NCBI RefSeq assembly: GCF_034439495.1
Contig: NZ_JAWXAM010000045.1
Source of the DNA: Terricaulis sp.
GTDB lineage: Bacteria > Pseudomonadota > Alphaproteobacteria > Caulobacterales > Aquidulcibacteraceae
DNA length: 64,000 nucleotides
Strand: one strand, 5' to 3'
Below, piece by piece: positions 1-64,000 of the stretch (positions are counted from its first letter, which is position 1; the number at the start of each line of letters is the position of its first letter). The translations under genes were made by a program, and so were the position numbers. The notes beneath the pieces are model-generated. The model had not been told where the DNA came from, searched no databases, and saw only the letters and a program-made list of their open reading frames with translations.

Positions 1-1241
1 GCAAATAGCGGCGGCGAACCATCCGGCGCGCGCAGATCGCTGGTCAGTGCAAAGCGTTCGGCGTTGAGCGAGGCCTCTACCGGGCCGGTAAGCCGCACGC
101 GCTGGCCCAGCGCATCGACCTGCTGCGCGTCGAGCGTGCCGCGTATCGCGGTGGTGCCACGGGCGCGGCGAAGCTCGCCTTCCAGCCGTGTCGCGCCAAG
201 CTCGAACGGCGCTTCAAACGCGATGTTGGAGAGCCTTTCGCTGGTTGCTGTGAAGCGGGCAGGCCCGACAAGCTCGCGATTCTCGTCAAGTTCGCCGCTG
301 ATCTCCACGGCCAGAAACGGCGTTTGCGCGCGGGCGCTGAAGGCGCCGACCCGGTCGCCATTGGCGGTGAATTGAGCGCTATCGCCAATCCGGCGCGTCA
401 GCGTTTCAAGGCGGGGCAAAATATCGAACTGAGCTTGGCCGGCCGCTGTCCACGTCGTCGGCGTCCAGCTTGCTTCGCCTTGCAGCAATTGCGCCGCGCC
501 GATCTGCGCTTGATAGCGCGCCGATCCGGTCTGCGCGTTGCCCGTACCTACAGCGGTGGCGCTGATGCCTTCCTCAGCAACGCCAAGCGCGCGCGCGAAG
601 ATGCCGCCTGGCGCGCTCGCGGCGTCGAGGTTGAGCTCGTAGTTCTCATCGGGGCTGTAGGCGACAATCAGACGATCTGCGTCAGAGTCCGTGCGCCGCA
701 ATTCGATGTTGAGCGCATCGACGGATCTATTTTCAAAGGTGAAGCCCAGCTGCGCGGTGAAGGCCGCCGCTTCACCGAAGGCCGCTTCATCGAGAATGAT
801 CTCGTTGACGCGCACATCACTAAGGAAGACGTCAATCGTCGCGCCGCTAGAGGGGCGCTTCTCCAGCAGACGCGGCTGGCGGTGCATCACCAGTGAGTCG
901 ATCTGGCCGGCGCGAATGCGCACGGCGCCGAACAAAATATCTTGCGGCCGCCAATCGAGCGCCAGGTTGCTGGCTTCCAGCCAAACGCCTTCCTCATCTG
1001 CGATGCTGATGCGCTCAGCCCGCAGATTGCCGAGCCAGCTGCCACTCACCCCGTCGACGGTGATGCGCCCCAAGCGCCATACACGCTGGCCGTCTGCGAG
1101 TTCATCAACCACCCACGGCGCCGCCGGTCCGAGCGCGACGAACACGCCGCCTGCGAGCGCAACGCCACTCGCCGCGTAGGCCCACTTGCGCCAGCGCTTA
1201 AGTTTGGGCTTCGGCGCGGCTGGTTCTTCGGGCGCGCTCAT
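1..1241 (-). CDS. tamB: Translocation/assembly module TamB-like protein, N-terminal part (runs off the left edge of the window)
   Basis: Open minus frame from ATG 1241 (TGATG overlap with the tamA stop): MSAPEEPAAPKPKLKRWRKWAYAASGVALAGGVFVALGP..., an N-terminal TM anchor followed by beta-rich sequence. Not in the ORF track because it has no stop inside the window. Directly downstream of tamA. Confidence 0.75.
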   Translation of the reverse strand, partial: MSAPEEPAAPKPKLKRWRKWAYAASGVALAGGVFVALGPAAPWVVDELADGQRVWRLGRITVDGVSGSWLGNLRAERISIADEEGVWLEASNLALDWRPQDILFGAVRIRAGQIDSLVMHRQPRLLEKRPSSGATIDVFLSDVRVNEIILDEAAFGEAAAFTAQLGFTFENRSVDALNIELRRTDSDADRLIVAYSPDENYELNLDAASAPGGIFARALGVAEEGISATAVGTGNAQTGSARYQAQIGAAQLLQGEASWTPTTWTAAGQAQFDILPRLETLTRRIGDSAQFTANGDRVGAFSARAQTPFLAVEISGELDENRELVGPARFTATSERLSNIAFEAPFELGATRLEGELRRARGTTAIRGTLDAQQVDALGQRVRLTGPVEASLNAERFALTSDLRAPDGSPPLF

Positions 1242-3001
1242 CAGAACGCCTGGCCGATGCTGATATAGAGCGCGTAATCATCGCTTGAGAATTCGTCGTC
1301 GAGCGGCACGGCAACGTCAAAACGCAGCGGCGCAAATCCGAGATCGTAGCGCAAGCCAACGCCGACGCCGAAGCTGAGGTCGCCCGCGTCCGCCCAATCA
1401 TCGAACGCCGTACCGCCATCGATGAACGCCACTGCGCCAAGCCGTGACGCAAAGCGCCAGCGCGCTTCGATCGAGCCTTCGACCACGCCTTGGCCGCCAG
1501 GCGTCAGCCCAAGCAGATCGCGTTCAAGCGGGTAAATGGAATTGTATTCATAGCCGCGCACTGAGCCGCCGCCGCCTGCGTAGAAGCGCCGATCCGGCGG
1601 CACATCGTCAGCGCTGCCAGCGACGGCTTCCAGCCACCCGGCGCGGATGCGCGCAGCAAGCGTGAGTGAGTTCTCGCGTCCGAAAGATTCATAACCGCGC
1701 GCCTCCGCTGAAGCACGCACAAAGCCGAGCGTTGCGTCGCCCGAGGAAACGGAGGGTTCCACCCGAAATTCCAGGATCGAACCGTCGAGCGGATCGAGCG
1801 TGAGTTCGGTGGTGTCGTGGCGCAGATTATAAAAGCCGCTGAGCACCACGGCTTCGTTCACGCTGCCCACGAGATCGTCGTACTGGTCTGCAGAGAGCCG
1901 CAAGCCATAGCTGCGGCCAAGACGCAGCCGCGTCGATGCATCGACGTTAGCGTAGAGCGCAAGGCCCTGGCGTGTGTACGCCGCTGGCGCTTCGCGCTCG
2001 GCGCTGACGCCGATCGTGACAGCATGGCCGAGCCCCGCCGCATGCGGGCGGACCAGCGCGACCGAAAGCTCTTGCTGCAATTCGGCCAAAGTGGCGGACG
2101 TGATCAGCGAGTCTGCGCGGCCGGTGAAGTTGCGGCGCGTCCACTGGCCGACGACACCAGCGCCCTCCGTGGTGGAATAGGAGAGGCCGAGTTCGTAGGC
2201 GTTGCGGCGTGCTGGTTCGATTTCGAGGATAACGTCACGCACGCCATTGGCGTTAGGTTCGTCCAATCGCGTGGAAACGCTGGTGACGGCGCCGGTAGAG
2301 CTTAGGTCCCGCCGCAATCGGGTCAGCGCGTCTGGCGAATACGTTTCGCCGTGCCCCCAATTTTGCAGATCGTCGATGAAGCCTGGTCGAAAAATAGTGC
2401 TGGGCTCGGCGCGCACATCGCCGAGATAAGCGCGTGCGCCGGCGTCGAACTGATATGCCGGTGTAACCGAGTTCGCGGCGTGATCGACGACGACGCGCCG
2501 AGGCTGCGCCGCGGCGTCCGGATAGCCGCCGTTGTGCAACGCGGCCAATGCGGTGGCTTCCGCCTCCAACACTGCGCCCGAACGCGCGGGCGCGCCTTCC
2601 GGTACGAGGCTCAGCGCATTGCGTGCTTCCAGATCGGTCGCCGAATCCGGTGTCGCGCCGGCGTAAGCAAGCGATGGATCGGCGAAGCTGAAGCGCTGTC
2701 CTGCTTCAATGATCAGGCGTGCAGCCGGCGGCTCTTCTGTAGCTTCCGGCGTGACCGTGGCGCCGTAATAGCCCTCCGAGCGAAGCCAGACGCGCGCACG
2801 CGCGGCAGCTTCTTCGGCGATGCGCTCCGCGTCGAACAAGCTTGTAGGCCGCTCACGATCGGGCAGGAGATCGCGAATGGTGTCGCGCATGTCCTTGTCG
2901 CCGCCTTCAACGACGACGGGCGAGTCGGCCCACGCTGCCGGCGGCGCCGCAAGAGCGACGGCCGCGGCTAGGGCGGCTGGGAGGACAGGAAATAGGCGCA
3001 T
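1241..3001 (-). CDS. tamA: TamA/Omp85-family outer-membrane assembly protein
   Basis: Signal peptide after MRLFPV (start re-picked), POTRA-like region, Omp85 motif RFYAGGGGSVRGY, C-terminal YISIGQAF. Confidence 0.88.
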   Translation of the reverse strand: MRLFPVLPAALAAAVALAAPPAAWADSPVVVEGGDKDMRDTIRDLLPDRERPTSLFDAERIAEEAAARARVWLRSEGYYGATVTPEATEEPPAARLIIEAGQRFSFADPSLAYAGATPDSATDLEARNALSLVPEGAPARSGAVLEAEATALAALHNGGYPDAAAQPRRVVVDHAANSVTPAYQFDAGARAYLGDVRAEPSTIFRPGFIDDLQNWGHGETYSPDALTRLRRDLSSTGAVTSVSTRLDEPNANGVRDVILEIEPARRNAYELGLSYSTTEGAGVVGQWTRRNFTGRADSLITSATLAELQQELSVALVRPHAAGLGHAVTIGVSAEREAPAAYTRQGLALYANVDASTRLRLGRSYGLRLSADQYDDLVGSVNEAVVLSGFYNLRHDTTELTLDPLDGSILEFRVEPSVSSGDATLGFVRASAEARGYESFGRENSLTLAARIRAGWLEAVAGSADDVPPDRRFYAGGGGSVRGYEYNSIYPLERDLLGLTPGGQGVVEGSIEARWRFASRLGAVAFIDGGTAFDDWADAGDLSFGVGVGLRYDLGFAPLRFDVAVPLDDEFSSDDYALYISIGQAF

Positions 3002-3112
3002 CGCGAGTTGTCGCCAGACTCGCGCCGCGCCGGTTAATGCTTCATCAACCATAGGCTCTGGGCTGCACCCCAGACCCGCACGAAATGTCTCATGAAATCA
3101 GAGACAAAGAAA

Positions 3113-3133
3113 CCGGCAATGGCGCCTTGCCGG
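3113..3133 (-). terminator. Rho-independent terminator after htpX
   Basis: CCGGCAA/TTGCCGG stem with a 7-nt loop, followed on the minus strand by TTTCTTTG; lies 4 bp past the htpX stop. Confidence 0.6.
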
Positions 3134-3136
3134 GGT

Positions 3137-4051
3137 TTAACCCCAGGGGCCGCGTTTGCGCGTCGGCCCGGCACTCCAGGGGCCCGCCGGCGAGGCGTTC
3201 GTTGGCCGCCCGAAACGGCGCGCGAGTTCCATCAACTGGGCGATGCGGTTGCCGGTGTTTGGGTGCGTCGAGAACAAATTGTCGGCGCCGCGGCCGGCCA
3301 GCGGGTTGATGATGAAGAGGTGCGCCATCGCCGGATTGCGCTCGGCGTCCATGTTCACGCGCTGGCGCGCATAGCCCTCGATCTTTTGCAGCGCGCTGGC
3401 CAGTGCTTCGGGCTCGCCGCCGATCTCGGCGCCGATGCGGTCAGCCTCGTATTCGCGCGCGCGGCTGATTGCCATCTGCACCACTGACGCGGCGATCGGC
3501 GCCAGCAGCATAATGAGAATCCCGACAATTGGATTGCGGTCACGGTCACCGAAGAAGAGCGCAAAGTTCGCCAGCATGGCAACGGCGCCGGCGATGGTGG
3601 CGGTCACTGTCATGGTCAGCGTGTCGCGATTTTTAACGTGCGCCAGCTCGTGCGCCATGACGCCGCGAATTTCCTCACGCGTCAACAAGCCCAGCAGGCC
3701 GCTGGTAGCGGCTACGGCGGCGTTTTCCGGGTTGCGCCCGGTGGCGAACGCGTTCGGCTGCGGATTGTCGATGATGTAAATCTTCGGCGCCGGCAGGCCA
3801 GCGCGTTGCGCCAGCGCCAATGTGTCTTGAACGTAAGCCTGCACGCGCGGATCAGAATGTCGCGGATCGACCTCCTGCGCCCGGAAGTGACGCAGCACCA
3901 TTTTGTCGGCGTTCCAATAGGCGAAGATGTTCATGCCGCCCGCGACCAGCAGCGCGATCAGCATGCCGCCGGTGCCGCCCACCAGATATCCGACGCCGCC
4001 AAACAGCGCGGTCATCGCAGCAAGCAGCGTGTACGTCTTGAGATGGTTCAT
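3137..4051 (-). CDS. htpX: Zinc metalloprotease HtpX (M48)
   Basis: [26 protein letters not shown] and LFSTHP motifs; GAGGAG RBS before ATG 4051. Confidence 0.95.
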
Positions 4052-4104
4052 CGCACTCCTCACGTCTCGGAACTATGATATTGAAATCGCCGGAGCCCGA
4101 TTCA

Positions 4105-4284
4105 ATGAGTGAGAACAGCGACGTTCCGCGGAAATTGACGCCGGAGGCGGAGCGCGCACTGGCCGAGGCCGCGGCGCGCCGGGCGGAGGCCGAGAAGCTC
4201 GCGACGGAACATGGCGGCCCGTCCGGCCCGGAGCCGACGCGTTACGGCGACTGGGAACGCAAAGGCATCGCGACCGACTTTTGA
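4105..4284 (+). CDS. DUF1674 / SdhAF4-like small protein
   Basis: Diagnostic C-terminus GGPSGPEPTRYGDWERKGIATDF; divergent from htpX. Confidence 0.9.
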   Translation: MSENSDVPRKLTPEAERALAEAAARRAEAEKLATEHGGPSGPEPTRYGDWERKGIATDF

Positions 4285-4387
4285 TTAACGGCCAGCACGC
4301 GCGGGCGAAGTTCGCGCGCCGGTGGCGAAGCTGCTTCACGCCTGTTCGGACCTGCGCAAGAGTGCGTCGTTAAGGTGGAGAAGCCGC

Positions 4388-4786
4388 ATGCGCGCGCTCG
4401 TATTGTTTGCCGCTCTGGCGTTGGTCGCCGCTCCGGTGCTGGCGATCCCAAGCGTTGCCTACGCCGATGGCATCGAGCGTCCGCAGCAACCGCGCCCGCG
4501 GCCACGTCCGCGCCCCGCGCCGCCGCGTGAAGCGCCGCCGCCGGCGCCCCTGCCGCTCGCGCCGCAGGGCCCCGAGGAAGTGACGCTGTCACAATCCTTC
4601 TTCGCCGGTGCAGGTGGCGGGGTGGGCGTCGATGTCGCAGCCTCCAGCTATTACTCAAGCACGACCGTGGTGATCCGCGGCGGCCACGCGCAGGCCTCGG
4701 CCTTCGCTTATGCCTCGGCCCGCGCGGGCGCGCGCAGCGGCGGCTGGGGCCGCGGCGGCGGGCATGGCGGGTGCGGTTGCCGTTAA
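4388..4786 (+). CDS. Secreted Pro-rich/Gly-rich hypothetical protein
   Basis: Signal peptide MRALVLFAALALVAAP, (PR)n/PAPP tract, Gly-rich tail ending CGCR. Confidence 0.6.
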   Translation: MRALVLFAALALVAAPVLAIPSVAYADGIERPQQPRPRPRPRPAPPREAPPPAPLPLAPQGPEEVTLSQSFFAGAGGGVGVDVAASSYYSSTTVVIRGGHAQASAFAYASARAGARSGGWGRGGGHGGCGCR

Positions 4787-4907
4787 GGCGCCGCCGCTAA
4801 CCAAAGCACAAGGCCTCCAGGCGCATGCATTTGCCCCACTAGGTGAAAGGGCGTAAACGCGCGGCCCGGGTGCGGGCCCAATCCGCCGCCCAATAGGGGA
4901 ATTCTTT

Positions 4908-6857
4908 ATGGCGCAGGCCCCAGCCGAAGCGCCCCAACCGAATGCGTCTTCAAACGGTGGCGACAGTGGTGGTCGCGGCCGCGCCGTTGCGCACGGCGGT
5001 TTTTGGACGCTGTTGATTGGGTCAGTTGGCGTCGTTTACGGCGACATCGGCACGAGCCCGCTTTATGCGCTGCGCGAGTGCCTGCGCATTGTCACTGGAG
5101 ATTTTGCGCGCGCGCCTGAGCGCGGTGAAGTGATCGGCATCGTCTCGCTCATTTTCTGGGCGCTGATTATCGTCGTTACGATCAAGTCCGTCTTTCTGCT
5201 GCTCAGGTTCGACAACAAGGGCGAGGGCGGCACGCTTTCGCTTATGGCGCTGGTGCGCAAGGCGTTCGCGAAGCCTTCGGCGCTTCTGCTCGGCGCCGGG
5301 ATGCTCGGCGCATCCTTGTTCTACGCTGACGCGCTCATCACGCCTGCGATCTCCGTTATCTCGTCAGTCGAGGGCCTGAAAGTCGTCCCCGGCATCGGCG
5401 CCTACATCGAGCCATGGGTGCTGCCGATCAGCATCGTGATTCTGATCGGTCTGTTCTTTGTGCAGAGCCGCGGCACAGCCAAGATCGGCGCCTTGTTCGG
5501 GCCAATCACTCTGGTTTGGTTCTTGGTGATGGCCGCGCTCGGCCTGCTTCATATCTCGGACGATCCCGAGATCGTCGGCGCATTGTCGCCGCTGCCGGCG
5601 CTGAATTTCTTCTTCACGCATGCAGGTCTTTCTTTCGTCGTGCTTGGCGCGGTGTTCCTTTCGGTGACAGGCGCTGAGGCTCTCTACGCTGACATGGGCC
5701 ACTTCGGCCGCAAGCCGATCAGCAGGGCGTGGGTGTTCATCATCCTGCCTTGCCTGACGCTGAATTATTTGGGCCAGGGCGCGCTGGCGCTCGCGCATCC
5801 CGAAACGATCGACAATCTCTTCTTCATGCTCGCGCCGGATTGGGCGCGGCTGCCTGTCGTGCTGCTGGCGACGATGGCGACGATCATTGCGAGCCAAGCC
5901 GTCATCACCGGTGCGTTCTCGATTACCCAGCAAGCCATTCAGCTTGGCATTCTGCCGCGCATGGAAATTCGCCGCACATCAGAGACGCAGGCCGGCCAAA
6001 TTTTCATGCCGCAAGTCAACTGGCTGATGCTCGCGGGCGTGTTGATCCTGGCGCTGGCGTTTGGCTCCTCAAGCCGTCTCGCCGCTGCGTATGGCATTGC
6101 TGTTTCGGGTGAGATGCTTGTGTCGACGGTCCTGGTGTTCTTCGCCATCTGGAAATTGTGGAAGCGCCCGGTGTGGTTGGCGGCGCTGATCTGCGTTCCA
6201 TTCGCGCTGATCGAGCTGACGTTCTTTTCGTCCAACATGCTGAAAGTGTGGAGCGGCGGCTTTGTGCCGATCATGCTGGCGCTTGGCCTTGTGCTCATCA
6301 TGTGGACGTGGGTGCGTGGCACCCGGCTGCTGCAGGAAACCGTGCGGCGCGATGAACCGCTCGCAAAATTGTTCGAGACGCTCTCGCACCATCCGCCGCA
6401 TCGCGTGCGCGGCGCCGCTATCTTTTTGACCGGCGATCCGGAAGTCGCGCCGGCTGCGCTCATGCACAATCTGAAGCACAATCAGGTGCTGCACGAGCAG
6501 CTGATCATCCTGACCGTGAAAACGATCAACGCGCCGCGGGCGCCGGAAGGCGAGCGCGTCAAGGTCGAAGATTTCTTGCCTGACGTGAAGCGGGTGACGC
6601 TCACCTTCGGCTTCATGGAAACGCCGAACGTCGTCAAAGCGCTAACCGAGGCGCGCAAGCACGGCCTGAAGTTCGACATCATGAAGACGAGCTTCTTCCT
6701 CTCGCGCCGCACGATCGTGCCAAGCGAACGAAGCGGCATGCCGCTTTGGCAGGATCACCTCTTCATCTTCCTGGCCCGCAACGCCACTAACGCGACAGAC
6801 TTCTTTCACATCCCGTCCGGCCGGGCGGTCGAGTTAGGCAACCAGGTAATGGTCTAA
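4908..6857 (+). CDS. kup: KUP/HAK/KT potassium transporter
   Basis: GVVYGDIGTSPLY, GEGGT and EALYADMGHFG motifs; multiple TM helices plus the C-terminal cytoplasmic domain. Confidence 0.97.
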   Translation: MAQAPAEAPQPNASSNGGDSGGRGRAVAHGGFWTLLIGSVGVVYGDIGTSPLYALRECLRIVTGDFARAPERGEVIGIVSLIFWALIIVVTIKSVFLLLRFDNKGEGGTLSLMALVRKAFAKPSALLLGAGMLGASLFYADALITPAISVISSVEGLKVVPGIGAYIEPWVLPISIVILIGLFFVQSRGTAKIGALFGPITLVWFLVMAALGLLHISDDPEIVGALSPLPALNFFFTHAGLSFVVLGAVFLSVTGAEALYADMGHFGRKPISRAWVFIILPCLTLNYLGQGALALAHPETIDNLFFMLAPDWARLPVVLLATMATIIASQAVITGAFSITQQAIQLGILPRMEIRRTSETQAGQIFMPQVNWLMLAGVLILALAFGSSSRLAAAYGIAVSGEMLVSTVLVFFAIWKLWKRPVWLAALICVPFALIELTFFSSNMLKVWSGGFVPIMLALGLVLIMWTWVRGTRLLQETVRRDEPLAKLFETLSHHPPHRVRGAAIFLTGDPEVAPAALMHNLKHNQVLHEQLIILTVKTINAPRAPEGERVKVEDFLPDVKRVTLTFGFMETPNVVKALTEARKHGLKFDIMKTSFFLSRRTIVPSERSGMPLWQDHLFIFLARNATNATDFFHIPSGRAVELGNQVMV

Positions 6858-6880
6858 ACAAGATGTGCTAACCTAAGGGC

Positions 6881-7177
6881 ATGGCGCTCGCTTGGCTCCT
6901 CATAGGCGTTATGCTCTTGCTTTCGGGCGCGGCGTTTATTGCGTCACCGAGTGGCGTCAGATTGCCGATGCAGTGGGGCCTCAATGGACGCCCGACGTGG
7001 CGCGCGCCGCGTTTGATGGCGGTGCTGTTTGCGCCGGCGCTCGCAACCGCCATTCTCTTGATCACTTCTTCATTCGCCGCGAATGCGCATTGGGTAGCGA
7101 TGTCGGTGGCGGCGATCTTCGTCGTCGTACACGCGGGCCATTTGTATTTTGCCCTGCGCGACGTCAGACGGCCCTAG
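6881..7177 (+). CDS. Small membrane protein, DUF1648/SdpI-like
   Basis: LPMQWGLNGRPTW resembles the P-x-H/Q-W-x-x-x-G-x-P motif; about three hydrophobic segments. Confidence 0.6.
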   Translation: MALAWLLIGVMLLLSGAAFIASPSGVRLPMQWGLNGRPTWRAPRLMAVLFAPALATAILLITSSFAANAHWVAMSVAAIFVVVHAGHLYFALRDVRRP

Positions 7178-8052
7178 CGGTAAAGATAGTTCGCCGGCAG
7201 CCCCAAGCGCATGCACGCTTGCGCCGGCGGGGCTTCGTCGAGCACGAACCGCTCTGAAATCGCGCCAATCGCGCGCAGCAACGTCGCTTCGCCACGCCGC
7301 AAACCGCATTCGCGTCCGAGTCCAAGCAGATCGCGCGCCCAAGCCGGCGTGATCTCGACAGCAGCGCGGATCATCATGCGCTGCACCCCGCGCAGCGGCA
7401 GGATCGGCGCGCTGCGGACAATGTCGAGAAACTCAAACACGATGTCGGAGCGTTCGAGCTTCAACCGCATCTGATCGAAATATGCCTCCATCGCCGCTGC
7501 CGATTTCGGCACGCCGATAGCGCCGTAGAGCGCGGCTGCTTCGGCGCCTTCTGCATAAACAGCGTCCAACTCCTCTGCCGCCAGGGGCCGCACGAAGCGA
7601 CTATAGGCTTCAAAGAAGCCAAAGCCGGCGGTGGCTTGCACCCAGTTCAGAAGCTCCTCGTCATTGGCGCGATACGGAATGCCGGTGGGCGTCAGGCCTT
7701 CAACGCGTTCATGCCCGCGCACCACGCCGGCGATCATCGCCCGGGCGGTGTCGGCCGGCGCGTAAATCGTCACCCACGCGGCATAGCCCGTGCGCCGCAT
7801 GCGCGTGACGGGATCGCGGCGAAAGCTGGTGTGTTCCCAGACCCCGGTGCGCACGCGCGGCTCGGCCAGTTCGAGGATCACCGCCGCTATCCCGCCGACG
7901 ATCAGCGCGACCGGGTTCTTCATCACACGCCAGGTGGTGGAGTCCGGCGCAAACAAGGCCGGCGCGCCGGCAGGCGCACTGAAATTCACCGGGCGCATGC
8001 CGGGCGGCGGTGCGATGTAATCGCGTAACAGTCGATCCAAGTTGCGGCGCAT
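7174..8052 (-). CDS. Oxygenase MpaB / DUF2236 family protein
   Basis: LELAEPRVRTGVWEHTSFRRDP, HERVEG and YRANDEELLNWVQAT pattern. Confidence 0.85.
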   Translation of the reverse strand: MRRNLDRLLRDYIAPPPGMRPVNFSAPAGAPALFAPDSTTWRVMKNPVALIVGGIAAVILELAEPRVRTGVWEHTSFRRDPVTRMRRTGYAAWVTIYAPADTARAMIAGVVRGHERVEGLTPTGIPYRANDEELLNWVQATAGFGFFEAYSRFVRPLAAEELDAVYAEGAEAAALYGAIGVPKSAAAMEAYFDQMRLKLERSDIVFEFLDIVRSAPILPLRGVQRMMIRAAVEITPAWARDLLGLGRECGLRRGEATLLRAIGAISERFVLDEAPPAQACMRLGLPANYLYR

Positions 8053-8092
8053 GGGTGTGAAACCTTACCATGCCAACGCTGAAAGGAGCATC

Positions 8093-9031
8093 GTGTCCGC
8101 ACCCGACCTTACGTCATTGCAGCAGCGCGCCGTCGGCGGCGACGCGCGCGCGCAATATGAGCTGGGCGCGATGCTGCTCGTCGGACGCGGTGCGCCGTGG
8201 GCGCCACAGCAGGCCTACAAGTTGATCGACGCGGCGGCCGCGCAGAACCAGGCGGACGCGCTGCGCCTGTCCTCGGTGCTTTCGGCGCTAGGTGAGGGGC
8301 GCGCGCAGGATTGGTCGCAGGCGCATGGGCTTGTTGTTCGCGCCGCCGACGCCGGCGACGCGCGCGCGCAGCGCGAGCTCGCCGTTCTCGGCGCGTCGTT
8401 CGATGCGCAAGCTTGGCTCACGCCGCCGGGGCCAGCGCAACACTTCGATGCGCCACGCGTGCTGACGTTCGAAAAATTTATCTCGCCGGCAGCCTGTGAT
8501 TGGATTCGCGCCCTCGCTGCGCCGCGCCTTGAGGCTGCGCGCGTGAAGAACCCGGAGCGCGGCGGCGCCAATTCCGATCAGTACCGCAGCAATACCGGCA
8601 TGGGTTTGAGTGTGCTCGATACCGATCTCGTGGTGCAGCTCACGCACGCGCGCATCGCCAACGCTATCGGCGTGCCTGTGGCGCAGCAGGAGCCAACCAA
8701 CGTCCTGCACTACGAACCCGGACAGGAATACAAACCGCATTTCGACTTTATCGATCCCGGCGTCGCACACTTCGCGCAAGAAGTTCAGCGCCTCGGCCAG
8801 CGCACGGTTACCTTCCTAATCTATCTCAACGACGATTACGAAGGCGGCGCGACGGCGTTTCCGCGGCTTGATTGGAGCTTCAAAGGCAAGAAGGGCGATG
8901 CGCTGGCGTTCTGGAACGTCACCGATGGCCGCCCCGATCCGCGCACGCTGCACGCCGGCACGCCGACGACCAACGGCGTCAAATGGCTGTTCTCAAAATG
9001 GGTGCGCGATCGCGCCCTGCCTTTGGTTTGA
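8093..9031 (+). CDS. Sel1-like repeat + prolyl-4-hydroxylase-like 2OG-Fe(II) oxygenase (copy 1)
   Basis: GDARAQYELG Sel1-like start; YKPHFDF (HxD), LHAG, KWLFSKW. GTG start after an AAGGAG RBS. Confidence 0.85.
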   Translation: MSAPDLTSLQQRAVGGDARAQYELGAMLLVGRGAPWAPQQAYKLIDAAAAQNQADALRLSSVLSALGEGRAQDWSQAHGLVVRAADAGDARAQRELAVLGASFDAQAWLTPPGPAQHFDAPRVLTFEKFISPAACDWIRALAAPRLEAARVKNPERGGANSDQYRSNTGMGLSVLDTDLVVQLTHARIANAIGVPVAQQEPTNVLHYEPGQEYKPHFDFIDPGVAHFAQEVQRLGQRTVTFLIYLNDDYEGGATAFPRLDWSFKGKKGDALAFWNVTDGRPDPRTLHAGTPTTNGVKWLFSKWVRDRALPLV

Positions 9032-9056
9032 GCATCGAGAGGGCTACGGATAGCAG

Positions 9057-10004
9057 ATGACGGTCACCATCGAATCACTGAAGGACGCCGCGGCATCAGG
9101 CGATCCGCGGTCGCAATTCCGGTACGCACGTGAGCTGCTGATCGGCACGCGCGTGCGATATGATTCAGAAACCGCGCTGAGGCTAGTCGAGGCAGCTTGC
9201 AGCGCACGCTATCCGCAGGCCCTGCTGTTTCACGCTACGCTCGCTGCGCTGGGCTTTGGACGCAGCCAGAGTTTCGAGGACGCTCTGGGCTTTGTGGAGC
9301 AGGCCGCGGCTCTCGGCGATGCCCGTGCTCAGGGCCAACTCGCCGCTCTGGGCGGGCGAGAGGGGTTTCGCGCGGAAAACTGGCTCGCATTGCCGAGCTT
9401 GCAGAAGCATCATGACGCGCCGAGGATATTTACCGTCGAGAGCTTTTTGTCGCGCGATGCTTGCGCGTGGCTGATTGATCAAACGCGAAGGCGCCTTATC
9501 CCGGCGAAGGTGAAGGATCCGGCTCAAGGCGGATCCGGATTCGCGAATTATCGGAGCAATAGCGGCGCAGGATTCAGTTCGATCGAATCCGATCTGGTTG
9601 TTCAGATGACCAATCTGCGTATTGCAACGGTCATGAACCTGCCGATCGCGAACCAGGAGCCTACGAATGTGCTCCACTACGCGCCGGGCCAAGAGTATCG
9701 CCCGCACTTTGATTTTGTGACCCCAGACGAGGCCCCGGCTTTTCAACGCGAGTTGGCGAGTGTCGGGCAGCGCGTCGCCACAGTACTCATTTATCTCAAC
9801 GACGATTACGAAGGCGGCGAGACTCACTTCCCGCGGCTGAATTTTCGCTATCGGGGCGCAACTGGTGACGCGTTGATCTTCTGGAATTTGTCCGCCACCG
9901 GGCAGTTGGAGCGCCAGTCGCTGCACGCCGGAGTTCCAGTGGTGGCTGGAGAAAAATGGATTCTGTCAAAGTGGATTCGCGAGCGACCGTTTCCGCTGGT
10001 CTGA
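9057..10004 (+). CDS. Sel1-like repeat + prolyl-4-hydroxylase-like 2OG-Fe(II) oxygenase (copy 2)
   Basis: YRPHFDF, LHAG, KWILSKW; N-terminal GDPRSQF Sel1-like repeat. Confidence 0.85.
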   Translation: MTVTIESLKDAAASGDPRSQFRYARELLIGTRVRYDSETALRLVEAACSARYPQALLFHATLAALGFGRSQSFEDALGFVEQAAALGDARAQGQLAALGGREGFRAENWLALPSLQKHHDAPRIFTVESFLSRDACAWLIDQTRRRLIPAKVKDPAQGGSGFANYRSNSGAGFSSIESDLVVQMTNLRIATVMNLPIANQEPTNVLHYAPGQEYRPHFDFVTPDEAPAFQRELASVGQRVATVLIYLNDDYEGGETHFPRLNFRYRGATGDALIFWNLSATGQLERQSLHAGVPVVAGEKWILSKWIRERPFPLV

Positions 10005-10035
10005 TTTCTATTTAAGTTGAGTTTGCAAAACACTG

Positions 10036-10968
10036 ATGGACCCGCGCCTCCTAAAACCCGCCGCGCCGACTGACCCGCGCACGCAAGTGCGCCAGGCGCA
10101 TCTGATGCTGACCGGCAAGCTCCCGTCGTTTGGCAACGAAGCGATCAAACTGGTGGAAGCCGCGTGTGCGCAGAAATCAGCTGAAGCTCTGCTATACCAC
10201 GCAGCGCTCGCCGCGCGTGGGCACGGCCGCGCGCAAAACTTCGATCACGCGTTCAGATATGTGCAGGAGGCTGCGGCTCTGGGCGATACCCGCGCTAAGG
10301 GCCAGCTCATGGCCCTGGAAAACAAATTCGACCGGCAAGCATGGCTCACGCCTGTCGCTTTGCAGCAGCATCACGCCGCGCCGCGTGTGTTCACGGTGGA
10401 GAAATTCATCTCCAAGCCGGTGTGCAATTGGCTGATGAAGCAGGCGCGCAAGAACCTTCAGCGCGCCACTGTGCAACTCGCGGCCAAAAGCGGCGCCGCC
10501 GCGGTCGACAACGCCCGTTCCAATTCAGTGGCGGGCTCGCATCCGCTACAACCGGACTTGGTGATGCAGCTGGTGAACCAGAAGATCGCCGCCACGATCG
10601 GTGTGCCCGTGGCGCATCAGGAAACCACCAACATTCTGCACTATGCACGTGGCGAGCAATACATCCCGCACTTCGACTTTTTCACCGAGGCGGAAGAGGC
10701 GGGCTTCGCGCACGAGATGCGCACCATTGGCCAGCGCATTTGCACCTTTCTGATCTATCTCAACGATGGCTATGAGGGCGGTGAGACGAACTTCCCGCGC
10801 CTCGATTGGCGCTTCAAGGGCAAGCCTGGCGATGCGTTGATCTTCTGGAATCTCTCTGCTGACGGCCAGCGCGAGCTGCTTTCGCTGCATGCCGGCCTGC
10901 CGGTGACGAAGGGGGAGAAGTGGCTCTTGTCGAAATGGGTGCGCCAGCGCCCTGTGCCCGTGGCTTAG
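10036..10968 (+). CDS. Sel1-like repeat + prolyl-4-hydroxylase-like 2OG-Fe(II) oxygenase (copy 3)
   Basis: YIPHFDF, LHAG, KWLLSKW; same architecture as copies 1 and 2. Confidence 0.85.
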   Translation: MDPRLLKPAAPTDPRTQVRQAHLMLTGKLPSFGNEAIKLVEAACAQKSAEALLYHAALAARGHGRAQNFDHAFRYVQEAAALGDTRAKGQLMALENKFDRQAWLTPVALQQHHAAPRVFTVEKFISKPVCNWLMKQARKNLQRATVQLAAKSGAAAVDNARSNSVAGSHPLQPDLVMQLVNQKIAATIGVPVAHQETTNILHYARGEQYIPHFDFFTEAEEAGFAHEMRTIGQRICTFLIYLNDGYEGGETNFPRLDWRFKGKPGDALIFWNLSADGQRELLSLHAGLPVTKGEKWLLSKWVRQRPVPVA

Positions 10969-11032
10969 CGGCGCCGTTGATCTGAACCGCGCGCTGTGAA
11001 AGGAAGGCCGCGCATTTCGCGCGGGAATCATC

Positions 11033-12280
11033 ATGTCTCAGCCCAAAGTCAAGAAGGTCGTGCTCGCCTATTCCGGCGGCCTCGACACCTCCATCATCCT
11101 GAAATGGCTGGAGGAGACGTATGGCTGCGAGGTCGTCACCTTTACGGCTGATCTCGGCCAGGGCGAAGAGCTCGCGCCCGCGCGCGAGAAAGCGCTGAAG
11201 ATGGGCGTGAAGCCGGATAACATCTTCATCGACGATCTGCGCGAAGAGTTCGTGCGCGACTTCGTCTTCCCGATGTTCCGCGCCAATACTTTGTACGAAG
11301 GCCAGTATCTGCTCGGCACTTCGATCGCGCGGCCGCTGATCGCCAAGCGCCAGATCGAGATCGCCAACATGGTCGGCGCCGACGCGGTGTGCCACGGCGC
11401 GACCGGCAAGGGCAATGACCAGGTCCGTTTCGAAGTCAGCTACTACGCGCTGAAGCCGGACGTGAGAGTGATCGCGCCGTGGCGCGAGTGGAGCTTCGAG
11501 GGCCGCCCCGATCTCATCGCCTACGCCAAGAAGCACGGCATCCAGATCGCGCAAGGCAAAGAGCAAGTCGCGCCGTTTTCGATCGACGCGAACCTGCTGC
11601 ACACGTCGAGCGAGGGCCTCGCGCTCGAAGATCCCGACGTCGAAGTGCCGGAGATTGTCACCAAGCGCGGCGACCGCCGCACCATCACGCCGGAAGAGGC
11701 GCCCGATCAGGCCGAGACGGTCACGCTCAGTTTCGAGCGCGGCGATCTCGTCGCCATCAACGGCAAGCCTATGAAGGCGCACGAGCTGCTCGCGGAGTTG
11801 AATCGGCTCGGCTCCAAGCACGGCATCGGCGGCCTCGATCTGGTCGAGAACCGCTATGTCGGCATGAAGTCGCGCGGCTTCTACGAAACGCCGGGCGGCA
11901 CGATCCTTTGGTACGGCCACCGCGCCATAGAGAGCATCACGCTCGATCGCGGCGCCATGCATCTGAAGGACGAGCTGATGCCGCGCTATGCGAGCATCAT
12001 CTATAACGGCTTCTGGTGGACGCCCGAGCGGCTAATGCTGCAAGCCGCGATCGACGCCAGCCAAGGCAGCGTCACTGGTGATGTGAAGCTGAAGCTCTAC
12101 AAAGGTGGCGTCCGCACCGTGGGCCGCTCATCGCCATACTCGCTCTACTCAAAAGCCCTGGTCGGCTTCGACGAAGCCGGCGGCTACAACCAGGCCGACG
12201 CCGAAGGCTTCATCAAACTCAACGCATTGCGCCTGCGAATTTTGGCGGAGCGCGATAAGAAGCGCGGGAAGAACGAGTAG
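11033..12280 (+). CDS. argG: Argininosuccinate synthase
   Basis: [27 protein letters not shown] and [10 protein letters not shown] motifs. Confidence 0.98.
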
Positions 12281-12283
12281 CGC

Positions 12284-12769
12284 TCAAGCCCGCGTAAACT
12301 CCATCCACCAATTCACTTCCCACGTCGCGCCGCCGTCAGCCGAGAACGCTTGCTCCCAGCGTGCTGAGTTCGCGGTGATCTCGGACCACTGGAAATAGAC
12401 GCGGATAGCGCGACCGTTGAAGGTGTCGTCGGCCTCGAAGCGGCCGACACCGTCGTGGAAACCGCCGCGGACCGGCGGTTCGAGCGAATTGCTGCGTTCG
12501 TCGAACCACCAGATCGACCACAGGCGGGTCTCCGGATTGAAGACGCGCACCGCCATGGCGCGGTAGGCGCCGGCGGGCAGGTCGAGCCAATTGTCGTCCA
12601 TGTTGCCGAAGCCATTGAGCGTCGGGACCATCGTGCACGCGCCGTCGAACTCGTCCCACTCAGTTGAGCCGACTAGGCGCTCCTTCAAGCGATGATGGCG
12701 GACGTTCCAGCTCCCGATCAGCCAATCCCAATCGTGACGGTGGCGTTCGAGATCTTCGGCTTCTGACAT
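12284..12769 (-). CDS. DUF1579 domain protein
   Basis: HDWDWLIGSWNVRHHRL and ARWEQAFSADGGATWEVNW pattern. Confidence 0.8.
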   Translation of the reverse strand: MSEAEDLERHRHDWDWLIGSWNVRHHRLKERLVGSTEWDEFDGACTMVPTLNGFGNMDDNWLDLPAGAYRAMAVRVFNPETRLWSIWWFDERSNSLEPPVRGGFHDGVGRFEADDTFNGRAIRVYFQWSEITANSARWEQAFSADGGATWEVNWWMEFTRA

Positions 12770-12982
12770 AGGCGCGCTCCTGCTCTACGAGGTTCATATG
12801 CACGCATACCTGCCAGCGTGTGTCAGGTATTAGAGAGCGCTCTAAATGATCGCGGAATCAGGGCGTGGATTTTCGCCCTCTATCCCACACCATCGCCAGC
12901 AAAAACCCAGAGCAATCAAGCACCAGCGCAAAACGTATCCTACAGCGCAAAACCTGAGCGATACTCACCTTATCCTTCACAC

Positions 12983-13302
12983 GGGAGGTCTCGTTGCTAG
13001 CCGAGCATCCAGACGTGAATGACGCGATCGAGCGTGATGCTGATGTCAGCCAGCCAGCGTGCTGGCGATGCTGATGTCGGCTGAAGCCCGCGGGAGAAGC
13101 AGCGTAAGGCGCCAACCGCGGGAGGATACCGGGCTTTACAGGCAAAAGTCCGCACGCGGTCGGGGACCTATCCAGGGGAGTGAAAAACCTCCCTGTGACG
13201 GCCCGATCGAAAACGCATCGCGACAGGGCGCGTGGTTTGCGCATAGCCAGTCGTAAGACTGGATGACTATCTACTCGGCGCACTCCACGCGCCCTGCCTC
13301 CC
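12983..13302 (+). ncRNA. Candidate large structured non-coding RNA (~320 nt), family unassigned
   Basis: Terminal pairing GGGAGG/CCTCCC, 12-bp perfect helix 13224-13235/13285-13296, CCAGTC-GTAA-GACTGG hairpin, 9-bp helix 13082-13090/13130-13138; TATCCT -10-like hexamer 6 nt upstream; no credible ORF. Confidence 0.6.
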
Positions 13303-13346
13303 GAACGCGCCGCGCGCGGTCCGGCCGCAGGCGCTCTTTCTTATTT

Positions 13347-14849
13347 CTATCGGGAAGGCTCGCCGGCGGGCAGGCGCGATTGCGCTTCTTCCAGCATGCC
13401 GCGCGCTACTTCGGCATTGCCGCCGCCGTGTGGATCGAACGCCACTGCGCGCAGCATTGGAATGGCCTCGGCATGGCGGTCATTCGCCATCAGCGCGTAC
13501 GCGGCATTGATGCTGATTTCGTCGATTTGCGGCGCCAACTGGTTCGCCAGCATCAGCACGTTGAGATAATTCTCCAGCGCGGGCCGATCCATCATCACGC
13601 CGTCAAAGGACTGCGCGTAGCGATAGAGCGAAGGGACATGGTTTGGATTGCGCTGGTAAGCGCGGCCGAACAGTCGCCGTGCTTGGCTCTGAAGCGTTCG
13701 CTCTGCGTCACCCTCGGCTTCTTCCGCGTCCGTGAGATAGGAGAGCCCGCTGAGGTAGAGCGCCTCTACGTCGTCGGGATTTGACTCGATGAGGGGGGCG
13801 AGGACAGCGCGCGCCTGTTCGGTTTCGCCAAGACGGATCTCCGCAAAAGCGCGCGTTAGGCTGGAGAACCGATCGCTTTGGCCTTCAGTGAGTGAGCGCA
13901 CCCGTGAAAGCACTTCAGTGCGCGAGGCATCGCCGACGCCGTAGCGAATGCTGGTGTAGAGCGGCAAGAGATTGTTGGCGCTCACCGGTAAGCGCGTGAC
14001 TTGCACGCGCGAAAGATCAACCTGCGCGGGTCGGTTCAGCGCCAGCGCGTTAGGCGAGCCGCGATAGTAGCGGCGCAATTCGGATAAAAATTCCGCGGGC
14101 GTTACGCCAAAGCCGGATTGGAACGCCGAAACCGGATCTTGGCCCAGCCGCAGCGCGCGCATATAGGCGTGAAATTGCTCCATCTTGCCGGGTGTCAGCA
14201 CCAGGTAGTGCGTCATCAGCCAGCTCTGTGCGTAGAACAAATTAGCTTCGCGCGGGTCGCGGAGTTCAAACGGGGAAACCGTGATCAGCCGCTCGATCGG
14301 CATCCAGGTCTCGTTGCGCAGCGCATAGAAGCGCCCTTCGCTGCTTCGCCCGAGCACAATTCGGTCCGTGCCGAGTTGCGCCGTGGACATAAATTCCGCG
14401 AAGCCCTCAACGTACCAAGCTGGATACGCATTGGCGAAATGCTGAAACATGAAATGGTGAGCGTACTCATGGAAGAGAACATCGCGATTGCTGAGGCCGC
14501 CGTCGCGGTAAATGGCGAACGCAGCGATCTGATCGACGCGGGCGGCATAAAGGCCGGCGATTGAATCGCGCATGTTTGGAAAAGTTTGGCGAAACTCGTC
14601 TTCGGAAAAGAGATAGACTTCGAGCTTCGTTGGCGAGCGTTCACCCGTGGCTTCCGTCATCCGCCGCAGCAGCGCGTCGAACGTCTCGAGTTCGTTGGCC
14701 AGGCCGCGTATGGCGCGATCTGGAACCGCGCCGTGGACAATAAAACCCTCAGTTTCGGCGCGGAGCCAGCGTCCGTCCTGCGCTGCGACGGACGTCGCGA
14801 ACGCAGCGAGGAGGCTGAGCGAAACCAAGAAAGAAATGAAATGCCGCAT
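13347..14849 (-). CDS. Secreted HEXXH zinc-peptidase-like (DUF1570-like) protein with C-terminal TPR-like repeats
   Basis: Signal peptide; VLFHEYAH...PAWYVEGFAEF; helical repeats such as NPDDVEALYLSG. Confidence 0.7.
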   Translation of the reverse strand: MRHFISFLVSLSLLAAFATSVAAQDGRWLRAETEGFIVHGAVPDRAIRGLANELETFDALLRRMTEATGERSPTKLEVYLFSEDEFRQTFPNMRDSIAGLYAARVDQIAAFAIYRDGGLSNRDVLFHEYAHHFMFQHFANAYPAWYVEGFAEFMSTAQLGTDRIVLGRSSEGRFYALRNETWMPIERLITVSPFELRDPREANLFYAQSWLMTHYLVLTPGKMEQFHAYMRALRLGQDPVSAFQSGFGVTPAEFLSELRRYYRGSPNALALNRPAQVDLSRVQVTRLPVSANNLLPLYTSIRYGVGDASRTEVLSRVRSLTEGQSDRFSSLTRAFAEIRLGETEQARAVLAPLIESNPDDVEALYLSGLSYLTDAEEAEGDAERTLQSQARRLFGRAYQRNPNHVPSLYRYAQSFDGVMMDRPALENYLNVLMLANQLAPQIDEISINAAYALMANDRHAEAIPMLRAVAFDPHGGGNAEVARGMLEEAQSRLPAGEPSR

Positions 14850-14969
14850 GTTTGCCTCCCCACGGCGTAACCTTAGGTGGAGCCAAACGCGCCTTCAACT
14901 GGCGGATTAAACGATGTTTTGAATCAGACGGTTGCGCCGGCGCTTGAAGCGCCGGCGCGGTGTCTGAGC

Positions 14970-15335
14970 TTACGTCCAGTACTGATCGACCTTGTAGAAC
15001 GCGAAGCTTTGGTCGCGATACGCGAGGCCGTCATTCTTGGTGAGCTCGGCGATGGTGTCAGCAGGCGCCGCTTTCAGCTCTTCCTCGGTGAACGGGACGA
15101 CATAGGCGTCTTCGTTCTCATCGTAGTTCAAGACAGCCCATGGAAGCGGGTGAAACTTCTCACCGATCTTCAAGAAGCCGCCGAAGCCGACAACGGCGAA
15201 CAGGATTGAGTTCGATTGCTTGTCGAGCACGAGATCTTCGACGGTGCCGATCTTGTTGCCTTGCGTGTCCTTTACGGACGTGCCGATGACTTTCTTCGCG
15301 CTAATGGCGGTCGTGTGTCCTGCTGGCGTGGGCAT
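14970..15335 (-). CDS. PRC-barrel domain protein
   Basis: AKKVIGTSVKDTQGNKIGTVEDLVLD...YAVVGFGGFL-type motif and PLPW. Confidence 0.9.
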   Translation of the reverse strand: MPTPAGHTTAISAKKVIGTSVKDTQGNKIGTVEDLVLDKQSNSILFAVVGFGGFLKIGEKFHPLPWAVLNYDENEDAYVVPFTEEELKAAPADTIAELTKNDGLAYRDQSFAFYKVDQYWT

Positions 15336-15373
15336 GGGGGCTCGCTCCTCGTTTTGGTCTGGGGAGCCTGATG

Positions 15374-15398
15374 AACAGATTGCGAGACGCTTCGTTCC
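15374..15398 (-). promoter_or_regulatory. EcfG/sigmaT (general stress response)-type promoter of the PRC-barrel gene
   Basis: Minus strand reads GGAAC-N16-TGTT, one mismatch to the GGAAC-N16/17-CGTT consensus; about 40 bp upstream of the ATG. Confidence 0.5.
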
Positions 15399-15417
15399 GC
15401 TGCGTGCGGTGTTGTGC

Positions 15418-16095
15418 TCAGAGCACCAAGCCGTACAGCACAGCGCCGTAATGGCCTGCCGCTCCGATGATCACGCACGCATGCCAAAGCGCGCGGCGGA
15501 ACGGGATAGCGTGATTGAGGTAGAGCAGCACGCCGCCGGAATAGGTGACTCCCGCGACCACGAGCATGACGATCGCCAGTGGCGGCAGCGTCGGCACAAC
15601 GGGGCCAAGCACCAAAACCGCGAGCCAGCCAAAGGCCAGATAGATCAAGCTCCAAGCCCGATCAGAGAGGCGGGTGTAGAAAACTTTCCCGGCTGCGCCG
15701 GCAAACGCCATCATCCATATCGCGACCGTCACCGCGATCGCGAAATCCGGCGGCAGCAACTGGATCGTGAACGGCGTGTAAGAGCCGGCGATCATCAGAA
15801 AGATCGCAGCTTCGTCGATGCGGCGCAGAATACGGCGGTATGGGTTCGGCCGAGTGAGATTGTAGACGGCCGAAGCCGCCAGCATCGCCATCAAGCACAT
15901 GGCGTAAATGGCGCCAGCAGTCGCCATCGGCACGCCGCGATTAACCAAGGCCACCGAAACCAGAAGTCCGCCGCCGATCAGCGCCGCGAGGATCCCAACC
16001 GCATGCACGATGCCGTCCGCCGCATGCTCGACCCGGTTCGGGTAGTGCTCGGCGAGCTCTTGCTCGTCTGCAGTGAGGAGATCCGATAGGGCCAT
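15418..16095 (-). CDS. Haemolysin III / PAQR family membrane protein
   Basis: RRIDEAAIFLMIAGSYTP and ALWHACVI motifs; about seven TM segments. Confidence 0.9.
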   Translation of the reverse strand: MALSDLLTADEQELAEHYPNRVEHAADGIVHAVGILAALIGGGLLVSVALVNRGVPMATAGAIYAMCLMAMLAASAVYNLTRPNPYRRILRRIDEAAIFLMIAGSYTPFTIQLLPPDFAIAVTVAIWMMAFAGAAGKVFYTRLSDRAWSLIYLAFGWLAVLVLGPVVPTLPPLAIVMLVVAGVTYSGGVLLYLNHAIPFRRALWHACVIIGAAGHYGAVLYGLVL

Positions 16096-16293
16096 TCTGG
16101 CGGTACTCGTTTTGTTATTGGGCGCGATGAGAGACGCGCCTCACCGCACACTAGTTCCTCCGGCTTAATGCCCGATGATCCAAACTGAGTTTTTCATGCA
16201 ACACAAACGCTTGAGCTTGCGGCGCGCGTGCAACGTAAACCATGCGCGCGGCGCGCGTTCGCGGTTGGCGCGATTTTCGCACGCGTGCGGCGC

Positions 16294-16545
16294 ATGCCAA
16301 CCAAACGTCCCAATGCGGAAGCTTTGCGCGCCGAGGCCCGGCTGTTGACGACGGCGGGACTGCTCCTGCTCGGCGTTGGTTTTCCTGTGACGCTACTGCT
16401 GGTCGCCAGCGCGCTGAGCGGCGGCGGCGTTTCGCCATTCGTGCCGGTCGCGGCCGGCGCACCGCCAATCATGCTCGGCTACCTCGCGTGCCACTTCGCA
16501 TCTCAACGCATGCTGAAGGCAAAGCAGCTCGAAGGCGGGCGCTGA
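16294..16545 (+). CDS. Small two-TM hypothetical membrane protein
   Basis: MPTKRPNAE... followed by two hydrophobic helices; start re-picked. Confidence 0.55.
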   Translation: MPTKRPNAEALRAEARLLTTAGLLLLGVGFPVTLLLVASALSGGGVSPFVPVAAGAPPIMLGYLACHFASQRMLKAKQLEGGR

Positions 16546-16784
16546 GCATTGCGTTTTTGCGCATGCGTGCGCGAATACTTGAAACCTGCGTCACGCCGTG
16601 CGCGCGCCCATAGCGCTGAAAAAGCGGGCGTTTCATGATTACCGCGCCGTTAGCTGGCAGCCGTAAGCCGCCAGTGCTAGCCGCGCATCAGTATTGACTT
16701 GGTAATGGCGCCTCAGTCAGCCTTCATATCAGAGGAACTGGAAGGACAGCGTCAGCGTCTGTTAAGCACAAGGGTCAACGGCAC

Positions 16785-17051
16785 ATGCAGCACGACGAGC
16801 TTAAACTGCGTCTGGATGGCTGGCGTCTCGCCACCGCCGAAGTGCTTTACTATATGCCGGACCACCCCTCGCTGCTGCAGAGCTTCATGTGGCAGACGCT
16901 TGATCTGGCCCCGGACTATCCGCGTCTCCACAAATTCCTGAACTTCTGGAAGCGCGAGATCGACGCCGTCATTCACTCTGTGCGCTTGGCGACGGGCGAG
17001 ACGATCGCACCGCCCAAGTTCGCGACGGCGGATCACTGGCTACATCATTAG
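16785..17051 (+). CDS. usg: Usg-family protein
   Basis: TAEVLYYMPDHPSLLQSFMWQTLDLAPDYPRL...W...I...HSV, the Usg signature. Confidence 0.9.
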   Translation: MQHDELKLRLDGWRLATAEVLYYMPDHPSLLQSFMWQTLDLAPDYPRLHKFLNFWKREIDAVIHSVRLATGETIAPPKFATADHWLHH

Positions 17052-17137
17052 TTAGCGCGCTTCACTCGTTTGGGATTGGCGGCATGCGCCTCTCTTCACC
17101 ATACTGTGTTGGGTAGGGATCAAACGGAGACCAATCC

Positions 17138-17668
17138 ATGCGAGCGCTCATGCTTGCGGTTGCCGCCGGGCTGCTTACCGCCTGCGCGACCGCGACGCCG
17201 TATCAACCGGGCGCGCCTGGCGCACCCGGCGCTTACGGCTTCACCGAACAACAAATCGAATCCAACCGCACCCGCATCACGTTCCGCGGAAATACGCTCA
17301 CCGATCGCGAGACGGTGGAGACGTATCTGCTCTACCGCGCCGCTGAGGTGACGCTGCAGGGCGGCTACGACTATTTCATCGTCGCCAACCGCGACACGGA
17401 AGAGCGGTCCCGGCTACAGAGCACCGGCCCGCGCAATCCGCGCTTCGGATTTGACTATTGGTACTTCTCGCCGCGCCGCGGCTGGAGCCCCTGGTATGAT
17501 CCGTTCTGGTCGGAGCCTTCGAGCTATCGTGAAGTGACCCGTTACGAAGCCATGGCCGAGATCGCGATGTTCCGTGGCCAGAAGCCGTCGGAAGATCCGA
17601 ACGCTTTCGATGCGCGCGAAGTGCAGCAGAATCTGCAAGGCCGTATCGTCCGGCCACCGGCGAGCTAG
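17138..17668 (+). CDS. Lipoprotein, CC0125/CC1285-like family
   Basis: Lipobox LTAC; ATPYQP, FRGNTLTDRETVETYLLYRAAE. Confidence 0.8.
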   Translation: MRALMLAVAAGLLTACATATPYQPGAPGAPGAYGFTEQQIESNRTRITFRGNTLTDRETVETYLLYRAAEVTLQGGYDYFIVANRDTEERSRLQSTGPRNPRFGFDYWYFSPRRGWSPWYDPFWSEPSSYREVTRYEAMAEIAMFRGQKPSEDPNAFDAREVQQNLQGRIVRPPAS

Positions 17669-18555
17669 GGCCCTTCGACCGCGATCCCGCGCGCGCGCAG
17701 AAGATCAACAACGCTGTCGTCGCCGACCAAGTGCGCGGCGCCGACAGCGATGAAGATGCGCCCTGAGCCGTCGAGCCTCCGCGCGACTTCATCGGCCCAG
17801 GCGCGATTGCGTTCGAGTATAATTGCTTCGTGGATCCCCGGTCCCACGTCGCGCCATTGCGGTTCAAGGACGCGCGCAAGCTCTTCAACGTCGCCTCGCG
17901 CCCAAGCGGTGTCCATCGCGGTCAGCGCATCCGTGCCTGCTTCGATGTCGATCAGTGTTTGCGAGAGAAAGCGCGCTTCGTCCGCCGGCGGCAGGGAGGC
18001 AAGAATTTCGATCTGTTGCGCAGCGGTCTCAAGATAGCTCAGCTTCAGTCCGCGTGCTCGCGCCTCAGGCATCAGCACGGCTTCAACGCCTGCTTCGGGC
18101 CTATGCCCCGCGCGTAGCGTCGCCGCATAGGAAAGTTGTAGCGCAGCCAGCCAGGGTCGCTGACGTTCAAGAGTGCTCGCCTCTAAGCTCAACAAATGCG
18201 CGACGCGTTGAAGCCGCCCGACGTCGTTCGGCTCGAGTTGGCGCGAGAGGCTTTCGTCGGCTGGAAGTGCGCCCAGTTCTTGGGTGAGGCGGTTTATCTC
18301 TCTGACTGCGGCTTCGCCGGTGTCCGTCTCGGTGACGAACTCCTCGGCGCGCGCGAACGCCGCCTCGAACCGTGGTCCGCGCCACTCCAGATCGGGCGGC
18401 AACATATGCACCGTGCCGTAAAGCCAAATTTCGCTATCGGCGTCGGTGATGCGCCAGAGCGCGGGTTCGCTGGCGGGCGCTGCCGGAGCACAGCTGCCGA
18501 CAGCCGCCGCGGCCAGCGCGAAAAGGGCGGAGAAAAGCGCGCGCATCGGCCCCAT
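17665..18555 (-). CDS. TraB/GumN family protein
   Basis: PALWRI...LYGTVHMLP, GVE, LET, RNRAW, FIAVGAAHL motifs. Confidence 0.9.
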   Translation of the reverse strand: MGPMRALFSALFALAAAAVGSCAPAAPASEPALWRITDADSEIWLYGTVHMLPPDLEWRGPRFEAAFARAEEFVTETDTGEAAVREINRLTQELGALPADESLSRQLEPNDVGRLQRVAHLLSLEASTLERQRPWLAALQLSYAATLRAGHRPEAGVEAVLMPEARARGLKLSYLETAAQQIEILASLPPADEARFLSQTLIDIEAGTDALTAMDTAWARGDVEELARVLEPQWRDVGPGIHEAIILERNRAWADEVARRLDGSGRIFIAVGAAHLVGDDSVVDLLRARGIAVEGP

Positions 18556-18626
18556 GACTCGCCTCGACGGGGCCGCTTGGCAAGGCTCGCCTTTGCCCTA
18601 AAGCTCCGCTATAGCCGCCGCTGTCC

Positions 18627-18703
<77 letters not shown>

Positions 18704-18714
18704 GACACTTTCCG

Positions 18715-18921
18715 CTAGAGTCGGCTCAGATTCACCGCGAAGCTGCGCTTCAGGGCGCGGTCGGTTTTGATGTCGAAGCTCAGCCGGTCGCCGTCGTCGA
18801 TGCGGGCAAAGTTGGCGCGCTCAATCTCATTGGCGTGCACGGAAATATCCGCACCGCCCCGATCTGGTGCAATCAAACCCACACCGCGGCGCGAGTCGTA
18901 AGATTTCACCGTGCCGTTCAT
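18715..18921 (-). CDS. Atypical cold-shock domain protein
   Basis: MNGTVK...[19 protein letters not shown] aligns to the CSD fold, but RNP1/RNP2 are degenerate. Confidence 0.75.
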
Positions 18922-19355
18922 GCCCCGGCGACTGCCACTGTCGCTTCGCGAGGCCAGAGCAGCGCATCGATGCCGTGGACTACGCCATTGCCTGCGTCGA
19001 GATCTGGCTTGATCACACGCGCCGTGTTCACCCGAAGGCCGTTGCGGCCATCGATCATCACATCGCCGCCGGTTTGCATCACGGCGCGGATGCGCTTGTC
19101 GGCAAAGCGCGCCGACGCGACGCGTCCCGCCGCGATGTGATAGCCGAGCACAATGTGCAAGCGCTCAGGGTCATGGCGCAGGAATTTGTCTAGCACGACG
19201 GGCGACATCGTCGCGAACGCCGCATCTGTTGGCGCAAACACGGTGAAAGGGCCGGGGCCCTCAAGTGTGGTGAAGTGATCGCTCGCGCGCAACGCCGCAG
19301 CGAAGGTGTAAAAGCCGGCGCGATCGGCGACGCTTACAACTGACAATAACGCCAT
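18918..19355 (-). CDS. Fasciclin (FAS1) domain protein without a signal peptide
   Basis: GPFTVFAPTDAAF (H1), YH, and NGVVHGID (H2) motifs. Confidence 0.92.
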   Translation of the reverse strand: MALLSVVSVADRAGFYTFAAALRASDHFTTLEGPGPFTVFAPTDAAFATMSPVVLDKFLRHDPERLHIVLGYHIAAGRVASARFADKRIRAVMQTGGDVMIDGRNGLRVNTARVIKPDLDAGNGVVHGIDALLWPREATVAVAGA

Positions 19356-19367
19356 GTTCGTCGTTCC

Positions 19368-19562
19368 TTATTGTGCGCCATAGGCGTCACGCGCCTTGAC
19401 GTATTCATTATAGAGTTCGCGCAGGCGCGATCCTGGCTCGCCGGTCGCGCGGCCGTGAAAGCGCGCCATGCCAGCGTCGCTGGCGCCGAACACAGCCGTT
19501 ACTTCGTGCATCCACGCTTTGTCGGCGGCGGTGGCTTCCTGGAGCAGTTTAAGCTTGCTCAT
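19368..19562 (-). CDS. Small hypothetical protein (64 aa)
   Basis: ATGA-coupled to the upstream small gene; protein-like composition. Confidence 0.6.
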   Translation of the reverse strand: MSKLKLLQEATAADKAWMHEVTAVFGASDAGMARFHGRATGEPGSRLRELYNEYVKARDAYGAQ

Positions 19563-19768
19563 GCAGCGCCCTGGAGGCGCTTGATTTCTTCACGCAGGCC
19601 TTTCTCGTCGAACACCGAGCCGCTTTCAGTGTCGCGGATGCGGATGAGACGCATGCCCCGGCGCTCAAGGCCGGCTGCCCAGCCCAAAGCGGATTTGGCG
19701 TCTTCAAACGTGGCGCTAGGCTCAAAGCGAAAGCCCGGACCGGGCGATGAGTTGACGATGAAAGGCAC
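19559..19768 (-). CDS. Small hypothetical protein (69 aa)
   Basis: AAGGAG RBS before the ATG; first gene of the four-gene minus-strand cluster. Confidence 0.6.
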   Translation of the reverse strand: MPFIVNSSPGPGFRFEPSATFEDAKSALGWAAGLERRGMRLIRIRDTESGSVFDEKGLREEIKRLQGAA

Positions 19769-19970
19769 GGGCGCTCCTTGCGGGCTTCACGCTGGCGCGG
19801 CGACACATGCGCAGCGGCAACCGCCCTCGCGGGCGGCTGAAGCGTTAGTTCTGTTTGCTGATTGCGTGATCTTAACACGCTTCGCACTTGGGCGCGCGAT
19901 TATTCGCACCTGCGGCTTTCAGGCGCTCATAAGCGCTTAGGCGGAGCAGATTCGCCGGAGTGTGCGGTAC

Positions 19971-20159
19971 ATGGCAAAGTTCGTGAAATTCATCTCGGCG
20001 GCCGATGCGCGGCTCGAAGTCCACATCAATCCAAACGAAGTCGCCGCCGTGCGCGACAGCCATGGCAAGACCATCATCCTGTTTCGCAGCATAGCCGCGA
20101 CAGAGACAGTCGCCGGCTCGATCGCAGACGTCGTATCGGCGTTGGAAGCCGCAACTTAA
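19971..20159 (+). CDS. Small hypothetical protein (62 aa; FlbD-like pattern)
   Basis: GGAG RBS; MAKFVKF...INPNEVAAVR...GSIADVVSAL. Confidence 0.6.
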   Translation: MAKFVKFISAADARLEVHINPNEVAAVRDSHGKTIILFRSIAATETVAGSIADVVSALEAAT

Positions 20160-21046
20160 GACATCGGATTAGGCGGCGGCGATGGATCGGGGAGCGGGAT
20201 CCATTCTTCGTTATCGAGATCAGGCAGCTTCATGCGGCCGGCGCGCCAATCGGCTTTCGCTTGCTCGATGCGCTCTTTGGACGAGTGCACGAAATTCCAT
20301 TCGATGAAGCGTGGGCCGAGCGGTTCGCCGCCAAGCGCCATGACGGTCGCGGGAGTCTCGGCGCGGAATGTCACGGCATCGCCGGGAGTCAGCACGATCA
20401 TCTGCCCCGCCGCAAAGCGCTGCCCCGCAACGTCGATCTCGCCCTGCGCCACGTAGAGCGCGCGTTCGGGATACTCGGCCGGCACGGATGCGGACGCGCC
20501 AGCTTGCAGTACCCAATGCACATAAAACATAGGCGAATGGGTACGCACGGGCGCTGACAGTCCTGCGCTCTCGCCAGCAATCAAGCGACCCCATGCGCCG
20601 CCCTCTTCGAACGTGGGTAGCGCCGCCGCGCCATAATGATGGAAGGCCGGGTCGGTTTCTTCGTCCTTCTCAGGCAACGCTACCCAGGCCTGAATGCCGT
20701 GCAGCGGCCCGCCTTCAAGGCGTGCGCGTTCAAAGCGCTCGGAGTGTGTGATGCCGCGCCCGGATGTCATCCAATTGAGCTCACCCGGGCGGATCGGTTG
20801 TGCGGAACCAACGCTATCGCGGTGCATGATCTCGCCTTCGAACAGATACGTGACGGTCGAAAGGCCGATGTGCGGATGCGGACGCACGTCTACGGTTTTG
20901 GGAATACCAGGCGCGAACTGTGCGGGCCCCATGTGATCGAAGAACACGAACGGCCCGACCATGCGTCGCGGCGCGTACGGCAGCACGCGTCCTACTTCAA
21001 AGCCGCCCAAATCCTTGCGCCGTTGCGCGATAACAAGCTCGATCAT
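20156..21046 (-). CDS. Pirin family protein
   Basis: PFVFFDHMGP, PHPHIGLSTVTYLFEG, NWMTSGRGITHSE. Confidence 0.96.
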   Translation of the reverse strand: MIELVIAQRRKDLGGFEVGRVLPYAPRRMVGPFVFFDHMGPAQFAPGIPKTVDVRPHPHIGLSTVTYLFEGEIMHRDSVGSAQPIRPGELNWMTSGRGITHSERFERARLEGGPLHGIQAWVALPEKDEETDPAFHHYGAAALPTFEEGGAWGRLIAGESAGLSAPVRTHSPMFYVHWVLQAGASASVPAEYPERALYVAQGEIDVAGQRFAAGQMIVLTPGDAVTFRAETPATVMALGGEPLGPRFIEWNFVHSSKERIEQAKADWRAGRMKLPDLDNEEWIPLPDPSPPPNPMS

Positions 21047-21179
21047 GTCACAAGTCTAAGCACCTCAAACGCGAATGCCCAGTCTTGCTCCAAACGTCAC
21101 GGCATCGAACACTTGCGGAGCGCGCGCGGCAAACATAGGGCTAGAGGGCAAGGACGCTCGGGATACGCGAACGGAACAG

Positions 21180-21776
21180 ATGGAGCCGGTCACCTATCGG
21201 CGCAGAGCTGGCGCCATGTCGCGCGGCGAACGCGAATGGCGGGTGGAGGACGATGCACTCGTCAGCCGCGGCGTCTCAGGGCACGAGCGCCGCTATCCGT
21301 GGCGCGACATCGTCAGCGTGCGCTTGTTCCATGAGCCGAGCCGGTTCCGCCCGTGGCGCTACGTGTTCGAGATGCAGCCCAAGCATCAGCGCAAGATCAT
21401 CCTCGACAACGCGCACTTTCTCGCGCGTGGTTCTTATGAAGAGCGCAGCGGGAGCTACACGCCGTTTGTGCGCGCGGCGTTGGCCCGTGTCGCGCATCAG
21501 AAACCGGGTCTCCAGGTGCTCATCGGGGAGACCCCGAAGCGCTACTTCTTTCTGCTCTTGGCCGCGCTGCTGGCGTTCTGTGCACTTGCCTACGCGCTGA
21601 TTGCGATCCCGACGCCGTTCGATGCGTGGGAATATAGCTCGCTCGCCAAGCTCGTGGTCATTCTTCTGATGCTGCCCATTTTGTGGCGCTGGGTGCTTGG
21701 CGCGATGCCGCGCGGTGTGCCTTTGGACGATATTCCGGCTCGGGCGCTGCCGCCGATAGCCGGCGGAGATGGCTGA
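21180..21776 (+). CDS. Hypothetical membrane protein (PH-like N-terminus, two C-terminal TMs)
   Basis: Coherent ORF with GC-type codon usage and two hydrophobic helices near the C-terminus. Confidence 0.6.
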   Translation: MEPVTYRRRAGAMSRGEREWRVEDDALVSRGVSGHERRYPWRDIVSVRLFHEPSRFRPWRYVFEMQPKHQRKIILDNAHFLARGSYEERSGSYTPFVRAALARVAHQKPGLQVLIGETPKRYFFLLLAALLAFCALAYALIAIPTPFDAWEYSSLAKLVVILLMLPILWRWVLGAMPRGVPLDDIPARALPPIAGGDG

Positions 21777-21835
21777 AAAGGCTCGCCGCACTTGCCCTTG
21801 TCGGCGGTCCCGTCTAGGAAAACCGCCTTCCCGGG

Positions 21836-21911
21836 GCCGCCTTAGCTCAGCCGGTAGAGCACCGCATTCGTAATGCGGGGGTCAGGTGTTCGAGTCACCT
21901 AGGCGGCACCA
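21836..21911 (+). tRNA. tRNA-Thr (anticodon CGT)
   Basis: GCCGCCT/AGGCGGC acceptor, CCGCA-TT-CGT-AA-TGCGG anticodon arm, encoded CCA. Confidence 0.97.
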
Positions 21912-21920
21912 CTTTCCCGA

Positions 21921-23345
21921 TTAGCGGACTTCTTCAATTTCCACTTCGTCCGGGAGGTCGGCGTCGTGACGCGCGCCCGTTTGCGGTGCGGTCAGCACCG
22001 CGGTTGGCAGCGCCAGCACTGGGCCGAGCGCGTCGTTTCCGCCGCGCTCCATACGCGGATGGATGAGCTGGCCGCCATCACCGAAGACGTAAACCAGGCG
22101 GGCCCAGTCACTGTCGTCGTACATGAAGGCGGGGCCCTCCGGATCGAGATCCGACCAATCGGCTTCGCGCGGCGCGGCGGCGGCTTGCGCCAGCCATGTG
22201 CGGGCGCCGTTCTCGTCGCCGCGACCGCGTGCGACTTGCGCAAACAGGATGCAGATGCGCGAGGACGGGTTTTCGCGGTACGCGTCCTCAAGAGCGGCCT
22301 GTGCGCCGCCCCAATCGCCGCGCTCCATGGCGAGTTCCGCCAGGATGATTTTGCTCTCGCGATGGTCACGGCGTCGTTCCGCGAACGTGCGCATGCGCTC
22401 GGCGCGTGCTTCGCGCGTTTCGCCAGGGACAAGATCGCGATAGGCGTGTGCCAGCACGGGGTGTGGGCCGTTTTCCCACGCTTCTTCCATGATCGAGGCG
22501 GCGCGTTCGGCTTTGCCTTCGGCGACCAGCAGCCGAGCCGCCAGCGCGCCAGCGGGCACGAAGCCTGGAGCTATGCGGAAGGCCTTCTGCGCCATGTCGC
22601 AAGCTTTGTCGGCGCGGCGTTCGCGCTCGAGCTTCGCAGCTTGCGCGCTCATCAAAACCGCGCGGCGGCGCTTGGCGCCTTTGTCTTCGACCTGCTTGCG
22701 CTTGTCGCCGATTTCTAGCGCTTCGATGGCGTTTTCCCAGTCCGCTGCCTGAACGGCGAGGTCGAACGCATACTGGAACGGCCATGTCGCAGTCTTCGAA
22801 GCTTTGAGCGCCGCCTCTGCGTGTGCGCGCGCCGCCGTGCGATCACCGCGTTTCAGGGCGGCCGCCATCAGACCTTTGCGGCCGAGCACTTCAGTGTCTT
22901 CGTTCTGCAGCATGCCGGAATACGCACGCTCAGCGCCCGCCGTGTCGCCGCTGACTTCAGCTGCGCGCGCTTGCAACAGCAAAGCAAGACGCGGCTCGTC
23001 GATCAGATCTTCGGCCTTATCCGCATGTCGGCGCGCTTCTTCAAATTCGCCCGCTTCCGCCGCGATGAGGCCAAGCGCCAAAGCTTCTTGGCCGCGGCGC
23101 ACGCGTGCGCGTTGACTGTGCTTGCCGATGCGTCCCGGCGCATCCATCAGGAACATGACAAGCCGCAAGAGCGGCAGCGCCACCGCAATCATCGCCACTA
23201 GGATCAGCAGCCCGAACAAAGCCGAGGTCGACACTTGCGTGCCGAACCATTCCACCTCGACCGTGCCGGGATCGGTGGTGACGATCTGCCAGGAGGCCAG
23301 CATCGCCATGACGGCGATGATCAGCAGGAAGGCGAGGCGCAACAT
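21921..23345 (-). CDS. hemY: HemY-family TPR membrane protein
   Basis: Two N-terminal TMs, PGTVEVEWFG, TPR-like repeats; conserved position after COG4223/hemD/hemC. Confidence 0.85.
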   Translation of the reverse strand: MLRLAFLLIIAVMAMLASWQIVTTDPGTVEVEWFGTQVSTSALFGLLILVAMIAVALPLLRLVMFLMDAPGRIGKHSQRARVRRGQEALALGLIAAEAGEFEEARRHADKAEDLIDEPRLALLLQARAAEVSGDTAGAERAYSGMLQNEDTEVLGRKGLMAAALKRGDRTAARAHAEAALKASKTATWPFQYAFDLAVQAADWENAIEALEIGDKRKQVEDKGAKRRRAVLMSAQAAKLERERRADKACDMAQKAFRIAPGFVPAGALAARLLVAEGKAERAASIMEEAWENGPHPVLAHAYRDLVPGETREARAERMRTFAERRRDHRESKIILAELAMERGDWGGAQAALEDAYRENPSSRICILFAQVARGRGDENGARTWLAQAAAAPREADWSDLDPEGPAFMYDDSDWARLVYVFGDGGQLIHPRMERGGNDALGPVLALPTAVLTAPQTGARHDADLPDEVEIEEVR

Positions 23346-23350
23346 CGGGC

Positions 23351-24343
23351 TTAGCTCCGCGACAATTCTTGTCGGATTGCCGCAATACGCCGGTCGATTT
23401 CGAGCCGGCGCTGGGCGTCATTGATCCAATCCTGCGCCGCACGCTTCGGCTGCGCGGGCAGGCGGTTTAGTTCTTGAATAGCGAGATCGAGGCGATCACC
23501 GGCGAGCGCTTCTTCGGCGCGCGCGACGATGCCTTCGGGTGTATCGCCCGCATCGGCGCGGCGGATGACGATCCATTGCGCCAGCGCTGCTTGGATGCGG
23601 CCCCAGAAACCGGCACCGGCTTGGCTTTGCCGCGCGGCCCGGATGATCTCGTTGTCGAGCCGCTCGAAGCGGGTCAGCAGTTCGGAGCGTGTCGGCGCGC
23701 CAGTGCGTGAAAGCGGCTCAAGCGCTGCGACGTTCTCGTCGCCTGGCAACAAGGCTGCGAGCTGCGCATGCGCTTGCTCGAACGGGCCGGACGAGCGCGA
23801 CGCTTCAGATGCGGCAACGATTGCGTACGATGCGCGCGCTGCGGTCGCCGCGGCGCGGGCTTCTTGCGCCACCGCCGGCAGTTCTTCCTGCAGACGGCGC
23901 ACTTCAGCGACCAGCGCTGAAACTTCGGCGCTGGACGGCATTTGGGTCAGCCGTTGCTCGACATCGCGCAGGCCTGATTGCAACGCGAATACGCGCGCGG
24001 CTGTGTTGTCTTCACCTGGCGCGCCGCCCGCGGCTTCCGCCAACGGCGCATTGATCAGCGTCTCGATCTGATCGAGGCGGGCGTCGAGCGTTGCGGCCGT
24101 GTTGTCTGGGGTCTGACCCGCGACAGGCGCCGCCGGGGCGACGCTATCGAGAGCGGCGCTAAGCGCCGGCACGCGCGGCGCAACTGCGCCGCCGGCTGCG
24201 CCGACACCAGCGGCGACGAGCGCCAGCATCAAGGCGGTGCCCATGCCTACGCCCGGCCCGCCGCGAACCTCTTCGCGGTAGGGCTCGTACTCAACGTCGA
24301 TCGGCTCGGCGCGTCCGCGCTCTGCGTCGTCGTCTCTACTCAT
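23351..24343 (-). CDS. COG4223 / mitofilin-like inner-membrane protein
   Basis: One TM, coiled coils, C-terminal IVARAEEALAGDRLDLAIQEL...W; lies between hemD and hemY. Confidence 0.8.
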   Translation of the reverse strand: MSRDDDAERGRAEPIDVEYEPYREEVRGGPGVGMGTALMLALVAAGVGAAGGAVAPRVPALSAALDSVAPAAPVAGQTPDNTAATLDARLDQIETLINAPLAEAAGGAPGEDNTAARVFALQSGLRDVEQRLTQMPSSAEVSALVAEVRRLQEELPAVAQEARAAATAARASYAIVAASEASRSSGPFEQAHAQLAALLPGDENVAALEPLSRTGAPTRSELLTRFERLDNEIIRAARQSQAGAGFWGRIQAALAQWIVIRRADAGDTPEGIVARAEEALAGDRLDLAIQELNRLPAQPKRAAQDWINDAQRRLEIDRRIAAIRQELSRS

Positions 24344-24476
24344 CGGGACTCCCCAGTCTTTTCCGCGACTTCCGCATTTCGTGCGGGAAACGAGTCGCGG
24401 CTAGCGCGAGCCGAATCTAGGCCCCCGGGATGGGGGGCTCAAGCGATTGCGCCAGTAGGGATTGTCGCCCAGCGCC

Positions 24477-25151
24477 TCAGCCCTGGAGTAAAGCGGCTAG
24501 AAGCGCGTCTTCGCGTGGCGCGGGCGCCACGATGACCGTTTTCCACGCTGTTTTCCGCGCCGCCTCTGCCACGGCATCGCTGAGACAAGCCGCTGTGAGT
24601 TCCGCAGACTGTGGCGCTCCCAGGCTCACGAACGTCTCCGCCGCCCGCGCGCTGTGAAATAAGATGGCGTCGAGCGGCGGGGAGAGGGCTTCGGGCAGGG
24701 TGGCCGCGGCTACGGAAGCAAACGCCAGTCGGCGCTCATAGTCGAACCCAGCCGCGGTGAGCTCACCCCCCAAATCCCCGGCGACGTGATCGCCAGCGAT
24801 GTGAATGAGCTTGCCGCCGGCTGGACGAAGCGAATCTTTCACGAGCGCTGCGAGGGCGCGTACATCGCCATTGGCAGAATGCACTTTGAGGAAGCCTGCC
24901 TCGCGCGCGGCGGCCGCAGTCGCATCCCCAACAGCAAACACAGGGCGGGCGCGGGCGCCGTGTGCGTCTGGAAAAGAACGCACGCCATTACTGCTGGTAA
25001 AGATGATCGCCTGCGCGCCCGCAGTGCTCGTGTCGAACCCGCAGGGCACGATGGTCAGCAAAGGCGCAATGACGGCTTCGGCGCCAAATGCGCGGACGCG
25101 TTCAGCTGTCCGCAGCGCTTCTGGCAGCGCGCGCGTGATCGCGACGCGCAT
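24477..25151 (-). CDS. hemD: Uroporphyrinogen-III synthase
   Basis: RVAITRALP, IIFTSSNGV, FAVGDATA, LFHSARAA. Confidence 0.92.
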   Translation of the reverse strand: MRVAITRALPEALRTAERVRAFGAEAVIAPLLTIVPCGFDTSTAGAQAIIFTSSNGVRSFPDAHGARARPVFAVGDATAAAAREAGFLKVHSANGDVRALAALVKDSLRPAGGKLIHIAGDHVAGDLGGELTAAGFDYERRLAFASVAAATLPEALSPPLDAILFHSARAAETFVSLGAPQSAELTAACLSDAVAEAARKTAWKTVIVAPAPREDALLAALLQG

Positions 25152-25155
25152 CACT

Positions 25156-26097
25156 TCATTGATCCAACACGATCGCGTCGCCGGCTTCTTCGCGGATTTC
25201 CCCGCCAAGGCGCGCGCCGAGTGCTTGCGCTTGTTTTATCGGATCGGCGCCTGGCGAAATGCTCTCGCGCCGCCGCCAGCGCGCACCGCCGTTGGGCTGC
25301 AGCGTCTCGCCGAGGAAAGAGAGTGTCGCGCCGTCAAAGCGCGCGAGTGCGCCGATCGGCGTGCGGCATGATCCATCTAAAGCCGCTAGAAATGCGCGTT
25401 CTGCTTCAATTTCGACGCGCGCGCCGCGATTTTCAAACGCTGATAGAGCATCGCGCACGCGGGCGTCGTCGCTTCGCGCAGTAATCGCCAGCGCGCCTTG
25501 GCAGGCCGCCGGCGGCATGGCGTCGGGATCGAGCATGCTGGTCGCGCGCGTCTCAAGTCCCATGCGTTTCAGTCCCGCGAACGCCAAGAAGGTCGCATCC
25601 GCATCACCCGCTTCGAGCTTCGTCAAACGCGTATCGACGTTACCGCGCAGCGTGGAAACACGTAGGTCGTTGCGTGCGTAGAGAACCTGCGCTTGCCGGC
25701 GCAGACTAGCTGTGCCGACCACAGAGTTGGGGGCGAGTTCTTCAAGCGTTTTCGCTTTCAAGCTCACGAAGGCGTCGCGTGGGTCTTCTCGCTCCGGCAC
25801 GCATGCGAGGTCGATCCCATCGGGCAATTGCGTAGGGAGATCCTTCAGCGAGTGCACGCCGATATCGATGCGGCCATCCAGCAGCGCGTCGTCGAGCTCT
25901 TTTGTGAAAAGCCCCTTTCCGCCAGCCTCGATCAAGCGGCGGTCCTGGATGCGGTCGCCGCTGGTGACGATCGGCACGATTTCGAGTGCTTCTTCGGCCA
26001 CGCCGAGAAGCGCCGCCCAGCGTGCGCGGGTTTGCCCGGTTTGCGTCAAGGAGAGCTTTGAGCCGCGCGCGCCGATGCGGAAAAGTGGAGTGGTCAT
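25156..26097 (-). CDS. hemC: Hydroxymethylbilane synthase
   Basis: [45 protein letters not shown]. Confidence 0.97.
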
Positions 26098-26193
26098 GGC
26101 GCCCTTATGGCCTGCCGGCGTGTCACCGGCCAAGTCTGCCGTTGGCGGATGTGTCTACTCGCGCTCTGGCGCTGCAGCCTCTATGTCCGGCGC

Positions 26194-27285
26194 ATGAAGC
26201 CGCTCACCGTCCTTGGCATCGAGACCAGCTGCGATGAAACCGCAGCGGCGGTGCTGCGCCTGGATGAAAATGGCCCGCACGTGCTTTCGGACGTGGTGCT
26301 GGGGCAGGCGGTGCATCACGCGCCATACAAGGGTGTGGTCCCCGAAATTGCCGCTCGTGCCCACGTTGAGGGGTTGGACGGGGTGATCGCCGCGGCGATG
26401 CGCGATGCCGGGCTTGGCTATTCCGATCTCGACGGGGTCGCGGCGACAGCGGGGCCTGGTCTGATTGGCGGGGTGATGGTCGGGCTGTTGGCCGGCAAGG
26501 CGATCGCACTGGCGCACGATAAGCCGCTGCTGGCCGTGAACCACCTGGAGGGCCACGCGCTCAGTCCGCGGCTCGCGCCTGGCGGGGCGACGTTTCCGTA
26601 TCTCCTGCTGCTCGTCAGCGGCGGGCACTGCCAGTTCATCTCGGTGCTTGATGTTGGCGTCTATCGCCGGCTGGGCTCGACCATGGACGATGCCCTCGGC
26701 GAAGCGTTCGACAAGCTCGGCAAGCTGTTGGACCTCGGTTTTCCCGGCGGTCCTTATGTGGAAAAAGCCGCCAAAAGTGGCGATTCCAAGCGCTTTGCTT
26801 TGCCCCGGCCGTTGCTTGGCCGTGAAGGTTGCGACTTCTCTTTCGCCGGTTTGAAAACCGCGTGCGCCCGCGAAGCAGAGCGGCTTGGCGTGATGACAGA
26901 TCAAGATAAGGCCGATCTTTGCGCCAGCTTCGAAGCGGCTGTGCTGGATATCGTCGCGGACCGCACACGCAACGCCATGCGCATGTTCGATCCGGTTTAT
27001 GGCGCTAGGGGCAGGTTGGTGGCCGCAGGAGGCGTGGCGGCCAATTCGGCGATCCGAGGCCGGCTGGAAGCTCTAGCGGCGGAGCGGGACTACGATTTCA
27101 TCGCGCCGCCGCTGCGTTGGTGCACGGACAATGCGGCGATGATCGCGTTAGCGGGCGCTGAAAGGTTGCGCCTCGGATTCAGTGACGACCTGTCATTTCC
27201 GGCGCGGCCGCGCTGGCCGCTGGACGACGAGGCCGCCCGGCTGCGCCCCAGCCATAAGCCGGGGCGCAAAGGGGCGAAGGCTTAA
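26194..27285 (+). CDS. tsaD: t6A tRNA modification protein TsaD
   Basis: [37 protein letters not shown]. Confidence 0.97.
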
Positions 27286-27398
27286 GCGACGATGCGCGCA
27301 GCCGTGAACAACAGCGGCGCGAATGCGGTCGCGACCAGCGCCACAGCGATCACCAGGGACAGCGCCTTGGCGGTCGACGGCAGGTCTTGAGCGGACAT
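27282..27398 (-). CDS. 38-aa single-TM micro-protein A (not in the ORF track)
   Basis: GGAG RBS, ATG 27398: [38 protein letters not shown]; its stop shares TTAA with the tsaD stop. Confidence 0.65.
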
Positions 27399-27558
27399 TC
27401 AAATTCTCCCCACGAAAGGTTCGATGTTGCACGTGCGAACATCGATGAGGGTGAGATGGACCCTTCTAAGGGCGTTTGCTAGGACCGTTTTACCGGTGCA
27501 GTTATGCAAATTTGCAGCCCAAAGGTTAATTCGGCACGCATAATCGCAGACAAAGAGA

Positions 27559-27585
27559 AGGCGCGAAGGACTAGCCTTCGCGCCT
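27559..27585 (-). terminator. Rho-independent terminator after micro-protein B
   Basis: Perfect 11-bp stem AGGCGCGAAGG/CCTTCGCGCCT with a 5-nt loop, followed by TCTCTTTG on the minus strand. Confidence 0.7.
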
Positions 27586-27628
27586 GCACAAGTCCTTTGG
27601 CGTGCTGGGAGCCGCGCTCAGGCAGAGC

Positions 27629-27745
27629 TTAGAGGGCCACCATCGCGGCGGTTTGAAGGAATGGCGTCGCCGCCAAAGCGAACAGGCCAGCGGCGGCCAA
27701 GACGAAACTGGTCATCAACAGGAAGGAAGGGCGAGTGGTGGTCAT
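27629..27745 (-). CDS. 38-aa single-TM micro-protein B (not in the ORF track)
   Basis: GGAG RBS, ATG 27745: MTTTRPSFLLMTSFVLAAAGLFALAATPFLQTAAMVAL*; followed by a terminator. Confidence 0.65.
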   Translation of the reverse strand: MTTTRPSFLLMTSFVLAAAGLFALAATPFLQTAAMVAL

Positions 27746-27850
27746 TGGGGGCTCCAGGGCTCTTGGGCTTTCGATAACCAGAAGCTAGCACTACCCCGTA
27801 ATGTGATCAATGAATAAAATAGATTTCGTTCAATAATTGCGTAGCGGTGT

Positions 27851-28489
27851 TTACGCCTTGGCGTCGTGCTTGGCTCGTGTGGTGGGCTGGGCCGCCTCGG
27901 TCGCCCGCGCATACAGCCCGTTCAGCAACAAATTCATCACGCCGTCGAATTCGCGTTCGAGCTTCGGCAGCGTCAGTTTCGAGAACAATTGGGGGATGCC
28001 GAACTTCAGGGTCGCGGCCTGCATCATTTCTGCGATGAAGTCGGCGTCGCTTTTGGCGAAGATTCCGGCCTCCATGCCTTCTTCAATCACCGCGATGATG
28101 CTGACCCGTTCGAGGGCGATCAACTCATTCATGAAGAGCGGGCGTTCGCGGGAGAGAACCTCAGCAACCTCAAGAATTTTGGCGCTTTCCGAGAACATCT
28201 GAAAGTTATCGCGCATGCGCCGCGCCAGCATTTCCCGGAGTTTAGCGTCCGGACGCAGGTCCTTGCGGCGCGCAGTGGCGGCGAGCCCGCCATGCTCCTC
28301 GGCGTAGTGCTTGCGGGCCATAGCTTCGGCGATGTCGATCTTGGCTTCAAAGAAGCGATAGATGTTGCCAGGCGACATGTCGCAATCGGCCGCGATCTCG
28401 GCCATGGTTGTCTTGCCGTAGCCGTAGTGCTTGATGCGATTGATGGCCGCTTCGAGAATGCGGTCGCGGGTAGCGGATTTCTCGTCCAT
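27851..28489 (-). CDS. TetR/AcrR family transcriptional regulator
   Basis: RDRILEAA...YGYGKTTMAEIAADCDMSPGNIYRFF helix-turn-helix. Confidence 0.95.
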   Translation of the reverse strand: MDEKSATRDRILEAAINRIKHYGYGKTTMAEIAADCDMSPGNIYRFFEAKIDIAEAMARKHYAEEHGGLAATARRKDLRPDAKLREMLARRMRDNFQMFSESAKILEVAEVLSRERPLFMNELIALERVSIIAVIEEGMEAGIFAKSDADFIAEMMQAATLKFGIPQLFSKLTLPKLEREFDGVMNLLLNGLYARATEAAQPTTRAKHDAKA

Positions 28490-28539
28490 CCCTACGAGTT
28501 AGCGGGTTTCTGCTAAACGTTCAATGAAGGATTCAGCCG

Positions 28540-29544
28540 TTGAGCCAGCCTTACGAGTCGGTGACGGTTATCGGGGCGGGCGCTTGGGGCACTGCGCTGG
28601 CCCAGGTCGCGGCGGCCGCGAAGCGCGGGGTGACGCTCTACGCGAGGGAGCCTGAAGTCGTGGAGGCGGTGAACCTGCGCCGAGAGAATGAACCCTTCCT
28701 CCCCGGCATCCGCCTCAATCCGGTAATCCGCGCCACTGGCGATCTTGAGGAAGCTGCTGCCGCCGACCTGATCCTCGCGGTGCCGCCCGCCCAGCATATG
28801 CGGGCGACGCTGAGAGCGCTGAAGCCATTGCTGGCGCCTGAGACGCCGGTGGTCCTCTGCGCCAAGGGGGTTGAGCGCGGCACGTTGGCGCTGATGACGG
28901 ACGTGCTGCAGCAGGAAATGCCGGAACGGACCCCTGCGGTGCTCTCTGGACCGGGCTTCGCCAAGGATGTCGCGCGCGGGCTCCCCACTGCCACCACCAT
29001 CGCCAGCCCCGATCAGGCGTTGGCGCAGCGCATCGTCGCCACCATCGGCCTGCCGACCTTCCGCCCTTACGTAGCGGACGACCTCATCGGCGCGGAGATT
29101 GGCGGCGCAGTCAAGAACGTTATCGCTATTGCTTGCGGAGTAGCGGAGGGGCGCCAACTCGGCGACGGGGCGCGGGCTGCTTTGATCACGCGCGGCTTCG
29201 CAGAACTGACGCGCCTGGGACTCGCCATGGGCGCGAAAGCGGAAACGCTATCGGGCCTGTGTGGGCTGGGCGATCTGGTGCTGACATGCGCCTCGCTCAC
29301 CTCGCGCAATACCTCGCTTGGCGCAGCGCTCGGCGAAGGGCGCAAGCTTGCCGACATTTTGGCTGAGCGCCGATCCGTCGCCGAAGGCATGGAGAGTGCG
29401 CCGGCGGTGGTTGCCTTGGCGCAGAAGTTTAACGTGGATATGCCGATCTCGGCTGCCGTGGACGCGATCGTCTCGGAGCGGATCAGCATTGACGACGCCA
29501 TCACTGCGCTGCTCTCGCGCCCCTTCAAGGCGGAGGGCGTGTGA
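28540..29544 (+). CDS. gpsA: NAD(P)H-dependent glycerol-3-phosphate dehydrogenase
   Basis: [40 protein letters not shown]. Confidence 0.97.
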
Positions 29545-29867
29545 CGCCTATCGCGCGCATCGCAGCAGTGCCGGATCGCGGCGCGATCGTTGTTGAGCTT
29601 GACCGCAACGGCGCGCGGCTATCGCTGATCCTCACCCGCGCGGGCGACAAAATCGCCGCCTTTCGAAACAAATGCCCGCACGCCGGCTATCCGCTCCAGC
29701 GCGCGGACGGCCGTGTTCTGGTGCAAGATGGGCGATACATGGTGTGCGGTGCGCATGGCGCTAGCTTCGCACTAACTGACGGCGCATGTGCCGGCGGACC
29801 TTGCAACGGCGACGGCCTTGAGCGCATCGCCATCGACGTCCGCGACGGCGATATCCTGCTCGTTTAA
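29541..29867 (+). CDS. Rieske [2Fe-2S] ferredoxin
   Basis: CPH...CGAHGASF ligand motifs; GTGA-coupled to gpsA. Confidence 0.9.
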
Positions 29868-30661
29868 TTTTGGCGCCGTGGTGGTGCGCGCTCTCCAGCG
29901 GGCAACGAAAAGCTTTCTAGGCTCGCACCGGCAGGATTTTCCGGATCGCCGATGGGCGTCAGCCGAAATGCGTGACCGGGAAATGCGCCGTGCCGCATCA
30001 GCGCGTTCCAGTTTGCCCTCAGTGGTACGCGCCGCCCGACAACGCCATCTTGCGAGACAGTTAGGAAGAGATCGACGCCGCGCCGGTCTATGTTGCGAAT
30101 TGTAAGTTGCTGCTGCAGCGGCGGACCAAAATCCACAGCCTGCTCCTCGATAAATGGAATCGGCCCCGGCATGCCGCTCGCGTCGTACGGCACGAGAAGG
30201 CGCGGGGCGGCGGTGGTGTAAAGATCCATGTAACGCGCTTGCCCGTCTTCCCAGAAGATGCAGACGACCTCCGCATCCGTCGTCGTCGTGCACCACTCGA
30301 TCGGGTCGAGGCCTGCGTTCATGTTTACGGCGTTGGGATTGTACGTGCTGGAAACAAATAGTGTCAGCTGCTCAGCGCGCGCAGGCGAGCCGGCAGCGAT
30401 AACTTTGCGCCCGCCATAGGCGCTGCGATATTCCACCTCTTCTGCGATGATTGCGGTGCGCGCGTGCGTGACGTCCAGCTGCGCCAGCACCGAGCCTTCG
30501 GCATGTTCGCCGTCATGAAAAGTCGCGGTTGCGCCGGGGGCCGGCATCAAGCCTGCGATCGGGCCACTCCACTCCAATGGCGGCGGCGTACGCGGCGGAC
30601 GATAAGATGTGGCGCAGCCCGCGAGTGCGAGCGCAGCGAAAACCGTAACAGCTTGGCGCAT
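29864..30661 (-). CDS. Hypothetical lipoprotein
   Basis: Lipobox LAGC after MRQAVTVFAALA. Confidence 0.6.
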   Translation of the reverse strand: MRQAVTVFAALALAGCATSYRPPRTPPPLEWSGPIAGLMPAPGATATFHDGEHAEGSVLAQLDVTHARTAIIAEEVEYRSAYGGRKVIAAGSPARAEQLTLFVSSTYNPNAVNMNAGLDPIEWCTTTTDAEVVCIFWEDGQARYMDLYTTAAPRLLVPYDASGMPGPIPFIEEQAVDFGPPLQQQLTIRNIDRRGVDLFLTVSQDGVVGRRVPLRANWNALMRHGAFPGHAFRLTPIGDPENPAGASLESFSLPAGERAPPRRQN

Positions 30662-30704
30662 GGCGTATCCCCCGCGCCGGTTTATACCGGCGCGGGGACG
30701 CGAT

Positions 30705-31685
30705 CTAGGCTTTGTCGTCTTCGTCGTCGTCGAAGTCGTCATCGCCGCGGCGGCGCATCAGCAGGAAACCCGCGATCGCAAGGGCTACAACGCCGAGAGC
30801 GATCCATGGAAACCAGCCGGCGAGGCCGCCAAAATTCATCTGCGACTCGCCCTCTACCGCTGCCGGCTCCGCCAATGCGTTGGTCTCGACTGGCGCGACA
30901 CCCGTCACGAGAGCGGGCACCGAATATGCGGAAACCGTATCGCTGGCCGCATCGAAATCGCGGTGGCGTCGGCCTTGCGGGAACGTGAGCATGCCGCGCA
31001 GCGTCGCTGCTGCGGCGTCGATTTGCGGCACTTGATCGGCGGCGCCAATGGTCGTGAGTCCGGCGACGCCATTACGGCCGAGCACTTTTTGCTCGTGACG
31101 GAGATCTTTCACACGCGCGGCCGGGGCCGCTGCGCGCTCGGCCCAGACCACGTATGGCGCTGCAGCGTCGAACCGCGGCGCTGCGAAGAAGCCTTCGAAC
31201 GTGCGGTTTTGCTGCGTGCGCGCTTCACGTACTTCGGTTTCAAAGTTTGCGTCGCTGAGGCCAGACGCTGTCGCTGGCTGCACGTAACCAATCTCATCGT
31301 AGCTGACGATGCTCGCCCACGTGCCCGGCGCGCGCACATCGGCGCCGGCGCGCGCCACCATGCCGAGCGTTTCGCCGCTCGGCGCGGTCACGTTGTTGCG
31401 CTGCATGTAAGCGCGGGCTTCTTCTGCAGAGTAAAAGCGATAATCGGCCGGCACATTGAGCGAGAGATTGTCGTTCAGTGGAATTACGCCGTTGCGCCCT
31501 TGCGGGGCAGGCGTTGCAGCGGGAGCGGGTGGCGCGGCCTGCTGAGCGCGCGGCGGCGTCGTTGGCTGCGCGCGAACCGGCGGGGCGGCAACATCCGGCC
31601 CGCCATCACCCGGCCCATCGGCGTGAGCGGCAGGCGCCACGATCAATGCCAGCGCAAACAGCGCACGCGTCAAATTCTTGCGCAT
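30705..31685 (-). CDS. DUF2167 domain membrane-anchored protein
   Basis: Signal peptide; SYDEIGYV, PRFD, VLGRNGVAGL, GRRHRDF, DTVSAYSVPALVTG; C-terminal TM. Confidence 0.8.
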   Translation of the reverse strand: MRKNLTRALFALALIVAPAAHADGPGDGGPDVAAPPVRAQPTTPPRAQQAAPPAPAATPAPQGRNGVIPLNDNLSLNVPADYRFYSAEEARAYMQRNNVTAPSGETLGMVARAGADVRAPGTWASIVSYDEIGYVQPATASGLSDANFETEVREARTQQNRTFEGFFAAPRFDAAAPYVVWAERAAAPAARVKDLRHEQKVLGRNGVAGLTTIGAADQVPQIDAAAATLRGMLTFPQGRRHRDFDAASDTVSAYSVPALVTGVAPVETNALAEPAAVEGESQMNFGGLAGWFPWIALGVVALAIAGFLLMRRRGDDDFDDDEDDKA

Positions 31686-31764
31686 GAGTGATCTCCCTCG
31701 CTCGCCCGTTTTAGGCGTCCCACGAATCGCAGGATTAGCGAAGAAAGCTAGGTTTGTCGCGCTT

Positions 31765-32661
31765 TCAGCGGTTGCAGGCTGTGCGGAGCTCCGCCGCTGC
31801 GGCTTGCATGGCCTCTTCGATGGCGGCGCGCCATTCGCCCATGTTTTTCGCGGTTTGCGCCGCGGCCGGGTACGTTACCGCACGAGAGGAACTCACAACC
31901 CCGCCCTCTAGACCTTGCTTGGTTGCAACAAATCCGGCCACTGCATCGGCGGCGCTCGCCCCCTGCGCGCCGTAGCCAGGCACCAGGAACAGGGCGTTGG
32001 GCATGGCCTCTCGTAGGGTGCGTGCTTCGTCAGGATAGGTTGCTCCGGCGACGGCCATAAGGCCTGACCAGCCGCTCGCGCCCATCAGGTCTTGGGTTTC
32101 CGGCGCCAGCATTTCAGCCACGCGGCGCCACACCGGCGCACCGCCCACCTGCAAGTCCTGGAAATCGCCAGCGCCCGGATTGGACGTGCGCACCAACACG
32201 GCCACGCCCTTGCCGAGTGCTTTCGCCGTGCTGACAAACGGGACCAGCGTATCTTTGCCCATGTACGGGTTCACGGTGACGCAATCAGCATCGAAACCCG
32301 GGCGCGGGCCCAGTGTGGCGCGCGCGTAGCCATCTGCGGTGGTGCCGATGTCGCCGCGCTTTGCATCGAGCAGCACGATCATGCCAGCGGCGCGTCCGTA
32401 TTCCACGAGCATGCGCGCTGCCGCATATCCCATTTCACCGAATTGTTCGAACAACCCGAGCTGCGGTTTCAGAACAGCGGCATGCTTCGCCGCGACGTCG
32501 ATCACGCTTGTGCCGAACTTCACCAACACTGCCGCCGGGTCTGCGCGCAGATCGCCGAACATCGCAGGCACTTTGTCAGCGAACGGATCGAGGCCGATGC
32601 AGAGCGGCGTGGCCTTGACGCGGACGCTTTCAATTAGGCGGTCGGCGTAGGCGGTGCTCAT
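31765..32661 (-). CDS. pyrF: Orotidine-5'-phosphate decarboxylase (type 2)
   Basis: LCIGLDP, KPQ, LDAKRGDIGTTA, TVNPYMG, VRTSNP, LVPGYGAQG. Confidence 0.96.
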   Translation of the reverse strand: MSTAYADRLIESVRVKATPLCIGLDPFADKVPAMFGDLRADPAAVLVKFGTSVIDVAAKHAAVLKPQLGLFEQFGEMGYAAARMLVEYGRAAGMIVLLDAKRGDIGTTADGYARATLGPRPGFDADCVTVNPYMGKDTLVPFVSTAKALGKGVAVLVRTSNPGAGDFQDLQVGGAPVWRRVAEMLAPETQDLMGASGWSGLMAVAGATYPDEARTLREAMPNALFLVPGYGAQGASAADAVAGFVATKQGLEGGVVSSSRAVTYPAAAQTAKNMGEWRAAIEEAMQAAAAELRTACNR

Positions 32662-33500
32662 CAGAACGGTCCGTCACCGGGCGCTACACAAACCACCTGC
32701 GCCACCGCGAGCTGGCGGCGCAGATCGTCGGACTCCTGCCCGTAATTGTCGGCTGTGAGCCGCGGCGCCGGCGCACCGACGGCTTCGACTTGCTCGAGGC
32801 GCAAGAAGCGCATGATGGAGGAAGGTGCGGCTGTGTAGATGCGTCCGCGCCGCGCCGATTCAGCAACTGTCACGCCGATAACTTGGCCGTTTGCGCCGAA
32901 CGCCGGTCCGCCGCTGATTCCCGCAAGCGAGCCGCGTAAGCCAGACGTGCGGCCTTGTTCGGCCCACGCCAGCACCGGCTCTTCAAGATCGTAGCGCCCC
33001 CGCGCCACCAGCGTTTCACGGCCAATCAGGCGGGAATACGCTTCGCCAGGACGCCCCTGCGGGAAGCCAACATGGAAGGCGCGTTGATTGATCTGGAATT
33101 GCCGCTCCGACGTGTCGAGCGCTAGAGCCGACGGCGCTTGATCGGTGCGCAGCAGTGCAAGGTCAGCGAACAGCGCGCGTTTCACTTCGCGGACAGGCAC
33201 CGCCGAACCGCGCGAAACGATGAGGCCGACATCCTGGCACCCGTCGACGACATGGCGCGCAGTCAACCACCAGCCATCGACAGAAATCGCGAAGGCCGTT
33301 CCCATGCCCGATGCAACCGGTCCGACTTCGACCAAGACTTCGGGGTCGTACATTGATGGCGGCGGCAGGTAAGAGCCGGCTTCTGTCGCGCCAGGCAGCG
33401 CTTCCGGCGCATCGGCGCGTTGATCCACCCGGAACAGCACGAACACCACCGCCGCGATGACGATGATGTAGAGCAGCCAGTCGGGGACGATGCGCAGCAA
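32661..33500 (-). CDS. Trypsin-like (S1) serine protease with an N-terminal anchor
   Basis: GTAF, WLTARHVV (His), DLALL (Asp), GISGGP (Ser). Confidence 0.9.
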   Translation of the reverse strand: MLRIVPDWLLYIIVIAAVVFVLFRVDQRADAPEALPGATEAGSYLPPPSMYDPEVLVEVGPVASGMGTAFAISVDGWWLTARHVVDGCQDVGLIVSRGSAVPVREVKRALFADLALLRTDQAPSALALDTSERQFQINQRAFHVGFPQGRPGEAYSRLIGRETLVARGRYDLEEPVLAWAEQGRTSGLRGSLAGISGGPAFGANGQVIGVTVAESARRGRIYTAAPSSIMRFLRLEQVEAVGAPAPRLTADNYGQESDDLRRQLAVAQVVCVAPGDGPF

Positions 33501-33504
33501 GGGG

Positions 33505-33951
33505 TCAGAGGCCTCGGATCATCGAGACATTGGGATCGGCTACGGCGCCGGACAAGATGATGGCAAGGCCGATCTTCACGCTCATCAGAAACACCGCAGC
33601 GGCAACGTCGCCCTCCGCGATACGGCGCGGCAAGCCGCGCAAGAACATGTCAGCGAAACGGAAGGCGATGAGTTGGATCAGCAGCGTCACAACGCCCCAG
33701 ATGATGAGGTCGAACACGCCAAACGAATGTGCGAGGCAATTGCCCAACGGAATGGCAAGTCCAACCACAACGCCCGCAAAAGCGAGCGAGGCGGATGGGT
33801 TGCCGGCGCGGATTAGGGCGAGTTCCTTGTGCGGGGTCATCAGGACGTAGATGATGAGCGAGACAATGAAGAGACCCAGCGCGACACCGAGCTGGATAAT
33901 AAAATCGGGAAAGCCCGCCACGAACGCGTTGATGGGCGCTGTAAAGTCCAT
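33505..33951 (-). CDS. DUF350 membrane protein
   Basis: TPHKELALIRAGNPSASL and GDVAAAV motifs; four TMs. Confidence 0.88.
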   Translation of the reverse strand: MDFTAPINAFVAGFPDFIIQLGVALGLFIVSLIIYVLMTPHKELALIRAGNPSASLAFAGVVVGLAIPLGNCLAHSFGVFDLIIWGVVTLLIQLIAFRFADMFLRGLPRRIAEGDVAAAVFLMSVKIGLAIILSGAVADPNVSMIRGL

Positions 33952-34040
33952 GCCGGGTCCCTCGCTCGCCGCCGACGGCTATATAGCGCCTGCGCTAGCG
34001 GTTCCGGGCTGAGGGCGCAAGACAACGGCGCAACAAGAGC

Positions 34041-34838
34041 ATGAAGGATACGCAGATGAGTGCACGCAAAGCCGCCCTGGTCACGGGCTCAACCAGTGGC
34101 ATCGGCCTTGCCGTCGCCACCGCCTTCGCCAAGGCGGGTATGGACGTGACACTGAACGGCCTGGGTGACGCCGCCGAGATTGAGCGCATTCGTTCGGGCC
34201 TGGAGCGCGAGGCCGGTGTTTCGGTTCGTTACGACGGCGCAAACTTGATGAAAGCAGACGCCTGTGCCGGCATGGTGGAGAACGCCATTGCTGCGCACGG
34301 CCGGCTCGACGTTTTGGTCAATAATGCCGGCATTCAGTTCGTCTCGCCGATCGAAGATTTTCCGGTCGAGAAGTACGACGCCATTATTGCGCTCAACCTC
34401 TCGGCGGTGTTTCACACCATCCGCGCCGCCATGCGCTCAATGAAAGCGCAGCGCTATGGCCGCATCATCAACATCGCTTCAGCGCATGCGCATGTCGCGT
34501 CGCCGTTTAAGTCAGCCTATGTAGCGGCGAAGCACGGGGTGCTCGGCATCACCAAAACGGTGGCGCTTGAGGGCGCGACGTTCAATGTCCGGTGCAACGC
34601 AATTTCGCCCGGCTATGTGCTGACCTCGTTGGTGGAGAACCAGATCCCCGACACGATGAAGGCGCGCGGACTGACACGCGAGCAGGTGATCAACGACGTG
34701 CTGCTCGCCGCGCAACCGACGAAGGAGTTCGTGAAGGTCGAAGACGTCGCCGGCGCAGCGCTCTTTCTGATCTCCCCCGCAGCGGACCAGATCAACGGGG
34801 CCGCGCTCAACATGGACGGCGGCTGGACAGCACAGTGA
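34041..34838 (+). CDS. bdhA: 3-hydroxybutyrate dehydrogenase (SDR)
   Basis: TGSTSGIG, NNAGIQFV, ASPFKSAYVAAKHG, PGYVLTSLVENQI. Confidence 0.93.
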   Translation: MKDTQMSARKAALVTGSTSGIGLAVATAFAKAGMDVTLNGLGDAAEIERIRSGLEREAGVSVRYDGANLMKADACAGMVENAIAAHGRLDVLVNNAGIQFVSPIEDFPVEKYDAIIALNLSAVFHTIRAAMRSMKAQRYGRIINIASAHAHVASPFKSAYVAAKHGVLGITKTVALEGATFNVRCNAISPGYVLTSLVENQIPDTMKARGLTREQVINDVLLAAQPTKEFVKVEDVAGAALFLISPAADQINGAALNMDGGWTAQ

Positions 34839-35884
34839 AGAAAAAGCCGATCTCATTGGCGCTGCAGGGCGGCGGCGCACTCGGCGCCTACACGTGGGGC
34901 GCGCTGGATCGCTTGCTAGAGGATGAGCGCCTCGAGATCAAAGCGGTCTCTGGTTCGTCCGCAGGCGCGATGTGCGCGGTGGTGCTGGCGGACGGGTTGC
35001 ACGACGGACCGGAAGCGGCGCGCGCGAAGCTGCGTCAATTCTGGGAAGGCGTTGCGCAGGCGGGGCGCTCAAACCCGTATCGCCGCACGCCGCTCATGGC
35101 GTTCCTCAGCGCGTTTCAGCCGGCGTGGCTGCAGCAAAACTATGCTGCGCTTTGGGCGGGGATGACCAGCCAGGTGGCTTCTCCCTACGATCTCAACCCG
35201 CTGAATCTGAATCCGTTGCGCGAGATGCTGGAAGAACTGGTTGATTTCGAGCGTGTGCGTGCGTGCAGTCAGTTGCAGCTCTTTATCGGCGCGACCAATG
35301 TCGAGACCGGGCGCATCCGCATTTTCCGCACCGATGAACTTACCGCTGACCACGTCATGGCGTCGGCCTGCCTGCCACAGCTCTTTCATGCGGTGGAGAT
35401 CGATGGCGTGCCGTACTGGGATGGCGGCTTCACCGGAAACCCGGCGTTGTTTCCGCTGTTCGATGTCCAAGAGACCTCCGACATCGTGATCGTGCAAATC
35501 CATCCCATCGAACGCGTAGGTACGCCTCGGACCGCGGCCGACATTAGCGCGCGCGAAACGGAGATTACTTTCAACGCGAGCTTGCTCGGTGAACTCCGTG
35601 CAATCGATTTCGTGGCGCGGCTTATGGACCAGCAAAAGCTGCCAGAAGGCCGCTATCGCAAAATGCTCATCCACAATTTGAGCGAAGGCACAGCGCTTAC
35701 TCCGCTCGGCTCGGGCATCGACCTCAATACCGATCTCAACTTCTTCAACCAACTCTTTGAGATTGGGTGGAGTGCTGCGGACGCTTGGCTGGGAAGCCAC
35801 TTCGACGCGATAGGAAAGCGCTCAACGGTGGACCTTGCGGCCATGTTTCGGCGCGCTCCTGAGGGTGGCGAGCCGCTGCGCTAA
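34835..35884 (+). CDS. Patatin-like phospholipase/esterase
   Basis: GGGALG, GSSAG, ASACLP and DGG motifs; GTGA overlap with the bdhA stop. Confidence 0.92.
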   Translation: MKKKPISLALQGGGALGAYTWGALDRLLEDERLEIKAVSGSSAGAMCAVVLADGLHDGPEAARAKLRQFWEGVAQAGRSNPYRRTPLMAFLSAFQPAWLQQNYAALWAGMTSQVASPYDLNPLNLNPLREMLEELVDFERVRACSQLQLFIGATNVETGRIRIFRTDELTADHVMASACLPQLFHAVEIDGVPYWDGGFTGNPALFPLFDVQETSDIVIVQIHPIERVGTPRTAADISARETEITFNASLLGELRAIDFVARLMDQQKLPEGRYRKMLIHNLSEGTALTPLGSGIDLNTDLNFFNQLFEIGWSAADAWLGSHFDAIGKRSTVDLAAMFRRAPEGGEPLR

Positions 35885-35919
35885 CCATTCCTTAGCCACA
35901 TCGCTGCAGCGTCTACCGT

Positions 35920-36369
35920 ATGCGTTTTCGCGCGCCTATTCTTGCCGCTCTGATGCTCGCGACCCTGGCCGGGCCGGCGATGGCTTCTGGCGCCGGCAGC
36001 GGCGCTAGCGCTCAACAGCCTGCGACCCGGCAAGATCGTCTCACCTCGGCCGAAAGCTATGTGCCGGTGCCGACGCTGTCGGCTGGAGTGCTGCAGCGGA
36101 TGTCCACGCAGGGCACCTTGGTTGTAGATATGGGCCTCGATATTCCGGATGAAGAGTTGCGCTTGCGGGCGCGCCTCAACGGGCCCCGCCTACGTGACAC
36201 GTTGCGCAGCGCCCTCGCGACATACGCTTCAACCTACTATCGCGACCGTACAGCGCCTGATCCGGACGAACTTACGCGCCTTATGCAACAAGCGGTGGAT
36301 CGCACCTTGGGCGCGGGCGGCGCGCGGGTGCTCATGGTCAACATCATCTACCAGCGCCGCCAGGGCTGA
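35920..36369 (+). CDS. Exported FliL-like hypothetical protein
   Basis: Signal peptide; LVVDMGLDIPD...GPRLRDTL...VLMVN pattern similar to FliL-like proteins. Confidence 0.55.
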   Translation: MRFRAPILAALMLATLAGPAMASGAGSGASAQQPATRQDRLTSAESYVPVPTLSAGVLQRMSTQGTLVVDMGLDIPDEELRLRARLNGPRLRDTLRSALATYASTYYRDRTAPDPDELTRLMQQAVDRTLGAGGARVLMVNIIYQRRQG

Positions 36370-36903
36370 TCAGCCGCCGCGGCAGGCGATCGGCAAGACG
36401 ATGGCGGTGATGCTGCCCGCGACTGGCGCACGGTAGATTTGTGTCGGTTCATCGCGCGCGACCACAGTTTCGCCGGCGCCCATGATCTGGCGCTCCACCA
36501 CGAAGAACTTCTGTTCGGCGCAATCGAAGCGATAGTGCAGGCGCTGGGTTCTATAGCGAACAGTGGTTTCCGTGGTCGCGTCTTCAATTTGATAGACTTG
36601 CTGCTGGCCGTGGCGCACCTGCACCCAGATATCAGCGGTCGAGCCGTCGGCGGCGCGCGTGATGGTGCGCTGGTTGAAGTGCACTTCGCCAAGGCACTCG
36701 CGATCCTCGGTCGGCGTTTCGCCGCGGCAATCGCGCTGCCGCGCCACGAGGAGCCAATCGGGCAAAGTGCTGGTGCTGCCAAGCATGACGGATTCGTTGT
36801 CGGAAGATTCCGCCCCGCTTCCCGCCTGATCGGCCGGCGCAGTGGCAGGCTGGCCGCAGGCGGCAAGGGTGAAGATGCAAAAGAGGGCGGCAAGCTTGCG
36901 CAT
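36370..36903 (-). CDS. Lipoprotein (surface-adhesin E-like)
   Basis: Lipobox LAAC; IWVQ...RFDCAEQK pattern. Confidence 0.6.
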   Translation of the reverse strand: MRKLAALFCIFTLAACGQPATAPADQAGSGAESSDNESVMLGSTSTLPDWLLVARQRDCRGETPTEDRECLGEVHFNQRTITRAADGSTADIWVQVRHGQQQVYQIEDATTETTVRYRTQRLHYRFDCAEQKFFVVERQIMGAGETVVARDEPTQIYRAPVAGSITAIVLPIACRGG

Positions 36904-36951
36904 CAGAGATTTCATCCTTGTCATCTTGGGGCGGGTTGGCCGTCCGGCAAA

Positions 36952-37731
36952 TCACATAGCTGAGATGCCGCCATCGATTTTCAGTTCTGAGCCGGTGATG
37001 AAGCGGCTTTCGTCCGAAATAAGGTAGACCGCCGCGTTTGCCACGTCGGCTGGTTGTCCGATCCGCCCCAGCGGCACCTGACGGGCGAGTTTGGCCTCGG
37101 CCTCCTCTTTGCCGAACATGTTGCGAATGGGGTCGAGGATCGGCGTGTTGATGAAGGTGGGGTGGAGCGAGTTCGAACGAACATCGAGACCCTTCTTGGC
37201 GCAATAGAGCGCTATGTTCTTAGAGAGCAGCCAGACGGCGGCCTTGCTGGCGTTATAGCCAGGTGAGGTGTGGTTAGCGATCAAGCCAGCGATTGAACTG
37301 ACATTTACGATAGAGCCCGGCTGGTTCTTGGCCAGGTATTTGATGCCGTGCTTGGCGCCCAGGAACACTGAATCAACATTGACGCTCATCAGTTTCCGGA
37401 AGCCCTCGAGCGAAAGCTCCTCGATGCCGCCTTCGCGCGAAGAGATTCCCGCATTGTTGATGATGCCGGAGATGCCGCCCATGACCGAGTTGGCGCTTTC
37501 GAGCGCAGCGATCCACTGCTCTTCATTGGTGACATCCAGCGCATAGGCGAAGGCCGTCCCGTCGCCATGCTTGGCATTGAGTTCGGCGGCGGCCTTTTCA
37601 GCGCCGGCTTGATTGAGATCGGCGAGTGCGACCTTGGCGCCTTCGGCGGCTAAGGCGCTGGCCATGGCCGCGCCAAGTCCTTGCGCCGCGCCCGTGATGA
37701 ATACCTTCTTGCCAGCAACGCGACCCGACAT
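36952..37731 (-). CDS. SDR family oxidoreductase
   Basis: TGAAQGLG, NNAG, SSIAG, YNASK catalytic motif, IDGG. Confidence 0.93.
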   Translation of the reverse strand: MSGRVAGKKVFITGAAQGLGAAMASALAAEGAKVALADLNQAGAEKAAAELNAKHGDGTAFAYALDVTNEEQWIAALESANSVMGGISGIINNAGISSREGGIEELSLEGFRKLMSVNVDSVFLGAKHGIKYLAKNQPGSIVNVSSIAGLIANHTSPGYNASKAAVWLLSKNIALYCAKKGLDVRSNSLHPTFINTPILDPIRNMFGKEEAEAKLARQVPLGRIGQPADVANAAVYLISDESRFITGSELKIDGGISAM

Positions 37732-37835
37732 TTCCGCCTCCTCTTATGCCGCGCGACTCTGTGGCGCGGCGCGGCAATCCGCAAGCTTGCCCAAGCGGTA
37801 GCATCGGCATAAGTGCGATGCAGCGAGGTAATTCC

Positions 37836-39215
37836 ATGGAATGGGACGCGCTGCTGCTGTCGCGTTTGCAGTTCGCATTCACGATCGGCTTTCACATCAT
37901 CTTCCCGGCCTTCACGATCGGGTTGGCGTCGTTTCTGGCCGTGCTTGAGGGCCTCTGGCTCTTCACCAAGAAGCCGCTTTACAAGAACCTCTACCTCTTC
38001 TGGGTCAAAATCTTCGCGTTGTCGTTCGGCATGGGCGTCGTTTCCGGCGTCGTCATGTCGTACCAGTTCGGCACCAATTGGAGTGTTTTCTCAGCGCAAG
38101 TCGGCAGCGTGATTGGTCCGCTGCTGGCTTACGAAGTGCTGACCGCGTTTTTCCTTGAGGCCTCATTCCTCGGCATCATGCTGTTTGGCTGGAAGCGCGT
38201 CGGGCCGAAGCTGCACTTCTTCTCGACCGTAATGGTCGCGGTCGGCACCCTGATGAGCGCGTTCTGGATTCTCGCCGCTAATTCTTGGATGCAAACGCCG
38301 CAAGGATTCGCCTTCGCCGAAGACGGCACGATGATCGCCACCAGCTTCGTCGAGGTGATCTTCAATCCATCGACCCCGTCTCGCTTCGCTCACATGGTTC
38401 TGGCGGCGTATTTGACGACGGCGATGGCCGTTGCAGGCGCGAGCGCCTTTGCGTTGCTCAAGAATAGGGCGCTGCCAGAGAGCCGCACCGCTCTACGCAT
38501 GGCGATTCTGATGATGGCGATTGTCGCGCCGCTGCAGGTGGTCGTCGGCCATGAGAGCGGAGTGGTCGCGCACGAATACCAGCCGGCCAAAGTCGCTGCG
38601 ATGGAGGGCTGGTGGACCACGCAAAGCAATCAACCGACGCACCTGTTCGCTTGGCCCGATGAAGAGGCCGAGCGCAATCATTTCGAGCTGAGCGTGCCCG
38701 GCATGGGCTCATGGTTCGTCGCGGGCGACGTCAATGCAGAGCTGCAGGGGCTCGACGCGTTCGCGTCAGAAGATCGCCCGCCGGTGTGGATCGTGTTCTG
38801 GGCTTTTCGAGTCATGGTCGCGATGGGGCTCATCATGGTGGCGCTCGGCGTTTGGGGCGCGGCATGGTGGGCGCTGAAGCGGCTCGATGGCGCCCGTTGG
38901 TACCATCGCTTTTTGGTGTTGGCGGCACCCAGCGGCTTCATCGCCGTGTTGGCGGGGTGGATATCAGCCGAAGTCGGCCGTCAGCCTTACGTCGTTTATG
39001 GCGTGTTGCGCACTGCCGACGCTGTTTCGCCGGTGAGCGCGACATCCGTTGCGCTGTCGCTGCTCTTCTTCATCGTCGTGTACGCGATCGTGTTCAGTGC
39101 GGGGGCGCTCTACATTCTGCGCCTGATCGCCAAAGGGCCTGAGAGCAATGAGCCGGCGCCGGAGACGGATCAACCGCCGGGCACGCCGCTTGGCATGGTC
39201 GAGGAGGCGACCTGA
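37836..39215 (+). CDS. cydA: Cytochrome bd (CIO-type) ubiquinol oxidase subunit I
   Basis: SRLQFAFTIGFHIIFP, YQFGTNW, QPAKVAAMEG, EVGRQPY; short Q-loop. Confidence 0.96.
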   Translation: MEWDALLLSRLQFAFTIGFHIIFPAFTIGLASFLAVLEGLWLFTKKPLYKNLYLFWVKIFALSFGMGVVSGVVMSYQFGTNWSVFSAQVGSVIGPLLAYEVLTAFFLEASFLGIMLFGWKRVGPKLHFFSTVMVAVGTLMSAFWILAANSWMQTPQGFAFAEDGTMIATSFVEVIFNPSTPSRFAHMVLAAYLTTAMAVAGASAFALLKNRALPESRTALRMAILMMAIVAPLQVVVGHESGVVAHEYQPAKVAAMEGWWTTQSNQPTHLFAWPDEEAERNHFELSVPGMGSWFVAGDVNAELQGLDAFASEDRPPVWIVFWAFRVMVAMGLIMVALGVWGAAWWALKRLDGARWYHRFLVLAAPSGFIAVLAGWISAEVGRQPYVVYGVLRTADAVSPVSATSVALSLLFFIVVYAIVFSAGALYILRLIAKGPESNEPAPETDQPPGTPLGMVEEAT

Positions 39216-40243
39216 TGTTTGGCCTCGAACTCTCGATGATCTGGGCGGTGCTGATCGCCGTCGCGGTGTTTCTTTATGTGGCGTTGGATGGTTTCGACCT
39301 GGGCGTCGGTATCTTGTTTCCGTTCGCCAAGGATTCGAAGCAGCGCGATCAAATGCAGGCTGCCATCGCGCCGGTGTGGGATGGCAACGAGACTTGGCTC
39401 GTGCTCGGCGGCGGCGGTTTGTTCGCGGCGTTTCCGAAAGCCTACGCGGCGTTGATGCCGGCGCTTTATATTCCGATTATCCTGATGCTGCTGGCGCTTA
39501 TCTTTCGCGGTGTTGCGTTCGAGTTTCGCCACCACGGGCGCGAGCGTGGGCGGAAATGGTGGACGGTGGCGTGCTCCGCCGGCTCGATCGTCGCGACTTT
39601 GGCGCAAGGCATGGTGCTGGGCGCCTTCATTCAGGGCGTGACGCTCGTTGATGGCGCATTCGCTGGCGGGCCGTTGGATTGGCTGACGCCGTTTACGTTG
39701 CTGGTCTCGGTGGCGCTGCTTGCCGGCTACGCTTTGCTCGGCGCGACCTGGCTTGTGTTCAAGACTCAGGGCGAATTGTTCGAGCGCGCCCGGTTTTGGG
39801 TGAAGCGCCTCGCCGTACTCACGGCGCTGTCGCTGGGCGCTGTCAGTTTGGCGACGCTCGCAGTTGATCCGCGCGTGACCGCACGCTGGGGCATCACGAT
39901 GACCAGCGTCGATTGGGCTGTGTTCATCAAGGTTGCGCCGTTGCCGTTGCTGGCTGGCCTCGTACTCTTCTTGCTTTGGCGCGGCGCCGATGCGCGCCGG
40001 CATCTTGCGCCGTATCTTTATACGGTTGCGCTCTTTCTCGTGGGCTATCTCGGCCTCGCGGTGAGCTTATGGCCCTACATCGTGCCGTTCGCGATGACGC
40101 CGGCGGATGCGGCCGCCGCGGATAACGCGCTCTCGTTGATGCTGTGGGGCGCGATACCGATGTTGCCGATCATCCTGGGCTACACAGCCTATGTGTATTG
40201 GATCTTCCGCGCCAAAGTGGACGACGATGCCGCCTATCATTGA
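39215..40243 (+). CDS. cydB: Cytochrome bd oxidase subunit II
   Basis: LDGFDLGVGIL, PVWDGNETWLV, FRGVAFEFR. Confidence 0.96.
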   Translation: MFGLELSMIWAVLIAVAVFLYVALDGFDLGVGILFPFAKDSKQRDQMQAAIAPVWDGNETWLVLGGGGLFAAFPKAYAALMPALYIPIILMLLALIFRGVAFEFRHHGRERGRKWWTVACSAGSIVATLAQGMVLGAFIQGVTLVDGAFAGGPLDWLTPFTLLVSVALLAGYALLGATWLVFKTQGELFERARFWVKRLAVLTALSLGAVSLATLAVDPRVTARWGITMTSVDWAVFIKVAPLPLLAGLVLFLLWRGADARRHLAPYLYTVALFLVGYLGLAVSLWPYIVPFAMTPADAAAADNALSLMLWGAIPMLPIILGYTAYVYWIFRAKVDDDAAYH

Positions 40244-40373
40244 AGGTCCGCCGGAAGAGGGCGAGGCGCCGCGTCCGCTGGGCGCTAAGCTGTTGTGGTT
40301 CGTGGCGCTATGGGTCGGCGGGCTCGCTGCAGTTGCGGCGGCTGCCTACGCGCTGCGCGCGCTTATCCTTTAG
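40227..40373 (+). CDS. DUF2474 small membrane protein (cydAB-associated)
   Basis: MPPIIEG...KLLWFVALWVGGLAAVAAAAYALRALI; start overlaps the end of cydB. Confidence 0.8.
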   Translation: MPPIIEGPPEEGEAPRPLGAKLLWFVALWVGGLAAVAAAAYALRALIL

Positions 40374-40376
40374 CGC

Positions 40377-40673
40377 TCAAACGACCTGAAACGCTGCTGC
40401 CGCTTGATCGATGAAGTGCGCCAGCGCGACGTCCAAATCCGTTACGCCGTCCGCGCTATGCGTCGTCAGCGTGACATCGACGCGGTTATAGACGTTGTGC
40501 CACTCCGGATGGTGATCGTGCTTTTCAGCGTACATCGCCACCCGCGTCATGAAGCCAAAGGCGGCGTTGAAATCTTTGAAGCGAAACTCCTTGGTGATGG
40601 CGTCGCGATCCGTCGGGGCCTGCCAGCCCTCCAGGCGCCCTAACGCCGCCTGCGCTCCAATTTTTTCTGCCAT
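40377..40673 (-). CDS. phhB: Pterin-4-alpha-carbinolamine dehydratase
   Basis: [28 protein letters not shown]. Confidence 0.95.
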
Positions 40674-40735
40674 GCGTGTCCTCCTCAGCACCATAGATGC
40701 ACCGGCGCCGCGAAACGGCAATGCACACAAAGCAA

Positions 40736-40761
40736 AACCGCCGACGTTTCCGCCGCCGGTT
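40736..40761 (-). terminator. Terminator after the amino-acid permease
   Basis: Minus strand AACCGGCGGCG-GAAA-CGTCGGCGGTT followed by TTG; one mismatch in the stem. Confidence 0.5.
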
Positions 40762-40783
40762 CGCTTCTGATGCTTGGATATCG

Positions 40784-42382
40784 CTACTGGTTCGGTTGAA
40801 CCGGGTTCGGCTGTTCGACGCCGGTCACGACCTCGCCCTTACCCAGCTTCGAGTTCCATATGCCGTAGGCGAAGTAGAGCAAGAAGCCGCCGGCGAGATA
40901 GATCAGGAAGAAGTTGCGCGTTTCGTCGTGCGCCATCAGCGACAGCAGCAAGAAAATGCACATCAGCGCGCCGAGCAGCGGTGTGATCGGGAACAACGGC
41001 GTCTTGAACGGACGATTCATTTTCGGCCGTGCGAAACGCAGGTAGATCACCGTCAAGCAGACGATCGAGAACGCCGCGAGCGTGCCGACGTTCGTGAGGT
41101 TCGCGAGCGAGTCGAGGCTCATGAAGCCGCCGAAGCCCATCGCCAGCAGACCAACCAAGATCGTGTTGATCCAGGGCGTCTGCAGTTTTGGGTGCACATT
41201 GGCGAACACTTTGGGGATCAGGCCGTCTTTGGCCATCGTGTAGAAGATGCGCGTCTGCCCGTAGAGCAGCACCAGCATAACCGACGAGAGGCCGGCAAAG
41301 GCGCCGAGCTTCACCACGAACGCGAACCACGGCAGGCCGATTTGATCGACAGCGAGCGCGATCGGCGCCGGGTTGTTGAGCTGCTGGTACGGCACGATGC
41401 CGACCAGTACGGCGCAAGTGAGGATGTAGAGAATGGTGCAGATAATGAGCGAGCCGAGGATGCCAATCGGCATATCGCGGCCGGGGTTCTTGGATTCTGC
41501 ACCGGCAGTGGAGACGGCCTCAAAGCCGATATAGGCAAAGAAGATCGTCGCAGCGCCGGTGATGAGGCCGGGTACGCCGTACTGGCCGGTATCCGCGCCG
41601 GTGAGCACGCCGCCGAGTGCGCGCCCGATCTGCGCCCAAATGCTCATATCCGTTCCAGGCGGAGGCGCTGGAATTTGTTCGGGGATCAGCGGGCTCCAGA
41701 GATCAGTGTTCACATAGGACGCGCCGATCACGATGAACGCGATGACGACGCCGACTTTGATGAACACGACGATGTTGTTCACGAGCGCCGATTCCGAAAT
41801 GCCAACCACGAGCAGGCAAGTCACGGCAATCAGGCCAATGATGGCGGGTAGGTTCACGATGCCGACGGCGATCTGCTGACCCGTATCGTGATCAAGCACT
41901 GGCACCCCGGGCGCTGCGGTTAAGGCCGCGGGTATGTGTATGCCCAAATCTGCGAGCAAACTGACGGTGTAGCCAGACCAGCCGACCGCGACGGTCGAGG
42001 CAGCAAGGCCGTATTCGAGGACCAGCAGAAGCCCCATCACCCAAGCGACGATCTCGCCCATGGAAGCATAGGAATAAGAATAGGCTGAACCCGAAACTGG
42101 GATGGCGGATGCAAGCTCCGCATAAGACAGCGCCACCAGCGCGCACAACGTGCCGGTGATGACGAACGAAATCATGATGCCGGGGCCAGCGAACTCTGCT
42201 GCGGCGCGGCCGGTAAGAACGAAGATGCCGGTCCCAATGATGCACCCGATGCCGAGCAGCACCAGGTTCATCGGACCTAGCGTCTTCTTGAGTTCGCCCT
42301 GCTCGTGCTCCGCGTGCATCTGCTCAACCGATTTGCGGATGAACAGCCGGCCGATGCCGCTGGGCTTATTGGTGTTTGCCAC
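40784..42382 (-). CDS. APC-family amino-acid permease (cationic amino-acid transporter-like)
   Basis: [31 protein letters not shown]; GTG start with a GGAGG RBS. Confidence 0.93.
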
Positions 42383-42462
42383 GTTCGATCCCCTCCCTGG
42401 GTCCGTTGTGGGGCGGGAAGCTAACGGGGTGGTTAGGGGGCGGCAAGCGCCGTGGGTCGCTT

Positions 42463-43356
42463 TTAGCCTGCCGCGAGTGCCTCGGGCACAGTCCACCCCC
42501 TCCGTGCGCACGCAGCGAGCACGGTGTTGCGCAGCAGGCAGGCGATGGTCATCGGCCCGACCCCGCCCGGGGATGGCGTTACCGCTGCGGCGACCTCAAT
42601 GGCTTCGGGGAAGCAAACGTCGCCGACGAGCTTGGTTTTGCCTTCACCTTTCTCAGGCGCAGGGACTCGGTTGGTGCCGACATCAATGACGATGGCGCCG
42701 GGGCGCACCCAGTCGCCGCGCACCATCTCCGGCCGGCCCACCGCCGCGACCAAAATATCGGCGCTGCGGCAGACCATTTTCAGATCGCGCGTCTTTGAAT
42801 GCGCGATGGTCACCGTCGCGTTTTGCTCGAGGAAGAGCAGGGCAGCTGGCTTGCCGACAAGGATCGAGCGGCCGATAACGACGACATTGGCGCCGGTGAG
42901 ATCTGGTCTCTCGGTCTTCGCCAAGATCACGCAGCCAACGGGCGTGCAGGGCCTAAGTCCGGGCCCTCCCAACACGAGTTTGCCGGCGCTGGCCTCCGTG
43001 AGGCCATCGACGTCCTTCATCGGATCGATCACCGCCAGCACTGCCGGTTCGGAAATGTGCTTCGGCAGCGGCAGTTGAACGAGAATGCCGTCAATTTCCG
43101 GATCGGCGGAAAGCGCAGCCACGCGCGCGATCAACTCGTCCTGCGTGGTTTCTTTCGGCAGCCGGATCTCCACCGAGCGCATGCCGACTTCGGTGGTCAT
43201 TTTGCCTTTGGAAGCGACGTAAACTTGGCTTGCCGGATCATCGCCCACCAGCACAACCGCGAGTGCGGGCTGCGCAGGCAGCTGTTTCACGGCGGCCGCG
43301 ACATCAGCGCGAACGCGTGCTGCAACAGCTTTCCCGTCAATGATGCGGCCGCTCAT
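42463..43356 (-). CDS. folD: Bifunctional methylene-THF dehydrogenase/cyclohydrolase
   Basis: [42 protein letters not shown]. Confidence 0.97.
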
Positions 43357-43357
43357 T

Positions 43358-43684
43358 CTACGCTTCCTCAAACCTTGCCACGAACGCCGCGATCTCTGCC
43401 TCGCTCGCGCCTTCTATCTCTAACGTCTTCAAGCGCGCCGTTGCGCCGCGCGCAACTTTGACCTTGCCTTTAGCCACGCCGAACGCCTTGGCGATCAGCT
43501 TTTCCAGCGCTTGGTTCGCTTCGTTGTTCTCGGGCGCAGCGCGCACGCGCGCTTTTAAAAATTTCTGCCCTTCGGCATCGGTCGCGCAGCCATCAATCCG
43601 GTCGGCGCCGCCCGAAGGCGTCAGCCTGACGCGTAGCTTGCTCAGAGCACCGGGCCCGTTCCAGTCAGCACGCCGTGCAGCCAA
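43358..43684 (-). CDS. DUF167 / YggU family protein (start uncertain)
   Basis: LRVRLTP...[15 protein letters not shown]...LIAKAFGV...GATARLK; the nearest in-frame start is TTG 43684, overlapping the YggT gene. Confidence 0.85.
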
Positions 43685-43965
43685 GGCAGCAGCTGGCGGA
43701 GCAGCTGAATAACAAGCAGCAGCACCAGGACCGAGAGATCGACGCCGGCGATCGGCGGGATGATGCGGCGAAGGGGGCGCAGGATGGGGTCGGTCACTCG
43801 CCGGCAAAATTCATAGATTGAGGAAACGAAGCCGTTGCGCCGGCTGACGATGTCGAAGGCGTATAGCCAGGAAATGACGACAAAGACGATCAGCACCACG
43901 ATCACGAGCGCGAGGATCGTGTCGATCAGGCCGAAAAGGATGGCGAGAAGCCCAGGGGATTGCAT
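43642..43965 (-). CDS. YggT family membrane protein
   Basis: SWL...RVTDPILRPLRRIIPPIAGVDLS. Confidence 0.92.
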   Translation of the reverse strand: MQSPGLLAILFGLIDTILALVIVVLIVFVVISWLYAFDIVSRRNGFVSSIYEFCRRVTDPILRPLRRIIPPIAGVDLSVLVLLLVIQLLRQLLPWLHGVLTGTGPVL

Positions 43966-44079
43966 GTCACAGCGTCTAGCCCGCGCCGGGCAGATTCGGC
44001 AACTGGCGGTCAGTCAGGCTAGTTGACGCTCCTCCCGCCGCCGCCCTATATCCGCGCCTCCTAGTGTCCAGGCACTTGG

Positions 44080-44155
44080 GGGCCCGTAGCTCAGCTGGGA
44101 GAGCGCTGCGTTCGCAATGCAGAGGTCAGGAGTTCGATCCTCCTCGGGTCCACCA
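44080..44155 (+). tRNA. tRNA-Ala (anticodon CGC)
   Basis: GGGCCCG/CGGGTCC acceptor with G3:U70-type identity, CTGCG-TT-CGC-AA-TGCAG anticodon arm, encoded CCA. Confidence 0.95.
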
Positions 44156-44175
44156 TCCTACGCTGTGCGTAGGAT
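44155..44175. terminator. Stem-loop between tRNA-Ala and the convergent stress gene
   Basis: Perfect 9-bp stem ATCCTACGC/GCGTAGGAT with a TGT loop. Confidence 0.5.
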
Positions 44176-44195
44176 GGTTTAACGGTGGTCCTGGA

Positions 44196-44678
44196 CTAGC
44201 TCAGCGGTACGTCGGCGACCTTATCGCCGTATTCCTTCTTCGGGTCCTTGCCGAGCAGCATCTTGATGCCGGCGAAGACGCTGTTCTCGTTCAGCCAGAT
44301 GTGGGCGTGTTCGGGATCGAAGCGGATGAGCTGAATCTTTGGGTCATCCTTGCCGCCTTCGTACCAGGCGGCGACGAAGGGATTCCAGAGGCGATCAATA
44401 ATCGCTCGATCGGTCGTCAAACTGAGTTCGCCCTGCAGCCCGGCGAATAGGTCGTGCCCCTTGGAGGTGAAGTAGGCGACGCCCGCTTGGCCGGCGCCGA
44501 TTTGCTGCACGAGTTCGGAATCGGTGGATGTGAAAAACCAAACCGGCCCGCCCTCATCACCTTCGATTTGCGCGGTCATCGGACGCGCTTCGCCGCTGCC
44601 TTCGACACCGAGCATAATCGTGCGGTCGGACTTGAGGTGCTTCCAGAACTTTTGGACGATTTCAGTTTCGCTTGCCAT
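44196..44678 (-). CDS. Pyridoxamine-5'-phosphate oxidase-like general stress protein
   Basis: ARPMTAQ, VWFFT, DRLWNPFVAAWYEGGKDDP. Confidence 0.9.
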   Translation of the reverse strand: MASETEIVQKFWKHLKSDRTIMLGVEGSGEARPMTAQIEGDEGGPVWFFTSTDSELVQQIGAGQAGVAYFTSKGHDLFAGLQGELSLTTDRAIIDRLWNPFVAAWYEGGKDDPKIQLIRFDPEHAHIWLNENSVFAGIKMLLGKDPKKEYGDKVADVPLS

Positions 44679-44702
44679 GGGGGGCTCCTTCGCTCCACCG
44701 GC

Positions 44703-44727
44703 AACGAGACGATACGTGTTTAGTTCC
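44703..44727 (-). promoter_or_regulatory. EcfG/sigmaT general-stress promoter
   Basis: Exact GGAAC-N16-CGTT on the minus strand, 25 bp upstream of the ATG at 44678. Confidence 0.75.
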
Positions 44728-44884
44728 GGCCCGCGTCTGCGTCCGCCGCGAACTCAATGCGCCGATGCAGGCGCTGGCCTTCGTCGCGCGCGGGATCGTA
44801 GGCGCGCCACGTCACACCGTCTTCGGACACCTGATAGCAGGCGATGTCCGGGTCGTTTGAGGTGGCGGCATCCTGTTCGAGCAT
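44720..44884 (-). CDS. Small hypothetical protein (54 aa)
   Basis: MLEQDAATSNDPDIACYQVSEDGVTWRAYD...; weak RBS. Confidence 0.4.
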   Translation of the reverse strand: MLEQDAATSNDPDIACYQVSEDGVTWRAYDPARDEGQRLHRRIEFAADADAGRN

Positions 44885-44964
44885 GGCGCGATCAAACCTA
44901 TTTCCGGGCCTAACGGTTCCAGTGTTAGGTTGAGGCCAGCACACTACGGACTCGAGGGCCCTTT

Positions 44965-45159
44965 ATGAAAACCTATCTCCTGGCGGGTGCGATCTTCGCG
45001 CTTACGGCGTGCGCCAGCGTTAATGACGAGGGCTGGACCGGCCAAAATGCGCAGCCCTTTGATAGCGCCCGCGCCGCCTGTGAGATCGAAGCCCAGGCCC
45101 CGCGTGGCGCTGAGTTCGAGGCGTGCATGGCCAGCAAGGGCTGGACACGGCCACAATAG
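44965..45159 (+). CDS. Small lipoprotein (64 aa) with paired cysteines
   Basis: Lipobox LTAC; GAGG RBS; C..CM..KGW pattern. Confidence 0.7.
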   Translation: MKTYLLAGAIFALTACASVNDEGWTGQNAQPFDSARAACEIEAQAPRGAEFEACMASKGWTRPQ

Positions 45160-45221
45160 CGGACAGGTGTCAGATTGCCGCCTGACAAAGGCGGCTCACA
45201 CCTGATACCTCACACCAACTC

Positions 45222-47102
45222 ATGCTCGAAATTTCCGATCTTACTTACCGCATCGGCCCGCGGCCGTTGTTCGAGAACGCCAACGCGTTCATCGCCGAGG
45301 GCTGGAAGGTCGGCCTCGTCGGCCGCAACGGCACGGGTAAATCCACGCTGTTGAAATTGATCCGCGACGAAGTCGGCAAGACTGGCGCGTCGATCCGGGT
45401 GCGGCGCGGCGCGCGCATGGGGTTCGTGGCGCAAGAAGCGCCGCAGGTGGATACGCCACTGCTTGATCTGGTGATGGCCGCTGACGAGGAAATGACGTCG
45501 CTGCTCGCCGAAGCGGAGACGGCTGAGGACCCCCAACGCATCGCCGACATTCATACGCGTCTCGCGGAGATCGACGGCTATTCCGGCGAAGCGCGCGCGA
45601 GCGCGATCATGGTTGGCCTCGGTTTCGAGCAAGACGATCTCCGGCGGCCTGCACGAGAATTCTCCGGCGGCTGGCGCATGCGGGCAGCGTTGGCCGGAGT
45701 GCTCTTTTCTGCGCCGGACCTGTTGATCCTCGACGAGCCGACGAACTATCTCGATCTCGAAGGCGCAGCGTGGCTGGAAGAATATCTGCGCGACTACCCG
45801 CACACAGTGATCTGCGTCAGCCACGATCGCGAGATGCTGAACCGCTCGGTGACGCACATCCTGGCGCTGGACGATAAGAAGCTCGAAGTCTTCGTCGGCG
45901 GCTACGACGCGTATCTGAAAAAGAAGGCTGAGCGCATGTCGCTCGCTGTTGGCATGAAGGCCAAACAGGACGCGCAAAAGGCGCACTTGCAGAAGTTCAT
46001 CGATCGTTTCCGCGCCAAGGCTTCAAAGGCCGCGCAGGCGCAGAGCCGGATCAAGCAGCTCGAAAAGATGCAAGACATCGCCGTGCCGCTCGAAGAGCGC
46101 ACGATCCCATTTCACTTCGAGGACCCTGTCGAACTCGCTTCGCCGCTTGTTGTGCTGGACGAAGCTGATCTGGGCTATGTCGAAGGCAAGCCGGTGCTGA
46201 AGAAAGTGTCGCTGCGCCTCGATCATGACGATCGCATCGTCGTCATCGGCCCTAACGGGCAGGGCAAGACGACTTTGGTGAAGTCCATCGCCGCGCGCTT
46301 GGCCCTATTGAACGGCAAGCGCGTTGCCTCCGGCAAAGCCAAGATGGGCTATTTCAGCCAGGACCAGCTCGACGAATTGCGCGAAGGAGAAACCGTGCTC
46401 GAGCACGTGCGCGATCTCGAACCGGATTGGGCGCCGCCGAAGCTGCGCTCGCTGGCGGCGCGGATGGGCTTTGGCGTCGATAAGATTGATACGAAAGTTC
46501 AGAACCTCAGCGGCGGCGAGAAGGTGCGTTTGCTGCTCGGCCTGATGGCGCATGCGAAGCCGCACGTGCTGATCCTCGATGAGCCGACGTCACACTTGGA
46601 CATTGATAGTCGCGAGGCGCTCATCCACGCGATCAATGAATACGAAGGCGCGGTTCTGCTGATCACGCACGACATCTATCTGGCCGAGGCCTGCGCGGAT
46701 CGGCTCTGGCTCGTCTATCACGGCCGCGCGCGCCAATATGACGGCGATCTGGAAGATTATCGCAAGCTCGTCGCGGCGGCTGATCGACCTGGAGATTTAG
46801 CTGGAGAGTCGCGCTCGACTTCGGCTGGACAAAGCCTGGACATCGCCGCGACTTCAGGTGGAAACGCAAAAGCGAAAAGCTCGAAATATACTCTACAACG
46901 TCGACTTGAAGCGGCGGAGACGGAGATCGAGCAAGCGCAAGCTGCGCTCACGCGCATTGACGCAGCGCTGGCCGACCCGGAACTGTTCACGCGCGATCAA
47001 AAGCGCGGAGAGTCGCTGCTGAAAGAGCGCTCGCACGCGGCGACGGCGCTGGCGAAAGCCGAAGCGGCGTGGCTGGAGGCGACTGAAGCGCTGGAGCACT
47101 GA
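45222..47102 (+). CDS. ABC-F family ribosome-associated ATPase
   Basis: Two NBDs (GRNGTGKST, FSGGW, DEPT; GPNGQGKT, LSGGEK, DEPT), no TM segments, C-terminal coiled coil. Confidence 0.95.
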   Translation: MLEISDLTYRIGPRPLFENANAFIAEGWKVGLVGRNGTGKSTLLKLIRDEVGKTGASIRVRRGARMGFVAQEAPQVDTPLLDLVMAADEEMTSLLAEAETAEDPQRIADIHTRLAEIDGYSGEARASAIMVGLGFEQDDLRRPAREFSGGWRMRAALAGVLFSAPDLLILDEPTNYLDLEGAAWLEEYLRDYPHTVICVSHDREMLNRSVTHILALDDKKLEVFVGGYDAYLKKKAERMSLAVGMKAKQDAQKAHLQKFIDRFRAKASKAAQAQSRIKQLEKMQDIAVPLEERTIPFHFEDPVELASPLVVLDEADLGYVEGKPVLKKVSLRLDHDDRIVVIGPNGQGKTTLVKSIAARLALLNGKRVASGKAKMGYFSQDQLDELREGETVLEHVRDLEPDWAPPKLRSLAARMGFGVDKIDTKVQNLSGGEKVRLLLGLMAHAKPHVLILDEPTSHLDIDSREALIHAINEYEGAVLLITHDIYLAEACADRLWLVYHGRARQYDGDLEDYRKLVAAADRPGDLAGESRSTSAGQSLDIAATSGGNAKAKSSKYTLQRRLEAAETEIEQAQAALTRIDAALADPELFTRDQKRGESLLKERSHAATALAKAEAAWLEATEALEH

Positions 47103-47149
47103 TCCTTCGGCACCGTGCGTGCGTATCAGCTCCCAATTCGGGAGGGATC

Positions 47150-47530
47150 ATGAAAATTCCGGCAGCTTTGATTTTGGCCGTGGCGCTTGGCGCGTGTGCG
47201 AGTGCGCAAGCGCAATCAGCGCAAGCGCCGGCTGATGCGCTCGGCGGCGCTTGGATCGTCGATCTTTCCACCGATCCGGCGCAGCCCTACACGCGCCCGA
47301 TGCAGCTGACGCTCGCGGCCGATGGCGGCGTCACGGGTTCATTCTACGAAAGCGACATCGAGGCCGGCCGCTGGAAGATCGATCGCGGCCGTACCTGCGT
47401 GAGCTTCCGCACCAGTGATGGCGTTGGCCCGTATCACACCGCCGCGTGCCTCGTCGGCGATCGCGTTGAGGGGCAGACCTGGGCTGAGCACCGCAACTTC
47501 CTGTTCAACTGGAATGCCACGCGTCCCTAG
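47150..47530 (+). CDS. Secreted/lipoprotein hypothetical
   Basis: GGAGG RBS; signal peptide with LGAC. Confidence 0.65.
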   Translation: MKIPAALILAVALGACASAQAQSAQAPADALGGAWIVDLSTDPAQPYTRPMQLTLAADGGVTGSFYESDIEAGRWKIDRGRTCVSFRTSDGVGPYHTAACLVGDRVEGQTWAEHRNFLFNWNATRP

Positions 47531-47982
47531 CCGACGGGCGTGAGTGGCGCATCTTTGATGCGATCGAGATTGCCGGCGCCGGGGGTGAAGAGGGCTTCGA
47601 TGCGAATGCCGTCTGGGTCTTCGAAGAGAGTTGAGTAATAGCCGGGCGCCCAGGGGCCTTCTTCGCCGAGCCGGACAATATTGGCGCCGAACGCATGCAT
47701 CGATGCGGCGAGTGCGTCGACATCTTCGCGCGAGCGCAGGCGGAAGCAGAAGTGATGCAAGCCGACGCGCCATTGATCGAACGGCGTGCCTTGGTGTTCG
47801 GGCGCCGCGTTGCGGATGAGCACGCCAGTGCGCGCGCCGATGCAATAAAAGACCTGGCCGGGCACATCATACTGGATCGCCATGCCGAAGCTTTCGACGA
47901 GGAGGTGGTGATAGAACGGCCGCGACGCAGCGACGTCGCGGACGGTGAGCTGGATGTGGGCGATGCCGTTTGGGGAGATCAT
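47527..47982 (-). CDS. VOC/glyoxalase family protein
   Basis: IAHIQLTVRD, GLHHFCF, YYSTLFEDPDGIRIE. Confidence 0.92.
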   Translation of the reverse strand: MISPNGIAHIQLTVRDVAASRPFYHHLLVESFGMAIQYDVPGQVFYCIGARTGVLIRNAAPEHQGTPFDQWRVGLHHFCFRLRSREDVDALAASMHAFGANIVRLGEEGPWAPGYYSTLFEDPDGIRIEALFTPGAGNLDRIKDAPLTPVG

Positions 47983-48012
47983 GGGCCGTTGAATCCTCTC
48001 GCACGGCGCGAA

Positions 48013-48027
48013 TGGCGACCCCGGAGA
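48013..48027. repeat. Distal att core TGGCGACCCCGGAGA
   Basis: Identical to 58462-58476, the last 15 nt of tRNA-Arg(CCT) including CCA. Confidence 0.92.
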
Positions 48028-48182
48028 ATGTAGGACTGCCCCGCCAATTCAAGCGCTTAGACTGAAAATTCCCAAATCACGCACCGTGCGTTTTCAATGC
48101 GTTGGAGGAGAATCCCAAACGCGCCGAGTGGGGTTTCAAAATTGAACCGCGCCTGTGGCACGGTTAATGCACGGGCCCGTGC

Positions 48183-48674
48183 ATGGTGAAGGCAACACGC
48201 ACACCGGACGGCGACACCGCGTATCACTTGGACGACAAGTCCGAGTGGAGCGTGGGCGGCGTGAGCGGGGAAGTTTACCTTACCCACCTTCACCGAAAGA
48301 AGTGTCTTGAGTTGCAGGCGCGATTGAATGGTGTTGCTCCGCCTGATGCACTGCTAGTGGCCGCAGAAGTCACCGAAGCGTTTGTCAAATCACAGGAACC
48401 CGCAACGCGCCGCGGCAAGCCACTCCTTATGGCGGACGCAGTCAATCGCGCGGCAAATGCCAAGACGAACCGCCGCTACGCGGAACAGATCGCAGACGCC
48501 GTCAAAGACTTGGCGACGACCAAGAAGCGAGTAACCGCAGCGGCGATTGGCCGAATAATCGGCGTGGACCGTCGCCGCGTGAGTGAATGGCTCCAACACG
48601 ACGAAGTCCGGAAGTACCTCGCGGCGGAGGTTCTCGAAGCATTGTGTCCGTCCGCTGAGTGCCGGACCACCTAA
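48183..48674 (+). CDS. Element protein with a C-terminal HTH
   Basis: VTAAAIGRIIGVDRRRVSEWL helix-turn-helix pattern. Confidence 0.65.
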   Translation: MVKATRTPDGDTAYHLDDKSEWSVGGVSGEVYLTHLHRKKCLELQARLNGVAPPDALLVAAEVTEAFVKSQEPATRRGKPLLMADAVNRAANAKTNRRYAEQIADAVKDLATTKKRVTAAAIGRIIGVDRRRVSEWLQHDEVRKYLAAEVLEALCPSAECRTT

Positions 48675-48715
48675 GCCGGTCTTTCTGGTTTTACTTCCTT
48701 GTGAAGAGGAAGACC

Positions 48716-49114
48716 ATGACAGCCGCAAACATCAAACATTTCCGACCCGCCGCCGAGCTTGTAACATCTCGCAATCGAGAGGAAGCGCTCAAGGCGATGA
48801 CGCCGCGCCTGCTTGAACTCGCCGACCGCGTCGTGTGCGAGAATCCGCAACGCGGACAGATTCCAACTATTCTGGTTTTCGCGCCGGGGCTAATGCTCAC
48901 GGCAGTGCGGGTGCCGTCGATGCCGGGTGCGACGTACGTTGACGTACGCTTGGCGATCAATGAACCAGACACCGTGAGTTGGGGGCCGAAAGTGTTCTCG
49001 GCGTGGTTCAATTGTCCGCCGACGTTCCGCGGCAAGTACATGAACGGCGACGTGCACGTCATGTCATGGAAGCGCGGTTGGGAAGGCGCACTTGTGAACG
49101 TGGCGCGCCAATGA
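48716..49114 (+). CDS. Element hypothetical protein (132 aa)
   Basis: GAGG RBS; ATGA-coupled to the next gene. Confidence 0.65.
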   Translation: MTAANIKHFRPAAELVTSRNREEALKAMTPRLLELADRVVCENPQRGQIPTILVFAPGLMLTAVRVPSMPGATYVDVRLAINEPDTVSWGPKVFSAWFNCPPTFRGKYMNGDVHVMSWKRGWEGALVNVARQ

Positions 49115-49299
49115 CCAAGTTCATCCACACGATGGAAGGCTACGCGATCAACACTGCCCACGTGGTCCGCGCTCGGCGAGAGAAAACCGAAGACGGATTA
49201 TGGGTGTGGCGGATCGATACGACGGCACACGGCTCTTATCGGGTCGCGGACAACGGCGCGACACCGTTCACATATCTCAACCAGCCCGCCGGGAAGTGA
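49111..49299 (+). CDS. Element small hypothetical protein (62 aa)
   Basis: ATGA overlap upstream and GTGA overlap with the primase start. Confidence 0.65.
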   Translation: MTKFIHTMEGYAINTAHVVRARREKTEDGLWVWRIDTTAHGSYRVADNGATPFTYLNQPAGK

Positions 49300-51515
49300 C
49301 CGACCGTCCGTGGTTGGGCGCGGTTAGTGACGCGTCCAAGGCTGTTCAATCGCTGCAATGGCGCGATCCTGCCGGACCGTGGGGTTTGGCTTCGTCGGAT
49401 CGTGAGGGGAAGGCGTGGCGCTTTGCGACGTTCACCGCGGCGCACGCCGACGACGCGCGCGTGTGGATCGAGTCGCAAGAACGCGACGAACGCAATGTGT
49501 ATGCCTCGCTCAATCGGGTGCGTGCGGACCTGACAAGCAAGGCCAAGAAAGCGGACGTTGTCGCGTGCGTTGCGTTGCTCGTGGACGTGGACGTACCCGC
49601 GTTGCCGGACGGATGGGCCGACACGCCGCAAGCTTGGGCGCTTGGCGCGCAAGACCGGCTATTCGCCACGCTGGACGAACAATGGCCCGCGGACCTTCCG
49701 CTACCGACCGTCCGCCTATTCAGCGGCGGCGGCGTTCAACTGATTTGGGAATGTGCCACGCCGTACGCGGACGACGACCGCATTGAGCTTTTCGAGCGCA
49801 TGGCGCAAGTCGCTCAAGAGCGCGTCGGCGCTATGGGTCTAGTCCCGGACCATACGTTCAACGTGGACCGCTTGGTCCGTTTGCGAGGGACCACGAACCG
49901 TCCCAAGGCGACGAAGCAAGCGAAGGGTCAGACAGACACGGTCGCCGCAATCGTCAGCACGCACCGCAAGTACGCGCTGGAAGACTTGCGGGCGGCGTTT
50001 GATCGGCCCCTGAGCAAACAGACGGTGGCGCCTGAGGCGGTCGGCGCAATCGAGCCTCTGACAGTCACCGACGAAGACTTAGCCGCCTGGGGCGTCAATG
50101 AGGCGCTTGCATGGATCATTCGGACCGGTGTGTCCGGCTACGGCGCGGCCAAGCTCAAGGACAACTCGCGTAGCGCCTGGGAATGGGACGCGGTGTGCCG
50201 AATGATCCGGCTCGGTCTGGACGACGCTCAGATTGCGGGCGTCTTGCTCAACACCGCTTGGAAGATAGGCGAGCGCGCACGCGAGCGGCGGAATCCAATC
50301 GATCATATAGCCCGGCTAGTGAAGCGGGCGCGGCACGTAACGAACCACGCGGAACGTCAGTTTGCTTGCGGTGACGATGGGCGTCCGGTCCGTTGTCGTC
50401 CGAACTACATAACCGCCGCTCACAAGCTCGGCTTGAAGCTCAGTTACAACGAATTTGCCGACGTCCTGAGTATTGGCGGAATCGACGGTGTCGGTCCGGC
50501 GCTGGACGATAAGGCGGTGACGCGCGTTCGCTTCGCAATCGAAGACCGCTTTAGTTTCTTGCCTGACCGTGAGTTGTTGGCGGACGTGCTAGCGGACGAA
50601 GCCGTCCAAAATCGATTCAATCCGGTCCGCGATCACTTGGACACACTCAAGTGGGACGGTGTCGCGCGTCTGGACAATTGGTTGTCGGCGTACTGCAAAG
50701 CGGAAGACAGCGCGTACACGCGTGAAGTTGGGCGTGTGTTTCTCATTGCAGCGGTACGGCGTGCTAAGCGTCCGGGGTGCAAGTTTGACACCATGCTGAT
50801 CCTTGAGGGGACACAAGGGGCCTACAAAAGCACGGCGGTTCGCGTGCTGGCGGGACGTGACGAATGGTTTTCCGACGTCGTCCCCATCGGCGAGGAAGGC
50901 AACCGCGTAATTGAGGCCACGCGCGGCAAGTGGATCATTGAGGAAGGCGAGCTTGCGGGAATGAACGACCGAACCGTTGAGCGGTTGAAGGCGTTTTGCT
51001 CACGGGTCGCGGACCGTGGACGCCTCGCTTACGAACGCCGTCCGGTCGATATTCCGCGCGCGTTCGTGATCGTCGGGACGACCAATTCCAAGAGCTACTT
51101 AAACGACATGACCGGCGCGCGGCGTTTCCTGCCGGTGAAGGTCGGGCGGATCGATATTGAAGCGCTGATACGCGACCGGGACCAACTCTTGGCCGAAGCG
51201 GTCGAACGCGAAGCCACGGGCGAAGCTATCATTCTGAGCGATGCGGTCGGGGAGGCGGCTGAGTTGAAGCGTCGCGCGCGGACTCTCACCGACGATTGGA
51301 TTGAGACGCTACGGACCGTAACGGACGGTGACGAAGTGTGGTCGGGGCAGTGTTGGGCGGCGCTCAGGTTCGACGCTGGCGCCCGCGACAAGAGCAAGCA
51401 AAAGCGCTTGGCGGATTGTCTTGAGGCGATGGGCTTTGAACGGTCGGAAGCTCAGCCGCCGCGAGGCTCACACTTAGGGACGAAGTGGACGCGGGCGCGT
51501 GTGTCCGTCTCATAG
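49296..51515 (+). CDS. Primase-helicase: RepB/AEP-type primase fused to a VapE/VirE-type SF3 helicase
   Basis: LLVDVD, FSGGGVQLIW and RLRGTTN (primase); LILEGTQGAYKST Walker A, IIEEGEL, VIVGTTN, TGARRFLP (VapE). Confidence 0.88.
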   Translation: MTDRPWLGAVSDASKAVQSLQWRDPAGPWGLASSDREGKAWRFATFTAAHADDARVWIESQERDERNVYASLNRVRADLTSKAKKADVVACVALLVDVDVPALPDGWADTPQAWALGAQDRLFATLDEQWPADLPLPTVRLFSGGGVQLIWECATPYADDDRIELFERMAQVAQERVGAMGLVPDHTFNVDRLVRLRGTTNRPKATKQAKGQTDTVAAIVSTHRKYALEDLRAAFDRPLSKQTVAPEAVGAIEPLTVTDEDLAAWGVNEALAWIIRTGVSGYGAAKLKDNSRSAWEWDAVCRMIRLGLDDAQIAGVLLNTAWKIGERARERRNPIDHIARLVKRARHVTNHAERQFACGDDGRPVRCRPNYITAAHKLGLKLSYNEFADVLSIGGIDGVGPALDDKAVTRVRFAIEDRFSFLPDRELLADVLADEAVQNRFNPVRDHLDTLKWDGVARLDNWLSAYCKAEDSAYTREVGRVFLIAAVRRAKRPGCKFDTMLILEGTQGAYKSTAVRVLAGRDEWFSDVVPIGEEGNRVIEATRGKWIIEEGELAGMNDRTVERLKAFCSRVADRGRLAYERRPVDIPRAFVIVGTTNSKSYLNDMTGARRFLPVKVGRIDIEALIRDRDQLLAEAVEREATGEAIILSDAVGEAAELKRRARTLTDDWIETLRTVTDGDEVWSGQCWAALRFDAGARDKSKQKRLADCLEAMGFERSEAQPPRGSHLGTKWTRARVSVS

Positions 51516-51607
51516 GCATCCTAGCTAGGGGGCTAGGGGCTATTCTGTACTGGTTCTCTAGTTTCTCTTTCTATTAGAAGAACGTCGCACCCTATGACTA
51601 CCTATGA
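51510..51607. other. Putative iteron-type replication origin of the element
   Basis: TCATAGG and CTAGGGG x2 face CCTATGA x2 across an AT-rich spacer, right at the primase stop. Confidence 0.5.
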
Positions 51608-51889
51608 GGGATCGCCGCTAGGCCTACCGTGATAACTTGCGGCGATGTGGTCCCGCCCCACGCGGATGCTCCACGCGAGTGTGGCGACAAACATGCTAAT
51701 GCCAAACGCGGCAACCAGTACGCCTAGTGGAAGCTCCCCCGCCGAGATGCTGAAGAGATTCGTGAGGTCGATGCCCGGTAGAGCTATGGTTTTGATCGGT
51801 GAGATGAAGAGTAGGCCTAAGCCCGCCACCATCAGTACGCTGCTCAGCAGCAGCAGTAGCATCTTCGTAATTAGGAGGGCGGCACCCAT
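51602..51889 (-). CDS. Element two-TM membrane protein (95 aa)
   Basis: Two hydrophobic helices; overlaps the end of the upstream small gene; AGGA RBS. Confidence 0.55.
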   Translation of the reverse strand: MGAALLITKMLLLLLSSVLMVAGLGLLFISPIKTIALPGIDLTNLFSISAGELPLGVLVAAFGISMFVATLAWSIRVGRDHIAASYHGRPSGDPS

Positions 51890-52080
51890 TTCACGCAATC
51901 CTGTTGTGCGGCTGTGGACGGCTCTTGCAGTCGGTATCCGTGGTAGGAAAAGCGGGTTGGGTTCATTGGGTCAAGCGGTACCAGGATGGGTACCCAGAGA
52001 CCATCCTGGTCCCGTATTGGTTTCCGCCCTTCACATCTCTTGCCAAATCGCATTTCCGCCTCGTCCTGGTTCAATCTCAT
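51871..52080 (-). CDS. Element small soluble protein (69 aa)
   Basis: GGAGG RBS 7 nt before ATG 52080: MRLNQDEAEMRFGKRCEG... Confidence 0.5.
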   Translation of the reverse strand: MRLNQDEAEMRFGKRCEGRKPIRDQDGLWVPILVPLDPMNPTRFSYHGYRLQEPSTAAQQDCVKWVPPS

Positions 52081-52369
52081 TACGCGCCTCCAATGATCCA
52101 AATCGGGACGGACAGCCACAATATCCAGTAGGTTCAGGCCGCGATTAACTAGTTTTTGTACTACAGCTTGTGGTCAGAGACCGGCGTCCAAGCTGAAAAG
52201 ACCCGCATGAGGCTTTTTCCTGGCAAAAATTCGTCAAAATTGGGGCAAATGAGGCAAATACAGGTTAAAGGCTAGTTGTCCGCTCGCTGAATACCGGACC
52301 AACGCAAGTACACACCGGGGTTAACTCCTTTCGTCAGGCCAATTCCGGCCATTCGCTAGGTAACTCCAA

Positions 52370-53674
52370 ATGAAACTGCACGAACTTAAGGAAGCCCGCG
52401 CCAAGAAGGTCGCGGAACTCCGCACAATCAACGACGCCGCCAACGGCAACGAACTCCCCGCCGAACAACGCTCACGCTTCGACGCCGTCGAAACGGAGGT
52501 CCGCGCGCTCAACGACCAAATTGGCCGCGCCGAGCGCCTCGCCGAATTCGAGCGCACCGCCGCCACCGGCACTCCGATCAACGACAACGGTACGCCCGAC
52601 TTTGAGCGTGAGTGCCGCGCGTTTTCACTGACCCGCGCGCTCGCCTATGCGTCTGGTCTGACTGTGGACGCTGCCCGCGAAGTGGAAGTCTCGCAGGAAA
52701 TCGAACGGCGCTCGGGTCGCAAACCGCAAGGCGCGCTTCTGGCGCCCGCTCAAATCTTCCTCGTTCCGCGTCACCCGAACGATATTGAACATCGCGTCAT
52801 GGTGTCGGGCACAACCGGCGCCGGCTTGGTCGGGACTGAGCATCGCCCACAAGACTACATCGATGCACTCCGCGCCAACCTCGTGACGGGTCGGCTCGGT
52901 GCAACGACGCTGAGCAATCTGCAACAAAACGTCTCGATCCCCAAGAACGCGGCGAACCGCTCGGGTCAATGGATCGCTGAAAATGCCGCGCTGACGCCGG
53001 TGGACGGTGACTTCGACTCGGTCACCATGACGCCGAAGCACGTCGGCGCGCTCACTGAGTTTTCGCGGAACATGCTTCTTCAATCGTCGCCGGATATCGA
53101 AACGCTTATCCGCAACGACTTCGCCGCGGCGCTCGCCGTCGCGCTCGATAAGGCGGCGCTTGTCGGCGGCGGATCGAATGAACCGTCCGGCATTATCGAC
53201 CGTCTGACCGATGCGTCGGCGATGGGTACGCTTGCGGATGCATCGTGGGAACAGGTGCTTGCGTTCATCGCAGGCGTTGAGCTTGCGAACGCCGCGACCG
53301 GTCGTCTCGGGTGGGCGCTCAATCCGAACGCGGTCAAGACGATGCGTGCAAAACCGAAGGTCGTTTACGGCTCACCCGAAACGCGCGATGCGGGCGCCGG
53401 GTTCGTCATGGACGGTCCGAACGAATTGGCGGGCTATGCCGCCGCCTCAACGACGTCCATGCCGGGCAGTGGTTCGCCCGCCGCCGGGTCGGCAATCTTT
53501 GGCGACTTCGCGTCGTTGCTCATCGGCTATTGGTCCGGAATCGACATTCTCGCCAACCCGTACGAATCCACCGCGTACGCCAAAGGCAACGTGCAAGTCC
53601 GTGGCTTGCTCACTGCCGACGTCGCCGTCCGTCACCTGGAAAGCTTCCAGGCCGCAACGGACATTCCGGCCTAA
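52370..53674 (+). CDS. HK97-fold major capsid protein with an N-terminal delta (scaffold) domain
   Basis: Coiled-coil N-terminus, LVGTEH...YIDALR, WIAE, VTMTPKHVGALTEFSRNML, GGGSNEPSGI, IFGDF, DVAVRH. Confidence 0.93.
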   Translation: MKLHELKEARAKKVAELRTINDAANGNELPAEQRSRFDAVETEVRALNDQIGRAERLAEFERTAATGTPINDNGTPDFERECRAFSLTRALAYASGLTVDAAREVEVSQEIERRSGRKPQGALLAPAQIFLVPRHPNDIEHRVMVSGTTGAGLVGTEHRPQDYIDALRANLVTGRLGATTLSNLQQNVSIPKNAANRSGQWIAENAALTPVDGDFDSVTMTPKHVGALTEFSRNMLLQSSPDIETLIRNDFAAALAVALDKAALVGGGSNEPSGIIDRLTDASAMGTLADASWEQVLAFIAGVELANAATGRLGWALNPNAVKTMRAKPKVVYGSPETRDAGAGFVMDGPNELAGYAAASTTSMPGSGSPAAGSAIFGDFASLLIGYWSGIDILANPYESTAYAKGNVQVRGLLTADVAVRHLESFQAATDIPA

Positions 53675-53783
53675 TCGAGTTCGGCGCACGGCTAGTTCAT
53701 GGCCGGGTTAACAACACGCGCCGGACGTGGGGGGCAACGAGCCTAGCCGTTGCTCCCCACTACCCGGCGAAGGAATCGCAAAC

Positions 53784-54326
53784 ATGCAAAACGAAATCGA
53801 ACGCCGCGCCGCCGAAGTGGAAGTGCGCTCTAAAGGTCGCGTCCTGGAAGGTTACGCGGCGGTGTTCAACACACGCGCCAAGGTCGCCGACTTTGACGAA
53901 CTGATTACACCGGGCGCATTCAACGCCACGCTCCGCGAACGCCCGCACGCCGACATTTTGGCGCTTGTGGACCATGACGCTTCGGCGTTGCTCGGACGCA
54001 CACGCAACAAAAGCCTTGAGCTTCACGAAGACACACGCGGACTTCACTTCCGCATTGCGCTTCCGAAGACGACGCTTGCGGACGATGTGTTGGCGCTTGC
54101 CGACGCCGGTTCGCTTGGCGGAATGTCGTTCGGATTCCGAGCGCTCAAGGACGCATGGTCCGGTGCGGTCCGTACGCTTCACGCAATCGACTTGCGGGAA
54201 ATCTCGGTCGTCCGCGCTTGGCCAGCGTATCCGCAAACTTCGGTGAGCGCCCGCGCGCTCGGTCACGTCCAGGACGGTCCGTTCGGTCGCCGCATTCGCC
54301 TTCTTGAGTTGGAGGGTGGACGTTGA
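53784..54326 (+). CDS. HK97-family prohead protease (S78)
   Basis: LEGYAAVFN, LVDHD (His), GMSFGF (Ser), LREISVV...PAYPQT. Confidence 0.95.
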   Translation: MQNEIERRAAEVEVRSKGRVLEGYAAVFNTRAKVADFDELITPGAFNATLRERPHADILALVDHDASALLGRTRNKSLELHEDTRGLHFRIALPKTTLADDVLALADAGSLGGMSFGFRALKDAWSGAVRTLHAIDLREISVVRAWPAYPQTSVSARALGHVQDGPFGRRIRLLELEGGR

Positions 54327-55528
54327 AACGCCTAGACCACTTCCTTGCCTCGCTCGGTCTTGAGCGACGGTCCGAACAACGTTCATACGACGCGCTTGCG
54401 CCCGATGCGTGGGGCAAACCTATTCCAGTTGGCGGCTATGCGTCGGCAAGCGCCGTGCTGAGCAATCTCGCCGTTGCGACCCGTTGCGTTTCGTTGCGGT
54501 CCGAATTGCTCGCAAGCGTTCCGCTCAAACTGTACCGGCGGCTCGCCAACGGCGACCGTGAACGGGTCACAGACTCGCCGCTTGCCGAAGTTCTGAGCGA
54601 CCTAGCGAACCCGCTTATGACGGCATTTGGCGCGCGAGAATTCTTCGTCCGTTCGCTCGATACCGCCGGAAACTCATACGCCCGGATCGAACGGGACGGC
54701 GCCGGACAGGTCACCGCGCTTTGGCCGCTTGAGCCGTCACGGGTAACCGTTGAGCGGCTTGAGAGTGGACGTGTGCGCTATCGCTATTCAGGCAATCAAG
54801 GCGCGGTCGTCCTGTTGCAAGAGGAAGTCTTGCACATTCGCGGTTCGTCGGAAGACGGGATGCTTGGGCGCTCGCCGATTGCAATTGCACGCGGCGCACT
54901 CGGGCTTGGGCTTGAGCTTACGTCCGCTGCCAACGACGCGGCGGCCCGCAACATCGGCGGTTACATTATTCAACCAACGGACTTGAACGCACGCGGGAAG
55001 CAAGCGCGCCGCGAAGCAATCGAAGACGCTCCCGGCAACCGCAACACGCCGAAGATTCTGGACCCAGGGGTGAAGTTCGTACCCAACCAGTTTTCCAGCG
55101 TGGACCAAGAGTTGTTGGAAAATCGGAAGCTGAGCAACGAAGACGTTGCCCGCGTATTCGGCGTCCCGCCCGCCTCGGTCGGTATCAGCACGTCCGTAAG
55201 CTACGGCTCGGCTCAACAGGCGGCGCAAGACCTTGTGACGAACGCGTTGGCGCCACTCGCTCAACGGATTGAACAGGACATGGCGCGTTGTCTGCTGACC
55301 ACCGAAGGTCGGCGCTTGTACGTGATCGAACATGACTTGGACGGTCTGTTGCGAGCGCAACCAACCGAGCGTTGGACAGCGTACCGAACCGCTCGGGAAA
55401 TCGGCGCCATGTCGTCCAATGAAATCCGTCGGTTTGAGAATATGCCCGCGGTGGAGGGTGGCGACGACCACACGCCGTTGCGCGCCGCCGGTCCGCCGCC
55501 CGCTGACACGATTGCGAGCGCCACATGA
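54323..55528 (+). CDS. HK97-family portal protein
   Basis: ASVPLKLY, GNSYARI, LWPL, EVLHIR, GRSPI, DVARVFGVPP, MSSNEIRRFENMP. Confidence 0.94.
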   Translation: MKRLDHFLASLGLERRSEQRSYDALAPDAWGKPIPVGGYASASAVLSNLAVATRCVSLRSELLASVPLKLYRRLANGDRERVTDSPLAEVLSDLANPLMTAFGAREFFVRSLDTAGNSYARIERDGAGQVTALWPLEPSRVTVERLESGRVRYRYSGNQGAVVLLQEEVLHIRGSSEDGMLGRSPIAIARGALGLGLELTSAANDAAARNIGGYIIQPTDLNARGKQARREAIEDAPGNRNTPKILDPGVKFVPNQFSSVDQELLENRKLSNEDVARVFGVPPASVGISTSVSYGSAQQAAQDLVTNALAPLAQRIEQDMARCLLTTEGRRLYVIEHDLDGLLRAQPTERWTAYRTAREIGAMSSNEIRRFENMPAVEGGDDHTPLRAAGPPPADTIASAT

Positions 55529-55899
55529 GCCATGCTCTGACCCTGGACGACTTCGTTGGTCCGATCATCGAAAGCATCGGTTACGACTTTTCGCGCATCG
55601 GCGAGTTGAACAACAATTCCCTTGCTACGCTCCACAACACCACGCAGGCCGCAAACTTCGCGCTTGCGGGACAGCTTGTTGAACAGGTCGGCGACAAAGC
55701 GACCGCGGAAGAATTGATTGTTGAGGCGTACAACCGCGATCCCGCCACCGCGAAACGTCTCCGCGCTTTGTTCTGTGCGGTCCTGGAAGCGGGCTTGCAA
55801 CCACGCCCGTCCTTGCTCGCCGCTCACATAGCGCTCGGCATTCAAATGCAAGAGGCGTTGGCATGCGAAGCGCAACGGCGCGTGTCCACCATGAACTGA
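55525..55899 (+). CDS. Helical hypothetical protein (124 aa) translationally coupled to the portal
   Basis: ATGA overlap with the portal stop; no motif recognised. Confidence 0.65.
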   Translation: MSHALTLDDFVGPIIESIGYDFSRIGELNNNSLATLHNTTQAANFALAGQLVEQVGDKATAEELIVEAYNRDPATAKRLRALFCAVLEAGLQPRPSLLAAHIALGIQMQEALACEAQRRVSTMN

Positions 55900-56033
55900 C
55901 AGAATTCCGCCGGGACTTTTCAACGTCAGTGGGCGCGTGTGCATCCAGACGAATAAGGCGGCGCTGCCGTGGTCCCCGGCGGACGCACTGGTTGACCCAA
56001 GCGCCGTCAACACACGCAAGTTTTCGAGACGAC

Positions 56034-56231
56034 ATGACGAGCAAAAACGGGAGTTATGAAAACGGCAGGCCAAAAGGGGACGCATCGCAAGCTAAGATTC
56101 GTCCTTGCCTCAATTGCCGTACGCGGTTCCTGTCACCGCACTTCGGCGTCCGCATGTGCGACCCATGCCGAACCGTGATTCACAACATGACCGAGCCGGG
56201 CAATCCAGGCGGTCGGAAGGCGCGGAAGTGA
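56034..56231 (+). CDS. Small zinc-ribbon protein (65 aa)
   Basis: CLNC-x13-CDPC; GTGA-coupled to xis. Confidence 0.65.
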   Translation: MTSKNGSYENGRPKGDASQAKIRPCLNCRTRFLSPHFGVRMCDPCRTVIHNMTEPGNPGGRKARK

Positions 56232-56455
56232 CACGCCCGCTTCCTTTTGATTGTCCGCGTGGACTCAACCGAGTCCAGGCCGCTGCGTACGTAGGTGTCA
56301 GCCCGACCACGTTTGACCGGTTGGTCGCCGAAGGCGTGATGCCGCGAGCGAAGGAAATTGGCGCTCGACGGGTCTATGACCGCGCCCAATTGGATCAAGC
56401 GTTTGACGCGCTCGGGGAGGGCGCCGAAGCTGGACGGAACGATTGGGATGGTTAG
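56228..56455 (+). CDS. Excisionase / AlpA-like winged HTH
   Basis: LNRVQAAAYVGVSPTTFDRLVAEGVMP...RRVYDRAQLD; overlaps the integrase start. Confidence 0.88.
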   Translation: MTRPLPFDCPRGLNRVQAAAYVGVSPTTFDRLVAEGVMPRAKEIGARRVYDRAQLDQAFDALGEGAEAGRNDWDG

Positions 56456-57506
56456 GGGACAGCCCGTGGCGACCGTCAAGCTTGCCTATGTGGACCGCTT
56501 CCGCGACCCGCGCGGTGCGTGGCGCTACTACTTCCGCCGCAACCGAACCAGTCGGCGCGTTCCGCTTCCCGGCCGTCCGGGCGATCCCGAGTTTATGGGC
56601 GCTTATCAGCTTGCCATTGCCGCGTTCTGCCCGGTCGGTCCGTTGCGGTCGCTCGCTCCCGCCGCCGGTACGGTGGACGCGTTGGCGGTCGCTTATTATC
56701 GCTCGCCGAACTTCTTGAGCCTAAAGGTCAGCACGCAAAAGACCTACCGACGCGAGATTGACCGTTGGCGTGAAAAGAATGGGACCAAGCGTGTCGTTCA
56801 ACTTCAACGTCGGCACATAATGGACCAAATGGCGGCGCGTCATGCGGACGGCGGACCCGAGGCGGCGAACAATCTGTTGCGCGTGGTTCGCTTGCTTTGC
56901 TCGTTCGCAGTCGAAAATGATTGGCGCCGTGATAACCCCGCGCTTGGAATCAAGAAGTTCAAAATGCGCGGCGACGGCTTTGTCGCGTGGTCCGAAGACG
57001 ACATTGCGAAGTATCTAAAGCACTGGAAGGCGGGGACGCGTGAGCGTCTAGCCTTGCTCTTGTTGCTCTACACCGGCCAACGCCGTAGCGATGTGATCCA
57101 AATGGGGCGTCAGCATGTGAGCGCCGACACTATACGTGTGAAGCAAGGGAAGACCGGAGCGCACTTGGTCATTCCGATGCACCCGGACCTTCGCGGGGTG
57201 TTGAAGAAGCTACCAAAGGACGGCTTAGCTTTTCTCACAACGCAGTATGGAACGCCGTTCAAGGACGGCGCGTCCTTCGGCAATCAATTCGGCGGGTGGT
57301 GCAAGGCGGCGGGGTTGAATGGGCGGAGCGCTCACGGCTTGCGGAAGTCCGCCGCGGTGCGACTTGTTGAGGCGGGCTGTTCGTCCAAGGAAGTCGCGGC
57401 AATAACCGGTCACGCGTCGTTGCGTGAAATCGAGCGCTACACGAAGGCGGCAGAGCAAGAGAAACTTGCCCGCGCCGCAATCACGCGGCTGATTAAGAAC
57501 GGTTGA
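56448..57506 (+). CDS. Tyrosine recombinase / integrase
   Basis: GQRRSD (R), HGLRK (HxxR), GH and Y catalytic residues. Start may instead be GTG 56466. Confidence 0.96.
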   Translation: MVRGQPVATVKLAYVDRFRDPRGAWRYYFRRNRTSRRVPLPGRPGDPEFMGAYQLAIAAFCPVGPLRSLAPAAGTVDALAVAYYRSPNFLSLKVSTQKTYRREIDRWREKNGTKRVVQLQRRHIMDQMAARHADGGPEAANNLLRVVRLLCSFAVENDWRRDNPALGIKKFKMRGDGFVAWSEDDIAKYLKHWKAGTRERLALLLLLYTGQRRSDVIQMGRQHVSADTIRVKQGKTGAHLVIPMHPDLRGVLKKLPKDGLAFLTTQYGTPFKDGASFGNQFGGWCKAAGLNGRSAHGLRKSAAVRLVEAGCSSKEVAAITGHASLREIERYTKAAEQEKLARAAITRLIKNG

Positions 57507-57516
57507 CTAACGCGCT

Positions 57517-58332
57517 TTAGTTCAAATTCTTGGACATCCATTCGCACCCGTCCAAGAGTTCTGTCACCTGTGCTTTGGTAGGTTCTACGCCCTTTTTGTG
57601 ACAGCAAATGTTTCTGAGGTCTCCGAGGTATGTAACCTTCCGCCAAGCGGGGGTGTCCAGCACATTGGCAGCTTTCAACGCATCATTGAGGTCAGAGATA
57701 GTGGGATTCTTCTTGCTCAGCTTCACTGAGTGGTGGTCAGCGAGTCGCTGCAAGTGCCCTTCGATGATCACGCCTGCCAAGGCTCCAGCCGCCCGCAAGC
57801 TCAGGGCGGCAAGTTCTCGGGCCACCGCAAGTTCGTTGTCTTGAATGTCTGCATAGAGTTGGCCCTCAATGTTGGCCAGCGCGGAATCGATGCGTTCGGT
57901 TAAACTGTGCAACAGTGCCAGTTGGTTGTAGAATGAACTTAGAGTTTGTGTGCGGATGTCGAAATCTGGATATTGCAGACGACTGGGCTGAACCCCCTTC
58001 ATAAAGTCTTGAATCACGAACGTGCCGTATCCCAGTGATTTCCGCTTTGGGTCGATTTCATAGTAACCTTTGAATTCGGCTAAGCGATCAGGGGCGAGAG
58101 ATCGGACCGCTGGTACCGCCTTGGTGTACCAAGCTTGGTACGAATGATGGAAATCGGGTTGCTTATCTTTGCTGTCGTTCTTCTGAAAGCGTTGCGCCAG
58201 TGCAATCCCAGTGCGGTACAACTCGCTAAGCTCCGAGCGTATCCGCACACTGCGCGATGATTCAACAACCGGTGGTGCCGGTGCATTTGACGGCGGGGAC
58301 GCCTTCTTTGCTCGATTTGGTTTCGCGGTCAT
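57517..58332 (-). CDS. Cargo protein with a C-terminal HEPN-like (DUF4145-like) domain
   Basis: AAGALAGVIIEGHL...ISDLNDAL...LRNICCH (Rx4H). AT-richer than the host genes (27/60 GC in 57961-58020, hand count). Confidence 0.7.
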   Translation of the reverse strand: MTAKPNRAKKASPPSNAPAPPVVESSRSVRIRSELSELYRTGIALAQRFQKNDSKDKQPDFHHSYQAWYTKAVPAVRSLAPDRLAEFKGYYEIDPKRKSLGYGTFVIQDFMKGVQPSRLQYPDFDIRTQTLSSFYNQLALLHSLTERIDSALANIEGQLYADIQDNELAVARELAALSLRAAGALAGVIIEGHLQRLADHHSVKLSKKNPTISDLNDALKAANVLDTPAWRKVTYLGDLRNICCHKKGVEPTKAQVTELLDGCEWMSKNLN

Positions 58333-58439
58333 GGACTATCAACTCTTTTGGTTGGCTTCACCTCTGCCGCTCGGCGCGCGAACGACAAGCGAACGGGAAT
58401 TCCCAAACCGATTCCCAAACCCACTCTACACCCCTTGAA

Positions 58440-58452
58440 AATCAAGTGCTTG
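58440..58452 (+). promoter_or_regulatory. IHF site in the att arm
   Basis: AATCAAGTGCTTG is an exact match to WATCAANNNNTTR, 9 bp from the att core. Confidence 0.65.
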
Positions 58453-58461
58453 CAAAGGGAG

Positions 58462-58476
58462 TGGCGACCCCGGAGA
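58462..58476. repeat. tRNA-proximal att core TGGCGACCCCGGAGA
   Basis: Identical to 48013-48027. Confidence 0.92.
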
Positions 58477-58538
58477 GATTCGAACTCCCGACCGTGTCCT
58501 TAGGACGGACCTGCTCTATCCAGCTGAGCTACGGGGCC
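58462..58538 (-). tRNA. tRNA-Arg (anticodon CCT), the integration target
   Basis: GGCCCCG/CGGGGTC acceptor, GCTC/GAGC D arm, GT-CCT-AA loop, TTCGAAT T-loop, encoded CCA; 77 nt. Confidence 0.92.
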
Positions 58539-58581
58539 TTGAGTCCAGAGCTACGGAATAGAAGCGCGGCCCGCAAGGCGC

Positions 58582-60633
58582 TCAGTCGCCGATCAGGCCG
58601 CCATCTTCGCGGGTGACGACGATCACTGCGGAGCGTGGCCAGCTCTCTCCGCCGTCTGGGAAGTGCGAGGGCGGCGGGGCGCCGTCGCTCCAGCGTGATT
58701 GGCTGTAACGGACGCCGGCGACGTTGTTCGCGCCCGGGTGTTGGATTGCGCAGAAGAAGGCGCGCTCGTCTGGCGCCATCATTGGCCCGCAAATCTCGGC
58801 GCCCAGAGGTCCAACGAGAAAGCGCTTCACGGGGCGCGGCGCGCTGGTGCGGGTGTCCGTCACCATGACGCTATCGTTGCAATCGGCGAAGACGTTGTCG
58901 CCGCCATCCGTGGTGATCCAGACGCGCTGGGCGGTATCGACCATCAGATTATCCGGGCATGCGAAACGCGCGCCGGTATTGATCTCCGCGCCGCGGACTT
59001 TGGTGGAGACGTGCGCCGTTGCGCCATCGCGCGTCGGCACGGTCAAGCCTGTGGCGTTTGGGTCGCCGCCCATGGCGAACACGTCCCACCGGAACGTCAA
59101 GGCGCCGCAATCGCCGCCATCTTCGTCGAGCTGCAGGACATGGCCGGCGGCGTTAGCTTGCGCCGATTGGTTTGCGCTGTCGCGGCGCGGGTTGCCGGGG
59201 CGGTCGAAGCCGCGCTCGCTATTGTTGGTGCACGCGATCAACACCGGGCCGAGACCGCGCCAATTTTCATCGCGCAGTGCTTCGATGTCTTCCGGCCGAT
59301 CCATGGGCGTTGCGCCGAGCAGGCGCGCAGCGTCGCGCATGCGCATCATCAGATCGCCCTCGTCGCGAAAACGGATTGGTGACTCGGCCGCTTGCGCGGC
59401 CGCGTTGGCCGAAGTGACAGTGATGTGTAGCCAGCGACCGCGGCCGTTTTCGTTGAACTGGGCCGCGTAGAGATCGCCAGAATCGAGAAGATCCATGTTC
59501 GCGCGCCGATCGCTCGGCGTGAAGCGGCCGCGCGAGATGAATTTATAGACGTGCTCGTTGCGCTGATCGTCACCGGTATAAACCGCGACGCGATTGTCGC
59601 GCGTCAGTGCGGTGACGGCGCATTCGTTTTTCTTGCGGCCGAGCGCGGTGCGTTTTTTGGGCGTTGAGCGCGGATCGTAGGGATCGATTTCTACCACCCA
59701 GCCGTAGAGCGCGGGCCCGTGCGGATTCTCCGACAGCCGGAATTGGCGGGGCAATTTGTCCGCTGGCAGCATCGTGCCGGCGACGTAGCCGAAGGATGTG
59801 GCGTCGAGCGCGTAGGCGTCGTCCTGCAAGGCTGCGCGCATGGTTGGCGCGTTTTCACCGCCGGCGAACATCTCATCGAAGTTCTCTTCCGCTGTCAGAT
59901 ATGTGCCCCACGGCGTTTGCCCGCCGGCGCAATTGGCCGTCGTGCCGCAGCGTACAGCGCCCGCGACGCTGTCGCCGCGATCTGGTTCGGCTCCGTTGGT
60001 GATGGCGGCGGCCGCTGCGATCCACGGATGCTGCGCGGCTGGACCAGTGAACAGGACCGGCGTGAACGGTGTGATGCGGCGGTTGTGTCCGGCGCCTGGC
60101 GACGCCCCGCGCATGACGCGCCAACCTTCGGCGCCGTGCTCCAGATCGACGATGCTGACGCCGATTGCTGCATAGAGCGCTTCGATCTGTGCGGCGGTGA
60201 CCGTGCGTGGGTCGCGCAGGCTTGGATAGGTCAGCTCAAGCGAGACGTATTCGTTGTTGGCGCACAGGATCATGCGCTGCGCCGAGGTGGGTGGCGGGAA
60301 TGCGTGCTCGGCTGCGAACCAGGCCAGCATGTCGTTGTTCTGGCCGAAGCGTTGCTCTTGCTCGGCGCGCGTGAGCGCGTTGGGGTCGAAGGTTGGGTTC
60401 ACGGTATCGAAAAGCGCGTCGCCCCAGCCGATCAGCGTGCGCCAGCGATAGCCAGGCGGCAGCGTGACCGTGTCCGCATTAGTCGCGGGGACGCTGGTGA
60501 AACCTCCGCCAGTGGGAGCGGTTGATCGGGCGCCGGTTGCGCAGCCGGCAAAGCTAAGCAGCGGCGCGCCCGCGAGTGCGCCCAGCACGGCGCGGCGGCT
60601 AGCGATAAGGTCACGCATTGGCTTGATGGTCAT
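58582..60633 (-). CDS. phoX: PhoX family alkaline phosphatase (Tat-exported)
   Basis: SRRAVLG Tat motif; NNEY, NCAGGQTPWGTYLTAEEN, GRKKNE, DRPED, CPDNL, EICG, IQHPG. Confidence 0.93.
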   Translation of the reverse strand: MTIKPMRDLIASRRAVLGALAGAPLLSFAGCATGARSTAPTGGGFTSVPATNADTVTLPPGYRWRTLIGWGDALFDTVNPTFDPNALTRAEQEQRFGQNNDMLAWFAAEHAFPPPTSAQRMILCANNEYVSLELTYPSLRDPRTVTAAQIEALYAAIGVSIVDLEHGAEGWRVMRGASPGAGHNRRITPFTPVLFTGPAAQHPWIAAAAAITNGAEPDRGDSVAGAVRCGTTANCAGGQTPWGTYLTAEENFDEMFAGGENAPTMRAALQDDAYALDATSFGYVAGTMLPADKLPRQFRLSENPHGPALYGWVVEIDPYDPRSTPKKRTALGRKKNECAVTALTRDNRVAVYTGDDQRNEHVYKFISRGRFTPSDRRANMDLLDSGDLYAAQFNENGRGRWLHITVTSANAAAQAAESPIRFRDEGDLMMRMRDAARLLGATPMDRPEDIEALRDENWRGLGPVLIACTNNSERGFDRPGNPRRDSANQSAQANAAGHVLQLDEDGGDCGALTFRWDVFAMGGDPNATGLTVPTRDGATAHVSTKVRGAEINTGARFACPDNLMVDTAQRVWITTDGGDNVFADCNDSVMVTDTRTSAPRPVKRFLVGPLGAEICGPMMAPDERAFFCAIQHPGANNVAGVRYSQSRWSDGAPPPSHFPDGGESWPRSAVIVVTREDGGLIGD

Positions 60634-60658
60634 GGTTCGCGCCTCTTTGCGCGCAGCC

Positions 60659-62098
60659 CTAGCCAGCCTGTGCGACACCTCCGTGACACGGACTGAGCGC
60701 GGCTTTCAGTGTCGCGATGTCGGCCAGCTTCGCTTCGAAGGGCGCCCAATCGTCGCGCTCGGCGATCGCGGCCCAGACGGGCTCGACTTCGTCGATCACC
60801 AGCGTGACGGGGATGGTCTGTTGATAATAGGGGGCGTTGAGACGCTCTTGGCCGCCAGTCCGCGCATCCAAGCCTTCGCGGATTTTGGTGAAAGCTGGCT
60901 CGGCATAGAGCGCAGCCTGCGGGCTGTGTTGCGCACGGTCGGCGCTTGCGCCGCCGCAGACCCAGTCATGGAAGTATTGGTCCCAACCGGCTTGAGTGTC
61001 GGTGAGCCACGCGAACATGTCGGCGAGGAATTCAATGTCGGCCGAGAGCGCGCCTTCGGTGAGCGCGAGGCGCCTGAACACGGTGGCGCGAAGGCCCTCC
61101 TGATATGCCGGTGCAAAGCGCGTGAGTTCGGCTTCCAGCAGGCTGGCGGGGCACACCGGCGTCAGCACGCCGCCGAGTTGCGCCAGCGCCCAGGAGACGG
61201 CCTCGGGCTGGCGGCCGAAGGCGTAGAGGCCGCTTTCGTCGAAATAGGCGGCAGTGAAGTGCGGATCGCTTGTCGGCAGGAAGCGCCACGGGCCGTAGTC
61301 GAAGCTTTCGCCGGTGACGTTGAGATTGTCAGTGTTGAGCACGCCGTGCACGAAGCCTGCGCCCATCCAGCCGCCGGCAAGCTGCCCGCTCGCTTCCACG
61401 ATCTCGCCGAACATCGCCGCCGCACGTTGCTCGCCGCTGAGATCGAGGTGCTGGGGATAATAGGCGGCGCAGACATGCTCGATCAGCTGGTGGATCAGAT
61501 CCGGCCGCTCGAAATAGGCGAGGCGCTGGAAAGTTCCGAACCGCACATGGCTGTGCTGCAGGCGCACCAGTACGGACGAGCGCGTCGGCGAGGGCTCATC
61601 GCCGCGGACGAGCTGCTCGCCGGTTTCAAACAGCGAGAAGGCTTTCGAGGTGTTGACGCCGAGCGCCTCCAACATTTCTGCCGCAAGCACTTCACGGACG
61701 CCGCCTTTCAGCGTGAGGCGCCCATCGCCGCGCCGCGAGTACGGCGTTTGCCCTGAGCCTTTTGTGCCGAAATCGAGCAACCGGGCGCGATCATCGCGAA
61801 GTTGCGCGAAAAGGAACCCGCGCCCGTCGCCGATGTCTGGATTATAGTTCCTGAACTGATGTCCGTGATAGCGCATCGCCAGCGGACGGCTCATGTTCTG
61901 CGGCAGCGGCTCAAAGCGTGCGAAGTGCGCAGTCCATTCCGCATCATCGAGCGTGTCGAGCCCGACGCGCGCCGCCCATCCTTGGTTGCGCCTCCGGAGA
62001 ATGTGTTGGGGAAACCGCGCCGCCGCCACGGGATCGGCGAATTCCGGCCCGAGTTTCTCGAACAAGGTGTCAGGTCGATAACGGTCCGAAACGGGCAT
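60659..62098 (-). CDS. selO: Protein adenylyltransferase SelO / YdiU
   Basis: YHGHQF, GDGR, KGSGQTPYSRRGDGRL, GFVHGVLNTDN, DYGP. Confidence 0.95.
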   Translation of the reverse strand: MPVSDRYRPDTLFEKLGPEFADPVAAARFPQHILRRRNQGWAARVGLDTLDDAEWTAHFARFEPLPQNMSRPLAMRYHGHQFRNYNPDIGDGRGFLFAQLRDDRARLLDFGTKGSGQTPYSRRGDGRLTLKGGVREVLAAEMLEALGVNTSKAFSLFETGEQLVRGDEPSPTRSSVLVRLQHSHVRFGTFQRLAYFERPDLIHQLIEHVCAAYYPQHLDLSGEQRAAAMFGEIVEASGQLAGGWMGAGFVHGVLNTDNLNVTGESFDYGPWRFLPTSDPHFTAAYFDESGLYAFGRQPEAVSWALAQLGGVLTPVCPASLLEAELTRFAPAYQEGLRATVFRRLALTEGALSADIEFLADMFAWLTDTQAGWDQYFHDWVCGGASADRAQHSPQAALYAEPAFTKIREGLDARTGGQERLNAPYYQQTIPVTLVIDEVEPVWAAIAERDDWAPFEAKLADIATLKAALSPCHGGVAQAG

Positions 62099-62198
62099 TT
62101 GTTCAATCTGGTTAAGTGCGCCAATGGCGCGACGAGCCGTGACGTGGTCCTGCGAATGTGGCAAATCAATCGTGGGGGATGAGGAGGTCGGAAAAACG

Positions 62199-63269
62199 AT
62201 GCCGTTGCGCGCACTTTGTCTCGCCAGCGCATCCTTTGCCCTGATTGCGCTCGCGGGGTGCGACCGGAACGGCAATGGCAGCAAGACCGAAGAGAGCTCG
62301 GCGGAGAACATCGCCGTGGCGCTCGACACGTGCGCCAATCCGAGCGCGGGATTCGCGCAGAACGTGTGCGCGAACCGTACGCTCGCCAGCCTCGACACGA
62401 CCGCCCGCGAAACCTTGGTCGCAGAATCCGCCGCCATCTCGGACGCAGGCGCAGCATTGCTGGTGCAGAACCAGCAACGCTGGCGCGACTCGGCCCGGGT
62501 GATCTGCGGCGTGCTTGACGCCGAGAGCGCGCTCACGCCCGAGCAAGTGAGCTGCCTTGAAGATCGCTTCCGCAGCCGCGCGCAAGAAGCTGGCGAAGCG
62601 GTGCAAGAGATCGGCGGCTACACCTTCCAGCGCATGGAATTGGTCGACGCGACGCCGGTCAGCGCCGAGATAGCGCGCGCATCGGGGCTCGACGAAGGCC
62701 CCGAAGCAGTGATCCGCGACATCCGTTTCCCGCGCATCGATGGCCGCCAAACCCCTGCGATCCAACGCTTCAACGATCTGGTCGCGCAACAGCCGCAGTT
62801 CCGGCTCGAGGACGCGACCAATGAAGTGGTCGATTATCGTATCGCCTTTGCTGGACCTGAGCTGATCTCGGTCCGGTTCAACATTTCCTCCGACACGCTT
62901 GGCGCGGCGCACGGCAACAACACGTTCAAGGCCGTCACCGTGTTGATGGAGCAAGGCCGCGCGCTGGAAGCGGGTGATGTCTTCCGCGCCGATTCAGGCT
63001 GGGAGCAGTTTTTGACTCAGCGCGCGGTGCGCGAAATTTCGCGTCAGTTCCGCGAAGATGGATTCACGCCGCCTGAGCGTGATGTGCAAGAGAGCGCCAC
63101 CAAGCCGCATCTGTGGCTGATCGGTGAAGAGGGGCTGACGCTGCTCTTTCCGCCATACTCGTTCGGCGCGCCTTATGTGATGGGCGGGGCCGAAGTCGTG
63201 ATCCCATGGGCTGATCTGCGCGCCTATCTCAATCCAGCTGCGCCGGCGCCGATCAGGCCAGTCGCTTAA
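62199..63269 (+). CDS. Lipoprotein: LprI-like helical domain + DUF4163/DUF3298 (PdaC/RsiV-like) domains
   Basis: LAGC lipobox; CA...L..LD...QQRW...CG...CLEDRFRSR; GAAHGN; LLFPPYSFG, VIPW. Confidence 0.7.
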   Translation: MPLRALCLASASFALIALAGCDRNGNGSKTEESSAENIAVALDTCANPSAGFAQNVCANRTLASLDTTARETLVAESAAISDAGAALLVQNQQRWRDSARVICGVLDAESALTPEQVSCLEDRFRSRAQEAGEAVQEIGGYTFQRMELVDATPVSAEIARASGLDEGPEAVIRDIRFPRIDGRQTPAIQRFNDLVAQQPQFRLEDATNEVVDYRIAFAGPELISVRFNISSDTLGAAHGNNTFKAVTVLMEQGRALEAGDVFRADSGWEQFLTQRAVREISRQFREDGFTPPERDVQESATKPHLWLIGEEGLTLLFPPYSFGAPYVMGGAEVVIPWADLRAYLNPAAPAPIRPVA

Positions 63270-64000
63270 CCTGGCGGCGCTGAGAAGTAGCCGTACCACA
63301 ACACAAGCAACACGAGCCGCGGTGCGAAGGCGGAGCCGCTGACGCTCGCAATGGCGCTCGCCGTGAGCGCCGCAACCGCGCCGCTGCCAGCTGCAAGACC
63401 AAGTGTTTCGAGCGACGGCGCGCGGACGAGCACTGGCAGCGCGAGCAGTGTCATCCACGCCGCGCCCGCTGTGATGAACGCCACGCGACGCATCATCGGC
63501 GCGAACGACGTGGTTTTGGTGAGAGCCAAGAGGCCGCGCGCTTCGCTGCGCCCCGCATGTGCGGAGAGTGCGAACACAAGCAGCAACAGCGCCGCTGGGC
63601 TCGCCGCGTGGCGGAAGTCCATGAAGGCGCCCAGCGCGGCGATGCCAGCTGCGAGCAGCAGGAAAACGCGTCCTGCGCCGATGAGCCTGAACTCTGTCAC
63701 GAACAGGCTCACCCAGGCGAGAGCGGCGGCGCGCGCCGGCTGTGCGTTCGGGATTGCTTTGGGCGGTGGGCCTGGGTTGAGCCAAGCGGTGAAGCGTCCA
63801 GGTTTTCCGGCGCGGCGGCGCACTAGGTGCGGCCGGTAGATTAAACCGGCGATGGCTGCCAGCGCGACCGCGATGCCGGCCCATGCAAAGCGTGATTGGA
63901 TGTAGCCTGGCGAGAACAGCCCGGCCATCACGTCGAGCTGCAGATTGCCTTGCGCCGCTTCGATGCCGCCAATTGCGAAATCGTCGGCGCCTGCGGGCGA
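63266..64000 (-). CDS. Multi-TM membrane protein, C-terminal part (frame open to the right edge of the window)
   Basis: Frame stays open from 64000 to the stop at 63266; several hydrophobic helices; possibly an ABC-permease-like C-terminus. Confidence 0.65.
   Translation of the reverse strand, partial: SPAGADDFAIGGIEAAQGNLQLDVMAGLFSPGYIQSRFAWAGIAVALAAIAGLIYRPHLVRRRAGKPGRFTAWLNPGPPPKAIPNAQPARAAALAWVSLFVTEFRLIGAGRVFLLLAAGIAALGAFMDFRHAASPAALLLLVFALSAHAGRSEARGLLALTKTTSFAPMMRRVAFITAGAAWMTLLALPVLVRAPSLETLGLAAGSGAVAALTASAIASVSGSAFAPRLVLLVLWYGYFSAPPG

Follow-up and report, generated by a model that had tools for sequence, protein, structure and literature searches.

Large bacterial RNAs with complex folds and no known job are rare, and the study of several has been rewarding: RNase P and group II introns turned out to be ribozymes, and OLE, ROOL and GOLLD to be RNA assemblies. 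The closest described counterparts of the RNA family reported here are the large ornate RNAs ROOL, GOLLD, OLE and raiA (PMC12286853, PMC12968392), with which it has in common a stand-alone non-coding character, a length of several hundred nt, many covarying helices, multi-way junctions, GNRA loops, invariant blocks and an apparent abundance in transcriptomes. The family differs from these RNAs in that it has no covariance-model similarity to them, is smaller than GOLLD, ROOL and OLE, is not phage-associated, and is alphaproteobacterial, with 5-8 chromosomal paralogs provided with a dedicated promoter box. On the same grounds the GOLLD-like impression given in the initial annotation is not supported, the RNA being about half the size of GOLLD; GOLLD and ROOL are marked by phage or prophage association, frequently close to tRNAs, and ~580-800 nt, whereas the copies described here lie among housekeeping genes and measure 320-400 nt.

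The family also resembles RsmX/Y/Z and CsrB/C, as it consists of dispersed paralogous RNA genes, each behind the same conserved upstream element. By this comparison, a common upstream element before each paralog would imply one regulator and a dosage-type output. Unlike the Csr/Rsm RNAs, the family lacks a reiterated loop motif such as GGA and has instead one complex fold with one invariant arm; most Alphaproteobacteria are not known to have CsrA. HEARO and the omega RNAs of IscB and TnpB are likewise ornate, ~300 nt long and multicopy, with a scaffold ending sharply at copy-specific sequence, but no IscB or TnpB gene is adjacent at the examined loci, no HEARO model matches, and the family copies each have a promoter-like region and hold stable syntenic positions. 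With 6S RNA the likeness is that of an abundant, trans-acting structured RNA thought to bind a protein of the transcription machinery, the family core carrying the TATCC of the promoter box (noted as an observation only); the family differs in not forming a rod with a central bubble, in having no 6S model match and in being multicopy.

The RNA was encountered within a 64-kb stretch of DNA, the whole of which is referred to here as the window. It lies in an intergenic gap of 577 nt (12770-13346) between two genes on the - strand, so that its downstream neighbour on the + strand is a convergent gene. The main features of the locus are as follows.

12284-12769, - strand: DUF1579-like gene, 161 aa
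12881..12889, + strand: distal upstream box TATCCCACA, in types A-C 54-55 bp ahead of the proximal box, absent in type D
12936..12944, + strand: proximal upstream box TATCCTACA, at the -35 position
12960..12965, + strand: predicted -10-like hexamer GATACT, spaced 15 nt from the proximal box and 17 nt from P1
12983..13302, + strand: structured RNA body, type A paralog, 320 nt, from first to last base of helix P1
13303..13345, + strand: GC-rich hairpin followed by UCUUUCUUAUUUCU, putatively a terminator and terminator-like on the + strand only
13347-14849, - strand: TPR gene, 500 aa

The segment 12983-13302 on the + strand is a genuine, highly structured non-coding RNA gene. Its predicted fold (-158 kcal/mol) was compared with those of dinucleotide shuffles (-124.9 +/- 5.6), giving a z-score of -5.93, and none of 100 shuffles folded as well; the same segment read on the - strand has a z-score of -4.50. 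The non-coding, highly structured + strand RNA described in the initial annotation is upheld by the comparison with shuffles (z -5.9), by covariation and by a strand bias in G.U pairs. Its further remark that no plausible ORF is present needs to be qualified: mechanical ORFs of 141 aa on the - strand and 65 aa on the + strand do occur, yet neither has a Pfam match or is conserved across the paralog types. A conserved small ORF starting at a GUG in the core (VKNLPVTAR...) was considered and rejected, as its spacing from Shine-Dalgarno to start is 1 nt, types A and B differ by a 1-nt, frame-breaking indel, and the similarity follows helix P10.

The RNA is not an orphan, as had been supposed, but one of 5-8 paralogs per genome. 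The family comprises RNAs of 320-400 nt, of which genomes in a Terricaulis-related lineage of the Caulobacterales (Alphaproteobacteria) carry 5-8 dispersed copies apiece. Members were collected by scanning genome and metagenome collections with the core pattern CCTATCCARGRGAGTGAAAA. At least 5 copies on 4 contigs were found in the MAG LNEK01 (Alphaproteobacteria bacterium Ga0077535), and one partial copy in a second MAG. Metagenome contigs supplied 12 true matches to the core, 5 of them duplicating loci from the MAG scan; sample Ga0163144 carries copies on 6 large contigs, and one metagenome sample holds at least 7 copies. Two further metagenome matches (L019 and L027) are due to chance, consisting of a ribosome-binding site plus a start codon. 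With a covariance model of the central domain all copies are found, and neither the window nor the other loci examined give any further match. The members can be grouped as follows.

Type A, 320 nt: the window copy and its orthologues L003 and L015
Types B, C and D, 392-398 nt: members with a larger P5 domain
Type E: a partial member

A 13-helix structure is backed by 15 members in 4-5 paralog types. The structure comes from a consensus on full-length members and from a curated alignment; full-length members were used because RNAalifold, when given partial rows, mispaired an internal GGGAG with the 3' end. In the MAFFT alignment P1 of types C and D is displaced by one column, and gaps were curated by hand at P1, P2 and P12, the tool-based covariation counts from the MAFFT alignment being restricted to helices that had not been edited. 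Filled in on the window sequence, the consensus structure has an energy of -149.6 kcal/mol, against -158 for the minimum free energy fold. Its elements, in order along the RNA, are listed below.

12983-88 with 13297-302, + strand: P1, one pair G-C to A-U in type C, 95% canonical
12995-13007 (12995-98 with 13004-07), + strand: P2, hairpin UGCU-AGCCG-AGCA with an invariant AGCCG pentaloop
13023-30 with 13214-22, + strand: P3, long-range, 3 of 8 pairs changing on both sides
13032-36 with 13153-57, + strand: P4, long-range, invariant
13039-81, + strand: P5, variable arm, in type A a 12-bp helix (13039-50 with 13070-81)
13087-13122, + strand: P6/P6a hairpin, holding the invariant AGCAGCGUAAGGCGC, with G-U wobble changes only
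13130-52, + strand: P7, hairpin CGGGCUUU...AAAGUCCG, 3 pairs changing on both sides
13158-64 with 13202-08, + strand: P8, 2 pairs changing on both sides
13167-13201, + strand: P9 core, invariant apart from G.U/A-U
13224-35 with 13285-96, + strand: P10, 12 bp, one A-U pair becoming G-C in homologues
13239-42 with 13278-81, + strand: P11, within the 3' domain (13224-13296)
13247-62, + strand: P12, GNRA hairpin, the loop GNRA in every paralog

The long-range helices P3 and P4 organise a multi-helix junction that carries the P5 arm and the conserved hairpins P6/6a and P7, and the fold is completed by the nearly invariant P8-P9 arm of ~50 nt (13158-13208) and the 3' domain of P10-P12. The P9 core of this arm, GGGGACCUAUCCAGGRGAGUGAAAAACCUCCCYGUGACGGCCCG, hardly varies among members. 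The loops of the structure are AGCCG, CGUG, GUAAG, ACAGGCA, GAAAA and GNRA. The arm P5 is variable: in type A it is capped by the hairpin GCCAG-CGUG-CUGGC (13053-66), types B-D have in its place a branched domain of ~115 nt in which 9 pairs show double changes, and soil and freshwater metatranscriptome variants have a hairpin of 26 nt there. Types A and B have U-A as the fourth pair of P2, whereas type D has G-C.

Covariation among the homologues, for which the initial annotation had called as a check on its helices, goes beyond that of slid and shuffled controls. Across the 15 members of the MAFFT alignment, pairing holds in 98.8% of 1120 cells, as opposed to 33-48% once the partners are slid; 17 double-change pairs keep their pairing, a number reached by 0 of 500 shuffles, and the covariation score is 0.116 against 0.009-0.036 for slid partners. 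In the curated alignment, double changes with pairing kept occur in 30 of 119 pairs, and each helix is 92-100% canonical. These statistics are clear but rest on few events, as the diversity amounts to about five independent lineages. The proposed pairs contain 86 G.U/U.G cells against 3 A.C/C.A cells, and canonical cells make up 98.4% when read as + strand RNA and 92.2% when read as - strand RNA; the excess of G.U and the drop on the - reading together identify the + strand as the RNA strand.

All of the strings quoted in the initial annotation recur where it had placed them, including GGGAGG (12983-88) and CCTCCC (13297-302), GCCGAG (13000-05), CTCGGC (13274-79), the two strands of the 12-bp helix, CAGGGCGCGTGG (13224-35) and CCACGCGCCCTG (13285-96), CCAGTC-GTAA-GACTGG (13247-62) and GCCAG-CGTG-CTGGC (13053-66). 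Several of its helices gain support from the homologues. The closing helix changes from GGGAGG/CCTCCC to GAGAGG/CCTCTC, the 12-bp helix shows its A-U to G-C switch, and the GNRA hairpin has 10 of 11 pairs changed on both sides while its loop remains GNRA; covariation also supports the GCCAG/CTGGC hairpin and, with an ambiguous register, the core hairpin (13173-95). Two of its pairings are not supported. A helix of TGAAGCCCG with CGGGCTTTA had been proposed, but GAAGCCCG is invariant while its supposed partner varies without compensation and forms the covarying local hairpin P7 instead; the alternative fold through CATCCA/TGGATG has its pairing in type A only. The candidate pseudoknot GCCGAG/CUCGGC has two nearly invariant sides, shows no covariation and carries one uncompensated mismatch in type C, and it overlaps P2 and P11, leaving at most GCCG/CGGC as universal. 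Possible resemblances of P7 to the strands of P4 in RNase P, and of P6 to SRP domain IV, were considered and set aside, as no model matches and the positions covary freely.

Homology among paralogs begins ~105 nt upstream of P1 and stops exactly at the final P1 base, beyond which each copy has unrelated sequence. The unit common to the type A-C paralogs starts in the region of the distal box, at CTCTATCC. In every full-length copy, and in all four types, the box TATCCNACA stands exactly 47 nt before P1; its motif is TATCC[ACT][AC]CA. The box occurs twice in the 64-kb window, both times at the RNA locus, where 0.12 occurrences would be expected, and in ~295 kb scanned the only sites outside RNA copies are one conserved coding-gene site and one stray site. 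Since the -10-like hexamer (CATAAT in type C, TATACT in type D) follows 15 nt downstream, the proximal box occupies the position of a -35 element. At the other end, every paralog has some hairpin directly after P1; that of the window copy (13303-13345) has an energy of -18.5 kcal/mol, which is not significant against shuffles. A consensus scan called no sigma-70 promoter and no terminator. The conserved boxes, together with the -10-like hexamer and a 3' hairpin that ends in a U-tract, make it very probable that the RNA has a transcription unit of its own, as the initial annotation had put forward. A set of 5-8 chromosomal paralogs with a promoter box so precisely placed is unusual and gives an experimental handle on when the RNA is made.

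Family 31-mers occur in more than 20 metatranscriptome libraries from soil, sediment, freshwater, wetland, compost, wastewater and biofilm, including libraries as small as 31-44 Mb. In eight libraries examined, contigs cover the RNA body while the flanking genes are at zero depth, these data being unstranded, of low depth and at the level of contigs. Some of the RNA-library contigs reach 57-92 nt into the conserved upstream region, so the boxes could sit inside a longer primary transcript instead of forming a promoter.

Neighbouring genes at 11 loci are unrelated housekeeping genes, among them argG, purH, sdhA, ribonucleotide reductase, transporters and hydrolases, and the paralogs lie beside them in either orientation. 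A riboswitch or cis-acting leader would be expected to precede a functionally related gene consistently and on its strand, but the neighbours of the 11 copies are unrelated. Together with the convergent gene downstream in the window, this bears out the earlier view that the RNA is not the leader of a flanking gene. No reverse transcriptase, transposase, TnpB/IscB or integrase is encoded among the neighbours at these 11 loci; a retron msr-msd RNA would have an RT gene close behind it and a1/a2 inverted repeats at its flanks, and no RT domain occurs among these neighbours.

Only two GTDB species representatives yielded the family. By its ArgG, the window falls among MAGs that bear the labels Terricaulis sp., Hyphomonadaceae and Caulobacteraceae. 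The copy at the window locus is also present in L003, where the neighbour protein is 95% identical, and in L015. No RNA copy is present in the gap syntenic with the DUF1579 locus in relatives at 83-86% identity, nor at seven argG loci of relatives whose ArgG is at least 90% identical and whose gene order is different, and the type B copy, which lies upstream of purH, is absent from the purH locus of relatives at 83-89% identity. Filled and empty purH sites differ by a rearranged region with a gene remnant and not by a clean insertion. The family is therefore lineage-restricted, missing as it is from syntenic sites in relatives with neighbour proteins 83-90% identical, and this restriction weakens the case for a broadly essential role.

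Sampling probably contributes to this picture, as the repeated core breaks short-read assemblies. Metagenome depth is ~50x over the flanks, 500-1350x over 13127-13219 and ~330x over 12941-13002, the core reaching up to ~25 times the flanking depth. Many short contigs, with sequences that differ to either side, carry the high-depth segments, and short-read contigs holding the neighbouring gene all end at the same base inside the RNA element. The family is thus under-represented in MAG-based catalogues and is probably under-sampled; RNA families with a repeated core are a practical blind spot of short-read MAG catalogues. In two genomes the orthologous copies occupy syntenic positions, and in the L016/L029 pair the RNA is 99.6% identical while the flanks are 94-95% identical. 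As orthologues are better conserved than their flanks, the RNA itself is under selection, to judge from sequence comparison.

These observations leave little doubt that the family is a real and new set of trans-acting, structured RNA genes, and they provide a well-supported new fold from Alphaproteobacteria. What such an RNA would do can be outlined. A stand-alone gene would give an RNA of ~320 nt, or of ~330-370 nt with a short leader and the terminator. The paralogs may belong to one regulon under the control of a single sigma factor or DNA-binding factor, and the RNA would act in trans. Its functional surface would consist of the P6a hairpin and the nearly invariant P8-P9 arm GGGGACCUAUCCAGGAGAGUGAAAAACCUCCCCGUGACGGCCCG, most likely as a specific protein-binding platform, either the scaffold of an RNP or a sequestering RNA; the other helices would hold the platform in shape, and gene copy number would set the dosage. 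Taken by itself, a specific protein-binding or scaffold role is put forward tentatively from the pattern of conservation, at somewhat less than an even chance. The combination of a new structured RNA gene family with a protein-binding role is nevertheless moderately favoured as the best joint explanation.

Among the other readings, one would make the family a new class of large, tertiary-structured alphaproteobacterial RNA, multigene and with its own regulon, whose activity is intrinsic to the RNA through catalysis, RNA-only assembly or decoy mimicry; this is considered unlikely. In its decoy version, the invariant CCUAUCCAGG arm would mimic the TATCC promoter box, and the RNA would titrate the very factor on which transcription of its family depends. 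That the RNA is not a protein-binding RNA but an RNA-only machine appears rather unlikely; it would be a ribozyme, or a homo-oligomer that assembles itself in the manner of ROOL, GOLLD and OLE, which form RNA-only complexes (PMC12286853). The multi-way junctions, the GNRA tetraloops in every paralog, the invariant internal loops of P9, a candidate tertiary pairing between the AGCCG loop and CGGC, and the peripheral arm of variable length are all typical of a large tertiary-structured RNA, but neither a cleavage-site signature nor a known ribozyme motif was found, and no palindromic loop of the kissing-dimer sort was seen.

A base-pairing regulatory RNA, acting on mRNAs by way of some exposed stretch, for example the invariant GAGUGAAAAAC loop, a CA-rich 5' leader or a 19-nt segment complementary to argG, is also rather improbable. 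Multicopy sRNAs with a common promoter box are a known pattern among riboregulators, and nucleotides 13023-13041 of the RNA are perfectly complementary over 19 nt to argG mRNA at 11933-11951 (E 7e-4), with 19/19 retained in both orthologous loci. However, this 19-mer is buried in helices P3 and P4, and the argG side encodes a conserved peptide (ESITLDRG), 16 of its 19 nt being present in relatives without the RNA. Complements of the apical loop show no enrichment in the window (2 sites, counting that at the locus, against 0.49 expected, with 2 reached by 11 of 100 shuffles), and both the size and the fold go far beyond those of typical sRNAs.

Copy-specific sequence directly after P1 might instead be a guide, the RNA serving as an omega-RNA- or HEARO-like scaffold for a nuclease or recombinase encoded elsewhere. 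The conserved unit does stop sharply at the last base of P1, the RNA is multicopy, and its size and ornateness are near those of HEARO. This reading is held to be very improbable, as no TnpB, IscB, transposase or RT gene accompanies any of the 11 loci, HEARO gives no match even at E<=10, each copy comes with a promoter-like region of its own and a hairpin immediately behind P1, and orthologous copies stay at fixed syntenic positions in two genomes.

That the family has already been described and was missed by the searches is judged to be equally remote, although literature coverage was incomplete (subscription journals being absent) and Rfam lags behind publications. The whole window and the paralog loci, scanned with the 4227 models of Rfam 15 at gathering thresholds, give no match in the RNA region, the 6S, riboswitch and group I/II intron models included. 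With permissive filters (E<=10), all paralog types return only miRNA, snoRNA and ROSE noise far below threshold. GOLLD, ROOL, HEARO, OLE, raiA, RNase P, SRP, tmRNA and intron matches are all absent; of RNase P, SRP, two-piece tmRNA and the introns the initial annotation had already said that the RNA lacks their signatures. ARAGORN reports no tmRNA and only 4 tRNAs in the window, and no tmRNA model matches. Phage and plasmid records give no blastn match, 2.9 million viral contigs have no match to two invariant blocks, and no paper with the invariant core sequence was found in the literature covered. The RNA family is accordingly regarded as previously uncatalogued, and new at the level of an RNA family or class.

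A repeat acting at the level of DNA (REP, MITE or non-autonomous IS), with structure due to palindromes and no selection at the RNA level, is hardly to be credited. It would fit the multicopy, dispersed, intergenic occurrence, the broken short-read assemblies, the copies missing at syntenic sites of relatives and the rearrangement of loci around copies. It is opposed by the 86:3 ratio of G.U over A.C, a strand-specific bias without meaning for duplex DNA, by the covariation of long-range helices, by the presence of the family in RNA libraries, and by the lack of terminal inverted repeats, target-site duplications or a conserved target motif at the unit boundaries and in the comparison of filled with empty sites. 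A - strand cis leader or riboswitch for the DUF1579 gene (12284-12769), to which the position of the region upstream of that gene on the - strand and the z-score of -4.5 might point, is already contradicted and can be given almost no weight, since on that strand the G.U pairs become C.A mismatches (92.2% against 98.4% canonical), paralogs lie beside unrelated genes in either orientation, and DUF1579 orthologues in relatives are without the element.

Two minor observations concern the promoter box. The TATCCNACA box may resemble the DnaA box TTATCCACA, a likeness that would require a 1-nt insertion. The core of the RNA and the promoter boxes of the family have the pentamer TATCC in common.

The order of genes around the RNA differs between the window and its relatives. 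In the closest relative, locus L003, which carries the orthologue of the window's type A copy, the TPR gene that adjoins the RNA in the window (13347-14849, negative strand) is absent, and comparison of L003 and L031-L037 with the window gave the order argG-TPR-DUF1579-PRC in more distant relatives, versus argG-DUF1579-RNA-TPR-PRC. This places the RNA at a rearrangement junction. In all relatives argG is preceded by a tandem set of two or three 2OG-Fe(II) oxygenase paralogues (window about 10036-10968 and upstream; L003, L008, L031). Immediately upstream of the DUF1579 gene start lies a near-perfect palindrome, ATACCTGCCAGCGTGTGTCAGGTAT (12806-12830), whose arms TACCTGACA...TGTCAGGTA are kept in relatives without the RNA. 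The palindrome is a candidate operator of the DUF1579 gene.

The 5' strands of the long-range helices P3 and P4 (RNA 13023-13041, positive strand) are perfectly complementary over 19 nt to the coding region of the argG mRNA (11933-11951), where the matching segment encodes the peptide ESITLDRG. The match is kept 19/19 in both orthologous loci; 16 of the 19 argG nucleotides are set by coding constraint, also in relatives without the RNA. The complementarity may be due to chance or may mark an antisense target.

Short motifs upstream of and within the RNA are as follows.

Window 12881-12889, promoter box, CTATCCCACA
Window 12936-12944, promoter box, GTATCCTACA
Window 13168-13174, invariant RNA core, CCUAUCCAGG

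The pentamer TATCC is common to both promoter boxes and the core. The boxes may also resemble the DnaA box TTATCCACA plus one additional base. The conserved core occurs repeatedly within the community or genome, and for this reason independent short-read (Logan) contigs from loci L002 and L004-L006 all share one end base within the RNA, at window 13172-13174. For RNA families of this kind, systematic truncation or loss is to be expected in MAGs.

A further paralog type, found in soil and freshwater metatranscriptome contigs from RNA runs X31 and X35 (L018, 2108-2222), carries a 26-nt hairpin, GCGGAC-N8-GUCCGC, in place of the 113-nt P5 domain. Directly 3' of several type B copies is a long hairpin, with a perfect stem of 15-17 bp around 55-85 nt (stem strands, e.g. 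GGGGATCGGTTATCGGG...CCCGATAACCGATCCCC), which may represent either a terminator of unusual length or an additional 3' domain. It occurs at the following loci.

L014, about 2623-2716
L018, after the closing helix P1
L025, after P1
L013, about 830-943, negative strand, stem CCGTCATCCTGGGGC...GCCCCAGGATGACGG

Also on the negative strand of L013, at about 1520-1750 between a heparinase-like gene and the RNA, is a segment that appears to be left over from the C-terminal part of a hydrolase-like gene (ending in IYPGFSHGMATVNAETINADLLAFIKS and a stop), followed by a strong hairpin. The empty site of L040 lacks this apparent remnant.

Follow-up and report, generated by a model that had tools for sequence, protein, structure and literature searches.

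A tRNA-integrated, capsid-encoding element without a terminase large subunit in Terricaulis sp., probably a reduced cf-PICI-type satellite

The element described here lies in a 64-kb stretch of Terricaulis sp. DNA (the window, that is, the whole 64,000 nucleotides analysed) and encodes its own HK97-type capsid, protease and portal, with no gene for TerL that we could detect. Because the layout without TerL is common to many relatives in other bacteria, the motor and the tail are probably borrowed from a helper phage. The explanation that we favour from the sequence comparisons, and consider probable, is that of an integrative cf-PICI-like satellite that has lost its packaging-enzyme and head-completion genes and hijacks the terminase and the tail of a helper. 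An earlier sequence-only reading had placed the element outside the known classes and suggested a new one; however, it nests in a family whose TerL-encoding members have the gene set and gene order of cf-PICIs and, judged by its gene content, it is a reduced cf-PICI-type variant and not a separate class.

The element is bounded by two exact 15-bp direct repeats, at 48013-48027 and 58462-58476, with a spacing of 10,449 bp, which confirms the length and the perfect att repeats given by the sequence-only reading. The right copy forms the 3' 15 nt of a tRNA-Arg(CCT) gene that remains intact, and an identical repeat is used in the same tRNA by a relative, L082. The motif ATYCCCAAAY occurs four times in the 64 kb where 0.19 copies are expected (motif count over the whole window), and three of the four copies are found within ~65 bp, on the inner side of both att ends, a placement as would be expected for integrase arm sites. 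Genes were called independently of the ORF list and their identities were taken from Pfam and PHROGs. All ORFs of the element are intact and tightly packed, and in the ORF list only those of the primase, capsid, portal and integrase reach 300 aa. The features are as follows (window coordinates, strand, description).

48013..48027, no strand: attL core, 15-bp repeat TGGCGACCCCGGAGA, exact match to 58462-58476
48068..48077, +: ATTCCCAAAT, candidate integrase arm-type site near attL (motif scan; putative function)
48183..48674, +: 163-aa first gene of the early operon, possible regulator (gene call; HTH_23, E=0.12)
48716..49114, +: 132-aa protein (gene call)
49111..49299, +: 62-aa protein (gene call)
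49296..51515, +: VapE-type primase-helicase of 739 aa, replication module (PF05272, 2.9e-67; PHROG DNA helicase/primase families)
51519..51538, +: terminator-like hairpin directly after the primase stop (pattern scan)
51602..52080, -: accessory slot with two small antisense ORFs, a predicted membrane protein of 95 aa and a 69-aa ORF (gene calls)
52370..53674, +: HK97-fold major capsid protein, 434 aa (PF05065, 9e-31, residues 158-429; phrog_617, 2e-61)
53727..54326, +: S78 prohead serine protease, 180-199 aa depending on the start codon (PF04586, 3e-39)
54323..55528, +: portal protein, 401 aa (PF04860, 1.4e-81, full profile covered)
55525..55899, +: orf124, post-portal, all-helical, 124 aa (ATGA overlap with the portal stop)
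56034..56231, +: 65-aa zinc-ribbon protein, CxxC-x15-CxxC, partner of orf124 (phrog_13335)
56224-56244: terminator-like hairpin (pattern scan)
~56234..56455 (ORF open from 56105), +: AlpA/Xis-like HTH_17 protein (PF12728, 7e-7; phrog_25900, 3e-16; phrog_66 excisionase)
56358..57506, +: tyrosine integrase (PF00589, 5.5e-20; phrog_1, 3.6e-45)
57517..58332, -: 271-aa cargo gene (gene call)
58399..58420, +: ATTCCCAAAC twice in tandem, near attR; candidate arm-type sites of the integrase
58462..58538, -: tRNA-Arg(CCT), integration target, intact (ARAGORN; Rfam RF00005, 51.7 bits); its 15 nt at 58462-58476 are the attR core, a copy of TGGCGACCCCGGAGA

The capsid protein has an N-terminal coiled-coil, a delta-like (scaffold-like) region, the protease stop overlaps the portal start (TTGA), and the capsid, protease, portal, orf124 and zinc-ribbon genes form a translationally coupled operon. 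The phage-database matches of the proteins are to true phages only, at 23-34% identity, with the best capsid matches at 28-34%. Over dS values of 0.3-2, dN/dS was 0.13-0.25 for the capsid, 0.06-0.28 for the protease, 0.05-0.19 for the portal and 0.15 for orf124, which indicates that the head genes are under purifying selection.

The sequence-only reading had reported neither TerL nor HNH, head-completion or tail genes, and the HMM, Pfam and PHROG searches were all negative as well. A family HMM that represents 85 TerLs from related elements had no match in the six-frame translation of the whole 64-kb window, and within the element there was no Pfam or PHROG match to a terminase and no ORF of a suitable size. 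The HNH HMM, the three TerS HMMs and the HMM of the head-closure gene (Hc1), all from the relatives, did not match the window, nor was there a match to PF05135 or PF05521, and no ORF of the element matched tail, holin or lysis genes, or the Sid, Psu and Delta-like families, in Pfam or PHROGs. As a TerS candidate, the Xis-like HTH protein was rejected, its weak match to a TerS family (6e-5) being surpassed by that to a regulator family (3e-16). An HK97-like temperate prophage, complete or recently degraded, was also rejected, since neither genes nor remnants of the prophage modules (terminase, head-completion, tail, lysis, immunity) were found in the element and its genes are intact and tightly packed.

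With cf-PICIs (prototype EcCIEDL933; Alqurainy et al., bioRxiv 10.1101/2022.09.08.507074) the element shares an integrase, an AlpA-type regulator, a primase-replicase, its own HK97-type capsid, protease and portal and the lack of tail and lysis genes, and its capsid-protease-portal order is that of the proteobacterial cf-PICIs (bioRxiv 10.1101/2022.09.08.507074). It differs in having no TerL, HNH, recognisable TerS or head-tail adaptor/connector, and in its size of ~10.4 kb compared with 15.4 kb, the likeness being one of gene content and order. In the cfPICI model of SatelliteFinder (PMC10085698), where at least 9 core components are required, the window would score 6 of 11.

We compared 170 related loci, a large family of ~10-kb tRNA-integrating elements, with 145 genomic matches to the capsid and at least 581 in IMG/VR. 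The capsid-protease-portal order is kept in about 150 of 160 loci, and around two thirds of the family elements also have HNH, TerS, TerL and Hc1; the gene calls in the loci, made with a codon-usage caller, are crude. TerL is absent from 63 of 165 loci by the family HMM, which could miss a TerL of another family at loci without a Pfam check, and the window is likewise without it. Of the 69 loci whose flanking sequence suffices, 24 have no TerL and branch at several distinct points of the capsid tree, a crude neighbour-joining (NJ) tree, and HNH is missing in this set wherever TerL is missing; the big ORFs of loci without TerL encode replicases and no terminases. Every relative whose capsid is 50% or more identical to that of the window is TerL-less, whereas its TerL-encoding relatives, at 37-50% capsid identity, carry HNH, TerS, TerL and the head-closure gene. 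The absence of TerL from the window is therefore not a recent private deletion, since it is shared by the relatives down to ~50% capsid identity, and the recurrence across elements that had been named as a check on the first reading is seen in several lineages. The sequence-only reading had offered, as separate options, an own head with borrowed terminase and tail and a reduced cf-PICI; because the loss of TerL is shared and recurrent and the head genes are under purifying selection, both are largely right and amount to the same thing, and only the new class attached to the former is lost.

The spread of the TerL-less architecture also bears on whether the element is a decaying remnant: a cf-PICI or a piece of a prophage, defective, immobile and stripped of its packaging genes. 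Essential packaging genes are indeed missing, the depth of the element in the source metagenome (51.8x) equals that of the flanks, and no excision or circle junctions were found among the contigs of four metagenome runs. However, all ORFs are intact with dN/dS of 0.05-0.28 over dS of 0.3-2, the same layout is found in many divergent genomes, in different tRNAs and with different replicases, three ~10-kb TerL-less contigs assemble as circles, and the att core is exact, so that we consider a remnant very improbable.

Some TerL-less elements have retained a TerS. In those of Xanthomonadales it is placed last (phrog_641, 6e-32; PF03592), and here the TerS of the family has been swapped for a phage-type one, fam31, that is 35% identical to a siphophage TerS; a TerS without TerL is also present in a complete 9,960-bp circle (PF05119, 7e-19). 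The size between the att sites is 8.8-11.0 kb in TerL-less elements (n=21) and 8.0-11.4 kb, with one outlier of 14.7 kb, in those with TerL (n=35 plus the outlier). The largest non-core ORF has a median of 608 aa in TerL-less elements compared with 272 aa in those with TerL (p=7e-4), and the larger replicase is as expected if genes compete for room in a capsid of fixed capacity.

These data weigh on two alternative readings. The sequence-only reading had proposed that capsid, protease and portal could serve as decoys against helper head assembly; transfer of the element itself in those heads would then be minor or absent. Small-capsid production is a classic interference strategy of satellites, and cargo genes are present at 57517-58332 and 51602-52080, but a pure decoy needs no ~10-kb genome, TerS (as in the sister lineages), integrase, att sites or replicase of its own, and no ORF has a PADLOC match; the ~10-kb size kept by TerL-less elements and the TerS kept by some of them disfavour it. 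We regard interference as the main role as quite unlikely, and a contribution of it is compatible with the hijacking of a helper terminase and not exclusive of it. Alternatively, TerL and HNH might be supplied by a co-resident TerL-encoding element of the same cf-PICI-like family, with a phage giving only the tails. The terminase of that family already suits portals of this kind, the portals and capsids of TerL-encoding and TerL-less elements are homologous (37-50% identity), both are ~10 kb, and the characterised cf-PICI terminase is specific for satellite heads. However, none of the sampled genomes (80 of the 145 genomic loci) holds the two kinds together, and the phage-type TerS of the Xanthomonadales elements points to a phage TerL as partner, which makes such a donor unlikely.

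In the helper-phage mechanism that we prefer, infection by or induction of the helper would lead to excision of the element by Int and Xis and to its replication, while capsid, protease and portal would self-assemble into small procapsids for ~10 kb (T=3 or T=4). The helper TerL, with HNH and TerS where needed, would dock on the satellite portal and package the satellite DNA, recognised via a cos/pac mimic or satellite factors; the recognition factor may be the retained TerS in the sister lineages, and orf124 and/or the zinc-ribbon protein in the clade of the window. The particles would then be finished and released by the head-completion proteins, tails and lysis functions of the helper. That a foreign TerL works on the satellite portal should not be taken as a given, as cf-PICI packaging is exclusive of phage packaging: in the characterised cf-PICI the two are mutually exclusive and the satellite terminase is head-specific (bioRxiv 10.1101/2022.09.08.507074). 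Comparison with the relatives gave no conserved noncoding cos-like block for a cos/pac site, and noncoding conservation was seen only with the closest relative, upstream of the capsid gene. Outside the element, the 64-kb window encodes no capsid, portal or TerL that would belong to a helper or a GTA, and the idea of a GTA as helper found no backing there.

The orf124 family is found only in TerL-less relatives and its AF2 model has a pLDDT of 91.6. A Foldseek search of the model against PDB and BFVD, connectors included, returned nothing below E=0.4; there was no Pfam or PHROG match, its profile found nothing among PDB sequences, and tblastn found no match in phages. The sequence-only reading had asked for a structure search for a terminase hidden among the small ORFs, and for orf124 this search revealed none, whereas the model of the 271-aa cargo protein (pLDDT 50) was unusable. 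By hhalign, orf124 did not match the TerS, HNH-type or Hc1 head-closure families of the relatives or, as an adaptor, the gp6-like protein of L166, and it has no detectable similarity to Rpp; it was rejected as each of these, although such sequence negatives are weak evidence because control TerS families also fail to detect each other. It is its position that suggests a possible role for orf124 in packaging or head completion within the TerL-less clade. The zinc-ribbon protein is kept in 8 clade members and matches phrog_13335, a family of unknown function, at 1e-5 to 4e-8. We tentatively propose, as a joint suggestion that may well prove wrong, that orf124 and the zinc-ribbon protein are new hijack factors that draw the helper motor to the satellite portal or DNA, and that TerL-less procapsid-only satellites, with their own portal and shell and a hijacked terminase, are widespread and have evolved repeatedly, as a grade that lies between PICIs and cf-PICIs.

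A self-sufficient element, in which the role of the terminase falls to orf124, the zinc-ribbon protein or the helicase, or in which the DNA is enclosed without a motor, would accord with the confidently predicted yet unmatched fold of orf124, its coupling to the portal and its restriction to TerL-less elements. However, orf124 is only 124 aa, all-helical and without an NTPase motif, and other TerL-less lineages have no orf124 and retain TerS, which is sensible only with a TerL partner. We know of no portal-containing HK97-type system that packages dsDNA without a TerL-type ATPase, and we consider self-sufficiency highly improbable.

The element resembles P4 (helper P2) in its size (~10-12 kb for P4), tRNA-adjacent integration and own primase-helicase. 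P4 DNA enters small heads, built with Sid from P2 capsid protein and portal, through the terminase of its helper. Unlike the element, which has all three, P4 has no capsid, protease or portal genes, and the element has no Sid-, Psu- or Delta-like match. With classical PICIs/SaPIs it shares the layout of integrase, regulators, pri/rep, morphogenesis and (TerS), which the Xanthomonadales TerL-less relatives, with TerS last, display exactly, as well as the dependence on helper TerL proposed here; however, classical PICIs remodel helper capsids, whereas capsid, protease and portal are all encoded by the element itself, and the PICI model of SatelliteFinder lists portal and connectors as 'forbidden' components (PMC10085698). 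The EPIPs of Mycolicibacterium, reported to have a major capsid protein and TerS and no TerL (preprint PMC12822802), are, compared by description, an earlier case of a satellite with a capsid gene and no motor of its own, but they are actinobacterial, have a serine integrase, tape-measure protein, scaffold and adaptors, and no portal or protease is listed for them (PMC12822802). The Streptomyces satellites MulchRoom and MiniFlayer (PMC10690885) also encode a capsid and use helper tails, but have TerS and TerL and no replicases, which is the opposite reduction. 'Small viruses / encapsulin' entities (portal-less), VEIMEs (mostly without capsid genes) and haloarchaeal satellites (unrelated) were rejected as matches.

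Every capsid-forming satellite characterised so far encodes both TerS and TerL, and their packaging is argued in the cf-PICI paper to be insulated from that of the phage. If the helper terminase is indeed hijacked, the satellite portal must work with a foreign terminase, and these elements would be a natural system for portal-terminase and portal-adaptor compatibility. They would bridge PICIs, which have only TerS or cos, and cf-PICIs, which have all but the tails, with gene content (TerL/HNH versus a large replicase) traded under a fixed capsid capacity of ~10 kb. TerL-less elements fall below the SatelliteFinder cfPICI threshold and probably go under 'incomplete prophages' in the annotation of Alpha- and Gammaproteobacteria. 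As they are present in at least four cultured isolates (Aquisalinus luteolus NH6-79, Lysobacter sp. CCNWLW3, Luteimonas endophytica RD2P54 and Pseudoxanthomonas mexicana DSM 17121), the idea is directly testable.

In the remaining genes, several labels of the sequence-only reading were revised. The HTH assigned to the first gene of the early operon (48183-48674) is backed by HTH_23 at E=0.12, its sole Pfam match, with no PHROG or PADLOC match, and the following 132-aa (48716-49114) and 62-aa (49111-49299) proteins match no family in PADLOC, Pfam or PHROGs. The HEPN label of the 271-aa cargo gene found no support in Pfam, PADLOC, PHROGs or PDB, where the protein has no match of any kind; an R-x4-H motif is visible by eye only, and its fold from single-sequence AF2 is unusable. 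L082 has another gene at this site. The antisense ORFs described as a cassette are present at 51602-52080, in a segment of lower G+C (0.546) and with hydrophobic segments, but they form a variable accessory slot, as they are not homologous to the ORFs of L163 in the equivalent position; neither the 95-aa nor the 69-aa ORF has a match in PADLOC or Pfam. Terminator-like hairpins are no more numerous in the region than by chance, and that at 51519-51538 is suggestive by position only. The translation of the preceding primase-helicase contains DVDV and SGGGVQ motifs (read directly), which we take to be those of an N-terminal AEP primase-like part followed by a C-terminal VapE/D5-type helicase, and its gene has 82% nucleotide identity with that of L163.

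The element lies between two exact copies of TGGCGACCCCGGAGA (15 bp; 48013-48027 and 58462-58476, spacing 10,449 bp), the right one coinciding with the 3' terminus of a complete tRNA-Arg(CCT) gene on the minus strand (Rfam, 51.7 bits). Four copies of the 10-nt motif ATTCCCAAAY are present in the 64-kb window, where 0.19 would be expected; three of them lie just inside the two repeats, each within ~65 bp, and by their position are candidate integrase arm-type sites. Genes were mapped with Pfam and PHROGs, together with independent gene calls on two public contigs that carry an identical element.

Gene map of the element (source of each assignment in brackets)
48183-49299, plus strand: three small ORFs (163, 132 and 62 aa) of no assigned function (gene calls)
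49296-51515, plus strand: primase-helicase (PF05272, 3e-67), then a terminator-like hairpin
51602-52080, minus strand: slot of lower G+C with two small ORFs (gene calls)
52370-53674, plus strand: HK97-type major capsid protein (Pfam/PHROGs)
53727-54326, plus strand: S78 prohead protease (Pfam/PHROGs)
54323-55528, plus strand: portal (Pfam/PHROGs)
55525-55899, plus strand: orf124, a 124-aa protein of no assigned function (gene calls)
56034-56231, plus strand: CxxC-x15-CxxC protein, 65 aa (phrog_13335)
~56234-56455, plus strand: HTH_17 AlpA/Xis-like protein (Pfam/PHROGs)
56358-57506, plus strand: tyrosine integrase (Pfam/PHROGs)
57517-58332, minus strand: 271-aa protein of no assigned function (gene calls)

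The protease and portal genes overlap by 4 nt (TTGA), as do portal and orf124 (ATGA), and by the latter overlap orf124 is coupled in translation to the head genes. Only four ORFs of the element reach 300 aa, those of the primase, capsid, portal and integrase, and a family HMM built from 85 TerL proteins of related elements found no match in any of the six reading frames of the 64-kb window, which upholds the sequence-only reading that the element has no TerL. The relatives' HMMs for HNH, three TerS families and the head-closure protein were also without a match in the window, and no cos or pac site of the element was identified. Two labels of that reading were not borne out: the ORF called HTH has a sole match at E=0.12, and the 271-aa protein called HEPN is blank in Pfam, PADLOC, PHROGs and PDB, its single-sequence structure model being unusable.

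Between replicase and capsid (51516-52370; lower G+C, 0.546) lies an accessory slot whose content varies. Its occupants in the window are two antisense ORFs, one encoding a predicted membrane protein. The corresponding gap in L163, a related Logan contig (L163:3643-4179), also has two antisense ORFs, similar in size but without homology to those of the window. The capsid N-terminus (52370-52786, residues 1 to ~139) is a delta/scaffold-like coiled coil in which nucleotide similarity to L163 and to L003, another close relative, is lost; the remainder of the gene aligns at 73-77%. It seems that this part of the gene either evolves faster than the rest or is exchanged.

The database holds 623 homologues of the capsid at E<=1e-10, mostly in Hyphomonadaceae and other Alphaproteobacteria, strikingly many of them on contigs of 9-11 kb. 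By capsid alignment we sampled 160 loci, half of them from GTDB genomes (80 of 145 confirmed) and half from IMG/VR (80 of at least 581 confirmed), and the order capsid-protease-portal is kept in ~150 of them. A TerL of ~530 aa (PF03354 and PF20441) is present in ~100 family loci, which usually have HNH, often TerS (phrog_5601, phrog_83) and sometimes a head-closure protein (PF05521). Proteobacterial capsid-forming PICIs (cf-PICIs) have conserved 'capsid-protease-portal-head connectors', then 'hnh-terS-terL' (bioRxiv 10.1101/2022.09.08.507074). Since this order and the TerL/HNH/TerS set match, the whole family is a tRNA-integrating, cf-PICI-type lineage, and the earlier claim that the element fits neither class of PICI was overstated. 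Its hosts are Alpha-, Beta- and Gammaproteobacteria and Desulfovibrio, and even the best capsid matches among cultured phages reach only 28-34% identity.

The element resembles cf-PICIs in its integrase, regulator, replicase, capsid, protease and portal and in having no tail genes, but differs from them in lacking TerL, HNH, TerS and an adaptor or connector; it scores 6 of 11 core cf-PICI components, whereas the SatelliteFinder cfPICI model needs at least 9. It is not a classical PICI, because the portal is a forbidden component in that model. A P4-like satellite and a prophage remnant were each rejected as its identity. In the full-text literature we found no account of TerL-less satellites encoding portal and capsid in Proteobacteria, the closest precedent being Mycolicibacterium satellites with MCP and TerS and no TerL (EPIP preprint, PMC12822802). 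The element is very probably a TerL-less derivative of the cf-PICI-type family and, given its partial cf-PICI set and the lack of a proteobacterial precedent, is classed here as belonging to a 'procapsid-only' grade of capsid-forming satellites, reduced in gene content and of repeated origin.

By the family HMM, 63 of 165 loci have no TerL; among the 69 that are circular or have enough flanking DNA, 45 are TerL+ and 24 TerL-less, and HNH is missing wherever TerL is. TerL is missing from all relatives whose capsid is at least 50% identical to the window's; these are L001-L008, L014, L015, L081-L084 and L163, together with L166, L167 and L169/170, which were recovered by way of orf124. Further TerL-less groups lie elsewhere in a crude NJ capsid tree, namely five elements from Xanthomonadales, singletons from Sphingomonadales and three contigs of 9,960-10,702 bp that are complete circles. 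Upstream of the capsid, TerL-less loci have large ORFs that were rejected as terminases, as their domains are those of replicases (AAA_25 with NrS-1 primpol, or DUF5906/VapE/D5_N). Between the window and six relatives (dS 0.3-2), dN/dS is 0.13-0.25 for the capsid, 0.06-0.28 for the protease, 0.05-0.19 for the portal and 0.15 for orf124, values that show purifying selection on the head genes. L163 has the primase (82% nt) and head genes in common with the window, L082, an IMG/VR contig, has the head-to-integrase block and tRNA site in common and differs in replicase and cargo; modules in the family are mosaic. Judged from sequence, the TerL-less members are a real, recurrent subset of the family.

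Element size, taken as the span delimited by the tRNA 3'-end repeat bracketing the head module, is 8.8-11.0 kb in TerL-less members (n=21) and 8.0-11.4 kb in TerL+ members (n=35), plus one 14.7-kb outlier, probably a false repeat. The room left by the loss of TerL and HNH is refilled; the median length of the largest non-core ORF is 608 aa in TerL-less versus 272 aa in TerL+ elements (Mann-Whitney p=7e-4, on crude gene calls and with kinship ignored). TerL+ elements are mostly without a large replicase, and TerL-less replicases are 550-760 aa long. We suggest that ~10 kb of capacity leaves room for a packaging motor or a full primase-helicase but not for both, and a small capsid of fixed size would set just such a shared ~10-kb ceiling. 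HK97 packs 39.7 kb in a T=7 shell and P4 11.6 kb in a T=4 shell, and by this comparison a shell of T=3 or T=4 suits ~10 kb.

The Xanthomonadales TerL-less elements have the order int - regulators - replicase - capsid - protease - portal - TerS, their TerS (phrog_641 at 6e-32, PF03592) being ~35% identical to TerS of Pseudomonas and Burkholderia siphophages, and L157, a complete 9,960-bp circle, has a P27-type TerS (PF05119, 7e-19) and no TerL. Because a TerS is useful only with a TerL partner, the most plausible reading is that such elements, like classical PICIs, divert the TerL of a helper. Size and TerS retention argue for TerL-less elements still being packaged. For the element itself we favour, with moderate confidence, a mechanism in which a procapsid would be built from its own head proteins and a helper would give the terminase and tail. 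Two proposals of the sequence-only reading, a new satellite class borrowing terminase and tail and a reduced cf-PICI, are supported and turn out to be one thing; a third, that the head proteins are decoys serving defence, is not supported. No second capsid, portal, protease or integrase is present in the window, and hence no helper prophage or gene transfer agent cluster within the 64 kb, so that the suggested gene transfer agent helper found no support. In the source microbial-mat metagenome the depth of the element (51.8x) equals that of its flanks and no junction contigs were found, and there is therefore no sign of its activity in that sample.

In the window's clade, orf124 follows the portal in place of a recognisable TerS, and its family (53 clusters among 1.84 billion representative proteins) is confined to TerL-less alphaproteobacterial elements, its members standing alone at ~105-133 aa except for one 1,368-aa match. 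The AlphaFold2 model is a confident six-helix fold (pLDDT 91.6, 36-sequence alignment) without a match in PDB (best E 2.7) or BFVD (best E 0.46), and profile comparisons gave none. The adjoining zinc-ribbon ORF, of a phage family with no assigned function (phrog_13335), is kept in eight clade members. Both proteins sit where cf-PICIs have connectors and packaging genes, and their position and co-occurrence suggest a role in packaging or head completion. In L166, a TerL-less relative, a 210-aa ORF between portal and the orf124 homologue (L166:7077-7709) has a faint match to the gp6-like head-tail connector (PF05135) and no profile similarity to orf124.

Terminal overlaps indicate that the TerL-less contigs L153 (9,996 bp), L157 (9,960 bp) and L089 (10,702 bp) were assembled as circles; no integrase was found in any of the three. 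L089 carries a Rep3-type plasmid initiator and a D5 primase, L153 a cytidine/dCMP deaminase-like gene, and some family members may be plasmid-like instead of integrative. The L082 element (L082:441-10890) and the element in the window (48013-58462) lie in the same tRNA-Arg and are both 10,449 bp long from att to att despite their differing replicase and cargo, an agreement due either to chance or to a very tight constraint on length. L163 (10,463 bp) begins and ends with an identical 15-nt piece of a tRNA T-arm, GATTCGAACCCACGA, so the assembly broke at both att repeats of its element, perhaps because the population contains occupied as well as empty sites. Among the att-bounded elements in L001-L143, integration sites are the 3' ends of many tRNA genes (Arg, Val, Ser, Pro, Gly, Leu, Met, Glu, Gln, Phe, Cys, Asp and Tyr), with att cores of 13 to at least 40 bp.
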